In this document: positions 1-64,000 of the stretch, in pieces | How positions within the stretch are numbered: the first letter of the stretch is position 1 | Layout of the letters: the number at the start of each line of letters is the position of its first letter | DNA from: Candidatus Flemingiibacterium sp. | GTDB lineage: Bacteria > Bacillota > Clostridia > Oscillospirales > CAG-272 | Reading direction: 5' to 3' | DNA length: 64,000 nucleotides | NCBI GenBank assembly: GCA_045579745.1 | Contig: JAZNMQ010000072.1 | Coordinates: 10,358-74,357, forward strand | The notes under the pieces: model-generated | Databases searched by the model: none | What the model was told of the DNA's origin: nothing | Seen by the model: only the letters and a program-made list of their open reading frames with translations | Translations under genes and position numbers: made by a program

Positions 1-1
1 T

Positions 2-1552
2 TCAAATTGCTCCGCGCTTATAGATATTACCATTCCGAATACAGTTACACATATTGGCATTGAGGTGTTTAAGGAGTGCTATTCTCTGAATAATATTTTC
101 GTTGATTCGTCGAATCCATCCTTTACATCGGTTGACGGTGTGCTGTTTTCAAAGGATAAGTCTGTGCTTATCAGATATCCGTCCGATAAGATCGGTCAGA
201 CATATACTGTTCCGAACGCTGTGAAAGAGATAAGTACGGGTGCTTTTGAAGCGGCGTGGGATCTTTTGGATATAACGCTTCATGACGGCATAACAAAAAT
301 TGGATATCATGCATTTTATAAGACAGTACCCTATAATGATAGCAGTAAGGTTTACAACGGATGTTTTTATTTGGGAAACCATCTGATTATTGCGAAAAAC
401 CAATCTATGACCTCTTGCACTGTAAAAAAAGGTACGAAGACGATTGCGGATGGTGCCTTTGTTTCAGTTGACAAGTTGCAACGGGTAAGCTTGCCTGAGG
501 GGCTTTTATCCATTGGCGAAAATGCGTTTTCCTGGTGCGGTTCCCTTAAAAGCATTTATATTCCAAAGAGCGTTACAAGAATCGAGAACAGCGCATTTTA
601 TGATTGTAACGCCATTGTGAGCGTTTTTTATTCAGGAAGCTCTTCCGAACGTAGCAAAATAACGGTAGGAATTCAAAATGAAAGGCTAACCGGTGCATCT
701 TGGAAATATAACACCTGTTACGACGGAAAGGATCACAATTTCAAATCTGAAGTCATTACCAAAAACGCCACCTGCACTAAGGTTGGCGAAAAGAATATGA
801 CCTGTTCTGTTTGTGCTGCAGTTGTTACCGAGAAGATAGACGCGACGGGACATAAGTATGGGCAGTGGTCTCAGACAAAGGCGCCTACCTGTGTATCAAC
901 GGGCACAAAGGAAAGAAGTTGTACTGTCTGCAACCACCTTGAATCAATAGCAGTTCCTGTTTTGGGGCATGTCTACGGACCATGGGTGGTCGAAATTGAG
1001 GCTTCGTGTGAAGATGTAGGTGTTGAAAAGCGAACATGCGTGCTGTGTCAGGGGGTTGAAGCTCAGAATATTGAACCTAAGGGACATAATTATCAAGAAT
1101 GGAGTGTTGACACGAAGCCAACATGTACTGAAGAAGGACTGGAAAAGAAATCTTGCAGTAATTGTGATTTGTTTGAAGCTCGTGCTCTTTCCGCTTTGGG
1201 ACATAGTTACCAAGAATGGATTGTTGACACGGAGCCAACATGTACTGAAGAAGGACTGGAAAAGAAATCTTGCAGTAATTGTGATTCGTTTGAAGCTCGC
1301 GCTCTTCCCGCTTTGGGACATTCTTATGGCGAGCCCGAGATTGTAAAGAAGCCAACCTTTTTTGCAACAGGATTTGCGGACGCTGTTTGTGAGAAATGCG
1401 GAGATGTTAAAACGACGTCGCTCGATAAGTTGGATCCTAAAGAATATATAAATATAATATGCACTTGTATAGTTGTCGCAGTTGCACTGATCGCGGTTGT
1501 TATCGTATACATTATAATTAAAAAGAGAAAGGCAAATTTGCCTAAAACATAA
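2..1552 (+). CDS. BspA-like leucine-rich repeat (LRR_5/TpLRR) surface protein with Cys/His-rich repeats and C-terminal membrane anchor; 5'-truncated by the window
   Basis: Frame is open from position 2 (SNCSALIDITIPNTVTHIGIEVF...), so the ORF-track start at 65 is internal. TpLRR units such as SLPEGLLSIGENAFSWC; six H-x(n)-C-x(n)-CxxC units; C-terminal hydrophobic helix followed by KKRK. Confidence 0.85.
   Translation, partial: SNCSALIDITIPNTVTHIGIEVFKECYSLNNIFVDSSNPSFTSVDGVLFSKDKSVLIRYPSDKIGQTYTVPNAVKEISTGAFEAAWDLLDITLHDGITKIGYHAFYKTVPYNDSSKVYNGCFYLGNHLIIAKNQSMTSCTVKKGTKTIADGAFVSVDKLQRVSLPEGLLSIGENAFSWCGSLKSIYIPKSVTRIENSAFYDCNAIVSVFYSGSSSERSKITVGIQNERLTGASWKYNTCYDGKDHNFKSEVITKNATCTKVGEKNMTCSVCAAVVTEKIDATGHKYGQWSQTKAPTCVSTGTKERSCTVCNHLESIAVPVLGHVYGPWVVEIEASCEDVGVEKRTCVLCQGVEAQNIEPKGHNYQEWSVDTKPTCTEEGLEKKSCSNCDLFEARALSALGHSYQEWIVDTEPTCTEEGLEKKSCSNCDSFEARALPALGHSYGEPEIVKKPTFFATGFADAVCEKCGDVKTTSLDKLDPKEYINIICTCIVVAVALIAVVIVYIIIKKRKANLPKT
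1081..1321 (+). repeat. Intragenic 117-bp tandem duplication (two near-identical 39-codon units)
   Basis: GGGACAT recurs at 1081, 1198 and 1315; the units encode GH(N/S)YQEW.VDT.PTCTEEGLEKKSCSNCD.FEARAL.AL. Confidence 0.95.
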
Positions 1553-1676
1553 AAGTGACGCGCGATGAGATTCCGCTTCGGGAGGAGAGGAGGATTTCAT
1601 CCAGACTTGTTTGAATTTCATCATGCTTACACGATTTTAGTAAAAAGTGAAAGTTGCAATTTTGTCCTATAACCCA

Positions 1677-1706
1677 AAAAATCCTGCACGAAAGTGCGGG
1701 ATTTTT
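1677..1706 (+). terminator. Intrinsic terminator downstream of the LRR gene
   Basis: AAAAATCCTGCAC-GAAA-GTGCGGGATTTTT hairpin with A/T tails. Confidence 0.75.
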
Positions 1707-2013
1707 ACTTTTCACCTATTCACTATTCACTTTTCACGAAAATTGCAGGATTTTTGAAAGTAATAGGTAAGAAGTAATAGCGAAGAAGTGAGCTTGATTT
1801 GCTTTACAAATCTTCATTATTGTGCTATGACCCCATATTGGTGCAACAAAAATGAACCTCAGCACAAAATTCCTTGTATTACAAGGGCTTTTCGTGTTTT
1901 TAGGGGTAAAAACAGCCTTCTTTCACCATTGCACCCTTTCTTCGACCTTATGGACTTGGACCTGCGACTTTTTGTTGTCACGCTGTGCGTGACAAATTTC
2001 CCTATTTTTTTGG

Positions 2014-2042
2014 TTGACATATTATTATGAAAATGATATAAT
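2014..2042 (+). promoter_or_regulatory. sigmaA promoter with extended -10
   Basis: TTGACA-N17-TATAAT with TG at -15/-14, upstream of RBS GAGGGGG and ATG 2076. Confidence 0.85.
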
Positions 2043-2075
2043 AATGATAAACAAACAACCGAGGGGGATGTTACG

Positions 2076-3092
2076 ATGACACTTGGTCAAAGAATACAAC
2101 AAATACGAATTGAACATAGTCTTTCGCAAGAGGATTTTGCAGAGAAGCTTGGAACAACACGACAAACTGTTTCACGATGGGAGCTTGATCAGACCTATCC
2201 CGAAATAGCCAAAATTGTACTTATAAGTAAGGTCTTTTCGGTCACCACGGACTCCTTATTGAAAGACGGAATAAGCACATTTGATACGGATGTCGACTAT
2301 TTCACTTGTGGTGTTTATCGAGGCACGAATTGTGAGATAGTTGAAACCGAAAAGTTTGCACTGGTGTTCTATTATTCTCCTGATAAAAATATATTAGGAG
2401 CCAAGCTCTATAAGGGATACGAGAATAAAAAGCATTTGGTTGCCATTTGTGAAAGAAATCTGCTTGACGAAAAAACAGAATACGCATATTTTGTTGATGA
2501 TAGTGATCCGCATACTGCAATTATAAATAGTGAACTTGTATCGGGTCTTGGCGCAGCTTGGAATCCTGATATAAAAAAATCCATGCGTCGTTTGGAAAGC
2601 TTTATTGTTGATCATAGCGGTACTCCTTTACCATCAGTAAAAGATGCGGGAATACCCAAATGTCTAACATTGTGGAGAATGGCTGATAGCTATCATGCAA
2701 CACATGATGAGTTCCACTTTTTCTTGTGTACGGGTAAAACAGAGTATATATTCTCAATAAAGCCTCAAGATACAAACATATATTGCGGTGCATCTTATAA
2801 TATTGTATTTGATCTCGGTTTGTTTAGTGGCGGTCAGTTTTTTAGAATACGCAATTACAAGGATAACCGCGAGAAATGGTGCCGGTTCCATTGCGATTTT
2901 ACTTGTGAATCAAGAGAAATAAAAATCCCTACCGATGAATGTGAGCTGGGTAAGTGTCTTCAAACAAAGAAAGGACTTATGTGGTGTGTAAAACGGTATA
3001 GCGATGATGAAATTGTGCTGCAGGGGTGCGGTGACGATGAATATATTTATCGTCGAACAGATAAGAGAACCGAGCAGTTTACAACAATATAA
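2076..3092 (+). CDS. XRE-family HTH regulator with a large uncharacterised C-terminal region
   Basis: N-terminus MTLGQRIQQIRIEHSLSQEDFAEKLGTTRQTVSRWE is a typical HTH_3; I do not recognise the remaining ~270 aa. Confidence 0.75.
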   Translation: MTLGQRIQQIRIEHSLSQEDFAEKLGTTRQTVSRWELDQTYPEIAKIVLISKVFSVTTDSLLKDGISTFDTDVDYFTCGVYRGTNCEIVETEKFALVFYYSPDKNILGAKLYKGYENKKHLVAICERNLLDEKTEYAYFVDDSDPHTAIINSELVSGLGAAWNPDIKKSMRRLESFIVDHSGTPLPSVKDAGIPKCLTLWRMADSYHATHDEFHFFLCTGKTEYIFSIKPQDTNIYCGASYNIVFDLGLFSGGQFFRIRNYKDNREKWCRFHCDFTCESREIKIPTDECELGKCLQTKKGLMWCVKRYSDDEIVLQGCGDDEYIYRRTDKRTEQFTTI

Positions 3093-3141
3093 AATTTCAT
3101 ACTTTGTTAAGGTTCGAATTTGTTGTGTTGTCCCAAAAGAG

Positions 3142-3189
3142 AGAAATCCGAAATTATTACCAATCGGTGATGGTTTCGGATTTCTTTTT
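3142..3189 (+). terminator. Intrinsic terminator
   Basis: AGAAATCCGAAA...TTTCGGATTTCT followed by a T-run. Confidence 0.7.
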
Positions 3190-3296
3190 GTTTGAACTAA
3201 TAATGGCGCGCCAAACGCTGCTGCGGTCATATTCAACAATGCAGCACAAATTGGGTTGGCTATTATTCCTAAAAATCGTTAATTAAAAGACTTATG

Positions 3297-3325
3297 TTGA
3301 CTAAAAAGCTTTGCAATGCTATAAT
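3297..3325 (+). promoter_or_regulatory. sigmaA promoter of the etfB operon
   Basis: TTGACT-N17-TATAAT with extended TG. Confidence 0.8.
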
Positions 3326-3358
3326 AGAGTATATTAGTATCGAAATAGGAGCAGAAAC

Positions 3359-4147
3359 ATGAACATTTTGGTGTGTATTAAGCAGGTTCCGGGCTCAAGC
3401 AATGTTGAAGTTGATCCCGTAACCGGCGTTTTAAAAAGAAGCGGCGTGCAAAGCAAAATGAACCCGTATGACTTGTACGCTATCGAGCTTGCACTTTCAT
3501 TGCGAGAGAAATTCGGCGGCCGAGTTGAATGTATTACGATGGGGCCGCCTCAGGCAAAAGCTGTCGTGATTGAAGCGATTTGTATGGGCGTTGACAGCGG
3601 AACTGTGCTTTCGGATAGAAAATTTGCGGGTGCGGATGTTCTTGCAACCGCATATACAATTTCTCAGGGTATAAAAATTTGCGGAGAGTTCGATCTGATT
3701 CTCTGCGGAAAGCAAACAACCGACGGTGATACAGCGCAGGTTGGAGCGGAGGTCGCAGAGTATTTATCTATACCGAACATTTCAAATGTTATCTCTGTGG
3801 ACGCGCTCGAAAAAGATAAGCTTTATCTGACCTGCTCGCTTGATAACAAAACGATCAAAGAGAGCATCAAGATGCCATGCCTTATTTCAATGGATTCGGA
3901 TGTTAACTCGCCCCGTCTTCCTTCCTTTAAGGTTAAGCAGAGTATTGACGAATCGCTCGTTCGGTTTTTATCCTTTGAGGATTTTGAAGATCAAAACGAG
4001 AAGCATTACGGGCTTTCGGGCTCCGCAACGCAGGTAGAACGCATATTTCCGCCCGAGGTCAACAAGGAAAAAGCGGAAATATCGGGTACGGCAGAGGAAC
4101 AGGCTGGACAGCTTCGTATGCTGCTTGACAAGCTCAAGATGATATAA
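3359..4147 (+). CDS. etfB: Electron transfer flavoprotein beta subunit (LctB/FixA-like)
   Basis: MNILVCIKQVP, MNPYDLYAIE, TMGPPQA, DRKFAGADVLATAY, GKQTTDGDTAQVG motifs. Confidence 0.95.
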   Translation: MNILVCIKQVPGSSNVEVDPVTGVLKRSGVQSKMNPYDLYAIELALSLREKFGGRVECITMGPPQAKAVVIEAICMGVDSGTVLSDRKFAGADVLATAYTISQGIKICGEFDLILCGKQTTDGDTAQVGAEVAEYLSIPNISNVISVDALEKDKLYLTCSLDNKTIKESIKMPCLISMDSDVNSPRLPSFKVKQSIDESLVRFLSFEDFEDQNEKHYGLSGSATQVERIFPPEVNKEKAEISGTAEEQAGQLRMLLDKLKMI

Positions 4148-4156
4148 GGTGGTTAG

Positions 4157-4289
4157 CGTGAAAAATAGATTTTTCACGCCGGGTTTTGTGGCTTTCGCTG
4201 CTTTGTAGCAGCGATTTTGCTCCGCAAAACCACCCACAATTCCCAAAATAAGGAAGCTTTCGCTAACGCGAAAGCCATGGTGATTTAAT
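4157..4289 (+). repeat. Structured repeat element, copy A (between etfB and etfA)
   Basis: Four hairpins (CGTGAAAAA/TTTTTCACG; CGCTGCT/AGCAGCG; TTTTGC/GCAAAA; GCTTTCGC/GCGAAAGC); highly similar to 28525-28673 and partly to 22735-22834. Confidence 0.85.
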
Positions 4290-5480
4290 ATGGCACAATT
4301 GAAAATAAATCAAAATCAAATAACGCCCGAGCTTGCAAAGACGCTTGTTCAGAGCTGTCCGTTTGGAGCGATTCAATTTGAAAACAATACGCTCAGCATA
4401 AGCTCGGCATGCAAGATGTGCAAAATATGCGTAAAGCGCAGCAGCGGTGCAGTTGAGTATATAAGCGACGAGGCTCCGACAATAGATAAAGCTCTTTGGC
4501 GCGGTATTTGCGTGTATGCTGACTGCCGCGACGGAGAGATTCACCGCGTTACATACGAGCTCTGCGGCAAGGCGCAGGAGCTTTCACAGGTCACCGGACA
4601 CCCGATTTATGTTTTATTAATCGGTCACAACATTGAAAATGCGGCAAAAAAACTGCTCCACTACGGAGTCGACAAAATTTTTGTATATGATGATCCTGCA
4701 TACGAGCACTTTAAAATAGAGCCCTATGCGGCGGCATTTTACGACTTTATTGAAAAGGTCAAGCCATCATCTGTTTTGATCGGCGCAACAGCTCTCGGAA
4801 GACAGCTTGCACCGAGAGTTGCGGCTCGTTGCCGCGCAGGCCTGACTGCCGACTGTACGGTGCTTCAAATGAAGGAAAATACGGACTTGGTTCAAATTCG
4901 CCCTGCCTTCGGCGGCAATATAATGGCGCAGATTGTATCTTCAAACACGCGCCCTCAGTTCTGCACGGTCAGGTATAAGGTTTTTTCAGAGCCTAAGCCT
5001 CAAGCCTCGACAAAGGGCGAGATCGTCAATATGGAGCTGTCCGCTGAAAAGCTTGCGTCTGACATTGATGTGTTGAGCATATTTGAAAAGCCGACGGATG
5101 TTGATATTGCAGAGGCGGATGTCATTGTTGCGATCGGAAGAGGCGCGCAAAGCGAGGGAATGATTGCTCAGGCAAAGGAGCTTTGCGGCTTGCTCGGCGG
5201 AGTGCTTGCATGCACAAGGCCGCTTGCCGAGAGTGGTGTCTTCGATTCCAAGCATCAGATCGGACTTTCGGGAAGAACCGTTAAGCCTAAGTTCATCATT
5301 TGTCTTGGCATTTCGGGTGCGGTACAATTCGCAGCAGGAATGAAATCCTCGGATGTGATCGTAGCGGTAAACTCCGATAAAAATGCACCGATTTTTGATG
5401 TGGCTCATTACTGCGTTATAGGCGATGTCGGAGAAATTGTGCCGAAGCTTATTGCAAAAATCAAGGAGGCGAAGCAATGA
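4290..5480 (+). CDS. etfA: Electron transfer flavoprotein alpha subunit with N-terminal ferredoxin-like [4Fe-4S] domain (LctC-like)
   Basis: N-terminal SCPFGA and CKMCKIC; [48 protein letters not shown]. Confidence 0.92.
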
Positions 5481-6874
5481 TGTATCAGAGTGTGACGCTT
5501 GAAGATGTAAAGCGCCTCGAGAGCATCGTCGGAGAGAGTGAAGTCCTTTACGGTGACCAAATCAGCCTCGATTATGCTCACGACGAGCTGGGCGGAATTG
5601 AGAAAATGCCTGAGGTGCTTGTCAGAGTTCGCTCGACCGAGGAAGTCAGCGAGGTGATGAAGCTCGCATATTCAAGAGGAATTCCGGTTACTGTCAGAGG
5701 AAGCGGCACGGGTCTTGTAGGTGCGGCAGTTGCCATTGAGGGCGGAATTATGCTTGAAACGACCAAGATGAATAAAATCATCACGCTTGATAAGAGCAAT
5801 TTAACCGTTACAGTTCAGCCGGGTGTTCTTTTAATGGAGCTCGCGGCATTTGCAGAGGAGAACGATTTCCTTTATCCGCCAGATCCGGGTGAAAAATCCG
5901 CAACAATCGGCGGAAATATTTCAACAAATGCAGGCGGAATGCGTGCGGTCAAATATGGCGTTACAAGGGATTATGTCAGAGAGCTGACCGTTGTAATGCC
6001 AAACGGTGAGATATTAAAGCTCGGTGCAAGGGTTGCCAAAAACAGCTCGGGCTATAGCCTCAAGGATTTAGTAGTGGGCTCCGAGGGGACGCTTTGCATA
6101 ATTTGCGAGGCGGTTTTAAAGCTGATCCCTCTGCCTAAGGTTACGATCAGCTTGCTCGTTCCGTTCGCGGATATGAAAAGCGCAATCGAAGCAGTTCCGA
6201 AAATTATCTGCTCAAAGATAACGCCGACGGCGATCGAATATCTTTCACGGGATACTATCCTGTTTTCCGAAAGCTATCTCGGCAAGAAATTTCCCGATAC
6301 CAAGAGCGATGCGTACATTCTTTTAACCTTCGACGGTAACACCGAGGAGCAGGTTGAAGCTGATATGAGCGCGGTTGCAAATCTCTGCCTTGAAATCGGT
6401 GCGCTTGATGCGTATATCGTTGATACAGAGGAGAGAAAGAAGGCTGTATGGTCGGCAAGAGGCGCGTTCCTTGAAGCGATAAAAGCTTCTACTACAGAAA
6501 TGGACGAATGCGATGTTGTTGTTCCCGGAAACAAGGTTGATGAATTTATCAAGTTTACCCATTCACTTTCCGACGAAATGAATATTCGTATTCCGAGCTT
6601 CGGTCATGCGGGCGACGGAAATCTGCACGTTTATATTTGCCGCGATCAGCTGTCCGACGAGGAATGGGAGAAAAAGCTTGCAATTTGCTTTGATCGAATG
6701 TATGCAAAGGCTGATGAGCTTGGAGGACTCGTTTCGGGTGAGCACGGCATAGGCTATTCCAAGAAGGAATACCTTAAAAAGCAGCTCGGCGAAACTCCGA
6801 TCGCCCTTATGCAGGCTATCAAGCAGGCATTTGACCCCAAGAATATTCTTAATCCGGGGAAAATTTGTTTTTGA
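5477..6874 (+). CDS. FAD-linked 2-hydroxyacid dehydrogenase (GlcD/LctD family; likely Etf-coupled lactate dehydrogenase)
   Basis: [76 protein letters not shown]; overlaps etfA stop (ATGA). Confidence 0.88.
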
Positions 6875-6894
6875 GTAAACAAGGAGATTTATTA

Positions 6895-7710
6895 ATGAAA
6901 GACATTTTAACAGCACCTTTTGTGGATGAAATGAAGAAGGTTACTGCCAACATGTACAGACTCGGCTGGGACGAGCGCAACGGCGGAAATATCAGCTACA
7001 TGCTCGAGAATGAGCAGGTTGCAGAGTATTTGGACCTTGACACGGTAATTCGCAGAATACCGATGGGTTTTGATGCAACCGAGCTTATCGGCAAAATATT
7101 TATTGTTACCGGAACGGGCAAGTACTTTAAAAATGTTGAGTGCGACCCCGAAACAAACCTCGGCATTATCCGTATAGCAAAGGACGGTACAACTGCTGAG
7201 CTGCTGTGGGGATATAAGGACGGCGGAAAATTCACAAGTGAGCTTCCCGCGCATTTGATGAGCCATATCGCAAGACTCAAGCAGGATCCTGATCACAGAA
7301 TTGTCATGCACACTCACCCGACAAATATTCTTGCAATGACACATATTCATGAGCTTGATGATAAGAAGTTCACTCATACTATTTGGGAAATGTGCACAGA
7401 ATGTGTTATCGTTTTCCCGGACGGTATCGGGGTGCTCCCATGGATGGTTTGCGGTACAGAGGAAATTGGTATTGCTACGGCAGAAAAGATGAAGGAGTTC
7501 AGGCTCGTTGTTTGGGGACTTCACGGAATTTACGGTGCAGGCAAGGACATGGACGAAACCTTCGGTCTTATTGAAACCGTCGAAAAGGCGGCTGAGCTCT
7601 ACATGCTTATCGCTCATCTGCCTCGCATAAACACTATGACAGATTCCGATCTGAAGGCTGCAGCCAATTCATACGGAGCCGAACCAAGAGCGGACTTTTT
7701 GGATCTGTAA
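6895..7710 (+). CDS. rhaD: Rhamnulose-1-phosphate aldolase (class II aldolase)
   Basis: GWDERNGGNIS, TGTGKYF, FTSELPAH, HTHPTN, PWMVCGTEEIG, WGLHGI; RBS AAGGAG before ATG 6895. Confidence 0.92.
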   Translation: MKDILTAPFVDEMKKVTANMYRLGWDERNGGNISYMLENEQVAEYLDLDTVIRRIPMGFDATELIGKIFIVTGTGKYFKNVECDPETNLGIIRIAKDGTTAELLWGYKDGGKFTSELPAHLMSHIARLKQDPDHRIVMHTHPTNILAMTHIHELDDKKFTHTIWEMCTECVIVFPDGIGVLPWMVCGTEEIGIATAEKMKEFRLVVWGLHGIYGAGKDMDETFGLIETVEKAAELYMLIAHLPRINTMTDSDLKAAANSYGAEPRADFLDL

Positions 7711-7716
7711 AAACGA

Positions 7717-7767
7717 CTCACATTCTAGCCACGACTTTGTTTGGTTGGAATGTGAGCTTTTCTTTTT
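7717..7767 (+). terminator. Terminator of the etf-rhaD operon
   Basis: CTCACATTCTAGCC/GGTTGGAATGTGAG stem followed by T-rich tail. Confidence 0.75.
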
Positions 7768-7842
7768 CTATGCCGCGGCAGGTCGGGGTTTTAAAGATAG
7801 TTTTCTGTGCTTTGTAATAAAACTTAAAAATTCCATAGATTG

Positions 7843-7871
7843 TTGACAAATAAGGTATTACATGCTATAAT
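7843..7871 (+). promoter_or_regulatory. sigmaA promoter upstream of dxs
   Basis: TTGACA-N17-TATAAT with extended TG. Confidence 0.85.
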
Positions 7872-7916
7872 TAAGTTAGAGAATTATTTGACTTGTTAGA
7901 TAATTGCAGTTTTTCA

Positions 7917-7953
7917 GGGGAGTGTGTGTAGCATATGCACTCTCCCGTTTTTT
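7917..7953 (+). terminator. Terminator-like hairpin inside the dxs leader
   Basis: GGGGAGTGTGTGT/ATATGCACTCTCCC stem (several G-U pairs) then GTTTTTT. Confidence 0.55.
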
Positions 7954-8047
7954 AGGATATATACAGTGTGAAAGTGATTGTTCGGACAATCATAATCGCA
8001 CAGAAATCAAGAGATTAAAGAAGTTTATCTCCGAAGAGAGGGCATAA

Positions 8048-9922
8048 ATGAATTTTGAGAGTATACAAAAGAAAATAGACGAGCTCAAAGTATTAACATT
8101 GCCTCAAATGCAGGAATTGGCAAAGGATATTCGCTCTGTGATTTTGGATACTGTTTCAAAGAACGGTGGACATTTGGCGGCGAATTTAGGAATGGTTGAG
8201 GCTACGATTGTGCTTCATAAGATTTTTGACTCGCCAAACGACAAAATCATATTCGATGTCGGACACCAATGCTATGCCCATAAGATTTTAAGCGGCAGAC
8301 TTGAGGAATTTTCAACGCTGAGGACATATGGCGGTATTTCGGGGTTTACAAACCGTTTCGAAAGCGAGCACGATGTTTTGTACGAAGGACACTGCGGAAC
8401 CTCAATATCTGCGGCGCTTGGCATTGCGGAAGCGAACAGACTTAAAGGAAATGATAATTACGCTGTTGCGATAGTCGGCGACGGAGCCTTGACTAACGGC
8501 ATGATATATGAAGCGCTTAACAACTGCGCGGAAAAAAAGCTTAATTTAATCATTCTTATTAACGACAATGAGATGTCTATATCCAAAAATGTCGGTGGAC
8601 TTCACAATTATCTATCAAGGATTCGCACAAGCAAGGGCTATTTCACCTTCAAGAGAAAATTTGAATCTATATTAGACCGCATTCCGATTATCGGCTATAA
8701 ACTTGCAAAGCTTTTTAAGAATATCAAGGACTTTTTCAAAAGATGGGTTATTAAAGACAACTTCTTTGAAGATATGGGACTTGTATACCTCGGACCTGTT
8801 GACGGACACAATATGGAGAGGCTGACGGAGGTTTTGGAGGAAGCAAAGCTAAAGCATATTCCGTGCGTTGTTCATATGAGAACGCAAAAGGGAAAGGGTT
8901 ATCGGCTCGCCGAGGAGAGCCCCGACCAATATCATGCGGTTTCGGCGTTTGATCTTGACAGCGGCGTAACCGTTTCAAATGAGTTGACTTTCTCAACCTT
9001 TATCGGAAACGAAATGTGCCGTTTAGCTTCAGAGGATGAGCACATTTGTGCGATTACTGCGGCTATGACCGACGGAACAGGGCTTACAAGATTTTCAAGG
9101 GAATTTGAGGCGCGCTTCTTTGATGTCGGTATTTCCGAGGAGCATGCAATAACCTTTGCGAGTGGCTTGGCTGTAAACGGTATGAAGCCCGTTGTTATGC
9201 TTTATTCTACCTTCGCGCAAAGGTCGTTTGACCAGATATTTCACGATCTGGCTATACAAAAGCTTCCGATGGTGCTTGCGCTTGACAGATGCGGAATCGT
9301 TCCGGGGGATGGAATAACACATCAGGGAATTTTCGATTATGCGCTCTTTTCGATCCTGCCGAACGTGTGTATATATTCTCCTGAGAGCTACGCCGATGTC
9401 AGAAATGCGCTTGAGGCTTCACTTGACAGCGATACGCTTTCGATAATCAGATATCCAAAGGGCGTTGAGAATGTTGAATACGAGAAATCGGAAAGCTTCA
9501 TAACATCGGAAAACAATTATTTTGCACATACAGAAAAAATCGAAGACGCCGAAATCGTGATCGTTTCATACGGACGGCTCTCGTATCAAGGCTATTTAGC
9601 ATATAAGTCGCTCTGCGAAAAGCACAGCGTTGGTCTTGTTAAACTAAAGCTCATCTATCCGCTTGACAAATTCGATATTGTTAAGCTTTGCCCAAATGCG
9701 AAGCTGATCTATGTAATCGACGAGGGCATTTCAAACGGCGGATTCGCCGAGAAGCTGACGGCTGTATTAATCGAGGGCGGATATAAGAATCATATTGCGT
9801 CAACCTCGATATATGATTACATCGAGCATGGCGATCTTGACACGTTAATGCATGAATGCGGTTTTACGGCAGAGCAAATTGTATCTGAAATTAAGAGCCT
9901 CGCCGATGAGCTTGGCATTTAA
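8048..9922 (+). CDS. dxs: 1-deoxy-D-xylulose-5-phosphate synthase
   Basis: GGHLAANLG, DVGHQCYAHK, GDGALTNGMIYEALNN, NDNEMSIS, FDVGISEEHA. Confidence 0.93.
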   Translation: MNFESIQKKIDELKVLTLPQMQELAKDIRSVILDTVSKNGGHLAANLGMVEATIVLHKIFDSPNDKIIFDVGHQCYAHKILSGRLEEFSTLRTYGGISGFTNRFESEHDVLYEGHCGTSISAALGIAEANRLKGNDNYAVAIVGDGALTNGMIYEALNNCAEKKLNLIILINDNEMSISKNVGGLHNYLSRIRTSKGYFTFKRKFESILDRIPIIGYKLAKLFKNIKDFFKRWVIKDNFFEDMGLVYLGPVDGHNMERLTEVLEEAKLKHIPCVVHMRTQKGKGYRLAEESPDQYHAVSAFDLDSGVTVSNELTFSTFIGNEMCRLASEDEHICAITAAMTDGTGLTRFSREFEARFFDVGISEEHAITFASGLAVNGMKPVVMLYSTFAQRSFDQIFHDLAIQKLPMVLALDRCGIVPGDGITHQGIFDYALFSILPNVCIYSPESYADVRNALEASLDSDTLSIIRYPKGVENVEYEKSESFITSENNYFAHTEKIEDAEIVIVSYGRLSYQGYLAYKSLCEKHSVGLVKLKLIYPLDKFDIVKLCPNAKLIYVIDEGISNGGFAEKLTAVLIEGGYKNHIASTSIYDYIEHGDLDTLMHECGFTAEQIVSEIKSLADELGI

Positions 9923-9968
9923 AGTGCTGTCAATCTGATTAAAATGAGATCAAAGAGGGTGTCACAAA

Positions 9969-11321
9969 TTGCAAAATGATATAGAAAAACAAAACAGTCA
10001 ATTCCTCGAAATGACAGAGCGGCCGATAGAACAGCTCCTTATAAAGCTCTCGATTCCCGCAATCATCAGCATGATGATAACCAACATCTATAATATTGCC
10101 GATACAGCTTTTGTGGGCATGCTCGGCACGAGTCCGAGCGGAGCTACGGGAGTTGTCTTCAGCTTCATGGCGATACTTCAGGCTGTTGCGTTTATGTGCG
10201 GACAGGGCGCGGGAAGCATTATGTCGCGAAGGCTCGGTGCAAAAAAGTTAAACGAGGCAACCGAATACAGCTCGACGGGATTTTTCCTATCATTCGGGCT
10301 CGGCGTGCTTCTGTGTGCAGGAACCTTTGCATTCATGCCTTGGCTGCTTCAGATTTTGGGAAGCACGGACACGATTTACCCTTACGCTAAGGTTTATATT
10401 ACATATATCGCAGTAGCCGCGCCGTTCTTTTGCTCGAGCTTGACGATGAACAATCTGCTTCGCTACGAGGGAAAGGCTAAGCTCGGCTCGGTCGGAATGA
10501 TGATCGGAGCACTTTTGAATATTCTGCTTGACCCGATATTGATGTTCGGCTTGAATCTGGGAATCGCAGGTGCGGGAATTGCGACCGCCTTTTCTCAGAT
10601 TGTCAGCTTTGCGGTGCTTCTTTTCATGTTCGTTTCGGGAAAAACGCAGACAAAAATTTCGATAAAATACATCTCACGCGAGATAGGAGCTTACCTTAAC
10701 ATTGCGGCAACGGGCTTCCCGAGCCTGCTTCGCCAAGGACTTGCAAGTGTTTCGGGAATGCTTCTCAATCAAAGTGCAAGAGTTTATGGCGATGCAGCGA
10801 TTTCGGCATTCAGTGCTGTTTCACGAGTCAGCTTCTTTTCAATGGCGATTGCAATCGGAATCGGTCAAGGCTTCCAGCCGATCAGCAGCTTTAATTTTGG
10901 TGCGGGCAAGCGTGAACGCGTTAAAAAGGCGTTTTGGACCGCGATGGCATATGAGGAAATCGTATTGTTTGTGCTGTCGGTTCCGATGTTTATATTCGCG
11001 CCCGAGCTGATTCGCATGATGCGCAACGACCCTGAGGTTATAGAGATCGGAAAACGCGCACTCAAGCTTATGTGTGTTGCCTCGATCTTTATTCCGCCTA
11101 CGATGATGGTGGAGATGGGCTTCCAAAGCATCGGCGCAAGACTTTTAGCTACCATCTCCTCAAGCCTCAGAAGCGGAATCCTGCTCATACCGTCATTGCT
11201 TATTCTCGCGAATACAAGAGGACTTTCAGGAATACAAGAGGCACAGCCGTTATCATTCGTATTGTCGTTTATGGCGTGTATTTTCCTTTGCAGAATTTAT
11301 TTAAATAAGCTCAAGGACTGA
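9969..11321 (+). CDS. MATE-family efflux transporter
   Basis: 12-TM-type hydrophobic pattern; LSIPAIISMMITNIYNIADTAFVG, GALLNILLDPILMFG, GIAGAGIATAFSQ. Confidence 0.9.
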   Translation: MQNDIEKQNSQFLEMTERPIEQLLIKLSIPAIISMMITNIYNIADTAFVGMLGTSPSGATGVVFSFMAILQAVAFMCGQGAGSIMSRRLGAKKLNEATEYSSTGFFLSFGLGVLLCAGTFAFMPWLLQILGSTDTIYPYAKVYITYIAVAAPFFCSSLTMNNLLRYEGKAKLGSVGMMIGALLNILLDPILMFGLNLGIAGAGIATAFSQIVSFAVLLFMFVSGKTQTKISIKYISREIGAYLNIAATGFPSLLRQGLASVSGMLLNQSARVYGDAAISAFSAVSRVSFFSMAIAIGIGQGFQPISSFNFGAGKRERVKKAFWTAMAYEEIVLFVLSVPMFIFAPELIRMMRNDPEVIEIGKRALKLMCVASIFIPPTMMVEMGFQSIGARLLATISSSLRSGILLIPSLLILANTRGLSGIQEAQPLSFVLSFMACIFLCRIYLNKLKD

Positions 11322-11355
11322 AAAAACGGTGGTTGGAAAACAACCACCGTTTTTT
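11321..11355. terminator. Bidirectional terminator between MATE and URO-D-like genes
   Basis: AAAAAACGGTGGTTG-GAAAA-CAACCACCGTTTTTT perfect palindrome. Confidence 0.9.
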
Positions 11356-11416
11356 CAAGAGATATGATGTACTATTTTAAGTAAAGCCAAAACGTAGTGC
11401 AGTCTGAGGCACAAAG

Positions 11417-12397
11417 TCAATTCTCTAAAGGATATTTGCCGTATTTTTCAAGCGCGGCGTAGTATGCCGCCATGTGTTCCTCGGGTATCGGCATTGCCTG
11501 GTCGGGTGCGCAGAAATAGCCGCCGTCTGCACCGAGAAGGGAAATCACGCGCTTAACCTCAGCGTCAATTGCTTCGATCGGTCCTGATTCGAGCAGGGCT
11601 GTAGCGATCGCACCGTGAATGCACATTCTGTTTTTGGTAACCTCAATGACTTTGGATAAATCGTTTGCTGTTGCCTGAACAGGATTGAGGATATCGACTC
11701 CAAGCTCGATAAATGTTTCAAGAATAGGCTCGATATGACCGCATGAGTGGAAGTGGATCTTTACGCCGCGTTTTTTATAGAAGTCAAACAAACGGCGGTA
11801 TTCGGGAATCAGAAATTCCTCGATCAGCTCCTTCGACATTAAAAGCGCACGCTGTGTTCCGAGATCGTCGCTCATCGTGACGACCTCAACGCCGCACTTT
11901 ATGTAATGCTCTGCGATTCCAAGCTGAAAATCCATGATTTTATGGAAGATCTTCTTTGCGTATTCCGGCTCGGTGAACATGTAAATCATCATGTTTTCCA
12001 TTCCGACAAGCATGTAGCTCTTTTCCCACAGCGTATCTCTGTGGCTTCCGACGACGAAGCGATTTTTTCTGTCCTCATCGGTTATGCGCTCGGCAATTTC
12101 GTAGATTTTTCCGCAGATGCGCTCATCGTTCGGGTCAGGCCAAGCATAGCTGTCGAACGCTTCCATCTCGGCAAGCGGATTGCCTTTTGGGAAGCCCATA
12201 ACATTCGCATGCTCCTTGTGCCACTCGGTTCCCCAGATATCAGTCCAAACAGAGCCTACGGGGCAGTTATGACCGCCGCCGTTATATCCCTCATGGTTAA
12301 CGCCGGTGTATACTAACGTAATGCTTGGAAGCTCCTTTTGGATATATTCGGGCTTTCCGAATTTGAGTATTTCGAGTGCGTTTTCCTTTGGATTCAT
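11417..12397 (-). CDS. Uroporphyrinogen decarboxylase-like / MtaA-CmuA methyltransferase-family protein
   Basis: WTDIWG, GMENMM, SDDLGTQ, HFHSCGH (H-x-C metal motif), GVDILNPVQ, GGYFCAPD. Confidence 0.8.
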   Translation of the reverse strand: MNPKENALEILKFGKPEYIQKELPSITLVYTGVNHEGYNGGGHNCPVGSVWTDIWGTEWHKEHANVMGFPKGNPLAEMEAFDSYAWPDPNDERICGKIYEIAERITDEDRKNRFVVGSHRDTLWEKSYMLVGMENMMIYMFTEPEYAKKIFHKIMDFQLGIAEHYIKCGVEVVTMSDDLGTQRALLMSKELIEEFLIPEYRRLFDFYKKRGVKIHFHSCGHIEPILETFIELGVDILNPVQATANDLSKVIEVTKNRMCIHGAIATALLESGPIEAIDAEVKRVISLLGADGGYFCAPDQAMPIPEEHMAAYYAALEKYGKYPLEN

Positions 12398-12411
12398 AAG
12401 TATAGTTCTCC

Positions 12412-14154
12412 CTATTCTGCCGTTATTTTGGCGGTAAATATCTCAACTCCGTCGCTAAGCTTCAAATCAATGCAGTAGACGAGGTCGGAGTTTGTTATAA
12501 CGTTGTTGTTTTCGTCAAGACGGTAGCCGTGCTTGACATGCTCCTCCGTTGATACGGATGGTGTGCAAATTGCAGGATCAAAACACAGCGTGGTTCTGCC
12601 GAGCTTTATTTTGCCGCTCGTTATCTCAGGCTGTCGGAGGGTAATAAAGCGCTCTGTAATCTCGCAGTCGGTCTTGAAGTGATCTGTGAGAGTAATGCCG
12701 CTTTCATTATATTCGAATTTTCGCTCAAATGAAGTGAGCTTTGGCAGATCGTACGCCTTTTCAAGCTTATAAGTGACAACGCCGTTGTCAACCGAAAACT
12801 CGCTCGCATATTTCTTGCCGTCCTTTTGACCGAAGCCGTCAAATATCGGAACGCTGTGGCTGAATGAGTTGTTGCAGAAGGTTTCATAGCGGTGGCTGTT
12901 AAAGTAATCCTTTGTGTAAAGCCCCGAGCCGAGGTCGCATAAAGCTTGCCCGTCCTTGTCGGAGAAGATGAAGCTTCCGAGGTCGTTGTGATTGTGAGGC
13001 TCATCATTGTCGCCGCCCTTTGCCGCGCAGGAATAATTTTCGCGGTTAACGATAGCATGCTGTGCATCAGGCAGGAAATGGTCTGACAGGTGAACGCCGC
13101 TTCTTTTAACGCTTGGGTCGAGGCAGAGCAGCGTGCGAAGTCTTGCACAAAATTGAACCTGACCGAGATGCAAACAGCTGTGAGCATCATCGAGTACGTC
13201 AACATCGTCGGGATAAACCGAGTGGAGATAATGCGCAAGTCCCAAATCAACGCTTCCGTTTCGTCCGCCGTCGGAGAAGCTTGTTATCGTGTTTCCGCAG
13301 AGGAATACTCGGGCAGGGAAGGTTGCGATGTTTTTGACCTTAGGATCCAAAAAGTAATTGATCTTGCCGTTTGTATATTTTAGGAGCAGATCCGCCAAAA
13401 ACGTGAAAAAGCCGAAGCCGTATGACCAATATCCAAAGCCCTCGCGGCATGTTCCGTCAGACGGGAAGCTGTTTAAAAAGGCATTCGCGGTCGAACACAA
13501 TCTCGGGATAGAGAGCTCGAGCAGCTTTGGGTCAACATGTATCAAGCAATTAGCGACGCTGAATGCACAAACAGAAGCCCAGTTGTTTTCCGATTGACAC
13601 CAGCCGTGGTTATTGTTGAGGTAAGGTGTGATGATTCTGCGGCGCACCTCAGCTCTGACGCGCTTTATTACGGGAGTATCGAGTCTATCCTCAAAAATCT
13701 CGCAAATTTCGGAAAGGGCAGAGCCTGTTTCGGATGCGAAAAGATCAATACAATACGGGTCACCATCAACATTTCCACCGCAATGCGCGGGAACTGCCCA
13801 ACTGTACTCGTCGCAAATCGCCCACATGATATCCTGGAGCTCGTTAAGATAATGCTCCTCCTCGGGATAGATAAGTGCAAGCAATGCGCATGAGGACAAA
13901 AATGCGCGGCGTTTATACCAAGGGTTTTCATATTCTCCTCGGCTGCCGTTCTTGTGGAACATCCAACGGCTGCTGTATGAAAGAAACGGAACATTCTTGA
14001 AGAAATCCGGATTGTAATCATGTTTTATTCTGTCAAGTATGGGTGCATAATCGGGAGAGGTTTTAACTTTCTCCCAAAATTCCTTGTCGAATACTTTTTC
14101 AAGTAATACCATAATATCCTCACTTTCGGCATCACAGAGCCATATTTTGTACAA
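12412..14154 (-). CDS. Heparinase II/III-like protein (no signal peptide, probably cytoplasmic)
   Basis: IDLFASETG, NNWASVC, DGTCREGFGYWSYG, KGGDNDEPHNHNDLGSF, HSVPIFDG. Confidence 0.75.
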   Translation of the reverse strand: MYKIWLCDAESEDIMVLLEKVFDKEFWEKVKTSPDYAPILDRIKHDYNPDFFKNVPFLSYSSRWMFHKNGSRGEYENPWYKRRAFLSSCALLALIYPEEEHYLNELQDIMWAICDEYSWAVPAHCGGNVDGDPYCIDLFASETGSALSEICEIFEDRLDTPVIKRVRAEVRRRIITPYLNNNHGWCQSENNWASVCAFSVANCLIHVDPKLLELSIPRLCSTANAFLNSFPSDGTCREGFGYWSYGFGFFTFLADLLLKYTNGKINYFLDPKVKNIATFPARVFLCGNTITSFSDGGRNGSVDLGLAHYLHSVYPDDVDVLDDAHSCLHLGQVQFCARLRTLLCLDPSVKRSGVHLSDHFLPDAQHAIVNRENYSCAAKGGDNDEPHNHNDLGSFIFSDKDGQALCDLGSGLYTKDYFNSHRYETFCNNSFSHSVPIFDGFGQKDGKKYASEFSVDNGVVTYKLEKAYDLPKLTSFERKFEYNESGITLTDHFKTDCEITERFITLRQPEITSGKIKLGRTTLCFDPAICTPSVSTEEHVKHGYRLDENNNVITNSDLVYCIDLKLSDGVEIFTAKITAE

Positions 14155-14255
14155 CTGGAATTATTATAGCATTGGTATAGCTAAAAAGCAACAATCATAA
14201 GAAAAAATTATAAAAATTTTCAAAGACGCTAATTCGAATGCAACCAGCGTGTCGA

Positions 14256-14284
14256 TTGACAGGTATTCTTCAGTATGTTATAAT
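14256..14284 (+). promoter_or_regulatory. sigmaA promoter of the APH-like gene
   Basis: TTGACA-N17-TATAAT with extended TG; it lies inside the ORF-track N-terminal extension, supporting a start at 14366. Confidence 0.8.
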
Positions 14285-14365
14285 ATACGCAGATGGTATA
14301 TAAGCAAAAACAGACTTGGATTCAGCAAAAATTCTTCCCGACGGGATAAAAAATTCGGAGATGCT

Positions 14366-15166
14366 ATGAAACTTACACCGATCACAATAAACATCAGCGA
14401 CTACCCTGATACGCTGCACCGCATTTTAACCGGTGCGCAGATATTCGACAGCAGCTCATCGCCTATGGCGAGGGTGCTTTATATTCAGCGCGACGGAGTA
14501 TGTACTCACCACGCGCGCGATTACTTTTTGAAAACAGCCGCTCGAGGCAGTCTGAAACAGGAATACGAGCTGACGCGCTATTTTAACAAAAAAGGGCTTG
14601 CCGCAGATTCGCAGTTGTTGACCGACGATGCGCACGACTACCTTTTGACAGAGGCAGTTCCAGGCAAGGATTGCACGGATGCGATGTATCTTTCCGATCC
14701 CAAACGCCTCTGCGACACGCTTGCTCAGATCCTTTTCACGCTTCATGAAATCGAGCATGATGACTGCAATATCAATCATACTGACAGATATATCAAAACA
14801 ATCGAGCAAAATTACCGAGCAGGGGATTTCGATTTATCATACTGCGATTCGCCCGAGATAAAAACGGCGGATGAGGCTTACAAATATGCAAAGGAGCATA
14901 TAGGGCTGCTTGAGAGAAACACGCTTCTTCACGGCGATTACTGCCTGCCGAATGTGATACTTCGCGACTGGAAGCTTAGCGGCTTTGTAGATGTCGGAAA
15001 CGGCGGCGTCGGCGACAGGCATGTCGATTTGTTTTGGGGCGCGTGGACGCTTCGGTATAATCTCGGCACAGACGAGTATCGCCAAAGATTCTTTGACGCA
15101 TACGGCAGAGATAGAGTAGATACGCAAAGGCTCAAGCTTATCGGAATTTGTGAGGTTTTCGGATAA
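14366..15166 (+). CDS. Aminoglycoside phosphotransferase, APH(3')-like
   Basis: YFLK, LLTEAVPG, Brenner-type HGDYCLPNV, GFVDVGNGGVGDRHVDL; RBS GGAG before ATG 14366. Confidence 0.75.
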   Translation: MKLTPITINISDYPDTLHRILTGAQIFDSSSSPMARVLYIQRDGVCTHHARDYFLKTAARGSLKQEYELTRYFNKKGLAADSQLLTDDAHDYLLTEAVPGKDCTDAMYLSDPKRLCDTLAQILFTLHEIEHDDCNINHTDRYIKTIEQNYRAGDFDLSYCDSPEIKTADEAYKYAKEHIGLLERNTLLHGDYCLPNVILRDWKLSGFVDVGNGGVGDRHVDLFWGAWTLRYNLGTDEYRQRFFDAYGRDRVDTQRLKLIGICEVFG

Positions 15167-15179
15167 ATTTTTCAAAAGC

Positions 15180-15206
15180 TGTAACCTTTGCATGCTAAAA
15201 TCCTAC
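15180..15206 (+). promoter_or_regulatory. Possible ECF-sigma autoregulated promoter
   Basis: TGTAAC...CTAC upstream of the ECF gene resembles AAC-type ECF -35/-10 elements. Confidence 0.4.
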
Positions 15207-15242
15207 TTTATAGATGAAGGACGCTTATAAGGGGGCGAAAAA

Positions 15243-15785
15243 ATGGAAGATTACGAAATAATCGCGCTATACTTCGACCGCTCTGAGGATGCAATTTCCC
15301 AAACGCAGATAAAGTACGGCAAATACCTAAAAAGCATTGCCTGCCGTATTCTGCAAAGCGAGGAGGACGCTGACGAATGCGTGAATGATATGTACATAGG
15401 TGCATGGAACAGCATTCCGCCCGAAAGACCGCGTGATTTAAAGTATTACCTTGCCGCACTTGCGAGGAATATCGCACTTAACCGATTCGACTATAACACG
15501 GCAAAAATGCGAAACAGCGATTCCGTGCTGGCACTTGATGAGCTCGAAGGGTGCCTGCCGACAACGGATGGAGCGTTTGATGATGCGGTCATTCTGAAGG
15601 AAACAATCAACCGCTTTTTAGCCTCGCTCGACAAGAGGACGCGTATTGTTTTCATGCAGAGATATTGGTATCTCTGTTCCGTTGACGAAATTGCAAAAAC
15701 AAACCAAATGTCAGTATCGAACGTAAAAGTTAGCCTTCACCGTACACGAAACAAATTCAAACAGTTTCTCGAATTGGATGAATAA
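15243..15785 (+). CDS. ECF-type RNA polymerase sigma-70 factor
   Basis: 180 aa; EDADECVNDMYIGAW, ARNIALN, F..RYWY..SVDEIA, VKVSLHRTRNK. Confidence 0.92.
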   Translation: MEDYEIIALYFDRSEDAISQTQIKYGKYLKSIACRILQSEEDADECVNDMYIGAWNSIPPERPRDLKYYLAALARNIALNRFDYNTAKMRNSDSVLALDELEGCLPTTDGAFDDAVILKETINRFLASLDKRTRIVFMQRYWYLCSVDEIAKTNQMSVSNVKVSLHRTRNKFKQFLELDE

Positions 15786-15805
15786 GTTTAAACCGTCAGA
15801 AAGGA

Positions 15806-17881
15806 ATGGTCATAATTATGAAAAAGAAAAAACTTCTTGATGCAATGAGCCTTGCCGATGAAAGCTTCGTTCGTGAAGCAGACCCGAGCAAGAGGACACA
15901 GAAAAAGCCCAAATGGAGGTCGCTCAGTCTTGTCGCGGCATGTCTTTGCCTTGTAATGCTGATTGGCGGAACAACTCTGTTTATGCCATTTAACACCGCG
16001 CCCGATGACCTCTCAGCTTACAAAAAGAGCGAATACTACGACGTTCTCACGAAGCTGAATCTTTTAAACTACGAGAAGCCAAAATACAAGAATAACTACG
16101 AAAAGCTTACCGCAGCGATTGAAGATATGTTTGAGGATGCTGCAAGAGAAGTTATGGGCGGATTTGGTGCCGCTATGAATGGCGCAGTTATGCCGGAGGC
16201 TGACTTCGCTGTGGATGACGGATTTATTTATGAGGCTGTGGCAGATAGCGTGACTGCCACGGGTAGCGCGGCTACCAAGGGTGATCACGATTTTTATTAT
16301 TCAGCCCCCATCGAAGAGGCAGAATCCTCTGACTCTGACGCCTACAAAGAAATCACGGATAATCAGGTTGCAGGCGTTATTGAAGCCGACCGCATCAAGC
16401 GCAGTGAAAAGCACATATTCTACCTTGACGGCTCAACTCTCCGCGTTTTCGATATTGCCGGCATGGACTCAAAGGAGCTCGGCTCATATACGCTCTACAA
16501 CGGAGAGCGCGATTATATGGTTAATAAGTGGGAGTTTTACCTGACCTCCGACTGCAAGAGCGTGGTTCTGATGACGACCTATATGGAAAACAGCCAGCTC
16601 TGCACAGGACTTGTAACTCTCGATGTTTCAAACCCCGAGAATATTAAGGAAAGCGGCTCGTTTGCGATAACGGGAAGCTATCTCACCTCGCGCTCGGTTG
16701 ACGGAAAGATAATCCTCGTTTCTCAGTATCTCTTTGAAAAGAGCAAGATGGATTTCGATAAGCTCGAAACCTTTGTTCCGATGTATGACACAGGTGACGG
16801 ACTTGAACCGATTCCTGCGGATTGTATAGTTATTCCCGAGGAGGTTCACTCTCCGAGATACACCGTCGCGATGATTCTTGACGAGAAATCGCTTGAGCTG
16901 AAGGCGACGAGTGCAAACCTTTCCTACATGGACGATGTTTATGTAACAAAGGAGCGCATTTACCTCGCACGCGTATTTGAGGATGAAATTAAGAACGCTG
17001 ACCTTCCATACGGTACAATGACTGAGATCACCTGCCTTGATTATACCTCTGATGAGTTTAAGGAAGTAGGCTCGGTAACCGTCCGCGGATATATCAAGGA
17101 CCAGTGGAGCATGGATGAGTATGACGGCATCCTGAGAATCGTTACAACAACAAACGGACTTGATGAGTGGCATCTGAGCGGTGGCTACAGACCTGTTTCG
17201 GGCGACGTCCTGCTTTCGGCATCGGGCGGATCAAGCGCAAGCCTCTACTGCGTTGATGCAAATACATGGGAGATCGTTGCATCAGTCGAGGAATTCGCTC
17301 CTAAGTATGAGGAGGTACAGTCTGTTCGCTTTGATGGAACTATGGCGTATGTCTGCACCTCGATTGAGATGTCGGACCCCGTATTCTTCTTCGACCTTTC
17401 CGATTTAAGTAATATTACCTTCAAGGATACAGGAACGATCGAGGGCTATTCAAGCTCGCTCGTAAACTTCGGTAACGGTTATTTGCTCGGTATCGGCATG
17501 GGCGGCTGGAATACCTTCAAGGTGGAGATCTACGAGGAAACCGAGGACGGTGTTCGCTCTGTGGCAAGCTACATCAAGGAGGGAGCGGATTACTCGACAG
17601 AATACAAATCCTATCTCATCGACCGCGAAAATCAGCTTGTCGGCTTGGGAATCAATATCAGCGGCAACTATTATTTCAAGGACGACGCATTCACTCAGAA
17701 TACCGAACAAGGCTCAAAGTACATTCTTCTGCATTTCAACGGCTTTGAAATTGCTGAAATCGTATGCGAAGACCTCGCAGGCGACCCCGAAACTCAGCGC
17801 GGAACGGTTATCGACGATTACCTCTACATGTTCGGCGCGGAAGATTTCAAGCTTGCTGACGTATCGGTAGTAACAAAGTAA
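15806..17881 (+). CDS. Putative anti-sigma factor with extracytoplasmic beta-propeller domain (start may be ATG 15818)
   Basis: N-terminal LLDAMSLADESFVREA motif, one TM helix, then TDNQVAGVIEADRIK, IKDQWSMDEYDGILRIVTT, EEVQSVRF, DPVFFFDLSD, GYSSSL typical of Beta_propel-family proteins. Confidence 0.75.
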   Translation: MVIIMKKKKLLDAMSLADESFVREADPSKRTQKKPKWRSLSLVAACLCLVMLIGGTTLFMPFNTAPDDLSAYKKSEYYDVLTKLNLLNYEKPKYKNNYEKLTAAIEDMFEDAAREVMGGFGAAMNGAVMPEADFAVDDGFIYEAVADSVTATGSAATKGDHDFYYSAPIEEAESSDSDAYKEITDNQVAGVIEADRIKRSEKHIFYLDGSTLRVFDIAGMDSKELGSYTLYNGERDYMVNKWEFYLTSDCKSVVLMTTYMENSQLCTGLVTLDVSNPENIKESGSFAITGSYLTSRSVDGKIILVSQYLFEKSKMDFDKLETFVPMYDTGDGLEPIPADCIVIPEEVHSPRYTVAMILDEKSLELKATSANLSYMDDVYVTKERIYLARVFEDEIKNADLPYGTMTEITCLDYTSDEFKEVGSVTVRGYIKDQWSMDEYDGILRIVTTTNGLDEWHLSGGYRPVSGDVLLSASGGSSASLYCVDANTWEIVASVEEFAPKYEEVQSVRFDGTMAYVCTSIEMSDPVFFFDLSDLSNITFKDTGTIEGYSSSLVNFGNGYLLGIGMGGWNTFKVEIYEETEDGVRSVASYIKEGADYSTEYKSYLIDRENQLVGLGINISGNYYFKDDAFTQNTEQGSKYILLHFNGFEIAEIVCEDLAGDPETQRGTVIDDYLYMFGAEDFKLADVSVVTK

Positions 17882-17888
17882 AACAATA

Positions 17889-17925
17889 CGGCATCGCCTA
17901 TGTTATTAAGGCGGTGCCGATTTTT
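17889..17925. terminator. Terminator between convergent genes
   Basis: CGGCATCGCCT/AGGCGGTGCCG stem plus T-run. Confidence 0.75.
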
Positions 17926-17985
17926 GTTTGTGGTGTTTTGACTCTGTGAAACTGATATGTAAAGCAAGCCGAATATACTGTGGCA

Positions 17986-18993
17986 CTAAGCCCACTTTAC
18001 ACACGACACAGAGGGGAACGGATAGCTTGCAGCAGCTTTGCCTATTGCACCTGTTTTGTTATCAAGCTCAAAGACTGTGACATCTCCGCTCGACTGATTT
18101 GCAACTGCGATATATTTTTCGTCAGGGCTTATATCAAAGCTTCGAGGGCAAGCTCCGCCGCAATCGTATGTTGCGAGCTTTTTGAGCGTACAACCGCAAG
18201 GCGATACCTCAAAGCAGACGATTGTATCCTGCCCCCTGACTGAGGCGTAAAGATAACGTCCGTCGTTTGTTATATGGATATCTGCTGCTTGAGGTCGCTT
18301 TTGGGCTCCGTCCATCGAGAGAGAATACTTTTCCTTATAGGTCAGCGCAGACGTTTTTTCATCGTAGCCAAACACAACTACCGAGCTGTCAAGCTCTGTC
18401 GCGAGGTAGAGATGCTTTCCGTTCGGATGAAATACAAGGTGACGCGGACCCTGCCCGGGCTCTACGCAAGCGAAGGGATGAGATTCGTTTGCCGAAAGCT
18501 TGCCATCTTCTTTGATGTCGTAGCAGAACAGCTTATCTAAACCGAGGTCAGCGATAATAAGGTGCTTTCCGTCGGGAGAGGGTATAGACGAGTGAACATG
18601 AGGTGCTTCCTGACGATTCGGATTAACACCTTTTCCGGTGTTCTGAATGAAGCTCACACACTCAAGAGTGTGTTTGTTCAAACCGGCGTGACAGCCTCCG
18701 TGATATCCTGACACATATAGAAAGCTTCCGACAACTATAGCGTGACATAAACCGTTTCCGTCAAGCGTGACACGTTCCATCTCACCGCTTGGGGGAATCT
18801 TAACGACAGATGCTGAGGTGTGATTTTCTTCGACAGCGAAAATCGTTCCGTTTTCAACCGTTATATACGAGGGATTTGCGACATCTCCGAATTTCTTCAG
18901 CTCAGTAATCGAGCTTCCGTCAAAGTCCAGGCGGCATATTCCCTCGCCGGGCTCGTTGTTGGTATAAGCCGATGCGTAGAGTGAATAGCTCAT
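17986..18993 (-). CDS. Lactonase family protein (6-phosphogluconolactonase/YbhE-type beta-propeller)
   Basis: NPSY, RQEAPHVH, ADLGLDK, GQGPRHLVFHP, ADIHIT.DGRYLYASVRG, CPRSF. Confidence 0.88.
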   Translation of the reverse strand: MSYSLYASAYTNNEPGEGICRLDFDGSSITELKKFGDVANPSYITVENGTIFAVEENHTSASVVKIPPSGEMERVTLDGNGLCHAIVVGSFLYVSGYHGGCHAGLNKHTLECVSFIQNTGKGVNPNRQEAPHVHSSIPSPDGKHLIIADLGLDKLFCYDIKEDGKLSANESHPFACVEPGQGPRHLVFHPNGKHLYLATELDSSVVVFGYDEKTSALTYKEKYSLSMDGAQKRPQAADIHITNDGRYLYASVRGQDTIVCFEVSPCGCTLKKLATYDCGGACPRSFDISPDEKYIAVANQSSGDVTVFELDNKTGAIGKAAASYPFPSVSCVKWA

Positions 18994-20123
18994 TATTCAT
19001 TGCCTCCCTTGCATCCGCTCCAATATCCGCAGCTGTCTGTAACGAGTGGATATCTGTAGTTCTGAACCGAATCGACTGCGCCCTTGATGTATGCTGTGAA
19101 GTAAGCCTCACAGGTGTGATGTCCGCCAACCATGTCGATCAGGTGGTCGTTCATTATACATCCATCGAAGTTTATTTCATCAAGAGCCTTTATAACATTG
19201 ATGAGATTGTAATAGCCCGCGTCGGGGAATGTTTCTCTGAAACCGCCCTTAGCATCAAGCGGCGAGGTGACGTTTCTGAGGTGAACCTTAAAGAGAAGAT
19301 TACGCTCACCGAGCCATTTGATAAACTCCTCAGGTGTTGCGCCAATCGGGAAACCGCCCTCAAGCCAGCATCCGACACATAGACAGCAGCCGATATTCGG
19401 GCTGCTTGCTATCGTAAGAGCCTTTTTGTAGCCGTCAAATGTGCCGAAAATTCGTCTTGGAACGCCAGCCATAGTATAAACGGGCGGATCATCCGGGTGA
19501 ATTCCGATAAAGACCTTGCTCTCCTCGGCTACGGGGACAACCTGTTTAATGAAATACTCGTAATTTTCCCAAAGCTCTTCCTCGGTATAGCTCCTGCCAT
19601 GAGAGAGCGGCCATGTGAAATCGCCGAATGCGATTGAACGGTTATCGGATTCAAGGTCAAGGCCTGTTCCAAACGCACCGCCGCGAATCTCACGCTTAAC
19701 ATTATCTCTCCAGATTCCGTTGCCCATGTGAGCATAGGTGGAATAGTGTATTCCTGCTTTTCCGAGGTTTTTGATGTAGTTTAAATATCTCTCGATATAT
19801 TCATCTCTGTCGGGAAGACCGAGAGTTACGCTCGACATATTGTGAAGCTCATAATTTTCAAGACGGAAGATTTTCAGTCCGCGCTTTTCAAGCTCCCACG
19901 AAAGCTCCTCATAGCATTCAGCGGTATGCTCGGGAACCTGCCAATGCCTGAGCATGACCCATTCAACGCCGAGCTGTCGCATGAAGTTAATGCCTTCCTC
20001 GTCAAAAACGATCTTGCCGTTTTCGTCACGATAGACTTTTCCCTCAAGCTTAGTTCCGACCTGCATTCCCGGGCGTGAATTCATATAGCCCTTGACTGCC
20101 TTCATCGGGTAATTTCCAAACAT
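18993..20123 (-). CDS. Mannonate dehydratase (UxuA)-like sugar-acid dehydratase, divergent
   Basis: LGLPDRDEYIE, ELWENYEYFIKQVVPVAE, IGIHPDDPP, KVHLRNV, ETFPDAG, MNDH. Confidence 0.75.
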   Translation of the reverse strand: MFGNYPMKAVKGYMNSRPGMQVGTKLEGKVYRDENGKIVFDEEGINFMRQLGVEWVMLRHWQVPEHTAECYEELSWELEKRGLKIFRLENYELHNMSSVTLGLPDRDEYIERYLNYIKNLGKAGIHYSTYAHMGNGIWRDNVKREIRGGAFGTGLDLESDNRSIAFGDFTWPLSHGRSYTEEELWENYEYFIKQVVPVAEESKVFIGIHPDDPPVYTMAGVPRRIFGTFDGYKKALTIASSPNIGCCLCVGCWLEGGFPIGATPEEFIKWLGERNLLFKVHLRNVTSPLDAKGGFRETFPDAGYYNLINVIKALDEINFDGCIMNDHLIDMVGGHHTCEAYFTAYIKGAVDSVQNYRYPLVTDSCGYWSGCKGGNE

Positions 20124-20981
20124 TCAATTATCCTCACTTTCGAGTTTTTTTATTGATTCGTTGACCATTTCTATAGCCTCGTTCCTGTTCTTATCGAGAA
20201 ATCCTTTTCTCACCCATGGAATAGCATCGTGCCCCTCAAGCAGTCCGGGAAGCACGAGCCCACCGTCAATACGGAGCGTGATGCCCGTGATATAACCTGC
20301 CACATCATCAGCAAGATATGCAACTGCCTCGCCAACCTCGCGAGCAGTTCCCGAACGGTGCAGGGGAATGGATTCTTTTACAAAGGGTGTGTTGTTGAAA
20401 TCCCAATTCGGAGAAGGCGCCCATGTGCAGCCGGGTGCTACACAGTTAACGCGAATGTTATATGCCGACAGCTCGAGCGCGATCGATTCGCAGGCGCGTT
20501 TGATTGCCGCCTTGAAGCTTCCGTATATGAAATCGTCGGGATGCGCACTTTCACCGCGAGTTGAAGTGATGAATATTATTGAGCCTGCAATTTCATCTTT
20601 GACCATATGGCGTGCGGCTGCACTGCAGCATAAGATGTAATTTCTGTAATTGGCTTCATAGATATAAGCGAGATCCTTTTCTGTCGCTGTGAGTATTGAT
20701 GCTCTTGAATCTCTGCCTGCGTTGCAAACCATGAGATCGATGTGACCAAGGTCGCGATGCGCCATGTTTACAATTTTTTCGGGAACCTCGGGGATTTCAA
20801 GACTTGCCTGATAAACATAGCATCGTCTGCCGAGCTTTTCGATCTCAGCCTTGGTTTCAAGTGCGCCCTCAAGACGGCTGTTGTAGGTTATTGCCACATC
20901 ATAGCCCTTTTCGGCAAGCACAACTGCGATGCCTTGACCGATATTGTGGCTTCCGCCCGTTACAAGTGCGGTTTTTGACAT
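20124..20981 (-). CDS. SDR-family NAD(P)-dependent oxidoreductase
   Basis: TGGSHNIG, CNAG, YGSFK (YxxxK), IRVNCVAPG, ITGITLRIDGG; RBS GGAGTGAG before ATG 20981. Confidence 0.9.
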   Translation of the reverse strand: MSKTALVTGGSHNIGQGIAVVLAEKGYDVAITYNSRLEGALETKAEIEKLGRRCYVYQASLEIPEVPEKIVNMAHRDLGHIDLMVCNAGRDSRASILTATEKDLAYIYEANYRNYILCCSAAARHMVKDEIAGSIIFITSTRGESAHPDDFIYGSFKAAIKRACESIALELSAYNIRVNCVAPGCTWAPSPNWDFNNTPFVKESIPLHRSGTAREVGEAVAYLADDVAGYITGITLRIDGGLVLPGLLEGHDAIPWVRKGFLDKNRNEAIEMVNESIKKLESEDN

Positions 20982-21061
20982 ATGCTCACTCCAATTCAAC
21001 TTGTTTTTCACATTAATTGTATCACACATTTTTTGCTAAATCAACTCAAAAAATAAAAAAA

Positions 21062-21213
21062 GGGGCTGTTGCAAGTTGAAAACTTGCGGCAGCCCCGGGC
21101 GCGAATGCGCCCAAATACGACGTGTTTTGTGTGCAATGCACACAAAAATGTCACCCTTGGTGGGTGACAAGGTGTATTTTATGGGAGCTGTTGCACTCAG
21201 GTGCAACAGCCCC
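21062..21213. mobile_element. MITE/REP-like palindromic cassette with 12-bp terminal inverted repeats
   Basis: GGGGCTGTTGCA (21062-21073) and TGCAACAGCCCC (21202-21213) are perfect inverted repeats; the interior contains several short hairpins; no credible ORF. Confidence 0.5.
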
Positions 21214-21229
21214 TTAATAGTTTTAGTTA

Positions 21230-22423
21230 TCAGTCGTTTGTGTAGTTGTCGAAGTAGCCCTGAATGAGAACTATCGGAGTACCCTTGTCGCCCGAGCCGG
21301 ATGTGAGGTCGCAGAGCGAACCGATGAGGTCGGTGAGTCTGCGAGGAGTTGTGCCCTCGGAGATCATCTGTCCGACAAGGTTTTCATCCTTTTCGGAGAT
21401 CTTCTGCTTGATGGCTTCTTTGAGCTCATCGCCGTGAAGCTCTGCAAAATCGTTGTCAGCGAGATACTTAAGCTTGAGCTCGTTTGGAGTGCCCTCAAGA
21501 CCGCTGGTGTATGCAGGAGAAACAACCGGGTCAGCAAGCTCCCAGATCTTTCCTACCGGATCCTTGAATGCGCCGTCGCCGTAAACCATTACTTCGATAT
21601 TCTTGCCTGTAGCTTCAAAAAGACGCTTTTGAATAGCATCAACGATCGGCTGGCAATCGCGGGGGAAGAGCTTAACCTGATCTTCTGTAGCCTTGTTTGA
21701 GCCGAGAAGACCGTATTCCTTGTTGTAGCCGCTTCCGTTTACGGGAGCGCTTAAAATATCGTCGAGTCCGAGAATGATCTCTCCGCCTGCATTCTTTAAA
21801 AGTCTTTTTGTACGAGCTCTTGTGTGGATGTCACAGCAGAGTACATTCTTTGTATAGTTAAGGATTGCCTTGGGGTTGTTAGCGAAGATGATCTCGCAAT
21901 CCGCACCGCAGTCGCGGATGAGCTTTTCATAAAATTCAACATAGTCAACGCCGGTGAAGGGATGCTTTTCGTATCCGAACAGCTCGCGGTATTTTTCGAG
22001 TGTGAGGACATCTGCATAGGGGTCAACGCCCTTGTCATCCATAGCGTCGAGGCTGATAAGATGATTTCCTACCTCATCAGACGGGTATGAGAGCATGAGT
22101 ACAATCTTCTTAGCACCCATAGCAATACCGCGAAGGCAGATAGAGAAGCGGTTGCGGCTGAGTATCGGGAAGATAACACCGACAGTTTCACCGCCAAATT
22201 TAGCTTTAACGTCAGCAGCAATGTCGTCAACGGATGCGTAGTTACCCTGAGCTCTCGCAACGATAGCTTCAGTCATAGCAACAACATCACGGTCGTGGAA
22301 TGCGAAGCCGTCATCCTTTTGTGCTTCAAGAACGGAATCTGCGACGATCTTTACAATGTCGTCACCGCTTCTTATAATGGGGGCTCTGACTCCGCGAGAT
22401 ACGGTACCAATCATGCGACTCAT
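21230..22423 (-). CDS. CofE (F420-0:gamma-glutamyl ligase)-like protein of unknown function
   Basis: GVRAPIIRSGDDI, TEAIVARAQG, VMVYGDG, LADPVVSP, DLIGSLCDLTSGSGDKGTPIVLIQG resemble the CofE fold. Confidence 0.65.
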   Translation of the reverse strand: MSRMIGTVSRGVRAPIIRSGDDIVKIVADSVLEAQKDDGFAFHDRDVVAMTEAIVARAQGNYASVDDIAADVKAKFGGETVGVIFPILSRNRFSICLRGIAMGAKKIVLMLSYPSDEVGNHLISLDAMDDKGVDPYADVLTLEKYRELFGYEKHPFTGVDYVEFYEKLIRDCGADCEIIFANNPKAILNYTKNVLCCDIHTRARTKRLLKNAGGEIILGLDDILSAPVNGSGYNKEYGLLGSNKATEDQVKLFPRDCQPIVDAIQKRLFEATGKNIEVMVYGDGAFKDPVGKIWELADPVVSPAYTSGLEGTPNELKLKYLADNDFAELHGDELKEAIKQKISEKDENLVGQMISEGTTPRRLTDLIGSLCDLTSGSGDKGTPIVLIQGYFDNYTND

Positions 22424-22734
22424 ATTAAAAATACCACCTTTATAGTAATTAATTTTCAGATAAAATATCGATAAATTCGTGTGGTTGACTCACCAACTAT
22501 AGATTATATCATAAAATTTCAAGAATATCAAGAAGAAAGTAAAAAAATTTACACCAAATATAATTTATTTCTACAGTAGTTATTTTGGCAGAAATGCTTT
22601 TTTTTATAAAATTACAATTATTGAAAATTGCTATTGAAATCATATGAATTATGTGTTATAATAAAAAACGTGGTAATTATTGATTCTTTTTATAAAAGCA
22701 TCAATTAAAACGATAAATAATCAAAGCTCGACAA

Positions 22735-22834
22735 TTTGTGGCTCTATTTTGGTAATTCCAAAGTTTTGCTGCGCAAAACATGCCCCAAAGGGGAGAAAGG
22801 AAGCTTTTGCTAAGCAAAAGCAATATCAGAATCA
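22735..22834 (+). repeat. Structured repeat element, copy C (partial; purC leader)
   Basis: TTTGTGGCT...TTTTGCTGCGCAAAAC...CCCAAA...AAAGGAAGCTTTTGCTAAGCAAAAGC then 13 nt to ATG; same core as copies A and B. Confidence 0.7.
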
Positions 22835-23518
22835 ATGAAAAAGATTTACGAAGGAAAAACCAAAGATGTTTACTCTCTTGATAACGGCAATGTAATGCTC
22901 AAATTCAAGGACGACTGTACCGGCAAGGACGGCGTTTTCGATCCCGGTGAAAATACTGTAGGCCTTACCATCGAGGGTATCGGCAAGGCTAACCTTCAGA
23001 CCTCCGTCTACTATTTCGAGCTTCTCAAAAAAGCCGGCATCAAGACTCATTATGTATCTGCTGATGTTGATAATGCTACTATGGAAGTTCTTCCCGGAAC
23101 CGTATTCGGTCATGGCCTTGAGGTTATCTGCCGCCTTGTTGCAACAGGAAGCTTTGTTCGTCGCTATGGCGAGTACATCGAGGACGGTACTGTTTTAGAG
23201 GGCGGTTATGTTGAATGCACCTTCAAGAACGATGCTAAGGGCGACCCGCTCGTAACATGTGAAGGTCTTGCGGCTCTCGGAATTATGACTCCCGAAATGT
23301 TCGCTTCCATGAAAGAGCAGACACTCAAGATTACAAAAATCGTTGCTGACGACTTAAAATCCATCGATCTTGACCTTTGGGATATCAAGTTTGAGTTCGG
23401 CTACAACAAGGATGAGGTAATCCTCATCGACGAGATCGCTTCGGGCAACATGCGCGTTTATAAGGACGGCAAGATCGTTGAACCCGTAGAGCTCACAAAG
23501 CTTATTCTTAACAGATAA
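22835..23518 (+). CDS. purC: Phosphoribosylaminoimidazole-succinocarboxamide (SAICAR) synthase
   Basis: [50 protein letters not shown]. Confidence 0.9.
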
Positions 23519-23523
23519 ATAAT

Positions 23524-23554
23524 AAAGGGCTGACGTGTAAAACGTCAGCCCTTT
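23524..23554. terminator. Bidirectional terminator
   Basis: AAAGGGCTGACGT/ACGTCAGCCCTTT perfect 13-bp stem. Confidence 0.9.
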
Positions 23555-23583
23555 GGCATTTCAGAACGGATTTTTGTTTTCTT

Positions 23584-24297
23584 CTATATATTAGTAATAA
23601 CCGCTCCGCCATAATCTGTCAGCTCACCTCCGAGCGAAATACAGCCGCAGCCGTGAATGCGCAAAAACTCACAGATCGCTTTTCCGTCGGGATGAGAATC
23701 GATATCTCCGAGAAAATATACGAGCGGTTTTTCACCTTGATTGCCCTCACAGACAAACGAAGCACCGCCTATAAAACCGTACTCACATCCCTCAAGCGCA
23801 ATGTGTCCGCTTTGAATGCGAAGCACGTCAATTCCGCGCTCCTCCATTTTACAAGCCATGCCGATATCGGCTGTTATCGCGCATCCGCAAAAAGGAAGTG
23901 CAAGCACAGAACAGCAGGCGTAACCCTGATTGACGTTTACAAGCTCAATCCCAAGCTCACATGCGGCAGCCTTTATGGCAGGCGAAAGGCTTGCAGACCT
24001 CGCAAAAAGCAGCTGCCTGACAGCGAGGGCGTTGAATGCGGTGTCGGTAGGATATTCGCCGTGCGGATAGTCGGGAACCATTGTGAAGTGACGGTGAAGC
24101 ATTTGTGGAATGCTGTCACAGTATTTTTCATTAATAATAAGCCGCGAGCCTATTTTGCAAATCAGTGTATCGGCGTGCGAGGCGACAATAGGGTTAAGTC
24201 TGTTGTCCGGAGGCAGAAAAATCGGTGTGAAGCCGTTGTCGGTCAATTTTTTTGAAAAACGGTGCTCGGCGGCATCTGAAAGAAGAATATATCGCAT
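23584..24297 (-). CDS. Conserved hypothetical protein, likely guanidino-modifying (GME/pentein) fold; recalled as DUF6873-like
   Basis: HADTL, YP.D.AFNA, VNQGYACCS, ITADIG, IQSGHIALEGCEYGFIGGAS, DYGG. Confidence 0.55.
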   Translation of the reverse strand: MRYILLSDAAEHRFSKKLTDNGFTPIFLPPDNRLNPIVASHADTLICKIGSRLIINEKYCDSIPQMLHRHFTMVPDYPHGEYPTDTAFNALAVRQLLFARSASLSPAIKAAACELGIELVNVNQGYACCSVLALPFCGCAITADIGMACKMEERGIDVLRIQSGHIALEGCEYGFIGGASFVCEGNQGEKPLVYFLGDIDSHPDGKAICEFLRIHGCGCISLGGELTDYGGAVITNI

Positions 24298-24332
24298 AAA
24301 TACTCCATTTTTGCAAAAACTGATAAAGAACG

Positions 24333-24359
24333 AAAAAAGCCCGCTAAGCGGGCTCTTTT
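24333..24359 (-). terminator. Terminator of rpmB
   Basis: AGCCCGC-TAA-GCGGGCT flanked by A/T runs. Confidence 0.75.
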
Positions 24360-24365
24360 GTGAAC

Positions 24366-24551
24366 TTAAGCTCTGTCAACTTTGCCGGAACGCAGGCAAC
24401 GGGAGCATACATTAACAGTTGTATGTGTGCCGTTTACGATGGCCTTAACGCGTCTAATGTTAGGCTTCCAAGTTCTGTTTGTCTTGCGGTTCGAGTGAGA
24501 TACCGCCTGTCCGAAAGTCACTGCTTTTCCGCAGATTTCACATTTTGCCAT
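24366..24551 (-). CDS. rpmB: 50S ribosomal protein L28
   Basis: MAKCEICGK...VSHSNRKTNRTWKPN...CSRCLRSGKV; RBS AAGGAGG. Confidence 0.97.
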   Translation of the reverse strand: MAKCEICGKAVTFGQAVSHSNRKTNRTWKPNIRRVKAIVNGTHTTVNVCSRCLRSGKVDRA

Positions 24552-24834
24552 GATATTTACCTCCTTAAAGCCACGTAAATAGCGGCGTAGCTAAATCATA
24601 ATTAACAGAGTTATTATATCATATAATTCGATGGATTGCAATAGGTTTTTAAAAAAATATAAAAAAAGATTTATAAACTTTATACTGTTATAATCATGCT
24701 TTCTTGTTACAATTAATAAAACCCGATGTGGGAATATACACCGATAACAGAGAAATAATTCAGCAATTGTACAAACGGTACAAATTCAAACGCATGAATT
24801 AAGCTAAATTTTACATCAGACGCGTGAATTAAAC

Positions 24835-24863
24835 TTGAAAAATATAGTAATTTGTTGTAAAAT
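24835..24863 (+). promoter_or_regulatory. sigmaA promoter of pgi
   Basis: TTGAAA-N17-TAAAAT. Confidence 0.65.
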
Positions 24864-24907
24864 ATAACTATAACTTATTATTAAGTCGAATAAAAGGAGT
24901 ATTTCTA

Positions 24908-26248
24908 ATGGCTATAAAGCTGAATGACAAATATGTAAAAAACTACCTGACAAGCGAGGACCTCTGCGCGATTAAGCCTGCTATCAAATCCTCCATTGAT
25001 CAGATAAAGCAAAAGAACGGACTCGGCAACGACTTTCTCGGATGGTCAACCCTGCCCGTTGATTATGATAAGGGAGAGTTCGCACGTATCAAGGCTGCTG
25101 CCCAGAAAATTAAGAAGTCCTGCGATATTCTCGTGGTAATCGGTATCGGCGGCTCATATCTCGGAGCTCGTGCGGCTATCGAATTTATAAAATCCCCTCT
25201 TTATAATGATAAGAAAAAGGACACTCCGAGCATCTATTTTGCAGGCAACAGCATCAGCTCATCCGCACTTGCTGAGCTTATTGAGATCTGCCAGGGCAAG
25301 GACGTCTGCGTAAATGTTATATCAAAGTCGGGCACAACCACAGAGCCTGCGGTTGCTTTCCGTATTTTCCGCGACCTGCTTGAAAAGAAGTACGGCGAGG
25401 ACGGAGCACGCGAGCGTATCTTTGTTACTACCGACAAGGCGCGCGGAACTCTCAAGGAATTTGCGACAGAGAAGGGATATGAAACCTTCGTTGTGCCGGA
25501 TGATGTCGGCGGACGCTTCTCCGTGCTTACTGCGGTAGGACTTCTTCCGATTGCCGCGGCAGGATGCGATATTGACGCTATAATGAAGGGCGCTGAGGAG
25601 GCTATGAATGCACTCTCGGACGACTCGATCGAAAATAACGATGCGGCTAAATATGCGGCGCTTCGCAACATTCTCTACAGAAAGGGTAAATCCACCGAAA
25701 TTCTCGTTTCCTACGAGCCTGCGATGACTATGATGGACGAGTGGTGGAAGCAGCTCTTCGGCGAGTCTGAGGGCAAGGCAAATATGGGAATTTTCCCTGC
25801 GTCGGTAATCTTCTCGACCGACCTTCACTCTCTCGGTCAGTATATCCAGGAGGGCAGACGCAACATTTTCGAAACCGTCGTATCCATTGCAAAGTCTAAC
25901 GATACGGTAATTATTCCGACAGACCCCGCAAATGTTGACGGACTCAACTTCCTTGCAGGCGAGGAGCTTCACAAGGTTAACGAAGCGGCTATGAATGCTA
26001 CACTTTTGGCGCATGTTGACGGCGGTGTTCCGAATATCCTGCTTGAAATTCCGGACCGCAGCGAGAGCACATTCGGCTATATGGTATATTTCTTCGAGCT
26101 TGCCTGCGCAATTTCGGGATATACTCTCGGAGTAAATCCCTTTAATCAGCCCGGCGTTGAGGCTTACAAGAAGAACATGTATGCGCTTCTCGGAAAGCCC
26201 GGCTACGAGGCGCAGAAGGCTGAGCTCCTTGAAAGAATGTCGAAATAA
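24908..26248 (+). CDS. pgi: Glucose-6-phosphate isomerase
   Basis: [51 protein letters not shown]. Confidence 0.97.
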
Positions 26249-26356
26249 TTGAAATCTTGGTTCCCAAGCGGTTTGGATGAGATAGCTAAGCTTGTATCAC
26301 AAATTTGTACAAGATGTAAAAACTTTGAATTTTCATATATTTTGTTTAGAAACCAC

Positions 26357-26385
26357 TTGAAATTTTATAAATTTTAGTGTAAAAT
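26357..26385 (+). promoter_or_regulatory. sigmaA promoter driving the structured leader and ORF 26596
   Basis: TTGAAA-N17-TAAAAT; predicted start about 26392. Confidence 0.65.
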
Positions 26386-26391
26386 ATAAAT

Positions 26392-26571
26392 ACGGGATAT
26401 CAGCTATGTGTTAATCGTAAGACTGACACATAAAAAGCGTCGCTTTGGGGATGTATCTGCCGAAATAACGCTTTTAAATGATGAAGTGCATCTTTTGTCG
26501 GGTTTTGCCGATAGATTGAAGCTTGAAGCAAGGCTTCGCGGAAGATACTTTGTCCGAGGCTGATAATCACC
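26392..26571 (+). ncRNA. Candidate ~180-nt structured RNA (cis-regulatory leader or sRNA), family not identified
   Basis: Closing helix 26394-26405/26558-26571; internal stems ATGTGTTA/TGACACAT and AAAAGCGT/ACGCTTTT; three smaller hairpins; GTATCT/AGATAC long-range pairing. Confidence 0.55.
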
Positions 26572-26595
26572 AAATTACAAGGAGGATTTCTCACT

Positions 26596-27003
26596 ATGTT
26601 AAATTTAATCATCGGCGTCAAAGGTACAGGCAAGACCAAGCAGCTTATCGAAATGGTAAACAACGCATCCGAGCAGAGCAAGGGTTCGGTTGTTTGCATT
26701 GAAAAAGGAACCAAGCTGACTTATGATATTAAGCATACATCGCGTTTGATCAATGTAGATGAATACGGCATCTGTGATGCACAGTCGCTTTTTGGCTTTG
26801 TAGCCGGAATTATTGCATCCAATCACGATGTTACCGATATATATATCGACTCTGCTCTCAAAATCTGCAAGAATGATGTTGAAAGCTTCGACACACTTCT
26901 TGACGAAATGAACGAGCTTGCTGTAAATAACAACCTCAAGCTCACCATGACTATTTCGATTGCTAAGGAAATGGCAACCGAAAAGATGAACAAGTACATC
27001 TAA
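26596..27003 (+). CDS. Small conserved P-loop-containing protein of unknown function
   Basis: 135 aa; Walker A GVKGTGKT near the N-terminus; IYIDS strand; strong RBS GGAGG. Confidence 0.75.
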   Translation: MLNLIIGVKGTGKTKQLIEMVNNASEQSKGSVVCIEKGTKLTYDIKHTSRLINVDEYGICDAQSLFGFVAGIIASNHDVTDIYIDSALKICKNDVESFDTLLDEMNELAVNNNLKLTMTISIAKEMATEKMNKYI

Positions 27004-27086
27004 GCTCAAATGGAGCTTAAAAAGCTGCCGCGAATCAACGATTCGCGGCAGAATTATCGAATATACGAATTTTTTGGAGACAGTAA

Positions 27087-27776
27087 ATGAAAAATGCCAT
27101 GAAAATCGCGGCAATTATCGCCGCTCTTTGCTTTGCAGCGACTATGACGGCAGGCTGCCGCAATGAAAAGCAAATAACAAACGACCTTGATATTATAAAG
27201 AGCGCAAGCGAAAAGCTGGTCGAAAAGAGTGCCGGCGAAATCATGCTGTATGAAACCTTCAAGCTCGAAGAAGACATCGAGGGTGTTGCAGTCAGCAACG
27301 TTACGCAATCGTATGTAAAATATGCGATGAACGGCGATTCTCGTGAGTATGATCTGACTACTACGACTACAAGAGATAGCGATAACTCTGTCAGCTCCTA
27401 TAGTGCAAACTTTGAAAAGGGCGTTTTTACACAGAAGCTTGACGGTAAAGAAATCTCAAAGGAAGAACACCCTGAGCCGGATATTTTCAAGCCGTTTGAA
27501 ATAACCGTAACTCCCGCAGACGTAAAAAATATCGACACTATCGATCAAGGCCTCAGCGGTATACTTTATGTCGTAACAACAACCAAGGCTTTTGCAGACA
27601 GCTTTGATTATGACAAGGATGGCGTTAAGTACGATTGCACAGACGTTAAATTCAACTATTACGTTGATAGCAGAGGTATGCTTAATCAGATCGTCAGCGA
27701 AAGAACCGCTACGATCACTACCGCTGACAAAAAAAGTCAAAAGTCTGTAAACTTCTTCCAGGTTATTGCACAGTAA
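27087..27776 (+). CDS. Putative lipoprotein
   Basis: Signal peptide ending in TAGC lipobox; beta-rich hydrophilic mature part. Confidence 0.75.
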   Translation: MKNAMKIAAIIAALCFAATMTAGCRNEKQITNDLDIIKSASEKLVEKSAGEIMLYETFKLEEDIEGVAVSNVTQSYVKYAMNGDSREYDLTTTTTRDSDNSVSSYSANFEKGVFTQKLDGKEISKEEHPEPDIFKPFEITVTPADVKNIDTIDQGLSGILYVVTTTKAFADSFDYDKDGVKYDCTDVKFNYYVDSRGMLNQIVSERTATITTADKKSQKSVNFFQVIAQ

Positions 27777-27781
27777 TTTCT

Positions 27782-27812
27782 AAGGATAGCGATAAACTCG
27801 CTATCCTTTTTT
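27782..27812 (+). terminator. Intrinsic terminator
   Basis: AAGGATAGCGA/TCGCTATCCTT plus T-run. Confidence 0.85.
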
Positions 27813-27887
27813 GTTCTGCAAAAAATGACACTATATATTGCATTTTGTACCAAATTATTATATCCGTGCATAAATAATCGTTATGTA

Positions 27888-27916
27888 TTGACAAATTGCT
27901 CGTGATGTGATATAAT
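27888..27916 (+). promoter_or_regulatory. sigmaA promoter upstream of ORF 28075
   Basis: TTGACA-N17-TATAAT with extended TG. Confidence 0.85.
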
Positions 27917-28074
27917 AAAAGCAACAAATGCCTCCGCCTTGCTACGGCGAGAACAAGGAAGCTTTTATTTGATCATAAATTTTCAAATTCTTAAAAGCTC
28001 AAAGAAAATTTATGATATAATATATCTATAGAGCAGTTTCCAAAAGAATAACATGGAAAGGTTCGGTACCGCGT

Positions 28075-28398
28075 ATGAAAACTAAGGTTCCGCATAACAT
28101 ATTGACCATCTCGGAAATGACTAAACGTCCTAATAAAATCAACTCCGAGATAATCGATATCGACAATGTCATCCTGACAGAGGAAAATATCAAGAAGCTC
28201 CGCGCAAGCAAAAGCATGTTTAACAAGAGTACATATGTTCAGATACTTTGCGGAGGTGTTCGCTACAATGTCGAGGGCCTTGACCGCATGAAGAACGGCA
28301 AATACCGTCTTACGTTAATCTCGCATGAGTATTCGGCAACTCTTATCGGCGCCAAGGATGAGCCGGTACATCTGGCTAAGCTTTCAGCAATTTCATGA
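28075..28398 (+). CDS. Small hypothetical protein (107 aa)
   Basis: Own promoter, RBS GAAAGG and downstream terminator; no family recognised. Confidence 0.65.
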   Translation: MKTKVPHNILTISEMTKRPNKINSEIIDIDNVILTEENIKKLRASKSMFNKSTYVQILCGGVRYNVEGLDRMKNGKYRLTLISHEYSATLIGAKDEPVHLAKLSAIS

Positions 28399-28407
28399 TT
28401 TAAACAA

Positions 28408-28452
28408 GCTCGCAGTACTGCATAAGCACATTACTGCGAGCCTCGTTTTTTT
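28408..28452 (+). terminator. Intrinsic terminator
   Basis: GCTCGCAGTA/TACTGCGAGC stem followed by a T-run. Confidence 0.75.
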
Positions 28453-28524
28453 GTCGACTGTTGATTTTTATATTCTCTTATGTTATAATTTAATTGCTAA
28501 ATATCATTTTAGAAAAGGGTGTAA

Positions 28525-28673
28525 CGTGAAAAATATTTTTTCACGCGGGTTTTGTGGCTTTCGTTGTCTTGTAACAACGATTTTGCAACGCAAAACCAGT
28601 CCCAAAATTCCATGTGATGCAACGCATCGCGTAGAAAGGCAGGCTTTCGCAAACGAAAGCCATGATGATTAAT
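28525..28673 (+). repeat. Structured repeat element, copy B (ABC ATPase leader)
   Basis: Same four hairpins as copy A with compensatory changes, plus an extra GCGATGC-type hairpin insertion. Confidence 0.85.
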
Positions 28674-29399
28674 ATGGATAACAGAATGATGGGAGTGGCG
28701 GATGTACCGCTTCTCGAGCTTCGCAATGTCGTGAAAACCTACGGCTCAAAGCGCGCGCTTGACGATATCAGCTTTACTGTCGGCAGAGGCGGTATTATCG
28801 GGCTGCTTGGACCGAACGGAAGCGGAAAAACCACTATACTGAAGCTCGCGTGCGGACTCCTTACCGCAAACAGCGGAGAGATTTTAATTGACGGAGAGCC
28901 GCCCTCTCCGAGAACAGCGGCGAAGATTGCGTATCTGCCCGATAAAGACTGTCTGCCGGGGAGGTCGAGAATTTGCACGCTGATCGATTATTTTTCCGAT
29001 TTCTATGAGGATTTCGACCGCGTTAAGGCTTACGAGATGATTTCTCGCCTTGAGATAAATCCGCGTGACCGTATGATTACACTCTCAAAGGGAACGCGCG
29101 AAAAGGTTCAGCTCATCCTTGTAATGAGCCGCCGCGCATCGCTTTATCTTCTTGATGAGCCGATCGGCGGAGTTGACCCTGCGGCAAGGGAATATATTTT
29201 GAATACCATTCTAAAAAACTACAGCGAAAACGGTTCGATTATCATTTCAACTCATCTTATAAGCGAGGTTCAGTCTGTGCTTAATGATGTGATTTTCATA
29301 GCTGACGGAAAGGCTAAGCTGTGTGCGTCGGTCAGCGAACTTTGGGAGAAGCATCAAAAGACTGTTGATGAGTTGTTCAGAGAGGTATACAGATGCTGA
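28674..29399 (+). CDS. ABC transporter ATP-binding protein (ABC-2 exporter type); start may be 28662 or 28674
   Basis: GPNGSGKT, LSKG signature variant, LLDEPIGG, ISTHL. Confidence 0.9.
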   Translation: MDNRMMGVADVPLLELRNVVKTYGSKRALDDISFTVGRGGIIGLLGPNGSGKTTILKLACGLLTANSGEILIDGEPPSPRTAAKIAYLPDKDCLPGRSRICTLIDYFSDFYEDFDRVKAYEMISRLEINPRDRMITLSKGTREKVQLILVMSRRASLYLLDEPIGGVDPAAREYILNTILKNYSENGSIIISTHLISEVQSVLNDVIFIADGKAKLCASVSELWEKHQKTVDELFREVYRC

Positions 29400-30220
29400 G
29401 AACGCTTATAAAATATGAATTTCGTCAAACCTCAGCTCCAATGCTGATGCTCATGGCAGGGGTGCTTATTGTATCTGCCTTATCGAGATTCTGCATGATG
29501 CTTGAAGAACATTTTACATTTTTCATGGTGCCGTCAATTCTGACAGCGAGTGCTTATTTATTGGGATTCCTTACGGTGAATCCGCTGATCAACGTTTTGA
29601 TAATCCGCCGATTCTACACGAGCATGTACAGCGCCGAGGGCTACATAACCCTGACGCTGCCGGTCGAAAGATGGAAGCACATTATATCAAAGCTGATCGT
29701 TTCTATGATTTGGTTGATAACGGGCGAGATCTTTATGATCGCATCGGTTGGGATCGTAGAATCATGGCCGGTAATAATCGATGCCGTCATTGACATGCGT
29801 TCGTTTCACTTTGAGTATATGAACCAAGCTGTCGATTATCTCAACGTGCCGGTTGCGCTTATTATAGCGGAGCTTGTGATAATAAACATAATCTCGCTTG
29901 CACAGAGCGTACTCGTTATATTTGCATCGATATCGATAGGTCAGCTTTTCAAAAAACACCGAATTTTTGGTGCCGTAGTCGGCTATCTGTTGATTTATAG
30001 CGTAAATCAACTTGTTATGAGCGGATATTATAGATTTGCCGACATTACGGTCGAAACGCTTGGCATAGGCTTCGGTGGATATATGCAAAAGCTCAGCGGT
30101 TTCGAATCCATGCAGCATCAGCTTTTGATGGTTACATATATTATAATCCTTGCATTGATCACGCTCGTATGCTATTTAGTAACGAATTTTATCTTGAAAA
30201 AGGCTGTAAATCTGCAATAA
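29393..30220 (+). CDS. ABC-2-type permease
   Basis: About 6 TM helices; RRFY.SMYSAEGYITLTLPV...I.SKL motif; overlaps the ATPase stop. Confidence 0.8.
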   Translation: MLRTLIKYEFRQTSAPMLMLMAGVLIVSALSRFCMMLEEHFTFFMVPSILTASAYLLGFLTVNPLINVLIIRRFYTSMYSAEGYITLTLPVERWKHIISKLIVSMIWLITGEIFMIASVGIVESWPVIIDAVIDMRSFHFEYMNQAVDYLNVPVALIIAELVIINIISLAQSVLVIFASISIGQLFKKHRIFGAVVGYLLIYSVNQLVMSGYYRFADITVETLGIGFGGYMQKLSGFESMQHQLLMVTYIIILALITLVCYLVTNFILKKAVNLQ

Positions 30221-30224
30221 TTTT

Positions 30225-30254
30225 GAATAAATCCGCACCCATCCGTCAAGAATA
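30225..30254 (+). promoter_or_regulatory. Possible sigmaF-type forespore promoter
   Basis: GAATA-N15-GTCAAGAATA resembles the GYATA-N15-GGnnAnAnTA consensus; it precedes a SpoIIQ-like gene. Confidence 0.45.
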
Positions 30255-30299
30255 TTACCAAACCGATGAAATAAATTTTTGAAAGGTTGGTAATGTTTC

Positions 30300-31067
30300 A
30301 TGGAGAACAAAATAAAAAAGCGTTCGATCAACTCGGTTATTTATCTTTTGCTTGCGGCGATGCTCGTAGGTGTGATTGGAGTTTCGGTCTACACAGTCGA
30401 TTCCCGCAGAAAGCCGACGAATCCCGATGTGACCTCTGACGACAGCACTTCGCTAGATTCTGACACAAGCACAAATGCACCCGACACGACCGAAAATGCA
30501 CCAAAGGATTCAGGCGTGACGGATGATAAAGCAGAGTCTAAGACTGATTCCGATTCTGACACACAAAAACAGACCGAGGCATCCAGCTCCACAAAGACTG
30601 ATGTACCCGCTTCGGTGAATGTACACTATTTTGTCGAGCCTGCAAGCGGATTCGTTTCAAAGACGCATGAGCTTGACATTCCCGTCTACTCGCTGACGAT
30701 GAACGATTATCGGGCACATGCCGGAATCGATATTCAGGCTCCGCTCGGCAGTGATGTTGTATCGGCTTCGAGCGGAAAGGTCTGCCGAATTCTAAACGAC
30801 CCGCTTATGGGTAAAACTGTTACAATCGACCACGGCGATGGAATTTATTCCACATATAAAAATTTAGCCGAGGAGCTTGCATTGGGAATTGAGGTCGGAG
30901 CGTCAGTTTCGATGGGGCAGGTTATCGGCTCAATCGGCGAAAGCGCGATTATTGAGATTGCCGAGAATCCACATCTTCACTTTGAGCTTGAGGTGAACGG
31001 CGAGCATGTTGACCCGCTTGAATATGTGACGGTGGCGAAAAGCTCTGACGATGAATTTGAATCGTAA
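30300..31067 (+). CDS. M23 peptidase, SpoIIQ-like
   Basis: N-terminal TM, S/T/D-rich linker, HAGID and HLH zinc motifs, VDPLEY C-terminus. Confidence 0.75.
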   Translation: MENKIKKRSINSVIYLLLAAMLVGVIGVSVYTVDSRRKPTNPDVTSDDSTSLDSDTSTNAPDTTENAPKDSGVTDDKAESKTDSDSDTQKQTEASSSTKTDVPASVNVHYFVEPASGFVSKTHELDIPVYSLTMNDYRAHAGIDIQAPLGSDVVSASSGKVCRILNDPLMGKTVTIDHGDGIYSTYKNLAEELALGIEVGASVSMGQVIGSIGESAIIEIAENPHLHFELEVNGEHVDPLEYVTVAKSSDDEFES

Positions 31068-31084
31068 ATAAAAGCAAACACATA

Positions 31085-31118
31085 AGGGACATCTGCCATA
31101 TTTCAGGCGGATGTCCCT
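31085..31118. terminator. Terminator between convergent genes
   Basis: AGGGACATCTGCC/GGCGGATGTCCCT. Confidence 0.8.
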
Positions 31119-31161
31119 CTGTTTTATGCAGCTAAATTCATTATTCAGCCAATATGCGGAG

Positions 31162-31665
31162 CTATTGGCAGAACTTTTTTATATCACGGACAATTGCCGC
31201 GACGTTCGCTTCCGCATTGCCGCTGCACTCAATTACTAAATCGGCGTATTTTTCGTAAAGCGGTGCACGCTCGTCGAATACATCCTTTAAAGTCATGCCT
31301 TTGCCGATGGCGATGCCTCGTGTATTTATGTTGTTGATGCGTCGCTCGATTTCGCTGAACGGAAGCTTCAGAAATACACAGCTTCCGCTTTTCTTTAAGA
31401 ATGTCATGGCGCGCTCGCTGTAGACTGCGCTTCCGCCCGTTGCGATAACGGAACGGCTCGTGTTGACCTCAAGCAGGGCACGCTCCTCGATCTCTTTAAA
31501 TGCTTCGATGCCGTCTGAATTGATTATATCCTGAAGTAATCTCCCCTCACGGCTTTGTATGATGAGATCGGTGTCGATAAACTGATAGCCAAGCGTTTTT
31601 GCAAGAAGCACACCGATCGTGCTTTTGCCGCAGCCTGCCATTCCGATAAGGATTATATTTTTCAT
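31162..31665 (-). CDS. aroK: Shikimate kinase
   Basis: IILIGMAGCGKSTIG, FIDTD, VIATGGS, ERAPLYEKYAD. Confidence 0.92.
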   Translation of the reverse strand: MKNIILIGMAGCGKSTIGVLLAKTLGYQFIDTDLIIQSREGRLLQDIINSDGIEAFKEIEERALLEVNTSRSVIATGGSAVYSERAMTFLKKSGSCVFLKLPFSEIERRINNINTRGIAIGKGMTLKDVFDERAPLYEKYADLVIECSGNAEANVAAIVRDIKKFCQ

Positions 31666-31835
31666 GTTGTTAGCTCCGAGTTGTTATTTATATCCCAATT
31701 ATACAATGAGGGGCTTTTTTTGTCAAGTAAGGGGTCAGGATGAAAATTAACAAAATATAGCTTGTTAAATACATTTGGGCGTAGTATAATATACTTTGAA
31801 TATTCATTCGAGTTTAAACTATAGGAGATACATTA

Positions 31836-33020
31836 ATGATAATCGAGCCTAAAACGAGAGGATTCATCTGCACGACTGCGCATCCTGTCGGATGCGATGA
31901 AAATGTTCGCAGAATGATTAAATATACACTTGAAAATAAATCGGATGCTAACCTGCCAAAAAAGGTGCTTGTCATCGGAAGCTCTACGGGATACGGTCTT
32001 GCGAGCCGTATTGCCGCCGCATTCGGCGGAGGCGCTTCAACTATAGGCGTTGCGTTCGAAAAACCTGCAAGCGGTGCAAGATGCGCTTCGACAGGCTGGT
32101 ACAATACAGCCGCATTTGACAAATATGCCTGCGCACACGGACTTTACAGCGCGAACATTATGGGCGACGCTTATTCGGATGCGGTAAAGGAAGCTGTTTG
32201 CGAGCTCATCAAGCGCGACCTTGGCAAGATTGATATGCTTGTTTATTCGCTTGCCGCACCTCGCCGCACTATGCCCGACGGTACAACGGTTTCGTCTGTT
32301 CTGAAGCCTGTTGGGGCACCTTATAGCGGAAAAAGCGTAGACCTCAAAACAAAGGAAATTTCCGAGGTATCGCTGTTGCCTGCAAACGACTCCGAAATAG
32401 AAAACACAATCCACGTCATGGGCGGCGAGGATTGGCAGGCATGGATAGATAAGCTTGCGGCAGAGGGACTGCTTGAAAAGGAATTTACCACGGTGGCTTA
32501 CAGCTATGTCGGCCCGTCGCTTACTCACGCAATTTACAAGGATGGCACAATAGGAAAGGCAAAGGATCACCTTGCACTAACTGCCCAAAGGTTATCATCC
32601 GAGCATGGCATTCGCGCTCTCATTTCGGTAAACAAAGCGCTTGTTACACAATCGAGCGCGGCTATACCCGTGGTTCCGCTTTACATTTCCATCCTTTTTA
32701 AAAAGATGAAAGCGCTCGGTACGCATGAGGGCGTGATTGAGCAAATGGTTCGCATGATGAAAAAGCTCTATAGCGGAAACACAGAGCTTGATCCTGCAGG
32801 AATGCTCCGAATGGACGACTACGAGATGGAGCCAACTCTCCAAGCGGAAATTTCCGAGCTTTGGGATACTCTTACGAGCGAAAACGTATCGGAATATGCC
32901 GATTTCGAGGAATATGATCGCGAATTTTTAAAGCTGTTCGGATTCATGGTGGACGGGGTCGATTATTTGGCAGATGTCGATCCGGATGTAACGATCGGCA
33001 ATCTTGCCATAGTGAATTGA
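31836..33020 (+). CDS. fabV: trans-2-enoyl-CoA/ACP reductase (FabV/Ter)
   Basis: AHPVGC, VIGSSTGYGLASRI, YSLAAPRR, VMGGEDW, AYSYVG, IGKAKDHL, KALVTQSSAAIP. Confidence 0.92.
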   Translation: MIIEPKTRGFICTTAHPVGCDENVRRMIKYTLENKSDANLPKKVLVIGSSTGYGLASRIAAAFGGGASTIGVAFEKPASGARCASTGWYNTAAFDKYACAHGLYSANIMGDAYSDAVKEAVCELIKRDLGKIDMLVYSLAAPRRTMPDGTTVSSVLKPVGAPYSGKSVDLKTKEISEVSLLPANDSEIENTIHVMGGEDWQAWIDKLAAEGLLEKEFTTVAYSYVGPSLTHAIYKDGTIGKAKDHLALTAQRLSSEHGIRALISVNKALVTQSSAAIPVVPLYISILFKKMKALGTHEGVIEQMVRMMKKLYSGNTELDPAGMLRMDDYEMEPTLQAEISELWDTLTSENVSEYADFEEYDREFLKLFGFMVDGVDYLADVDPDVTIGNLAIVN

Positions 33021-33021
33021 T

Positions 33022-34347
33022 ATGCCGCGACGCAGACGCGCCGCACATTGCGGCATTGATGAGAGTTATTGGGACAGGCTTGACAACGCGGCGAAGATTA
33101 TTCCTGCGATTACGACAAGCCGTTCCCCTAACGTATTCCGAATAACGGCGGTGCTTTCGGAGCTTGTTGAGCCTGACGTTTTGCAGGCGGCTACCGAAAA
33201 AGCCCTTTCGATTATGCCGTCGTTCGCTCTGAAGCTCAACCGAGGCTTGTTTTGGTACTATTTTGATACAAACAGCGAAAAGCCGATCGTCAGAGAGGAA
33301 AAGGGCTATCCCTGCGCACCTATTTATAAGGCGTCCGAAAAAGGCTTTCTTTTCAGGGTGCTCTACTATAAGAAGCGCATCAGCCTTGAGATTTATCATG
33401 CGCTTTCGGATGGAATGGGAGCGGCGAATTTCGCTAAACTAATCGTATACTGCTATTTTAATATCAAGAACGGAAAAGATGTTCCTGAGGAGTATATACG
33501 ACGCGAGGTAGAAATAATTACGCGCGATTTCGACGAGGATAGCTTTGTCAGAAGCTTTGATGACCCCTCGCTCAACCTCAAGGGGACTGCGAAGGAGAAA
33601 ATGCCCGAGGCATTTCTGATGAACGGTTATCGCTTTGACGGAACAAGGCTCGGCGTGCTGACGGCTCTTATACCGATGGACGAGCTGAGGGCGCTTGCAA
33701 AAAGTCACCGAGCTACGATGTCGGAATACCTCAGCGCACTGATAATATGGTCGATTTTCAACACATCGTACCGTCGCTCAAACTTCCAAAAGCCCATCGT
33801 CGTCAGTATTCCCGTCAATCTTCGCGGCATGTTTGATTCGGCGACGCTTCGCAACTTTTTCGGTCATATGTATGTTTCTGTTCTGCCGAAACGCGGCGAG
33901 GATTTTGACTCGATTCTGCAGAAAACAAAGGCTGAGTTCAAGAAATCGCTTAAACGCGAGTATTTTGAACGGCAGATCGCCGACCATGTTGCCATAGAGA
34001 GGATCCCGGGTGTTGGATTCGTACCAATATTTATTAAGAATCTCATAATGCGGCATTCGTTCAAAAAAGCCGCAAAGCTATATACGGTTACCTTTTCAAA
34101 TCTCGGGCAGGTGATCCTGCCGTCAATGATTGAGGATAACGTAGAAAGATTTGAGCTTGTTATCGGCGCGTCAGAATCTCACCCCAAAAAGGTCGCACTA
34201 TGCTCGTTTGGCAATCAGCTGTCGTTGATCTTTTCATCGACGATTGAGGATAATTCGCTTGAGCGGTTTATGATCGGCTTCCTCGCGGAGCAGGGGATCG
34301 GGATTTCCGTTTCATCGAACGAAACGCCTGAGCCGAAAAGAAAATAA
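33022..34347 (+). CDS. CoA-dependent acyltransferase (alcohol acetyltransferase/condensation-like fold)
   Basis: RLDNAAKI, L..GLFWYY, catalytic-type YHALSDG (HxxxDG), IPVNLR, TLRNFF, FSNLG. Confidence 0.75.
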   Translation: MPRRRRAAHCGIDESYWDRLDNAAKIIPAITTSRSPNVFRITAVLSELVEPDVLQAATEKALSIMPSFALKLNRGLFWYYFDTNSEKPIVREEKGYPCAPIYKASEKGFLFRVLYYKKRISLEIYHALSDGMGAANFAKLIVYCYFNIKNGKDVPEEYIRREVEIITRDFDEDSFVRSFDDPSLNLKGTAKEKMPEAFLMNGYRFDGTRLGVLTALIPMDELRALAKSHRATMSEYLSALIIWSIFNTSYRRSNFQKPIVVSIPVNLRGMFDSATLRNFFGHMYVSVLPKRGEDFDSILQKTKAEFKKSLKREYFERQIADHVAIERIPGVGFVPIFIKNLIMRHSFKKAAKLYTVTFSNLGQVILPSMIEDNVERFELVIGASESHPKKVALCSFGNQLSLIFSSTIEDNSLERFMIGFLAEQGIGISVSSNETPEPKRK

Positions 34348-34368
34348 ATTTACAGAAAGGAGAATTCG

Positions 34369-35031
34369 ATGAGGTACTGTCGTAACTGCAAGGTAAAGCT
34401 TACAAATGACCTTGAATACTGCCCGCTCTGCGATATGGAAACCGATCTGACGGATGATAATTTCGAGGACGACTATCCTTATGTAAAGAGCCGCTTTTCG
34501 CGCAGATTTCTGCTGAAAATGATTACGTTCTCATCGTTTCTTCTGCTCGCAACAAGCTTGCTCGTTGACCATCTCGTGCCCACGGGAAATCCTTGGGCGT
34601 TCATAACGGTCGGAGCAATTCTCTATGCGTGGATCACCGCTATGGGGGTACTGAAAAGCACCCCGAATCCGGCTTCGATAATGCTCAGCCAGGTCTTCAC
34701 TGTCAGCGGACTGACCGTTCTTATTGATTTTTTGACGGGCTGGTATCGGTGGTCGTTCAACTATGTAATTCCATCGCTCATAATTGCCGCGGCGATTGCC
34801 ATTACACTTATGATGGTGATAAAACCGCATAAATACCGTGCATACACGATTTATCAGCTGATAATTGCAATTCTCGGCGTTGTATCGCTGCTTTTGTGGG
34901 TGTTCGATTTTTCTCAGATCGAATGGATGGTGATCGCATCGTCGGGAGTTTCGCTTTTATGCTTCATCACGATGCTCGTTTTCTCAAACCGCAAAACAAG
35001 GAACGAGCTTGTAAAACGCTTCCACATCTGA
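34369..35031 (+). CDS. Membrane protein with N-terminal zinc ribbon (recalled as DUF6320-like)
   Basis: CRNC...CPLC, about 6 TM segments, C-terminal ELVKRFHI. Confidence 0.65.
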   Translation: MRYCRNCKVKLTNDLEYCPLCDMETDLTDDNFEDDYPYVKSRFSRRFLLKMITFSSFLLLATSLLVDHLVPTGNPWAFITVGAILYAWITAMGVLKSTPNPASIMLSQVFTVSGLTVLIDFLTGWYRWSFNYVIPSLIIAAAIAITLMMVIKPHKYRAYTIYQLIIAILGVVSLLLWVFDFSQIEWMVIASSGVSLLCFITMLVFSNRKTRNELVKRFHI

Positions 35032-35096
35032 GGCTTCTTTTGCAAATTTATGCAGAATACTGCTAAAAATATTATATTATACAAGGAGAACAAACT

Positions 35097-35573
35097 ATGG
35101 TACAAATCGAAATGGAAGACGGCGGAATTATCAAAATTCAGCTCTATCCCGCTGTCGCACCGATCACATGCGCAAACTTTGAAAAGCTTGTCAAGGAGGG
35201 CTTTTACGACGGAATCATTTTCCATCGCGTAATCTCCGGCTTTATGATTCAGGGCGGCGACCCGTCCGGAACAGGCATGGGCGGCTCTAAGGAAACCATC
35301 AAGGGCGAGTTTAAAACCAACGGTGTTACCAACAATCTGAGTCACACCCGCGGAACCATCTCTATGGCACGCACTCAGATCAAGGACAGCGCAAGCTCTC
35401 AGTTCTTCATCTGCCATGCAGATGCGACATTCCTTGACGGTGAATACGCGGCGTTCGGATGCGTAACCGAGGGAATGGAGGTCGTTGACCGCATTGCATC
35501 TGTAAAGACTGACCTTCGCGACAAGCCGTTGACCGAAATGAAGATGAAAAAGGTTATCTGGATCGACGATTAA
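35097..35573 (+). CDS. ppiB: Cyclophilin-type peptidyl-prolyl isomerase
   Basis: FYDGIIFHRVISGFMIQGGDP, GTISMART, SASSQFFICH, LDGEYAAFG. Confidence 0.93.
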   Translation: MVQIEMEDGGIIKIQLYPAVAPITCANFEKLVKEGFYDGIIFHRVISGFMIQGGDPSGTGMGGSKETIKGEFKTNGVTNNLSHTRGTISMARTQIKDSASSQFFICHADATFLDGEYAAFGCVTEGMEVVDRIASVKTDLRDKPLTEMKMKKVIWIDD

Positions 35574-35686
35574 CGCTCGCCTACTTAAATTTTTGCAGAA
35601 AATCTCATAAGACAGTACCGCATGATTCTAGCGGCGCAGATGTTCCATCAAGGCGTCAGCCGTGAATTTTGAGTAATGCCTTAAAT

Positions 35687-35720
35687 GACCGCAGGATAAA
35701 TTGTTCTGCGGTCGATTTTT
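35687..35720 (+). terminator. Intrinsic terminator downstream of ppiB
   Basis: GACCGCAGGA/TTCTGCGGTC plus T-run. Confidence 0.7.
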
Positions 35721-35871
35721 CCTTGAAATACGCATATTATTGCAGTTTACATAAAATACATATAAATACAACGATTTGTTCACATGAATGCGCTATAATA
35801 ATTATACAGTCTTATGACTGCGTGTGAGAGTTAAAAGACTGCACACAATATTAAATGATGGAGGATTGCTT

Positions 35872-36864
35872 ATGAACAACTTCTCGCAAGACGGCAGAAT
35901 TTTTTATACCGATAAAAGTAAAAAACCGCCGCTTAACTTTAAAAAGATAAAAAATATCATAATTATCGCAGTAGCTGCGATAATCGTGCTCTCGCTGCTT
36001 TCGACCTGCTGGTATACAGTCGATGAAAAGCAGCAGGCGGTCGTTACGACATTTGGAAAGGTAACTGATGTAACCGACGCGGGTATTCATTTTAAGCTGC
36101 CGTTCGGTATTCAGCTGGTAGACCTTGTTGATGTAAATGTATATCAGAAGATCGAACTCGGCTATCGCACCAATTCAAAGACAGACAGCTACGATGTTAT
36201 CGAAAAGGAATCAAAGATGATCACGGGCGACTACAACATTGTTAATGTTGATTTCTTCGTCGAATTTAAGGTTTCCGACCCCGTGAAGTATCTGTACAAT
36301 TCGCGCATGCCCGAATCGATTTTGAAGAATCTCATTCAAAGTCAGATTCGCGCGGTTGTCGGTTCTGCGACTGTCGACCAGGTATTGACAGACGGTAAAA
36401 CCGATATCCAGATTCGCGTAAAGCAGCTCGTTTCTGAAATTCTTGAGGAATATGATATCGGACTCACATTGACCGATATCAAGATTCAGGACTCCGAGCC
36501 GCCTACAATTTCGGTAATTGAAGCGTTCAAGGCGGTTGAAACCGCAAAGCAGGGCGCTGAAACTGCAATAAACCAGGCTAAGGCATATTCGAACTCAGAG
36601 CTTCCCAAGGCGCAGGCTGAGGCTGACCAGCTCATTCAGAACGCTGAATACTTAAAGCAAAACCGTATCAATGAGGCTGTAAAGCAGGTTGCACGCTTTG
36701 AAGCAATGTACGACGAATATTCGAAGGATCCCGAGATCACCCGAATCCGTATGTACTACGAAATGATCGAGCAGGCTCTTCCGGGCGTTACTCTTTATAT
36801 CGACGGAAGTGACGGAACAACCGAAAAGCTGCTTCCCCTCGATGATTTCGCAAATACGAAATAA
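35872..36864 (+). CDS. hflK: FtsH modulator HflK (SPFH domain)
   Basis: EQAVV.TFG-type N-terminus, GIHFKLPF, MITGDYNIVNV, LTDGK, ITRIRMYYE; RBS GGAGG before ATG 35872. Confidence 0.88.
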   Translation: MNNFSQDGRIFYTDKSKKPPLNFKKIKNIIIIAVAAIIVLSLLSTCWYTVDEKQQAVVTTFGKVTDVTDAGIHFKLPFGIQLVDLVDVNVYQKIELGYRTNSKTDSYDVIEKESKMITGDYNIVNVDFFVEFKVSDPVKYLYNSRMPESILKNLIQSQIRAVVGSATVDQVLTDGKTDIQIRVKQLVSEILEEYDIGLTLTDIKIQDSEPPTISVIEAFKAVETAKQGAETAINQAKAYSNSELPKAQAEADQLIQNAEYLKQNRINEAVKQVARFEAMYDEYSKDPEITRIRMYYEMIEQALPGVTLYIDGSDGTTEKLLPLDDFANTK

Positions 36865-36887
36865 CTTGACGAAAGGAGATTATTCAA

Positions 36888-37763
36888 ATGAAAAAAGGTT
36901 TAATAATAGTCGGCGCGATACTTGTGCTTTTGATAATTGTCGCATTTAATGCCTGCTATACGGTTGCTGAAAATGAATATGTATGCGTAATGCGCTTCTC
37001 TGAAATCGTCGATGTTGTTGACAACGCAGGTATGCATTTCAAGGTTCCCTTTATCGATGACACCCGCAAATTCCCGAAAACAACGCTTATATACGATATT
37101 CCGCCGTCTGAGGTGCTCACATCGGATAAGAAGAATATGACGGTTGACAGCTACATTATCTGGAGAATCGCTGACCCCCGTACATTCTACCGTACGCTCG
37201 GCACTACGGGCGAGGCTGAGGCTCGTCTGAATGCAGTTACATACAACGCACTCAAAAATCTGATGGGTACATTAAAGCAGGACGACATCATCAATACCGA
37301 GGATGCTTCAGGCAGAAACGATATCTATTCAGGCATTACGACCGAGGTTTCGGAGCTTTGCGCGACCTACGGTATCGATGTTATGGATGTCAGAATCAAA
37401 CGCTTTGACCTCGCACAGAGTAACGAGGATGCCGTTTACGACCGCATGATCTCTGACCGTAATCAGATCGCCGAGAAGTACACTGCTGACGGTGAATACG
37501 AGGCTTCGATCATTCGAAATGATGTTGACAAGCAGGTAAATATCATCGTTTCCAACGCGGAAGCTCAAGCCGCACGACTCGTTGCAGAAGGCGAGCAGGA
37601 GTATATGCGTCTGCTTGCCGAAGCCTACAACACGAGCGACAAGAAGGACTTTTACGAGTTCACGCGTGCGCTCGATGCTCTGAAGGCATCTCTCACAGGA
37701 GAAGACAAGGTCGTTATTCTTGATGGCGACTCTAAGCTCGGACAAATTTTGATGAAGCCGTAA
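36888..37763 (+). CDS. hflC: FtsH modulator HflC
   Basis: GMHFKVPFID, LTSDKKNMTVDSY..WRI.DP, DVRIKR, DRMISDR, FYEFTRAL. Confidence 0.9.
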   Translation: MKKGLIIVGAILVLLIIVAFNACYTVAENEYVCVMRFSEIVDVVDNAGMHFKVPFIDDTRKFPKTTLIYDIPPSEVLTSDKKNMTVDSYIIWRIADPRTFYRTLGTTGEAEARLNAVTYNALKNLMGTLKQDDIINTEDASGRNDIYSGITTEVSELCATYGIDVMDVRIKRFDLAQSNEDAVYDRMISDRNQIAEKYTADGEYEASIIRNDVDKQVNIIVSNAEAQAARLVAEGEQEYMRLLAEAYNTSDKKDFYEFTRALDALKASLTGEDKVVILDGDSKLGQILMKP

Positions 37764-37777
37764 AATACGGTTTTAGT

Positions 37778-37821
37778 GGACTGCCGCACCGCCCAAAAGC
37801 GTGGATGCGGCAGTCCTTTTT
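37778..37821 (+). terminator. Terminator of hflKC
   Basis: GGACTGCCGCA/TGCGGCAGTCC plus T-run. Confidence 0.85.
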
Positions 37822-37973
37822 GCATCGGAAATTTGAGGATGGCAAAATTTTAGGGGTTTCATTTTGAGCCTTAACCGCTTATAATATTAATAAGCAACAA
37901 TCATAATGCGAAACTATATCTACGCGAAACCGTCGCGAATCTCATTTCGCATGCAGAAAGGACACAGCTCAAA

Positions 37974-38561
37974 ATGGAACATATACTTATAAGCCCCGGC
38001 AAATTAAAATTGATGCTTACAAAGCACGACCTTGATAGATATAAGCTCGACTGTGACGAGATCGATAACGAAAATGCACTTTCAAGAAACTCTTTTCGCG
38101 AGCTGTTTGATGATGTGAAGCGCGTATCGGGCTTCGATGCAACGGATGACAAGGTGTTCATTCAGTTTTACCCATCGCGCGATGGCGGAGCGGAGATCTA
38201 CATAACAAGGCTGAGAGAGAAGAAGCCGTGCGAATGTGAATACGGTGATGCAAGCATTCGTATCATGTCGGTTTGCAGCTTTGAATCTATGCAGCGCATG
38301 CTTGAAGCGTGTGCACATATGTCGGGGGCTCTGCCGTATGAAAGCTCGGCGTGGAGCGGAGAGGGGAAGTATTTTCTGATCTGCGAGGATCAGGTGACCT
38401 GTTATGACTATCTCCACGGCAACAGACCGCTTGAAAAACGCAAATTTATTGGCGATTATGGACATATTATATCTGATCAAACTGCTATAAATTATGTAAA
38501 AGAGCATTGTTTTTGCTTTTGTGAAAAAAATGCTGTTAAAATTCTTTCGAATATGGTATAA
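37974..38561 (+). CDS. mecA: MecA-family ClpC adaptor protein
   Basis: ME.I.IS..KLKLMLTKHDL N-terminus; IQFYPSRDGGAEIYITR; C-terminal EHC..(F)...A. Confidence 0.7.
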   Translation: MEHILISPGKLKLMLTKHDLDRYKLDCDEIDNENALSRNSFRELFDDVKRVSGFDATDDKVFIQFYPSRDGGAEIYITRLREKKPCECEYGDASIRIMSVCSFESMQRMLEACAHMSGALPYESSAWSGEGKYFLICEDQVTCYDYLHGNRPLEKRKFIGDYGHIISDQTAINYVKEHCFCFCEKNAVKILSNMV

Positions 38562-38617
38562 TATAATTTGGTATAATATAGTTAATATTAATCCATCGCT
38601 CGAAAGGACTGAATCAA

Positions 38618-39181
38618 ATGAACTGGGAAGAGCTTGAAAGCTCGTGCGAAGCTTGCCGGAGGTGCCCACTTGGCGAAACTCGAACAAAGCTCGTGTTTGG
38701 CACGGGAAACAGGTCAGCGCGGCTGATGTTTATCGGTGAAGCTCCGGGTGAAAAAGAGGATCTGTCTGGAATACCGTTTGTCGGTGCGGCAGGAAAGCTG
38801 CTCGACCGCTTCCTCGAGGCTGTAGATATTTCGCGCGAGGATGTTTATATAGCAAACATTTTGAAATGCAGACCGCCGAGGAACCGCGATCCGCTTCCCA
38901 CGGAGGAGGACGCGTGCATAGATTGGCTTCGTGAGCAGGTAAAGCTTGTCAGACCTGAGCTTATAGTATGCCTTGGGCGGATTTCGGCGATGAAGTTAAT
39001 TAAACCCGATTTCAAGATAACGAAGGAGCACGGAATATGGTTTGAGCGCGGTGGTTACCGCATGTGTGCGCTCTATCATCCGTCCGCGCTCCTGCGTGAC
39101 CCGAAAAAGAAGGAAGACATGCTTGCCGACATGAAGATGCTGAAGGCGGAGCTTGATAAAACAGTCGGAGGTATGGCTTGA
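38618..39181 (+). CDS. Uracil-DNA glycosylase, family 4 ([4Fe-4S])
   Basis: CEACRRCPL, FIGEAPG, KCRPPRNRDP, YHPSALL. Confidence 0.92.
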   Translation: MNWEELESSCEACRRCPLGETRTKLVFGTGNRSARLMFIGEAPGEKEDLSGIPFVGAAGKLLDRFLEAVDISREDVYIANILKCRPPRNRDPLPTEEDACIDWLREQVKLVRPELIVCLGRISAMKLIKPDFKITKEHGIWFERGGYRMCALYHPSALLRDPKKKEDMLADMKMLKAELDKTVGGMA

Positions 39182-40215
39182 TGAAGGTTTTGCTTTTCAT
39201 GACGGGCGGAACTATCTGCTCGTTTAGCAATGAGTTCGGGCATCTTGCTTCCAATACTGACGAGGCGGTTCCGGTTCTTGTTGACCATCTTCGCGACGAG
39301 GGCTATGAGGACGTGGAATTTGAAGTCGTTCGGGCTCTTGACACACTCAGCGAGAATATGACGTTTTCAAAGCTGAATTTAATCCTTGACGCATTCAGGG
39401 AGCTTGAAGGACGCATCGATTCGTTCGACGGGGTGATAATCGCACACGGAACGGATACTCTTGCATATACATCAAGCCTGCTTGCACTCGCGCTTGCAGG
39501 ATATTCAAAAAAGCCTATTTTCCTCGTTTCAAGCAACCGGACACTTTCCGACCCGAGCGCGAACGGACATGCCAATTTCAGAGCGGCGGTTGACCTTATA
39601 GCCAACAATTTCGGAGCCGGAGTTTATGTGCCATACCGTAATTCAGACGGTGTGATGTACATTCACCACGGTGCGCATTTGAAGCAGTGTGCGAACTTTA
39701 CCGATGATTTTTACTCATACGATATGATGCCGATAGGTGAGGCAAGACCGTATAGCATAGCTGTAGAATATCCGCTCCTTTCAAGCCTTGGCAGTCTTTG
39801 TGACTGCGTTGTGCGTGTCGAGCCGTATGTCGGACTTGACTATTCGATATATAATTTCCCAAAGCGGATCCGCGCGGTGCTTCACGGAAGCTATCACTCG
39901 GCGACCGCTTGTATTGAAAGACGGCATTCGGGACAAGCCTTTTCTTCACGCTCACTGATTTATCTGTTAGACAGATGCAAATGCGATGGAATTGACGTGT
40001 TCTTAACACCGCTCAAGGCCTCGCAAAAAAGTGATATGGCAGGCTCTTATTACACGATGGTAGACCTTATTTCGCATGGTATCAAGCCGATATTTTCAAT
40101 GACGAGCGAATGCGCGTACATGAAATTGGCGCTCGCATACTCGCTCGGATACGAACGGGAGGAGGTAGAGCTTTTCCTCGAACGCGAAATTGCGTCGGAA
40201 AAGCTTGACTATTGA
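39178..40215 (+). CDS. L-asparaginase-family protein (cytoplasmic type)
   Basis: TGGTI and HGTDTLAY catalytic Thr motifs. Confidence 0.8.
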   Translation: MMKVLLFMTGGTICSFSNEFGHLASNTDEAVPVLVDHLRDEGYEDVEFEVVRALDTLSENMTFSKLNLILDAFRELEGRIDSFDGVIIAHGTDTLAYTSSLLALALAGYSKKPIFLVSSNRTLSDPSANGHANFRAAVDLIANNFGAGVYVPYRNSDGVMYIHHGAHLKQCANFTDDFYSYDMMPIGEARPYSIAVEYPLLSSLGSLCDCVVRVEPYVGLDYSIYNFPKRIRAVLHGSYHSATACIERRHSGQAFSSRSLIYLLDRCKCDGIDVFLTPLKASQKSDMAGSYYTMVDLISHGIKPIFSMTSECAYMKLALAYSLGYEREEVELFLEREIASEKLDY

Positions 40216-40853
40216 TGAAAAAAATGAAATACAAGATCATTGCGTCGGATTCGCTTTATCGAAGAATGCTGAAGCTTGAGCTTGATAGGCTCGGCTTTAT
40301 CGAAGCGGGGGATGACGCGAACGATTACCAGGTGCTGTTAGCTGAGGGGCTCACAGAGCTTCCACCGGTCAGACGTCTTCGAGGAGCTGTATTTATTGAC
40401 TGCGGACTTCTTATGGCAACGCTTCCCGAGCAGGTTAAGGTGCTTTTGCTTGAACGCCCGTTTTCGCTTTTGGAGCTTCGTGAGTTTTTGTGTGAGCTCG
40501 CGGAAAAGAGCTTGCTGACCGAATCTGATGACAATCAGCTTATTATTTCCCGTGAGGACCTGACCGTCACATACGGCGAGCATGTAATTAAGCTGACACC
40601 GCGTGAGTTCAATCTGCTCGATTATCTTCACTCGCGCCCCGGAACAATCGTACGACGTTCCGAGCTTCTTCGTGAGCTGTGGAAGGATGAAAATGCACGC
40701 GATACAAACGTAGTCGATGTATATGTTCGCTTTTTGCGCTCAAAGCTCGATGAACCGCTTGGGGTGAGGCTGATACGCGCTGTCCGAGGCGAGGGCTATG
40801 TTTACTCGTACGAAAACGAAATGGCGCAGCCTATGGCGGGCGCTCACGAGTGA
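40212..40853 (+). CDS. OmpR/PhoB-type winged-helix regulator with degenerate receiver domain
   Basis: LTPREFNLLDYL, LLRELW, TNVVDVYVRFLRSKL, IRAVRGEGY; the N-terminus lacks the canonical acidic receiver residues (QVLLAEG where DLILLD is typical). Confidence 0.75.
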   Translation: MMKKMKYKIIASDSLYRRMLKLELDRLGFIEAGDDANDYQVLLAEGLTELPPVRRLRGAVFIDCGLLMATLPEQVKVLLLERPFSLLELREFLCELAEKSLLTESDDNQLIISREDLTVTYGEHVIKLTPREFNLLDYLHSRPGTIVRRSELLRELWKDENARDTNVVDVYVRFLRSKLDEPLGVRLIRAVRGEGYVYSYENEMAQPMAGAHE

Positions 40854-40868
40854 GAGGTGTAAGCTTGA

Positions 40869-42155
40869 ATGAATAATTACGATCTGCTTATAGACAATGC
40901 TAAAATTATCGGATCAAACGGCTCCGATACAGTTTGCCGCATTGCGGTAAAGGATGGGAAAATTGCCGCTATTCTTAGCTGTGATGAGGGCGAAATCAAG
41001 GCTGACGAAGTAATTGACGCTGACGGTAAATACATAATTCCCGGGCTAATTGACCTGCATGTGCATTTTCGCGAGCCGGGACTTGAGTATAAGGAGGATA
41101 TCGCAAGCGGTTCACGATGTGCCGCGGCAGGCGGTGTAACATCCGTTTTTACTATGCCGAACACCAAGCCGGTTTGCGATAACGAAGAGGTTCTCTCTTA
41201 TATCCAAAATAAAGCACATATCGCCGATTGCCGTGTGCATCAGTTAGCGGCGATCACAAAGGGACTTGAAAGCAAGGAGCTTTGCGATATGGTTTCGCTT
41301 GCAAAGGCAGGCGCGGCGGCGTTTTCCGACGACGGAAAGCCCGTTATGACGGCGAAGCTTCTGCGTGATGCGATGAAGCTTGCGGCAGAAAACGACCTTC
41401 TTATCATGTCGCACTGCGAGGATATGTCACTTGCATCGGGCGGCGCGATAAACGAGGGTGAGATAGCTGAGCGACTTGGGCTTGGCGGAATATCGAATCT
41501 CTCGGAGGATATCGCGATCGAGCGGGATATTATGGTTGCTGAGGAAACGGGGTGCAGACTGCATATCTGCCATGTTTCAACTCGCGGCGGTGTTGACTGC
41601 ATTCGCAGGGCAAAGGCACGCGGAGTTCGTGTTACCGCTGAAACCTGCCCTCACTATTTCATTCTGACTGACGAGGCTGTGCTGAAATACGGCTCAAACG
41701 CTAAGATGAACCCTCCGCTTCGAAGCCGCGATGATGTTGAAGCGATAATTGAGGGAATAAAGGACGGAACGCTTGACTGCATATCGACCGACCATGCTCC
41801 GCATTCGAAAGAGGAAAAATGCGAGGATATTGCAAAATCCCTCAACGGAATAATCGGCTTGCAAACATCGTTTATCGCCTCCTATACAGCGCTTGTCGCA
41901 AACGGTCACATTAGCGCGCATAAGCTTATTTCGCTGATGTCGGCAAACCCTGCGCATATTACCGGCCTTGATAAGCTGGGGCTCGGAAGAATCGACCTCG
42001 GATGTCCTGCAGATTTTGCGCTCGTGACGCTCGGATGTGAGAACAAGGTTCTCGAATCCGATCTGCGCGGAAAATCGACCAATACGCCGTTTATCGGCAT
42101 GACATTCAAAGCGAAAATTGAGGCTACATTCGTTAACGGAATCAGAAAGTATTAA
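40869..42155 (+). CDS. pyrC: Dihydroorotase
   Basis: PGLIDLHVHFREPG, MPNTKP, FSDDG, SHCED, HICHVST, ETCPHY, KMNPPLR, TDHAPH. Confidence 0.95.
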   Translation: MNNYDLLIDNAKIIGSNGSDTVCRIAVKDGKIAAILSCDEGEIKADEVIDADGKYIIPGLIDLHVHFREPGLEYKEDIASGSRCAAAGGVTSVFTMPNTKPVCDNEEVLSYIQNKAHIADCRVHQLAAITKGLESKELCDMVSLAKAGAAAFSDDGKPVMTAKLLRDAMKLAAENDLLIMSHCEDMSLASGGAINEGEIAERLGLGGISNLSEDIAIERDIMVAEETGCRLHICHVSTRGGVDCIRRAKARGVRVTAETCPHYFILTDEAVLKYGSNAKMNPPLRSRDDVEAIIEGIKDGTLDCISTDHAPHSKEEKCEDIAKSLNGIIGLQTSFIASYTALVANGHISAHKLISLMSANPAHITGLDKLGLGRIDLGCPADFALVTLGCENKVLESDLRGKSTNTPFIGMTFKAKIEATFVNGIRKY

Positions 42156-42176
42156 TTTTGAAAGGATATAAACACT

Positions 42177-43091
42177 ATGTCATTTGAACCGCTTATTCAA
42201 AAAATCAAGGAAAAAAACAATCCTACCGTTATGGGACTTGATCCCGTTCTCGATTATATCCCGATGCACATTCGCGATGCGGCTGTAAAGGAATTTGGCG
42301 ATACCTTCAAGGCGGCAGGCGAAGCGATTTTCAACTTCAACAAGGGTCTTATTGATGCAGCGGCAGAGCTTGTACCTGCTGTAAAGCCTCAGTCCGCGTT
42401 CTATGAGATGTACGGAATCGAGGGACTTATCGCTCTTGAGCGCACGATCGAATATGCAAAAAATGCAGGACTTTATGTTATTCTCGATGTAAAGCGCAAC
42501 GATATCGGCTCGACTGCCGAGGCATATGCCAATGCCTTTATCGGTGAAACCCAGCTCTTTTCGTCTGCCGCAAAGGCAACTCCCGTTGACTGCGTAACGG
42601 TAAATCCTTACCTCGGAATTGACGGAGTTAAGCCGTTTATCGACACTGCCGCTAAATTCGACAAATCGATGTTCATCCTTGTTAAGACCTCAAATAAATC
42701 CTCGGGCGATTTCCAGGACCTCGAAATCGGCGATACGACCCTTTATCGCAAGGTCGGAGCAAAGGTTGAGGAATGGGGAATGCCTTACATCTCCGAGTCG
42801 GGCTACAGCCCCTGCGGAGCGGTCGTCGGCGCGACATATCCGAAACAGCTCACCGAGCTTCGTGCCGCAATGCCTCACACATTTTTCCTGATTCCCGGCT
42901 ACGGCGCGCAGGGCGGTGCGGCTAATGACATCGCAGGCGCGTTTGATAAAAATAAGTCCGGCGCAATCGTAAACTCCTCCCGTGCACTCATGTGCGCTTA
43001 CAAGACAGCAAAGGACGATGGAACAAACTACCAAAAATGTACGCGCGACGCTGTCATCGCAATGCGTGATGATATCTGCTCCGTACTTTAA
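42177..43091 (+). CDS. pyrF: Orotidine-5'-phosphate decarboxylase (long subfamily-2 form)
   Basis: MGLDP, VKPQSAFYE, DVKRNDIGSTA, TVNPYLG, LVKTSN, VVGATYP, LIPGYGAQG, NSSR. Confidence 0.95.
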   Translation: MSFEPLIQKIKEKNNPTVMGLDPVLDYIPMHIRDAAVKEFGDTFKAAGEAIFNFNKGLIDAAAELVPAVKPQSAFYEMYGIEGLIALERTIEYAKNAGLYVILDVKRNDIGSTAEAYANAFIGETQLFSSAAKATPVDCVTVNPYLGIDGVKPFIDTAAKFDKSMFILVKTSNKSSGDFQDLEIGDTTLYRKVGAKVEEWGMPYISESGYSPCGAVVGATYPKQLTELRAAMPHTFFLIPGYGAQGGAANDIAGAFDKNKSGAIVNSSRALMCAYKTAKDDGTNYQKCTRDAVIAMRDDICSVL

Positions 43092-43109
43092 TAAAGTGAG
43101 GAAACCTAT

Positions 43110-43895
43110 ATGAGTCTGAAAGATAACGGAAAAATCATCTCCAATCGACGCATAACCGAAGCTGCGCAGCTTTACGATATGCTCATCGAATGCCCCGAAA
43201 TCGCAAGAGAGGCGATGCCGGGTCAAATCGTTCATGTGCTTTGCGGAGAGGGAACAACTCTTCGCCGTCCGATATCCATCTGCGAGTGCGAGGGCGATTG
43301 TATTCGTCTTTGCTATGAGGTTCGCGGAAAGGGAACCGATTGGATGGCAAGAAGAAAAGAGGGCGACACAATCAGCCTGCTTGGTGCGCTCGGACGCGGC
43401 TTTACTCAGAAAAAAGGCGCGCACGCTCTGCTCGTTGGCGGCGGAATCGGCATATATCCGCTTCTTTCAATCGGAAAGGCTTGCGACAGTGCAAAGGCGG
43501 CATTCGGATTCCGCACAGCATCGCTTATCAATTCCACCGAGCTTTTCACCTCGCACGGTATTGACGTCGAGGTCATTACTGACGACGGTTCAAGCGGCAG
43601 AAAGGGTTTCGTAACAGAGCTTGTCAAGGACGCGCTGGCAACGGGTGAGATTGATATCGTTTATGTTTGCGGCCCACGTCCGATGATGGCTGCAGTTGCG
43701 GCAATCTGTGAGGAAGCCGGAGTAAAATGCGAGGTTTCTATGGAAGAACGCATGGGATGCGGCGTCGGTGCTTGCCTTGCGTGCGTTTGCAAGACGATGT
43801 TTGTAGACAATCAGGGCGTGACCGGAGAAAAATACAAGCGTGTTTGCATTGACGGTCCCGTGTTCGATTCAAAAGAAATTATCTGGAGGGCATAA
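43110..43895 (+). CDS. pyrK: Dihydroorotate dehydrogenase electron transfer subunit
   Basis: LRRPISI, VGGGIGIYP, CGPRPMM, MEERMGCGVGACLAC, VCIDGPVF. Confidence 0.95.
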   Translation: MSLKDNGKIISNRRITEAAQLYDMLIECPEIAREAMPGQIVHVLCGEGTTLRRPISICECEGDCIRLCYEVRGKGTDWMARRKEGDTISLLGALGRGFTQKKGAHALLVGGGIGIYPLLSIGKACDSAKAAFGFRTASLINSTELFTSHGIDVEVITDDGSSGRKGFVTELVKDALATGEIDIVYVCGPRPMMAAVAAICEEAGVKCEVSMEERMGCGVGACLACVCKTMFVDNQGVTGEKYKRVCIDGPVFDSKEIIWRA

Positions 43896-43896
43896 A

Positions 43897-44805
43897 ATGG
43901 ATTTGTCAGTAAATTTTGCAGGTGTAACACTCAAAAATCCCGTAGTAACCGTTTCGGGAACCTGTGGCTTTGGCGCAGAATATTCGCCCTACTATTTGCC
44001 CGAACAGCTCGGTGCGATTGCCGTTAAGGGCATGACCTTAGCTCCAAGACTCGGCAACCCTCCGCCTCGAATTGCAGAAACACCCTCGGGTATATTAAAC
44101 AGCATCGGACTTCAGAATCCGGGCGTTGAGTCGTTTATCGAAAACGACCTTCCCGATTTAAAGGCAGACGGAGCAACCGTTATTGCGAATATTTCGGGCT
44201 CAACCATCGCCGATTATTGCCGCGTTGCCGAAATATTGTCCGAAACTGAGGTTGATTTTATCGAGATGAACATCTCCTGCCCGAATGTTAAAGAGGGCGG
44301 CGTAGCGTTCGGTACAAACGCAAAAACGATTCACGAAATCACCTCAGAGGTTAAAAAGCACTCTACAAAGCCGATAATCGTAAAGCTTTCACCGAACGTA
44401 ACCGACATCACGGAGATGGCGCGTGCGGCTGAAGCGGGCGGTGCGAATGCACTCAGCCTTATCAATACGCTTCTCGGAATGCGCATTGACATCAAAACGA
44501 AGCGTCCGATTCTTCACAACAATGTTGGCGGACTATCGGGCCCTGCTGTGTTCCCCGTTGCGGTTCGAATGATATGGCAGGTCAGAAACGCTGTAAGCCT
44601 GCCGATTCTCGGAATGGGTGGCGTTGCAAGTGCCGAGGATGCAATCGAAATGCTCATTGCAGGAGCAGATGTGATAGGCGTTGGAACAGCGATGTTCCCG
44701 AATCCCTATCTGCCGCTTGAGATAATCGACGGAATTGCGAAATATATGGAAGAAAACGGCATTAAGAATGTCGCAGATATTTCGGCAACCGTCAAGCCTT
44801 GGTAA
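43897..44805 (+). CDS. pyrD: Dihydroorotate dehydrogenase 1B catalytic subunit
   Basis: KNPV..VSG, GNPPPRIAE, NSIGLQNPG, EMNISCPN, VKLSPN, INTL, GGLSGPA; RBS GGAGGG before ATG 43897. Confidence 0.95.
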   Translation: MDLSVNFAGVTLKNPVVTVSGTCGFGAEYSPYYLPEQLGAIAVKGMTLAPRLGNPPPRIAETPSGILNSIGLQNPGVESFIENDLPDLKADGATVIANISGSTIADYCRVAEILSETEVDFIEMNISCPNVKEGGVAFGTNAKTIHEITSEVKKHSTKPIIVKLSPNVTDITEMARAAEAGGANALSLINTLLGMRIDIKTKRPILHNNVGGLSGPAVFPVAVRMIWQVRNAVSLPILGMGGVASAEDAIEMLIAGADVIGVGTAMFPNPYLPLEIIDGIAKYMEENGIKNVADISATVKPW

Positions 44806-44819
44806 GCTGATATAAGTAA

Positions 44820-44864
44820 AAGGAGCTGTCGCCTGCGCGAAATTGCGCGGTGCGACAGCTCCTT
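44820..44864. repeat. GAGCTGT(T/C)GC palindrome family copy, acting as bidirectional terminator
   Basis: AAGGAGCTGTCGC/GCGACAGCTCCTT perfect 13-bp arms between convergent pyrD and oadG-like genes. Confidence 0.7.
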
Positions 44865-44877
44865 GTTTGATTATATA

Positions 44878-45090
44878 TTAGTTGCTGCTTGCGTCTTCAT
44901 CCTTGGGCTTCTTTGAAAAGAGCTTGTTAAGAGCGACTGTTACGCCCCAAATAACGCCGATAACGATGAAGATTCCGAGCATGCCCATTCCCATGTAGCT
45001 GAGGTTTGAAACAAAGTTGAGCGGCTCGAACATTATCTCGGAGGAAGCAGTTTCTACGACCTCTTCAATTGCTGTTGTCATGTCTTCCAT
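44878..45090 (-). CDS. OadG-like small membrane subunit
   Basis: 70 aa, single TM (MGMGMLGIFIVIGVIWGVTVAL), directly downstream of the oadB-like gene with RBS AAGGAGG. Confidence 0.7.
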   Translation of the reverse strand: MEDMTTAIEEVVETASSEIMFEPLNFVSNLSYMGMGMLGIFIVIGVIWGVTVALNKLFSKKPKDEDASSN

Positions 45091-45105
45091 TGTTCTGACC
45101 CTCCT

Positions 45106-46239
45106 TTACAGCAAGAAATTGAGTATCAGACCGCCTGCGATAACAGATGCGACCTGACCTGAAACGTTAACACCGATGGACTGCATAAGAAGGAAGTTCT
45201 GAGGGTCTTCCTTGAGTCCCATCTTGTGAACGATGCGACCTGACATCGGGAATGCAGAGATACCTGCCGCACCGATCATCGGGTTGATTTTTTCCTTTAG
45301 GAAAAGATTCAGGACCTTTGCGAAAATTACTCCGCCTGCGGTGTCGAAAACGAATGCGAAAAGACCGAGTCCGAGGATGAGCAGAGTATCAACCTTTAAG
45401 AACTGCTCAGCCTGCATCTGTGATGCAATTGTGATGCCGAGGAAGATCGTGATAAGGTTTGCAAGCACCTTCTGAGCGGTTTCAGAGAGTGAGTCGAGCA
45501 CTCCGCACTCGCGAATAAGGTTTCCGAACATCAGGAAGCCTACGAGTGAAACCGACGAGGGAGCTACACAGCCCGTTACAACGGTTATGATGATCGGGAA
45601 GAGAATGCGCGTTGTTTTGGAAACCGAGGAAGGCTTATACGGCATGCGGATCAGACGCTCCTCCTTAGTGGTGAGAAGCTTGATTACAGGGGGCTGAATG
45701 ATCGGAACCAAAGCCATGTACGAATACGCGGCTACCATGATCGCACCGACATACTGAGAATTGAGCTTTTGCGAAACTACGATAGCAGTAGGTCCGTCAG
45801 CAGCACCGATGATACCGATCGAAGCCGCATCATTGAGCGGGAAGAATATCGAAGCAAGGCAGAGTGTGAAGAAAATTCCGAACTGTGCCGCCGCACCGAA
45901 TATCATAAGCTTAGGATTTGAGAGAATCGGTCCGAAGTCGATCATTGCTCCGATGCCGATAAATAGTATTAACGGGAAAAGCTCGTTTGCAATTCCTGCG
46001 TCGTAAAGAACGCTGAGTGCGCCGTGCTCGGGAACGAGCTCGCCCACAGAGTTTTCAATCATCTGAGTGATTGCGCCCGAAGCCGGGATATTGACCATGA
46101 TTGCGCCGAATCCAATTGGGAGAAGCAGAGTAGGCTCCATCTCCTTTTTGATGGCGAGGAAGATGAGAACTCCGCCGATAATCCACATTACGACCTGCTG
46201 CCAGGTCAGGGCGAAGAGGTTTTGATATAATGCTTCCAT
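45106..46239 (-). CDS. Na+-translocating decarboxylase beta subunit (OadB/GcdB/MmdB)
   Basis: MEP.LLLPIGFG, LFPLILFIGIGAMIDFGP, IGIIGAADGPT, AYSYMALVPIIQPP, IGAAGISAFPMSGR, NVSGQ; RBS GAAAGGG before ATG 46239. Confidence 0.93.
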   Translation of the reverse strand: MEALYQNLFALTWQQVVMWIIGGVLIFLAIKKEMEPTLLLPIGFGAIMVNIPASGAITQMIENSVGELVPEHGALSVLYDAGIANELFPLILFIGIGAMIDFGPILSNPKLMIFGAAAQFGIFFTLCLASIFFPLNDAASIGIIGAADGPTAIVVSQKLNSQYVGAIMVAAYSYMALVPIIQPPVIKLLTTKEERLIRMPYKPSSVSKTTRILFPIIITVVTGCVAPSSVSLVGFLMFGNLIRECGVLDSLSETAQKVLANLITIFLGITIASQMQAEQFLKVDTLLILGLGLFAFVFDTAGGVIFAKVLNLFLKEKINPMIGAAGISAFPMSGRIVHKMGLKEDPQNFLLMQSIGVNVSGQVASVIAGGLILNFLL

Positions 46240-46530
46240 AATGACCCTTTCTGATAAATTATTCCACTTGATGTCGTTCATCCTTGTGGTAAAGTACTAT
46301 ATTATTATATACCAAATGCTCATTCATTGCAAGCAAAACCGACATTTATTTTTACAGCTTTGATATTTTCGTACAATATATATAATCGCTTGCCAAATAC
46401 GGCAACTTAAGAAAAAAACGGCATTACTGCTGAACTTTTTGATGATTTTTCAAAAAAATGCGATTGTTTAGATTGACACATGTTTGCATGTGTGATACAA
46501 TAAGAAAAAATGCAAAAAGGAGAATATGTT

Positions 46531-47217
46531 ATGTGGAACGGAAAAATGAAAGCTTTGACCTTCAGCTATGACGACGGAGTTGTCGAGGACAAAAGACTTG
46601 CCGAAATTTTTGACAGATACGGCATGAAATGCACCTTTAATCTTAATTCGGGACTCTTCACAACTCGCGATAATCCCGGAGGACATTGGACATATAAGAA
46701 GGCAGAGGTTTACAGACTGCCCATTGAAGAGATGCTTGACGTTTACAAGAATCATGAGATCGCAGTTCACTCCTCAACTCATCCGCATCTCGAAAAACTC
46801 TCCCGCGAGGATTGCTCCAAGCAGATCTCGGACGATATTGCAAAGCTTACCGATATATTTGGCGTCAGACCTGTCGGAATGGCGTATCCGTACGGAACGT
46901 ATAACGATATGGTCGTTGAGGTTCTTGCTGAGCAGGGCATCAGGTATTCGCGTACAGTAGCGTCGACAAATAATTTTGAGCTTCAGACCGATTTGCTCAG
47001 ATTCAATCCGACCTGCCACCACAACGCAGGCAATTTAATGGAGCTTGCTAAGCGATTTGTCGAGATGGAAACCGACAAGCCGCAGCTCTTCTATCTGTGG
47101 GGACACAGCTACGAGTTCGACGGCGAGGATAATTGGGAGGTAATCGAGCGCTTCTGCGAATATATGGCAGGACGTGACGATATCTTCTACGGCAATAATA
47201 CTGAAGTACTGCTTTGA
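46531..47217 (+). CDS. Polysaccharide deacetylase (CE4/NodB-like), cytoplasmic
   Basis: TFSYDDG, TFNLNSG, HEIAVHSSTHPHL, AYPYG, YLWGHSYEFD; RBS AAGGAG. Confidence 0.85.
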   Translation: MWNGKMKALTFSYDDGVVEDKRLAEIFDRYGMKCTFNLNSGLFTTRDNPGGHWTYKKAEVYRLPIEEMLDVYKNHEIAVHSSTHPHLEKLSREDCSKQISDDIAKLTDIFGVRPVGMAYPYGTYNDMVVEVLAEQGIRYSRTVASTNNFELQTDLLRFNPTCHHNAGNLMELAKRFVEMETDKPQLFYLWGHSYEFDGEDNWEVIERFCEYMAGRDDIFYGNNTEVLL

Positions 47218-47224
47218 TCTTACA

Positions 47225-47258
47225 AACGCGCTGCGATAAAAGAAAATCGCAGCGCGTT
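47225..47258 (+). terminator. Terminator-like hairpin
   Basis: AACGCGCTGCGAT/ATCGCAGCGCGTT perfect 13-bp stem. Confidence 0.7.
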
Positions 47259-47324
47259 ATCACTTTTAGGGGTAGGAGTGCGCACGGATTCATAAATTGT
47301 TAACATAAAATATATTAATTCGCC

Positions 47325-47353
47325 TTGAATTTACCTCTGAAAAGAGGTATACT
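47325..47353 (+). promoter_or_regulatory. sigmaA promoter of the hrcA operon
   Basis: TTGAAT-N17-TATACT immediately upstream of CIRCE. Confidence 0.75.
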
Positions 47354-47364
47354 GTATACAGACG

Positions 47365-47391
47365 TTAGCACTTGATGCGTCAGAGTGCTAA
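47365..47391. promoter_or_regulatory. CIRCE operator (HrcA binding site)
   Basis: TTAGCACTT-N9-GAGTGCTAA versus consensus TTAGCACTC-N9-GAGTGCTAA. Confidence 0.95.
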
Positions 47392-47409
47392 AAACAAGGA
47401 GGGAGAAGC

Positions 47410-48480
47410 GTGTCGAGTTCGAAAAAAGAATTGACTGAACGAAAAAAAGCGATACTTAAAGCGATTATAGATACGCATATCAACCTCGGCGAACCGGTAG
47501 GTTCAAAATATTTAACTCAGTATAAGCAGATAGCCTTTTCGTCTGCCACGATAAGAAACGAAATGTCAGAGCTTGAGGAGATGGGGTATCTCGAACAGCC
47601 TCACACATCCTCGGGACGCATCCCGTCTGAGCTCGGATATCGCTTTTATGTCGACCAGCTCATGCAGCAATATCGCATGACGCAGGCAGAGCTCGGGGAG
47701 CTTGACAAGCTCATGTCCCTCAAAACGGCGGAGCTTAATCGCATACTTGATCGGGCGACGAAGCTTATGAGTATGCTGACAAACTATACGGGCGTTGCCT
47801 TGAAGCGCGCTTCGGGACATCAGACCATAGCAAGATTTGATATCATGTATCTTTCGCCGCGAAGCTTCATACTTGTCATGCTGACATCGGCGGGCAATGT
47901 AAAAACGAAGCAGGTGCGGCTCGGCTTTGATGTCAACCGCGAAACGCTTGAGCGGCTGTCGATAGTTCTTAACGACTGTATCGCCGGACTCGAAATGGAC
48001 AGAATAACACTTCCCGTAATGCTTGATATGCAGAATCGCGTTCCGGGCGGTGAACATCTTATCAATCCGATAATCCGCGCGGTATATGAAACGGTTAACG
48101 ATGCAGACGACAGCGAGCTGATGTTTGACGGAGTTAATAACCTATTAAACTACCCCGAATATTCGGATATCGACAAGGTTCGCGACATGCTCGGGCTTTT
48201 CGATAGGCAGGATGATCTGCGCGAGGTGCTCAGCACCGACGGAGGCGACAGAACGACAATCTATATCGGCTCGGAAAATGCGGTCGAGGTGATGAATAAT
48301 TCCTCGCTGATATTCCGAACGGTAAAATCGGGCGATAATGTTATCGGTGCGATAGGCGTAATCGGTCCGAGGCGAATGGATTATTCAAAGGTCGTCACGC
48401 TCGTGGATCAGATGTCAAGCTACATCGGACGCCTGATGTACCCGGACGAATTGCCGCCGGGTGAAAATACGGAGGAATAA
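47410..48480 (+). CDS. hrcA: Heat-inducible transcription repressor
   Basis: EPVGSK, SSATIRNEMSELEEMGYLEQPHTSSGRIPS..GYRFYVD, GVIGPRRMDY. Confidence 0.97.
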   Translation: MSSSKKELTERKKAILKAIIDTHINLGEPVGSKYLTQYKQIAFSSATIRNEMSELEEMGYLEQPHTSSGRIPSELGYRFYVDQLMQQYRMTQAELGELDKLMSLKTAELNRILDRATKLMSMLTNYTGVALKRASGHQTIARFDIMYLSPRSFILVMLTSAGNVKTKQVRLGFDVNRETLERLSIVLNDCIAGLEMDRITLPVMLDMQNRVPGGEHLINPIIRAVYETVNDADDSELMFDGVNNLLNYPEYSDIDKVRDMLGLFDRQDDLREVLSTDGGDRTTIYIGSENAVEVMNNSSLIFRTVKSGDNVIGAIGVIGPRRMDYSKVVTLVDQMSSYIGRLMYPDELPPGENTEE

Positions 48481-48481
48481 A

Positions 48482-49069
48482 ATGACAGAAGATATTAAAA
48501 AGGAAGAAATGGTCGAAAACGCCGAGAATACAATCACAGATGAGGCGGATGCGGCTCCCAAAAAGGAGAAAAAATCCGAAAAGGCTCTGAAGGATGAAAA
48601 CAAAAAGCTGACCGCAGGCTTAAAGGAAGCCGAGGATGCTCTCAAAAAAACGACTGAGGAGCTTGCACAGACAAACGACAAATATCTTCGCATCGCGGCT
48701 GAGTATGACAACTTCCGCAGAAGAGTTGCAAAGGAGCGCGAGGGGATTTATTCCGATGCTTATGCGGATGCGCTTTCGGCGCTGCTTCCGATACTCGACA
48801 ATCTCGAGCGCGCAGCGGCTTACAGCGACGGCGCACAGCTGACCGAGGGAATCAAGCTCATCTTCAAGAGCGCAAAGGAGTCATTCGACAAGCTTGGTGT
48901 TACCGAATACGGTGCGGCAGGCGATAAATTCGATCCTCAGATCCACAATGCGATGATGCACATTGAGGACGAATCCTTTGGAGAAAACGAGATTACCGAG
49001 GTTTTCCAAAAGGGCTACAAAAAAGGCGATAAGATCATTCGCGAGGCACTTGTCAAGGTTGCCAATTGA
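48482..49069 (+). CDS. grpE: Nucleotide exchange factor GrpE
   Basis: AEYDNFRRR, LLPILDNLERA, FDPQIHNA, QKGY, IREALVKVA. Confidence 0.97.
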   Translation: MTEDIKKEEMVENAENTITDEADAAPKKEKKSEKALKDENKKLTAGLKEAEDALKKTTEELAQTNDKYLRIAAEYDNFRRRVAKEREGIYSDAYADALSALLPILDNLERAAAYSDGAQLTEGIKLIFKSAKESFDKLGVTEYGAAGDKFDPQIHNAMMHIEDESFGENEITEVFQKGYKKGDKIIREALVKVAN

Positions 49070-49137
49070 TTGTCTTTGACAGCAAGTTCATGCTTGAATA
49101 TTAAAAATATACATTATCTTTTAGGAGGATATATAAA

Positions 49138-50976
49138 ATGGGAAAGATTATTGGTATAGATTTGGGTACCACAAACTCATGCGTTGCAGTATTTGAGGGC
49201 GGCGAGCCTGCGGTAATTCCGAATCCCGAGGGTGCGAGAACAACACCTTCCGTTGTAGCGTTTTCGAAATCCGGCGAAAGAATGGTAGGTCAGGTCGCTA
49301 AGCGTCAGGCTATCACCAATCCCGACCGCACAGTAGCTTCTATCAAGCGTCATATGGGTAGTGACTACAAGGTTGCTATCGATGATAAGAATTACACTCC
49401 TCAGGAGTTTTCCGCGATGATTCTTCAGAAGCTCAAGGCTGATGCTGAGGCTTATCTCGGAACAACGATCACCGAGGCTGTTATCACAGTTCCCGCATAT
49501 TTCACAGACTCTCAGCGTCAGGCTACAAAGGACGCAGGTAAAATCGCAGGACTTGATGTTAAGAGAATCATTAACGAGCCTACTGCGGCAGCTCTTGCTT
49601 ACGGCGTTGACAAGGATGCAAAGGAGCAGAAGATCATGGTATTCGACCTTGGCGGCGGTACCTTCGACGTTTCGCTTCTCGAAATCTCCGACGGCGTATT
49701 CGAGGTTCTTGCTACAAACGGCGATACTCACCTTGGCGGTGACGACTTCGACCAGAGAGTAATCGACTGGATCGCTGAGGAATTCATGCGCGAAAACGGC
49801 GGCATTGACCTCCGCAAGGATAAAATGGCGCTTCAAAGACTCAAGGAAGCGGCTGAAAAGGCTAAAATCGAGCTTTCGGGCGTAGCTTCCTCCAATATCA
49901 ATCTTCCGTTTATTACTGCTGATGCTACAGGACCTAAGCACTTCGATGCAACTCTTACAAGAGCAAAGTTTAACGAGATCACAGCAGACCTTGTTGAGCG
50001 CACAATGATTCCGACAAAGAAGGCTCTTTCCGACGCAGGCCTCAGCGTAGGTCAGGTCGATAAGGTTCTCCTCGTCGGCGGTTCGACAAGAATCCCCGCT
50101 GTTCAGGAAGCTGTTAAGAGCTTCATCGGAAAGGAACCCTTCAAGGGCATCAACCCCGATGAGTGCGTAGCAATCGGCGCGGCTATTCAGGGCGGCGTGC
50201 TCGGCGGAGATGTTAAGGACCTTCTCCTTCTCGATGTTACACCTCTGTCACTCGGTATCGAAACTCTCGGTGGCGTGTTCAACAGAATCATCGACAGAAA
50301 CACTACCATCCCCGTTAAGAAGAGCCAGGTTTATTCAACTGCGGCTGATGGTCAGACCTCCGTTGAAATTCACGTTCTCCAGGGTGAGCGTGACATGGCG
50401 GCAGGCAACACAACCCTCGGACGCTTCAGCCTTGACGGCATTGCTCCCGCTCCGAGAGGCGTTCCTCAGATCGAGGTAACATTTGATATCGACGCTAACG
50501 GTATCGTTAATGTAACCGCTAAGGATAAGGGTACAGGCAAGGAACAGCACATTACTATCACATCGTCCACGAATATGTCGCAGGAAGATATTGACCGCGC
50601 GGTTAAGGATGCTGAAAAGTTCGCTGAGGAAGATAAAAAGCAGAAGGAAGCTGTTGAAGTCAAGAATCAGGCTGAAAATATGATCTTCCAATCTGAAAAG
50701 ACTCTTGGCGAAATCGGCGACAAAATTTCCGAGGATGAAAAGGCTCCCGTTAAGGCGGCTATTGAAAAGCTCAAGGAAACCGTTAAGACCGGCGATACTG
50801 CCGCAATCAAGGCTGACACCGAAGCGCTTCAGCAGGCTTTCTACGCAATCTCTGAGAAGCTTTACAAACAGCAGGGCGGAGCTCAGGCAGGTCCTGACAT
50901 GGGTGCAAATGACGGCTCGGCTCAGTCCGGTGACACCTTCTACAACGCAGATTTCGAAGACAAGACTGATAAATAA
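49138..50976 (+). CDS. dnaK: Chaperone DnaK
   Basis: [46 protein letters not shown]. Confidence 0.99.
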
Positions 50977-50985
50977 CAAAAAATC

Positions 50986-51021
50986 AAGGGAGCTGTTGCA
51001 CCTAAGTGTAGCAGCTCCCAT
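50986..51021. repeat. GAGCTGTTGCAC palindrome family copy; bidirectional terminator between dnaK and the SGNH gene
   Basis: AAGGGAGCTGTTGCACCTAAGTGTAGCAGCTCCCAT is nearly the reverse complement of 21181-21215. Confidence 0.8.
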
Positions 51022-51058
51022 ATGGCGGAGGTGTTGCTGTTTGCAACACCTCTCGTTT

Positions 51059-51673
51059 TTATATAAGGTTCAGGGATTTGAACGCGTCGAGATAGTGCTC
51101 TGCGATAAGCTTTGCACCCTTTGCTGTCGGGTGAACTCCGTCTGCCGCAAATTCTGTGGCAGGCTCACGGACAGACGCTGCCGCGAATATTCCATCGAGC
51201 GGAACGAATACGTCTGCATATTCACGAGCGAGCTTGCGCGTGATCTGAATCTTCGGGTCGAGGTCGACATGGAAGAACATTTTGTCCTCAACGGGGAGCA
51301 GGAACTGCTCTAAAATGATGATTTTAGCATTGGTTTCCTTCTTGATGCGCTCGAGTATGCCGCGATAGCATTCTTCGAAATAATCGTGAGGCATCCAGTC
51401 GCGATTCGGAGCACGGTGCCACGTGTCGTTGATTCCGATGAGGATAGAGATCACATCGGGTTGAATTTCGATTGCATCGGAAGTCCAGCGGTCGCGAAGG
51501 TCCTCAGCCTTGTTGCCGCTGATTCCGAGGTCGACGAACTCAAACTCGGCTTCGGGGAATGCGTTTTTTATTAACTCGGCAGAGTAAAGCGGATAACCGT
51601 AACCGAGGTTGTGAATGTCACTGCGGTCGCGTCCCGCGTCAGTGATGCTGTCGCCTTGAAACAGAATTTTCAT
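51059..51673 (-). CDS. SGNH/GDSL hydrolase (esterase)
   Basis: GDSITD, GISG, LIGINDTW, DGVHP. Confidence 0.92.
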   Translation of the reverse strand: MKILFQGDSITDAGRDRSDIHNLGYGYPLYSAELIKNAFPEAEFEFVDLGISGNKAEDLRDRWTSDAIEIQPDVISILIGINDTWHRAPNRDWMPHDYFEECYRGILERIKKETNAKIIILEQFLLPVEDKMFFHVDLDPKIQITRKLAREYADVFVPLDGIFAAASVREPATEFAADGVHPTAKGAKLIAEHYLDAFKSLNLI

Positions 51674-51873
51674 TTTGAGATCTCCTTGTTATTTGTTTTT
51701 CTAAATTATACAATAAAAAAAGATCTGTGTCAATAAATCGTGCAATTGTTATTGAAAAGTCTTAATATTTACAAAAAGTTGTTTATTTTTCTTTCAAAAT
51801 ATAGTATAATTAATTGTTACGCTACTACGCGATATTATATTACTGATAAATCATTTATTTATAGAGGATAATT

Positions 51874-53010
51874 ATGGCAGATAAACGTGATTATTATGAA
51901 GTGCTCGGACTTGATAAATCCGCAAGTGAATCGGAAATCAAGAAAGCATACCGTTCGCTTGCAAAAAAATATCATCCGGACGTAAATCCGGGAAATGAGG
52001 AAGCGGAGAGAAACTTCAAAGAGGTCAACGAGGCTTACGCGGTTCTCTCGGATGCTGATAAAAAGGCAAAATATGACCAATACGGCTTTGCCGGCGTTGA
52101 TCCGCAGGCAGGTGGCTTCGGCGGCTTTGGCGGAGGCTTCGGAGGATTCGATTCAAGCGATATCTTCGGCGATATTTTCTCGAGCTTCTTCGGTGGCTCA
52201 TCACAGAGTCAGGCTCGCCGTAACGGGCCGATGCGCGGCGGAGATATTATTCAGCGCGTAACCATTTCCTTTGAGGAAGCGGCGTTCGGCTGTAAAAAGG
52301 AGATCAGCTTCGGCAGAGTTGAAAAGTGCTCAGAATGCGATGGCTCTGGAGCTAAAAAGGGAACAACTGTCGAAACCTGTCCTACCTGTCACGGAACGGG
52401 TCAGGTTCGCGTTCAGCAGCGCACTATGATGGGCGTTTTTCAGACTTCTCACGTATGCGACGACTGCGGCGGTACGGGTAAAAAAATCAAGGAGCCTTGT
52501 ACAAACTGCCGCGGAAAGGGCTATGTAAAGCTTACTAAAAAGCTCGAGGTCAATATTCCTGCAGGTATTGACGATGGACAGAAGGTGGCGATCCGTACTC
52601 AGGGCGATGCAGGCAGAAACGGCGGCCCCTCAGGCGACCTTATAATTGCGGTCAGCGTTCGTCCTCACCACATTTTCGAGCGCGAGGGCTACAACATCTA
52701 TTGTGAGGTTCCGATCACCTTTGCAGAGGCGGCGCTTGGCGCGGTAATTGAAATACCGACGCTTGAGGGCAAGGAGAATTACACAATACCCGAGGGCACT
52801 CAGCACGGCAAGCAGTTTACAATCAAGGGCAAGGGTATACCCTATGTCAACAGCTCCAATCGCGGTGATCTCATCTTCGCTGTTTCGATTGAAACTCCGC
52901 GCGGACTTTCCGAGTCGCAGAAGAGCTTGCTTCGTCAGTTTGCCGATAGCCTCGGTGAGAAGAACAACACCAAAAAGAGCGGATTTATAAAGAAAATATT
53001 CAATAAGTAA
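51874..53010 (+). CDS. dnaJ: Chaperone DnaJ
   Basis: J domain with HPD, G/F-rich region, four CxxCxGxG repeats. Confidence 0.98.
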
Positions 53011-53024
53011 TATAGGAGTCACAA

Positions 53025-53945
53025 ATGAACTGGACACAGCTTCGTGTAAATGTCGCAACAGGTGACATTGAGCGCACAGCCGCAATAATGAGCATGCTTG
53101 ACAACGGCATACTTATCGAGGATTACAGCGATATCGAGGACGGCTTAAAGACTGTCTACGGAGATCTTATCGACGAAACTATTCTGAATGCCGATAAATC
53201 TCACGGAGCGGTATCGATTTACATTCCCGATGATAAAAACTACAACGATTATATTGCATTCCTGAAGGACCGTTTTGCAGCGGAAAATATCGATGCAAGG
53301 CTTGAGCTCATCGGAGTGGATGAGGAAGAATGGTCAACCGCTTGGAAGAAGTACTATCACCCGATCAGAGTAGGCGAGCGTCTTGTTGTAGTTCCAATGT
53401 GGGAAAAATACGACGCGTTGGAAAATGATATAATTGTAAAAATGGACCCCGGAATGGCGTTTGGAACCGGCACTCACGAAACTACACGCCTTGTATGCGG
53501 TCTTATCGAAAAATATCTTGTTCCCGGTCAGCGCATGCTCGATGTCGGAACGGGAAGCGGTATTCTCGCTATCTGTGCGTCAAAGCTTGGTGCGGGCGAG
53601 TGCTTTGCATACGATATCGATCCGGTTGCTGTACGGGTTGCCGAGGAAAACTGCAAGGACAACGAGGTCACAAATATCACCTGCGGAGTTTCCGACCTGC
53701 TTGCAAGCGTTGATACAACGGGCGGACTGTATGATTTTGCGGTTGCAAATATCGTTGCGGACATAATCATTCGTATGGCTCCCGATATCGGAGCGTATCT
53801 GAAAACGGGTGCGTATCTCATAACCTCGGGCATTATCGAGCGCTATGCAGATGATGTTAAGGCTGCAATGACCGCGAGCGGATTCACGCTTGTCGAATCG
53901 GCGATGGAGAGTGATTGGGTCGCGATGGTTTACAAAAAGGCGTAA
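53025..53945 (+). CDS. prmA: Ribosomal protein L11 methyltransferase
   Basis: WKKYY, DPGMAFGTGTHETT, LDVGTGSGILAI, VANI.A, ITSGII. Confidence 0.95.
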   Translation: MNWTQLRVNVATGDIERTAAIMSMLDNGILIEDYSDIEDGLKTVYGDLIDETILNADKSHGAVSIYIPDDKNYNDYIAFLKDRFAAENIDARLELIGVDEEEWSTAWKKYYHPIRVGERLVVVPMWEKYDALENDIIVKMDPGMAFGTGTHETTRLVCGLIEKYLVPGQRMLDVGTGSGILAICASKLGAGECFAYDIDPVAVRVAEENCKDNEVTNITCGVSDLLASVDTTGGLYDFAVANIVADIIIRMAPDIGAYLKTGAYLITSGIIERYADDVKAAMTASGFTLVESAMESDWVAMVYKKA

Positions 53946-54000
53946 ATCGAAAAAAATAATAAAAAATTTGAAAAAACTTCGACTTTTTTTGCAATATTAT

Positions 54001-54029
54001 TTGACAAAATGCCGAAGATATAGTATAAT
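54001..54029 (+). promoter_or_regulatory. sigmaA promoter of rsmE
   Basis: TTGACA-N17-TATAAT. Confidence 0.85.
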
Positions 54030-54091
54030 ATAATAAATTGGTCGGGCAAAGTTTGTATACAGCCCACAAAACTATCATTATCGAGGTCAGA

Positions 54092-54844
54092 ATGCCGCGC
54101 TTCTTTTTGTCTGCCGCAAATATCAGGGACGGTGTTGTTACCATAACGGGCGATGATGCCGCGCACATTTCACGCTCGCTTCGCATGAAGCCCGGAGAGC
54201 ACATTACAGTTTGTGATATGCAGAAAATCGAGTACGATTGTGAGATTTGCGAGTTTACCCACGATACGGTCGTGGCGAGGGTAATTTCATCAATGCCCAC
54301 CGCAAGTGAACCGCCGTATGTCGTGCGAGTGTTTCAGGCTTTGCCGAAATCGGACAAGCTTGATATAATTATCCAAAAGGCGGTTGAATCGGGAGCGTCT
54401 GAAATTGTTCCGTTCGAATCCGAACGCACGATTGTAAGGATCGACAGTGACCCCAAAAAAGAGCAAAAAAAGCTTGAACGCCGTGCGCGTATAGCGCTTG
54501 AAGCCGCAAAGCAGTGCGGTCGCGGAATAATCCCGAATGTGAAATCGCCGATTTCATTCAAGAATATGCTTGTTGAAGCCGCAAAAAGCGAGCTTGCGCT
54601 GTTTTTCTATGAGGGCGATGGCACGATACCTTTACCAAAGCTGATTAACGAGCGTTATCCTGACGGATTGACGCCGAAATCGATATCTGTCGTTATCGGT
54701 TCGGAGGGCGGATTTTCGCTCTCGGAGGTCGAAGCGGCAAAATCGGCAGGACTTGTTTCTGTCGGGCTCGGAAGCCGAATCCTTCGCTGTGAAACCGCTT
54801 CGGGATTCGCATTGGCATGCCTTTCATACGCGTTCGAGCTCTAA
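54092..54844 (+). CDS. rsmE: 16S rRNA m3U1498 methyltransferase
   Basis: MPRFF, HI.RSLRMK.G, QKAVESG, AAKQCGR, IGSEGGFS, LGSRILRCETA. Confidence 0.95.
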   Translation: MPRFFLSAANIRDGVVTITGDDAAHISRSLRMKPGEHITVCDMQKIEYDCEICEFTHDTVVARVISSMPTASEPPYVVRVFQALPKSDKLDIIIQKAVESGASEIVPFESERTIVRIDSDPKKEQKKLERRARIALEAAKQCGRGIIPNVKSPISFKNMLVEAAKSELALFFYEGDGTIPLPKLINERYPDGLTPKSISVVIGSEGGFSLSEVEAAKSAGLVSVGLGSRILRCETASGFALACLSYAFEL

Positions 54845-54870
54845 CCCAAATTCGTAATATGGAGATGAAA

Positions 54871-55662
54871 ATGTTGAGTCAAAATCTTAATAAGCAAAAG
54901 GCGAAAAAACAGCTCGCCGAACAGAAACAGAACGATTTCGTTCTTAATAAGCTGATGCTGTTTTTTGTTGTTGCGGTTGTCGGAATCTTTGGCACGCTTT
55001 TCGCTGCACGCAATCTCAGAGCTGAAGCGTTTTTCTATGTCAACGTATTCCCGATAGTTCTTATTTTATCAGCAATCGCTTTTGTCGGTGCGGTGGTTTA
55101 TTTTGCTATCCAGCGTGGACGCCGAATCGATGAGAGCGCAAAGGTTATAACAAGCAGCAACCTGCTCGGTACGGCCGCGGTTTTGCTTTCGGCTTGCATT
55201 TACTACAATTTTGGCGGTGCTGCAAAGCATATCGTCGTTTATTTCATCGCTGCAACCGTTCTTTACTTTGTTTATAATATTTTTCATAAGGATTTCTTCA
55301 TTTGCTCGATTATTGCTGCGATAGAGATGATTCTTATTAAGTTTTCATCGGTTAACGCAAGCACAACCGTCGGCAAGCTGTTGGCGTCTGTTTCAATGGC
55401 GCTTGCAATCGTAATTCCTTTGCTTGGCTTTGTTTTCGCGATTATGCTTCACCTTAACAAGGGTACGCTTCCTTTTGGAAAGTCGAAAATTGAACTTATC
55501 GGCAAGGACGACCGTTTGTATCCCATTTTCGTAATTTGTGCCGTTTCGATCGTTGGTGCAATTCTCACCATTGTGACATCGGCTGCTGCTATATATTCAT
55601 TGGTTGCACTTCTTGCTGTTTATTTGGCTGTTGCAGTTGCATACACAGTGCGAATGATGTAA
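54871..55662 (+). CDS. Hypothetical multi-pass membrane protein
   Basis: About 8 hydrophobic segments; RBS GGAG before ATG 54871; no family recognised. Confidence 0.7.
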   Translation: MLSQNLNKQKAKKQLAEQKQNDFVLNKLMLFFVVAVVGIFGTLFAARNLRAEAFFYVNVFPIVLILSAIAFVGAVVYFAIQRGRRIDESAKVITSSNLLGTAAVLLSACIYYNFGGAAKHIVVYFIAATVLYFVYNIFHKDFFICSIIAAIEMILIKFSSVNASTTVGKLLASVSMALAIVIPLLGFVFAIMLHLNKGTLPFGKSKIELIGKDDRLYPIFVICAVSIVGAILTIVTSAAAIYSLVALLAVYLAVAVAYTVRMM

Positions 55663-55767
55663 ATGTTCAGGTGATGTATCCTGAAGGCTTTTAAAAATCA
55701 AATCTGAGTGTAAAATATAGTATTAAATATACATAAAACATTATATAATGTTGAAAGGAGTCGCCAC

Positions 55768-56853
55768 ATGTCAAACAGATTGTTCCAAGGTATTATCCAC
55801 CAGATGAGGGAAACTGTAGACCGCATTATCGGTGTAATAGATGAAAACGGTGTTATCATTTCCTGCAGCGAGCTGGTAAAAATCGGGGAAACCGCTCAGG
55901 GTATTCGCGACGAGCTTGCTTATACCTCAGAGGGTATTACGACCGGAGGATATACCTACAAGCAGATCGGAAATGGAGTTAAACCGGAGTATATCGTTTT
56001 TGTAGAGGGTGAGGACAAGATCGCAGAAAAAATCGCCTCAATTCTCTCTGTTTCTCTTCAGAATATCAAGAATCTTTACGATGAAAAGTATGATAAAGGC
56101 TCCTTCATTAAAAATATCATACTTGACAACATTCTCCCGAGCGATATTTATTTGAAGAGCAAGGAGCTTCATTTCAATACCGATGTTATGCGCGTTGTAA
56201 TTCTGATCAAATTCTACGGAAAGAGCGATGTGATTCCGTTCGATATGGTTCAGAATATGTTCCCGGACAAGAATAAGGATTATGTAATCTCTGTAGGTGA
56301 GCATGATATCGTGCTTGTTAAGGAAATCAAGCCGAGCAACGATATGCGCGAAATCGAAAAGGTTGCTAAGAATATTGCAGATACACTTTCCTCCGAGTTC
56401 TACGCAAAGGTTACTATCGGTATAGGTACTGCCGTAGATAACATTAAGGATCTCGCTCATTCCTTCAAGGAAGCGCAGATCGCAATCGAGGTCGGAAAGG
56501 TATTCGACACCGAAAAGAATATCATCAGCTATGAAAATCTCGGAATCGGAAGACTTATTTATCAGCTTCCCACAACGCTCTGCGAGATGTTCTTGCAGGA
56601 GGTTTTCAAGAAGGGATCGCTCGAATCGCTTGACCGCGAAACGCTCATGACCATTCAGTGCTTCTTCGAGAACAACCTTAATGTTTCCGAAACCTCGAGA
56701 AAGCTGTTCGTTCACAGAAACACCCTCGTTTACCGTCTTGAGAAAATCAGAAAGCTCACAGGACTCGATCTTCGCGAGTTCGAGCATGCAATCACATTTA
56801 AGGTTGCTCTGATGGTTAAAAAATACCTCACCTCAAAGCCGGTTAAATTCTGA
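55768..56853 (+). CDS. CdaR/PucR-family transcriptional regulator
   Basis: GVIDENG.II, TIGIG, YENLGIGRLI, C-terminal FFENNLNVSETSRKLFVHRNTLVYRLEKI HTH. Confidence 0.9.
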   Translation: MSNRLFQGIIHQMRETVDRIIGVIDENGVIISCSELVKIGETAQGIRDELAYTSEGITTGGYTYKQIGNGVKPEYIVFVEGEDKIAEKIASILSVSLQNIKNLYDEKYDKGSFIKNIILDNILPSDIYLKSKELHFNTDVMRVVILIKFYGKSDVIPFDMVQNMFPDKNKDYVISVGEHDIVLVKEIKPSNDMREIEKVAKNIADTLSSEFYAKVTIGIGTAVDNIKDLAHSFKEAQIAIEVGKVFDTEKNIISYENLGIGRLIYQLPTTLCEMFLQEVFKKGSLESLDRETLMTIQCFFENNLNVSETSRKLFVHRNTLVYRLEKIRKLTGLDLREFEHAITFKVALMVKKYLTSKPVKF

Positions 56854-56859
56854 TATTTT

Positions 56860-56892
56860 ACCGTCCGTTTTCTGTATATGAGAACGGACGGT
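56860..56892 (+). terminator. Terminator-like hairpin
   Basis: ACCGTCCGTT/AACGGACGGT stem. Confidence 0.65.
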
Positions 56893-57004
56893 ATGATTGC
56901 TAAATGCCACAAAAAGTTATTTTTTATATTTAAAACTGACAGAATTCGGTGGCGTATAATATATTATGTTAGTACAAACTACCAATATGGAGTTATTTAT
57001 ATAG

Positions 57005-57721
57005 ATGATAGAATTTAGAGATGTGAAAAAAGTTTACCCGAACGGTCATGTCGCACTTGACGGGGTAAACATAAAAATCGCCGACGGCGAGTTTGTATTT
57101 ATTGTCGGTGAGTCGGGTGCGGGAAAGACCACGCTTACGAAGCTTCTTCTGCGCGAGGAAAAGGTTTCAGGCGGGCACCTCATCGTTCGCTGTGACAAGC
57201 AATTGCCTAAGGGCAAAAAGCAGAGCGTGATTTATGACCTTGCGAAAATTTCAAATTTCAAGGTGCCGTATTACAGACGCGAGCTCGGAGTTGTATTCCA
57301 GGATTTCCGTTTGTTCCCCAACAAAACCGTGTTTGAAAATGTTGCGTTCGCGATGCAGGTCGTCGGTGAATCCAACCGCGTTATAAAGCAGCGTGTACCT
57401 GCTATACTTAACATTGTCAATCTGACGGATAAATCAAACAGCTATCCAAGACAGCTTTCGGGTGGTGAGCAGCAGCGCGTTGCGCTTGCAAGAGCGCTTG
57501 CCAACAATCCGAAGATAATCATTGCGGACGAGCCGACGGGAAATATCGACCCTAAGATGAGTCTTGAGATAATGAATCTGCTTGTAAAGATTCATAACCG
57601 CGGCAAAACTGTTATCGTCGTAACACACGAGAAGGACCTTGTCGATTATTTCAAGCAACGCGTTATTCGCATTTCCGACGGTAAGGTCGTTGGCGACGGA
57701 GTCGGAGGTATGGTGCTGTGA
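57005..57721 (+). CDS. ftsE: Cell division ATP-binding protein FtsE
   Basis: GESGAGKTT, GVVFQDFRL, LSGGEQQRVALARA, ADEPTGNID. Confidence 0.95.
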   Translation: MIEFRDVKKVYPNGHVALDGVNIKIADGEFVFIVGESGAGKTTLTKLLLREEKVSGGHLIVRCDKQLPKGKKQSVIYDLAKISNFKVPYYRRELGVVFQDFRLFPNKTVFENVAFAMQVVGESNRVIKQRVPAILNIVNLTDKSNSYPRQLSGGEQQRVALARALANNPKIIIADEPTGNIDPKMSLEIMNLLVKIHNRGKTVIVVTHEKDLVDYFKQRVIRISDGKVVGDGVGGMVL

Positions 57722-58605
57722 AAAGTTACAAACTAAGCTATTTTTTAGGACAGAGCTTCAAGGGCTTGTGGCGCAACGGCATTATGACCGTGGCTTCGAT
57801 AACCGTTTTGATGAGCTGTCTTGTGGTAATCGGAAGCTTTGCGCTTCTGATTATGAATATTGATGTAAACCTCGAGAATTTAGGCCTTCTCAATGAAATC
57901 GTTGTTTTTGTTGATGAAAGCAAGGATGACGAAGCTGTTTCGGAAATAGGTGCAAAAATCCGCGCGCTTGATAATGTAGCGGAGGTTATATTTATTTCAA
58001 ATGAGCAGGCTCTTGAAGAGGAAAAGGAAAAATACGCCGAATATTCGGGGCTTTATGAGCTTGTAGAGGGCGACAACCCGCTTCGCGACTCGTTTGTAAT
58101 CAAGTATATCGACAATGCTAAGGCTTCGACAACCGCATATCAGGTCGGACAGATTGACGGTATAGCAAAGGTAAATCACCGTCAGGACCTTGCCGCGACA
58201 ATCGAACGAATTAAATCGGGCGTTTCGCTTGTGCTTGTTTGGTTTATGGCGATTCTGTTTGTCGTAAGCATCTTTGTAATAATCAATACGATCAAGCTTG
58301 CAGTGCATGCACGCCGTTCTGAGATCACCATAATGCGTTATGTCGGAGCGACGGATTGGTTTGTAATACTGCCGTTCATTTTCGAGGGAATAATCATCGG
58401 AATTTTAGCGAGCGTGTTCGCATTCCTCATCGAATGGTATATGTACGGCTACGTAGTTGCAATGCTCGGCGACAATTTCAATATGATAACTATCCTGCAA
58501 TTTGACGAGATCAGAATGTATGTAGCAGCTGCATTCCTGGCAATCGGCATTATTACGGGCATTATTGGAAGTACTATTTCGACAAGACGATATTTAAAGG
58601 CTTGA
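57718..58605 (+). CDS. ftsX: Cell division permease FtsX
   Basis: RNGIMTVASI, NPLRDSF, IINTIKL...RRSEI.IMRYVGAT.WF..LPF..EG. Confidence 0.93.
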   Translation: MKSYKLSYFLGQSFKGLWRNGIMTVASITVLMSCLVVIGSFALLIMNIDVNLENLGLLNEIVVFVDESKDDEAVSEIGAKIRALDNVAEVIFISNEQALEEEKEKYAEYSGLYELVEGDNPLRDSFVIKYIDNAKASTTAYQVGQIDGIAKVNHRQDLAATIERIKSGVSLVLVWFMAILFVVSIFVIINTIKLAVHARRSEITIMRYVGATDWFVILPFIFEGIIIGILASVFAFLIEWYMYGYVVAMLGDNFNMITILQFDEIRMYVAAAFLAIGIITGIIGSTISTRRYLKA

Positions 58606-58640
58606 GCGGAATACAAGGAGAGGTTAGGTGAATAATAATA

Positions 58641-59861
58641 ATGAGCTTATTTAAACTGACCGACAAATGTAATATCATCAAAGCGGCATCTCGCATTTTG
58701 GCAGGCGTACTCATCGTTGCTTGCACCATGAGTGCCATGCCGAGCGGCATAGGGCGCATTTCGGCTGACAACAAGCTGACCGATTCAACTGTTCAGGGAT
58801 ATGAAGCAAAGCTTGCTCAAATCGAAAAGAATATGAAGGATTTGCAGAATCAGATTAGCGATGCGAAATCTGACGCTGACAAAGCTATCGCTGAAAAAAC
58901 TCGGCTTGACGGTGAGATGAACCTTCTGATAAATAAAATCAATGTAACGAGCGAATTTATCGCCGAGCTTGAGGCTAACATTGATCAAAAGGATGGCGAG
59001 ATTGACGACAAAGAGCTTGCGTATGAAAGAAAATACGCCTTGTTCAAGGAGCGTCTTCGCGTGACTCACGAGGACGGTCAGGCAAGCTATCTTGAAATGC
59101 TGTTCGGCGCGAAAAATCTTTCGGATTTTCTGTCGCGCATTGACCGCATAGGTGCGATGCTCGAGTATGACAACAAAATAATGGAAGACCTCAAGAGCGA
59201 AAAATATTCGCTCGAAACCATCCGTTCGGAGTTCGAAACTCAGAAGACAAAGCAAGAGGAGCTTTTGGTAAGCCTTAGGGAAGATGAGGCGGAGCTCGAA
59301 AAGAAAACCGCTCAGGCGGCGGCATATTACGAGCAGTATAAAAAGGACGCCGCAAATTATAAGCTGCTTTACGAAAAGCAGCTCGAACAAGAGGAAAAGC
59401 TCCAGGAGGAGCTTCAGGCATATCTTGAGGAGCTTCAAAAGAAGCTCAATTCAAAGTATGTCGGAGGCGATTTCATGTGGCCGCTTCCGCTTGATTATAC
59501 ACGAATTTCATCGTATTACGGTTACCGTCCAAGTCCTATTACCGGCAAACAGGAGCTGCACAACGGAATCGATCTTCCCGCAGCTTACGGAACTTCTATT
59601 TATGCCGCTAACGATGGTAAGATCACCATTGCGCAGTGGAATCATTGGAGCTACGGAAACTACATAATGATCGACCATGGCGGCGGATACGCTACCCTTT
59701 ATGCGCATTGCTCCAACCTTTTGGTCAAGAACGGCGATACGGTCAAAAAAGGGCAGGTAATCGCAAAGGTCGGCTCAACGGGAGCTTCAACGGGAAATCA
59801 TCTTCACTTTTCTCTTTATGAGGAAAACAAGCATACCGACCCGCTTAAGTTCTTCAAATAA
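58641..59861 (+). CDS. Coiled-coil M23 murein hydrolase/activator (EnvC-like)
   Basis: Signal peptide, long coiled coil, HNGID, YGNY, LYAH, STGNHLHF. Confidence 0.88.
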   Translation: MSLFKLTDKCNIIKAASRILAGVLIVACTMSAMPSGIGRISADNKLTDSTVQGYEAKLAQIEKNMKDLQNQISDAKSDADKAIAEKTRLDGEMNLLINKINVTSEFIAELEANIDQKDGEIDDKELAYERKYALFKERLRVTHEDGQASYLEMLFGAKNLSDFLSRIDRIGAMLEYDNKIMEDLKSEKYSLETIRSEFETQKTKQEELLVSLREDEAELEKKTAQAAAYYEQYKKDAANYKLLYEKQLEQEEKLQEELQAYLEELQKKLNSKYVGGDFMWPLPLDYTRISSYYGYRPSPITGKQELHNGIDLPAAYGTSIYAANDGKITIAQWNHWSYGNYIMIDHGGGYATLYAHCSNLLVKNGDTVKKGQVIAKVGSTGASTGNHLHFSLYEENKHTDPLKFFK

Positions 59862-59923
59862 TAACGCAATAATTTAATTCCAAGGCAAAGGGGCTCCTGA
59901 TGCACGGGAGCGATGGTTTAATA

Positions 59924-61120
59924 ATGTCTAAGAAAATTTCAATCGGAATGGCAATCGTATTGATGCTGTTAGCCGTTTTGATTACATTTCAGCTTACTTT
60001 TGTAGGACTGAACAACAAGTACCGCGCACAGCTTAACGAGCTGTCAGCAGGGCTTGAGGCATTCGAAAAATTGGCGGCAGTTGATGAAATCGTACGGACG
60101 CTTTATATCGGCGATATTGATGAGGAAGAACTCTCTGATATGATAATTCGCGGATATATTGCAGGAACGGGCGATAAATACGCTTATTATCTTGACAGGA
60201 CCCAATTCGCTGAGTTTGTCAGTGACAACTCGGCAGAGATGCAGGGCATAGGCGTGTTTGTCATTGCGGGAAGCGATGCTATCGAGATAATTAATGTCAT
60301 GCCCGAATCTCCTGCCCTTGAAGCAGGACTCGAACCGGGCGACCTTATAATCGCTGTTGGAGGCGAAAGCGTTGCGTCGATTGGGTATAACAGCGCTTTG
60401 AACCGATTAAAAGGCGAAGCCGGAACCCCTGCGGAGTTTACCGTTTACCGCGATGGCAAGGAGCTTGATTTTTCAATAGAACGTGGCTATGTAAACGAGC
60501 AGACGGTTATGTCACATATTTACGAGGCTGATAAATCAATCGGTATTGTTAAGATACTCAGCTTTGATAAGAAAACTGCGACACAGTTCAAGGCAGCGTG
60601 CGACGATCTTATTAAAAGCGGTGTCAAGCGTTTCGTTTTTGATGTTCGCTATAATCCCGGCGGTGATCTTGAAGCGATTTGCGACGTGCTCGATTATCTC
60701 TTGCCCGAGGGTCCGATGGTTCGCATTAAGGACGGAAGCGGCAAAGAGGAGGTTCGCACCTCTGATGCAAGCGAGCTTGATGTTCCGATGACGGTTTTGA
60801 TTAACAGTAATACTGCAAGCGCGGCGGAGCTTTTTGCTTCTGCTCTGCAGGATTATAAAAAAGCAACCTTAGTCGGGGAAACAACATTCGGAAAGGGAAC
60901 CGTTCAGCGTATAATCTCGCTTCCCGACGGAACGGGAATCGGAATATCGAACAGCATGTATTATCCGCCATATTCTGACAATTTCGAGGATGTGGGAGTT
61001 ATTCCGGATGTCGCATGTGAGATGGACGAAAGCGTTGCAGATAAAAATATCTACAAAATCACAGATGCCGAGGATACTCAGCTCCAGAAGGCTATTGAGA
61101 TTCTAAACGGTGCAAAATAA
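59924..61120 (+). CDS. S41 C-terminal processing protease (CtpA/CtpB family)
   Basis: PDZ segment, DVRYNPGG, TASAAE, TFGKGTVQ, GVIPD. Confidence 0.92.
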   Translation: MSKKISIGMAIVLMLLAVLITFQLTFVGLNNKYRAQLNELSAGLEAFEKLAAVDEIVRTLYIGDIDEEELSDMIIRGYIAGTGDKYAYYLDRTQFAEFVSDNSAEMQGIGVFVIAGSDAIEIINVMPESPALEAGLEPGDLIIAVGGESVASIGYNSALNRLKGEAGTPAEFTVYRDGKELDFSIERGYVNEQTVMSHIYEADKSIGIVKILSFDKKTATQFKAACDDLIKSGVKRFVFDVRYNPGGDLEAICDVLDYLLPEGPMVRIKDGSGKEEVRTSDASELDVPMTVLINSNTASAAELFASALQDYKKATLVGETTFGKGTVQRIISLPDGTGIGISNSMYYPPYSDNFEDVGVIPDVACEMDESVADKNIYKITDAEDTQLQKAIEILNGAK

Positions 61121-61170
61121 GCAAAAATTTTATAAATATAATATTACACAACCTACAAGGAGAAACTGAA

Positions 61171-61656
61171 ATGGCAAATACACCTATGGTATTAACTGAA
61201 GAAGGTCTTAAAATAATGACCGCCGAGCTCGACCATCTTAAAAACGTCAGACGTGTCGAGGTTAAGGAAAATCTCGCTATCGCGCGTTCCTTCGGTGACC
61301 TTTCCGAGAACAGCGAATACGACGAAGCAAAGAACGAGCAGGCGAAGGTAGAATCACGCATCAACGAGCTTGAGGAAATTCTCAAAAATGTTGTCGTAAT
61401 CAACGAAAGCGACCTTGTCAGCGACGTTGCAAACCTCGGAATGACTGTCACAGTTTATGATGAGGAATTTGACGAGGAGGTTTCGTACAATATCGTTGGT
61501 ACAAACGAGGTTGACCCGCTCAAAAACAATATTTCTGACCGTTCTCCTATAGGTATGGCTATGATTGGCAAAAAAGTGGATGACGTTATTGAAGTAGAAG
61601 CACCCTCCGGTGTTATCAAAATGAAGATCCTCGCTATCAAGAAAACTGCAAAATAA
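61171..61656 (+). CDS. greA: Transcription elongation factor GreA
   Basis: [24 protein letters not shown]. Confidence 0.97.
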
Positions 61657-61676
61657 GATTATACGGAGAAAAGACA

Positions 61677-63194
61677 ATGAGCGAAAAGGAAATTATAAAT
61701 AACGCTGCCCAGAATAATGCTGCCAGCGAGCAGGAATTAAACAGCCTCCGTCAGGTCAGACGTGATAAGCTCGCAGCACTTCGCGAGGACGGTAAGGACC
61801 CGTTCCAGATAATGAAGTATGATGTTACACATCACACAATGGATATTAAGGACTCATTTGACGCGCTTGAGGGACAGACGGTATCTGTAGCCGGCAGGAT
61901 GATGTCCAAGCGTATAATGGGCAAGGCGTCCTTCTGCAATATTCTCGATTTGAAGGGAAATATTCAGTCGTATGTAGCACGCGACAGCATCGGCGAGGAA
62001 AGCTATGCCGGATTCAAAAAGCTCGATATCGGTGACATTATCGGTATTCGCGGCGAGGTCTTCAAGACAAAGACCGGCGAGATTTCGATTCACGCGACTG
62101 AGGTAACACTTCTTTCGAAGAGCCTGCAGATTCTTCCGGAGAAGTTCCACGGACTTACAAATACCGATACACGCTACCGTCAGAGATACGTCGATTTGAT
62201 TATGAATCCCGAATCTCGCGATACATTCATAAAGCGCTCCAAGATTATCAGCACAATCCGCAGATTCCTTGATATGCAGGGCTTTATGGAGGTTGAAACT
62301 CCAATGCTCGTATCGAATGCGGGCGGAGCTGCTGCAAGACCGTTTGAAACTCACTTCAATGCTTTGGATGAGGATTTCAAGCTTCGCATCTCGCTTGAGC
62401 TTTACTTAAAGAGATTGATAGTCGGAGGACTTGAGCGTGTTTATGAGATTGGACGAGTTTTCCGTAATGAAGGACTTGATACTCGCCACAATCCCGAATT
62501 TACGCTGATGGAGCTCTATCAGGCATACACCGACTACAACGGCATGATGGACCTCACTGAGAATATGTTCCGCTATGTTGCACAAGAGGTTCTCGGCACA
62601 ACCAAAATCGTATACAACGGCATTGAGATGGACCTTGGCAAGCCGTTTGAAAGAATTACGATGGTAGATGCTGTTAAGAAATACGCAGGGGTTGACTTTA
62701 CAAAGATCGAAACGCTCGAGGAAGCTCGTGCAATTGCAAAAGAGAAGCATGTTCAATACGAGGAGCGCCATTCAAAGGGCGAGATCCTTAATCTGTTCTT
62801 TGAGGAATATGTTGAAGAGCATCTTATTCAGCCGACATTCCTCATGGACCACCCCGTAGAGATTTCACCGCTTACCAAGAAAAAGCCGTCCGACCCGAAT
62901 TACGTAGAGCGTTTTGAGTTCTTCATGAACGGTTGGGAGATGGCAAACGCTTATTCCGAGCTTAATGACCCCATTGACCAGCGTGAGCGTTTCGCCGCAC
63001 AAGAGGAGCAGTTCGCCGCAGGTGATGAGGAAGCTAATCATACTGACGAGGATTTCTTAAACGCGCTCGAGATTGGTATGCCCCCTACAGGCGGCATTGG
63101 CTACGGCATCGACAGAATGTGCATGCTGTTCACCGATTCTGCAGCTATCAGAGATGTATTGCTATTCCCCACAATGAAGACCTTGGAGCAGTAA
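61677..63194 (+). CDS. lysS: Lysyl-tRNA synthetase (class II)
   Basis: [40 protein letters not shown]...RHNPEFT, GMPPTGG.GYGIDR. Confidence 0.98.
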
Positions 63195-63261
63195 GGTTTG
63201 TTTGCCTGAAACGAATTTGATCATCTTGTCAATAGCTCACAAGTGAGCGGAGGATAAAGTC

Positions 63262-64000
63262 GTGACAAAAACAGAGAATGCAAGAAGAATAATTCGCTAT
63301 GATAAGCCTGAGCAGGTCGTTCGGGATATTCCGAAGCATTTTGTCGGATACCGCGGCGTGAATCACGAGAGTCTTGACGGAAGGTTCGGACACGGCAGTC
63401 CGATTGGCAGCCGTTGGACTGATATATGGGGTGTTGAGTGGGAGAAAAAGCAAGAGGGTATTATGGGGTATCCAATAAGCTTTCCGCTTAGCGAGCCTGA
63501 GGATCTTGCAGGCTACAAGTGGCCCTCGGCAGATGATCCGATGATTTACGAGCGCATCTATCAGATGGCTGAGGATCGGAAGGATCCCGATACGCTGATT
63601 TGCGGATCGCACCGTAATCTGCTGTTTGAAAAGGTTGAAAAGCTGATGAGTATGGAAAATCTGCTCGTCTATCTCTATACCGAGCCGGAGTTTGTACGCG
63701 AGATTTTTGAGCGATACACAGAGTTTCAGCTTGGGATCGCAAAGCATTATCTCGCTGTCGGCGTGGATATGATACATTGCTCCGAGGACCTCGGCACGCA
63801 GAATTCCACGCTTATCAGTAAAGAGATGCTGAACGAGTTTCTTGTTCCGTACTACAAGCGGTTGTTTGACTTCTACAAGCAGTATGGCGTGATGATCGAG
63901 CTTCACTCCTGCGGTCACATTGAACCGTTTCTTGATGTGTTTATGGACCTTGGTGTTGATGTACTCAATCCGATCCAGTATACGGCAAACGATGTTGAGA
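63262..64000 (+). pseudogene. Second URO-D/MtaA-like gene with an apparent -1 frameshift near 63445-63448; 3'-truncated by the window (missed by the ORF track)
   Basis: GTG 63262 (RBS GGAGG) gives MTKTENARRIIRYDKPE...WTDIWGVEWEK, stopping at TAA 63475-63477. The homologous sequence continues in frame 3 (KQEGIMGYP...HSCGHIEP...GVDVLNPIQ) to the window end. One extra A in GAGAAAAGC would join the frames. Confidence 0.85.

Follow-up and report, generated by a model that had tools for sequence, protein, structure and literature searches.

A hairpin-rich repeat family at translation starts in Ca. Flemingibacterium and its relatives, a probable mobile element with a putative ribosome-binding site

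Three gene leaders and the repeat family behind them

The window, which is the whole 64,000-nucleotide stretch of DNA that was analysed, contains three genes with look-alike leaders: etfA behind copy A, an ABC-transporter ATPase gene behind copy B and purC behind copy C. The initial annotation had picked out these three leaders from a shared core, and the three proved to be homologous at the positions it had given. The features of each locus are as follows (SD, Shine–Dalgarno sequence; CM, covariance model).

4146–4152, + strand: native etfA SD, AAGGTGG, directly after the etfB stop codon (TAA, 4145–4147)
4154–4289, + strand: copy A, full-length (CM 141.7 bits, E 1.5e-25)
4156–4179, + strand: H1 of copy A, a 10-bp hairpin, GCGTGAAAAA-TAGA-TTTTTCACGC
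4185–4240, + strand: three-way junction of copy A, in which P2' encloses H2 and H3
4185–4193 with 4232–4240: long-range helix P2' of copy A, TTTGTGGCT with ACCCACAAT
4195–4214 and 4215–4229, + strand: H2 and H3 of copy A, respectively
Between H3 and the internal SD: C-rich linker of copy A, CCACCCACAA
4247–4256, + strand: internal SD of copy A, AATAAGGAAG (AGAAAGGAAG in most copies)
4256–4275, + strand: H4 of copy A, GCTTTCGC-TAAC-GCGAAAGC, between the internal SD and the element ATG
4277–4288, + strand: tail of copy A, ATG GTG ATT TAA, with C before it and T after it, then the etfA ATG
4290–5480, + strand: etfA (EtfA with an N-terminal ferredoxin domain), the gene behind copy A
22634–22662, + strand: promoter-like site TTGAAA-17-TGnTATAAT, upstream of copy C
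22735–22834, + strand: copy C, old, with a decayed 5' part (CM 58.4 bits, E 1.8e-8)
22794–22803, + strand: internal SD of copy C, AGAAAGGAAG, intact
22803–22821, + strand: H4 of copy C, GCTTTTGC/GCAAAAGC, intact
22835–23518, + strand: purC, the gene behind copy C
28461–28489, + strand: promoter-like site TTGATT-17-TGnTATAAT, upstream of copy B
28513–28521, + strand: native SD upstream of copy B, AAAAGGGTG
28522–28673, + strand: copy B, full-length (CM 121 bits, E 2.6e-21)
28662–29399, + strand: ABC-transporter ATPase open reading frame, behind copy B

Copy A accounts for the 142-nt gap between etfB and etfA (4148–4289) that had been pointed out initially, and it now parts the native etfA SD from the etfA ATG. 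Its boundaries were set by identity decay among close copies and it reads, in order, TA, H1, the three-way junction (P2', H2 and H3), the C-rich linker, the internal SD, H4 and the tail; the conserved segment TTTTGTGGCT comes after H1. Copy A shows 94% identity to the copy that leads argD on contig C10. The element ATG of copy A is out of frame with etfA, and the stop codon TAA that it reaches lies 1 nt before the etfA ATG (4290). A GTG in H1 (4158–4160) stands at about the native start-codon position relative to the native SD.

Copy B follows the plan of copy A with an optional extra palindromic hairpin (approximately 28606–28634), a module that recurs on contigs C5, C78, C15 and C52 and in other genomes. 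Its element ATG at 28662 precedes the ATG at 28674 by 12 nt and is in frame with it, and the promoter-like site at 28461–28489 would place copy B inside a 5' UTR. Copy C has lost H1, has kept P2', H2 and H3 in diverged form and is without a first ATG. No promoter was found in the element itself; copy A sits between the cistrons etfB and etfA, and for copies B and C the promoter-like sites are found 24 to ~70 nt upstream of the element.

The common source of the three leaders is a hairpin-rich repeat of 135–175 bases, and the three are members of a single family in which four hairpins covary. With 12 full copies as input, a covariance model matched the gut Clostridia genome from which the window derives (2.09 Mb in 93 contigs) 49 times at E<1 and 33 times at the stricter cut-off of E<0.01; BLAST and nhmmer on the whole assembly gave ~27 copies. 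The family of three proposed at the outset was therefore correct as to those three copies but too small, the total being 49 covariance-model matches. All 49 matches lie on the sense strand, and all abut a start codon at offset 0 (open reading frames of at least 60 amino acids) or run into a contig end. The scan of the genome and its relatives that had been suggested thus yielded many more copies, all of them at gene starts in this genome, and the random orientation or placement that had been named as evidence against the proposal was clearly not what was found.

Genes behind the copies include etfA, argD, engB, the ABC ATPase gene, cdsA, purC, ecfT, a methyltransferase gene and rdgB; ahcY, serA, phoH, dpaA and genes for xylulokinase and a nucleoside hydrolase; and genes for small membrane proteins and sporulation. 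No functional coherence was apparent among the ~49 genes served by the repeat. Rfam gave 0 matches in the 64-kb window at gathering thresholds and nothing relevant on copy A at E<=10, where the best sub-threshold score on the sense strand was 12 bits, so the suggested Rfam check produced no match to a known motif. Copies within a genome reach identities of up to 94–98%, and young copies, loops included, are up to 94% identical in this genome and up to 98.5% identical across the genus.

Covariation of the fold and the 3' module

Covariation was assessed in 103 further copies from 20 congeneric genomes, with a structure composed of H1, P2', H2, H3 and H4. Paired cells made up 91.5% compared with 78.3% in shuffled data, a value reached by none of the 500 shuffles, and fell to 31–48% when the 3' partners were slid. 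Cells with double changes numbered 576 against 170 in shuffles, and such changes occurred in 32 of the 41 pairs. H1, H2, H3 and H4 are each strongly supported by covariation. In H1, 97% of cells were paired and the outer pairs covaried as CG/UA/AU and GC/UA/CG across the 103 copies; H2 was 94% paired, with double changes in 8/8 pairs; H3 was 93% paired, with one pair varying as TA/GC/CG; and H4 was 98% paired, with double changes in 5/7 pairs. The long-range helix P2' (TTTGTGGCT/AGCCNCAAA) is weaker, being 76% paired with scattered compensatory cases, and a mutual-information scan yielded no further credible helix. The stem swaps that the initial annotation had read from copies A, B and C (CGCTGC/GCAGCG versus CGTTGT/ACAACG, and TTTCGC/GCGAAA versus TTTTGC/GCAAAA) were verified.

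An MFE alternative, GGTTTTG/CAAAACC (GGTTTTGTGG/CCGCAAAACC), that would form in place of H3 was rejected as the TA/GC/CG covariation backs H3. A long-range ACCA/TGGT pairing that would hide the first ATG was also rejected, both sides being conserved and free of covariation. Copy A has a folding z-score of −6.1 versus shuffles on both strands because its sequence is a chain of palindromes, and folding energy alone therefore cannot tell which strand is in use. G·U and A·C are equally rare within the helices of young copies, indicating that these helices are kept strictly Watson–Crick; this fits what would be expected if the 5' part matters as DNA or in propagation, and use as RNA is equally compatible with it. 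The strongly conserved unpaired segments are TTTTGTGGCT and AAACCNNCCNCAA. H1 followed by GGGTTTTGT is weakly terminator-like.

The two ends of the repeat differ in how well they persist. There are 34 3' halves and 13 5' halves in this genome, which indicates that what old copies retain is AGAAAGGAAG, H4 and the tail, the remainder having decayed. No other single-stranded motif of the family is as conserved as the internal SD, which full copies and 5'-decayed ones all have. AGAAAGGAAG comes close to a complete complement of the 3' end of Firmicute 16S rRNA (CCUCCUUUCU); the organism's own 16S 3' end was sought in the assembly, from which the rRNA operon is absent. The SD-like motif that had been noticed 5' of the last hairpin is AAGGAAG and adjoins the 5' side of H4. 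This SD ends 0–1 nt before H4 and an ATG begins 1–2 nt after it; the distance from the final hairpin to the gene ATG, given initially as 13–14 nt, was found to be 12–14 nt. Of 73 copies, 56 have the first ATG exactly 12 nt before that of the gene, and in 55 of the 73 it is in frame without an intervening stop.

In the H4 helices of old copies, a manual tally in the homologous register gave 21 G·U versus 4 A·C (binomial p ~0.001). An automated, scoring-neutral count gave 21 G·U versus 19 A·C, with 15 of those 19 A·C falling in off-register stems, that is in H4-less or degenerate copies and in two copies with a mismatched true H4. That H4 of old copies tolerates G·U and not A·C points to its use at the RNA level as part of a split ribosome-binding site. 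The split-site reading is not universal, given that in ~20% of copies the first ATG is out of frame or mutated to ACG and that H4-less variants exist in which AGAAAGGAA is joined directly to TGGTCATAAAA-ATG; the ACG replacement was seen in several old copies, and some tails are 11 or 13 nt long.

Insertion site, ends and spread of the element

The etfB–etfA junction is element-free in 49 relatives (48 Clostridia and the congener G014), where it consists of TAAGGAGG, 5–10 nt and then ATG. The same junction in this genome reads TAAGGTGG, TTA, the 134-nt element and ATG, and the coding sequence aligns codon for codon. At argD the structured repeat is absent in 23/23 congeners. One congener (G013) has a different insert of ~150 nt with an element-like tail at argD. 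Sister species G011 is empty at two loci that are filled in G002, with promoter and coding flanks conserved:

Locus 1: G011 empty, AAGGAGtcagaaaATG; G002 filled, AAAGGAGtac[AAGATTG…GGTCATAAAA]ATG
Locus 2: G011 empty, GAGGAGGgatattATG; G002 filled, AAGGCGGtga[AAGATTG…CATAAAA]ATG

Judged by these alignments, the element sits inside the SD–ATG spacer, with the native SD cut off upstream of it. Every full copy has a native SD shortly before it. An SD precedes an NTG triplet in H1 by 4–9 nt in ~80% of copies, and the left flank is correspondingly G-rich at −4 to −9, in a loose register. On the right, 93 of the 103 copies from 20 congeners end exactly at the ATG, and the rest are shifted by 1–3 nt or are in tandem.

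Boundaries were mapped by identity decay in 116 copy pairs with at least 85% identity, which placed the left boundary 2 nt before H1 and the right boundary 2–3 nt before the ATG. Given this left boundary, the WA dinucleotide found there is either a part of the element or duplicated target. WA (TA or AA) is present at both ends, and a 2-bp duplication would best fit the spacer lengths to the empty sites, although the dinucleotide covaries with subfamily and may be terminal sequence. No terminal inverted repeats (TIRs) were found; the left end, (TA)GCGTGAAAAAT, and the reverse-complemented right end, ATCACCATGGC, share nothing.

Three insertions indicate that the target is recognised as sequence. 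At locus L084 one copy is followed immediately, after its SD-like tail …ATGGTGATTA, by a second; at L181 a copy lies behind the internal AAGGAG of an H4-less copy; and at L183 a copy lies behind a fortuitous GAGGGG…GTG that follows the stop codon of AraC, and no gene lies downstream of this copy. Tandem or nested cases are limited to two among more than 150 copies. With respect to replication, the positive-skew strand carries 24 of 33 copies, the same bias as genes show, and contigs C25 and C46 each have copies on both strands. As both replication strands are used in proportion to gene bias, orientation follows an asymmetric target and not replication, and specificity for the replication strand (the lagging-strand template) was ruled out by these strand counts.

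Within the genus Ca. Flemingibacterium the element is present in 24/24 sampled genomes at 1–76 copies. Among other genera of the family it was found in 18 of 80, several with 7 to 40+ strong copies and most with none, and in the order it occurs sporadically in four other families, there also adjoining start codons. The nearest neighbour of a copy is in the same genome for 70 of the 103 copies from the 20 congeners, compared with 6.5 expected. Exact-protein look-ups for EtfA, PurC and EtfB gave no match and four public runs hold only scraps of the locus; strain-level filled and empty alleles of this species were thus not obtained, and the argument for mobility rests on comparisons between species. 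These comparisons support a non-autonomous DNA element that appears to be mobile at present or to have been so recently.

Searches of this genome and of 830 kb around 120 copies revealed no linked transposase or recombinase, no longer autonomous version with its 5' and 3' halves split by an open reading frame, and no parent insertion sequence (IS) with matching ends. An IS200/IS605 Y1 partner (PF01797) was rejected: neither this genome nor nine others that bear the element have it, and several genomes without the element do. Carriage by phage was likewise rejected, with 0 matches in 50,697 phage records and two patterns unmatched in viral contigs.

The initial annotation had offered two alternatives, a non-autonomous mobile element and an undescribed cis-regulatory translational RNA motif. 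The former is backed by the empty orthologous sites, the patchy genus-wide spread, the clustering of copies by genome, the tandem and nested insertions and the unrelated genes served; the latter, as the primary explanation, is not supported, given the incoherence of the gene set and the high identity of young copies, loops included.

Interpretation and rival explanations

The reading that we favour, at a probability of about 0.7, is that the element is non-autonomous, homes to sites of translation initiation and takes a portable ribosome-binding site (RBS) with it. That it appears to bring its own RBS argues against a switch specific to one gene and for a mobile element that homes to gene starts. 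Integration would occur into the 5–9-nt spacer between SD and start codon, always in the sense orientation. The 5' part (H1 and the three-way junction), conserved only in young copies, would serve propagation, and the 3' part would act as a portable initiation region made up of a very strong SD, AGAAAGGAAG, the stable 8-bp H4 and an ATG immediately after it. When folded, H4 would bring the SD and the element ATG to normal spacing, creating a split RBS like those of T4 genes 25 and 38; the host gene would then either gain a four-residue N-terminal extension or be re-initiated at its own ATG a few bases on. With SD and element ATG at normal spacing the host gene would stay translated, which would make the insertion tolerable. 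It is from patterns in the sequence that we infer how H4 works, at which ATG initiation occurs and that the 5' part is a mobility module.

The proposed initiation region has a precedent in phage T4, where hairpins shorten the distance between SD and start from 22 to 5 nt (gene 38) and from 27 to 11 nt (gene 25) (PMC3014915). The likeness lies in a stable hairpin flanked by an SD (AAGGAAG here) and by an ATG 1–2 nt on. The T4 cases differ in being single, vertically inherited, gene-specific and non-mobile, and the function proposed here is drawn from sequence and from the G·U and A·C counts.

An extension of this reading is that the repeat represents an undescribed class of RBS-homing mobile DNA whose target is set by the two signals that the ribosome also reads, an SD and, at the spacing used for initiation, a start codon. 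The AGAAAGGAAG-hairpin-CCATGG module would then do double duty, as a replacement RBS and as a target-mimicking or guide segment during insertion, and the element might be a transposase-less, guide-RNA-bearing relative of IS110/IS900 or might use a wholly new enzyme. We regard this class, its double-duty module included, as a long shot.

How the host gene stays expressed could also be explained by translational coupling, as proposed for mycobacterial interspersed repeats (MIRUs). MIRUs are 40–100 bp long, often stand in tandem arrays and are not known outside mycobacteria. They are start-codon repeats thought to be harmless through an internal open reading frame coupled at −4 nt to the host start (PMC12548453), and they resemble the present element as small, non-coding, apparently mobile repeats that lie at start codons in one orientation and preserve host translation (PMC12548453). 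The coupling route would here begin at the native SD and an NTG start at the 5' end, run as a short reading frame through the hairpins to a stop in the tail and re-initiate at the gene ATG. The NTG does lie 4–9 nt after the SD and is GTG, TTG or ATG in 95 of 113 copies; its frame is open for a median of 41 codons as against 15 in frame 2, 43/113 of the reading frames stop within 12 nt of the gene ATG, and the stop triplets in the loop of H1 are out of the NTG frame in all but three copies. Yet CTG replaces the start in 18 of the 113 copies, 40 of 103 reading frames (39%) stop early, that of copy A in the loop of H2, and the frames of NTG and gene ATG relate to each other in all three possible ways (25/35/43 copies), with peptide frames that differ among copies and no fixed overlap; moreover, old copies lose the entire 5' part, NTG included, and keep the 3' module. 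The depletion of stop triplets is equal on both strands and is therefore a by-product of composition and palindromes; this, together with reading frames that are not conserved, led us to reject a translated leader or a design that is open in all frames. By comparison with MIRUs as described, the element is longer (135–175 bp), has five conserved helices, is nearly always single, lacks a conserved internal reading frame and carries its own SD, hairpin and ATG. Coupling as the main way in which the host gene stays expressed is in our judgement rather improbable. A reading as primarily a cis-regulatory RNA, that is a ligand-, protein- or temperature-sensing leader spread by the host as a regulon with mobility incidental, would accord with the complex conserved fold and the strong conservation of unpaired TTTTGTGGCT and AAACCNNCCNCAA, and with the weakly terminator-like H1 and GGGTTTTGT. 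The Neisseria repeat REP2 confers co-regulation on the genes behind it, to which it supplies a promoter, RBS and fused ATG (PMC3184786); REP2 and the Borrelia IR share with the element the arrangement of dispersed stem-loop repeats immediately upstream of open reading frames, with RBS and ATG (PMC3184786). The element differs from REP2 in having no promoter, in lying downstream of a retained native SD and in serving unrelated genes. Against a regulon stand this functional incoherence, the lack of an Rfam match even at E<=10, the decay of the 5' fold in old copies whose genes are intact, the lack of a G·U excess in the helices of young copies and the plain RBS that sister species have before the same genes. 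We hold a primarily regulatory role to be unlikely; the element may have a regulatory side effect at the host level.

The element could, finally, be a deletion derivative of an IS110/IS900-type insertion sequence that is moved in trans, with the guide RNA of a DEDD transposase reading the SD–ATG region. Elements of the IS110 type are not known to have TIRs and show a core dinucleotide that is repeated at either end, traits that the absent TIRs and the WA at both ends of the element match. IS900 and IS901 belong to the IS110 family, insert in fixed orientation, are ~1.4 kb long, encode a DEDD transposase and, like the element, are not known to have TIRs. Their insertion falls between the SD and the start codon according to Plague (2010; PMC2942039, citing Doran 1997 and Inglis 2003), a site-specific placement at SD–ATG that the element shares; a mini-IS consisting of ends only can be moved with transposase and guide in trans (PMC11187229). 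However, of 14 genomes with the element that were tested for the DEDD domain PF01548, only 4 have it, and it is absent both from this genome and from G062 (97% completeness, 30 contigs, at least 40 copies of the element); the IS110 loci that do exist in relatives show no similarity to the element (best E 0.08), and the SD register at the insertion point is variable, unlike a contiguous target defined by a guide. With neither an open reading frame of its own nor a linked or correlated DEDD gene, the element departs from IS900 and IS901, and we think such a derivation very improbable. MITEs and REP/REPIN sequences are similarly short, non-coding, hairpin-rich, multi-copy and lineage-distributed, but the element has no TIRs, is not extragenic-3' like REP, shows no Y1/RAYT correlation and targets RBS spacers with extreme specificity, 100% in sense. 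Repeats and insertion sequences that home to translation starts are thus already known, and it is the five-helix architecture with a putative built-in split RBS that appears distinctive; no compared system matches the element in structure, size or defining features.

If the element is, as we favour, a gene-start-homing element with a portable RBS, ~2% of the genes of this genome, and dozens in many uncultured gut and rumen Clostridia, would use an RBS that derives from a selfish repeat. Genes translated from an RBS delivered by a repeat would mean that small mobile DNA can colonise the most sensitive bases of a gene without killing it. Start-codon calling is likely to be confused by the element because two in-frame ATGs stand 12 nt apart, and the discovery of riboswitches and leaders is likely to be confused because the element resembles a structured leader before purC, proS, cysS and comparable genes. 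The element may also provide a natural test bed for hairpin-bridged (split) SD initiation and, if the insertion machinery were found, a site-specific tool for translation start sites. Should the class of RBS-homing DNA prove true, the repeat would be a natural, portable and self-inserting translation-initiation cassette.

Variation among element copies

Some copies lack the H4 hairpin altogether:

G000, contig C3, 28410-28536: H4-less variant
G000, contig C24, 2285-2410: H4-less variant
G000, contig C3, 29942-30050: H4-less variant

In these variants AGAAAGGAA is fused straight to TGGTCATAAAA-ATG, or the module is replaced by a strong GGTGGAG; some resident copies can therefore do without H4. 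In a subset of copies, additional sequence separates the C-rich linker from the internal SD, as illustrated by copy B, which precedes an ABC-transporter ATPase ORF:

Window 28606-28634: optional palindromic hairpin of copy B, ~24 nt, ATGYGATGCA-N-TGCATCGCRT

This extra palindrome is also present in the source-genome copies on contigs C5, C78, C15 and C52 and in the 155-160-nt copies of other genomes, and has the look of either a modular add-on or a nested mini-insertion. In copy B, a simple scan flags H1 and the CGGGTTTTGT after it (window 28525-28555) as terminator-like, and this combination could cause some transcriptional polarity.

Copies in unusual contexts

Three copies or copy pairs in congeners occupy atypical positions:

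L084 (G012, contig C155): tandem/nested copies, copy 2 beginning immediately 3' of the copy 1 tail ATGGTGATTA
L181 (G010, contig C58): tandem/nested copies, copy 2 beginning 3 nt past the internal AAGGAG of an H4-less copy 1
L183 (G002, contig C32, 5552-6392): copy behind GAGGGG, immediately 3' of an AraC-type gene's stop codon

Downstream of the L183 copy come GTG, six codons and a terminator hairpin, and no gene for it to serve; the copy seems to have inserted into a pseudo-RBS.

Copy A precedes etfA within an operon of lactate-type, electron-confurcating architecture, which within the genus was found only in the source genome and congener G014:

Window 3359-7710: operon encoding EtfB, EtfA-ferredoxin and an LctD-type FAD dehydrogenase

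Possibly related and distant repeats

Two further loci carry sequences that resemble the element in part:

L328 (G013, contig C21): argB-argD junction with a different insert of ~150 nt
L105 (G034, contig C6, another family of the order): distant relative with H1, H2 and H3 but no H4, 3' end AAGAGGAAGGcaactgaaATG

The L328 insert, seen in one congener, has its own hairpins and terminates in AGGAAGGAACGGTCATAAAATG, which resembles the element tail; the insert could be a member of a second, related repeat family. L105 may resemble an ancestral form of the element that has its own SD immediately 5' of the start codon.
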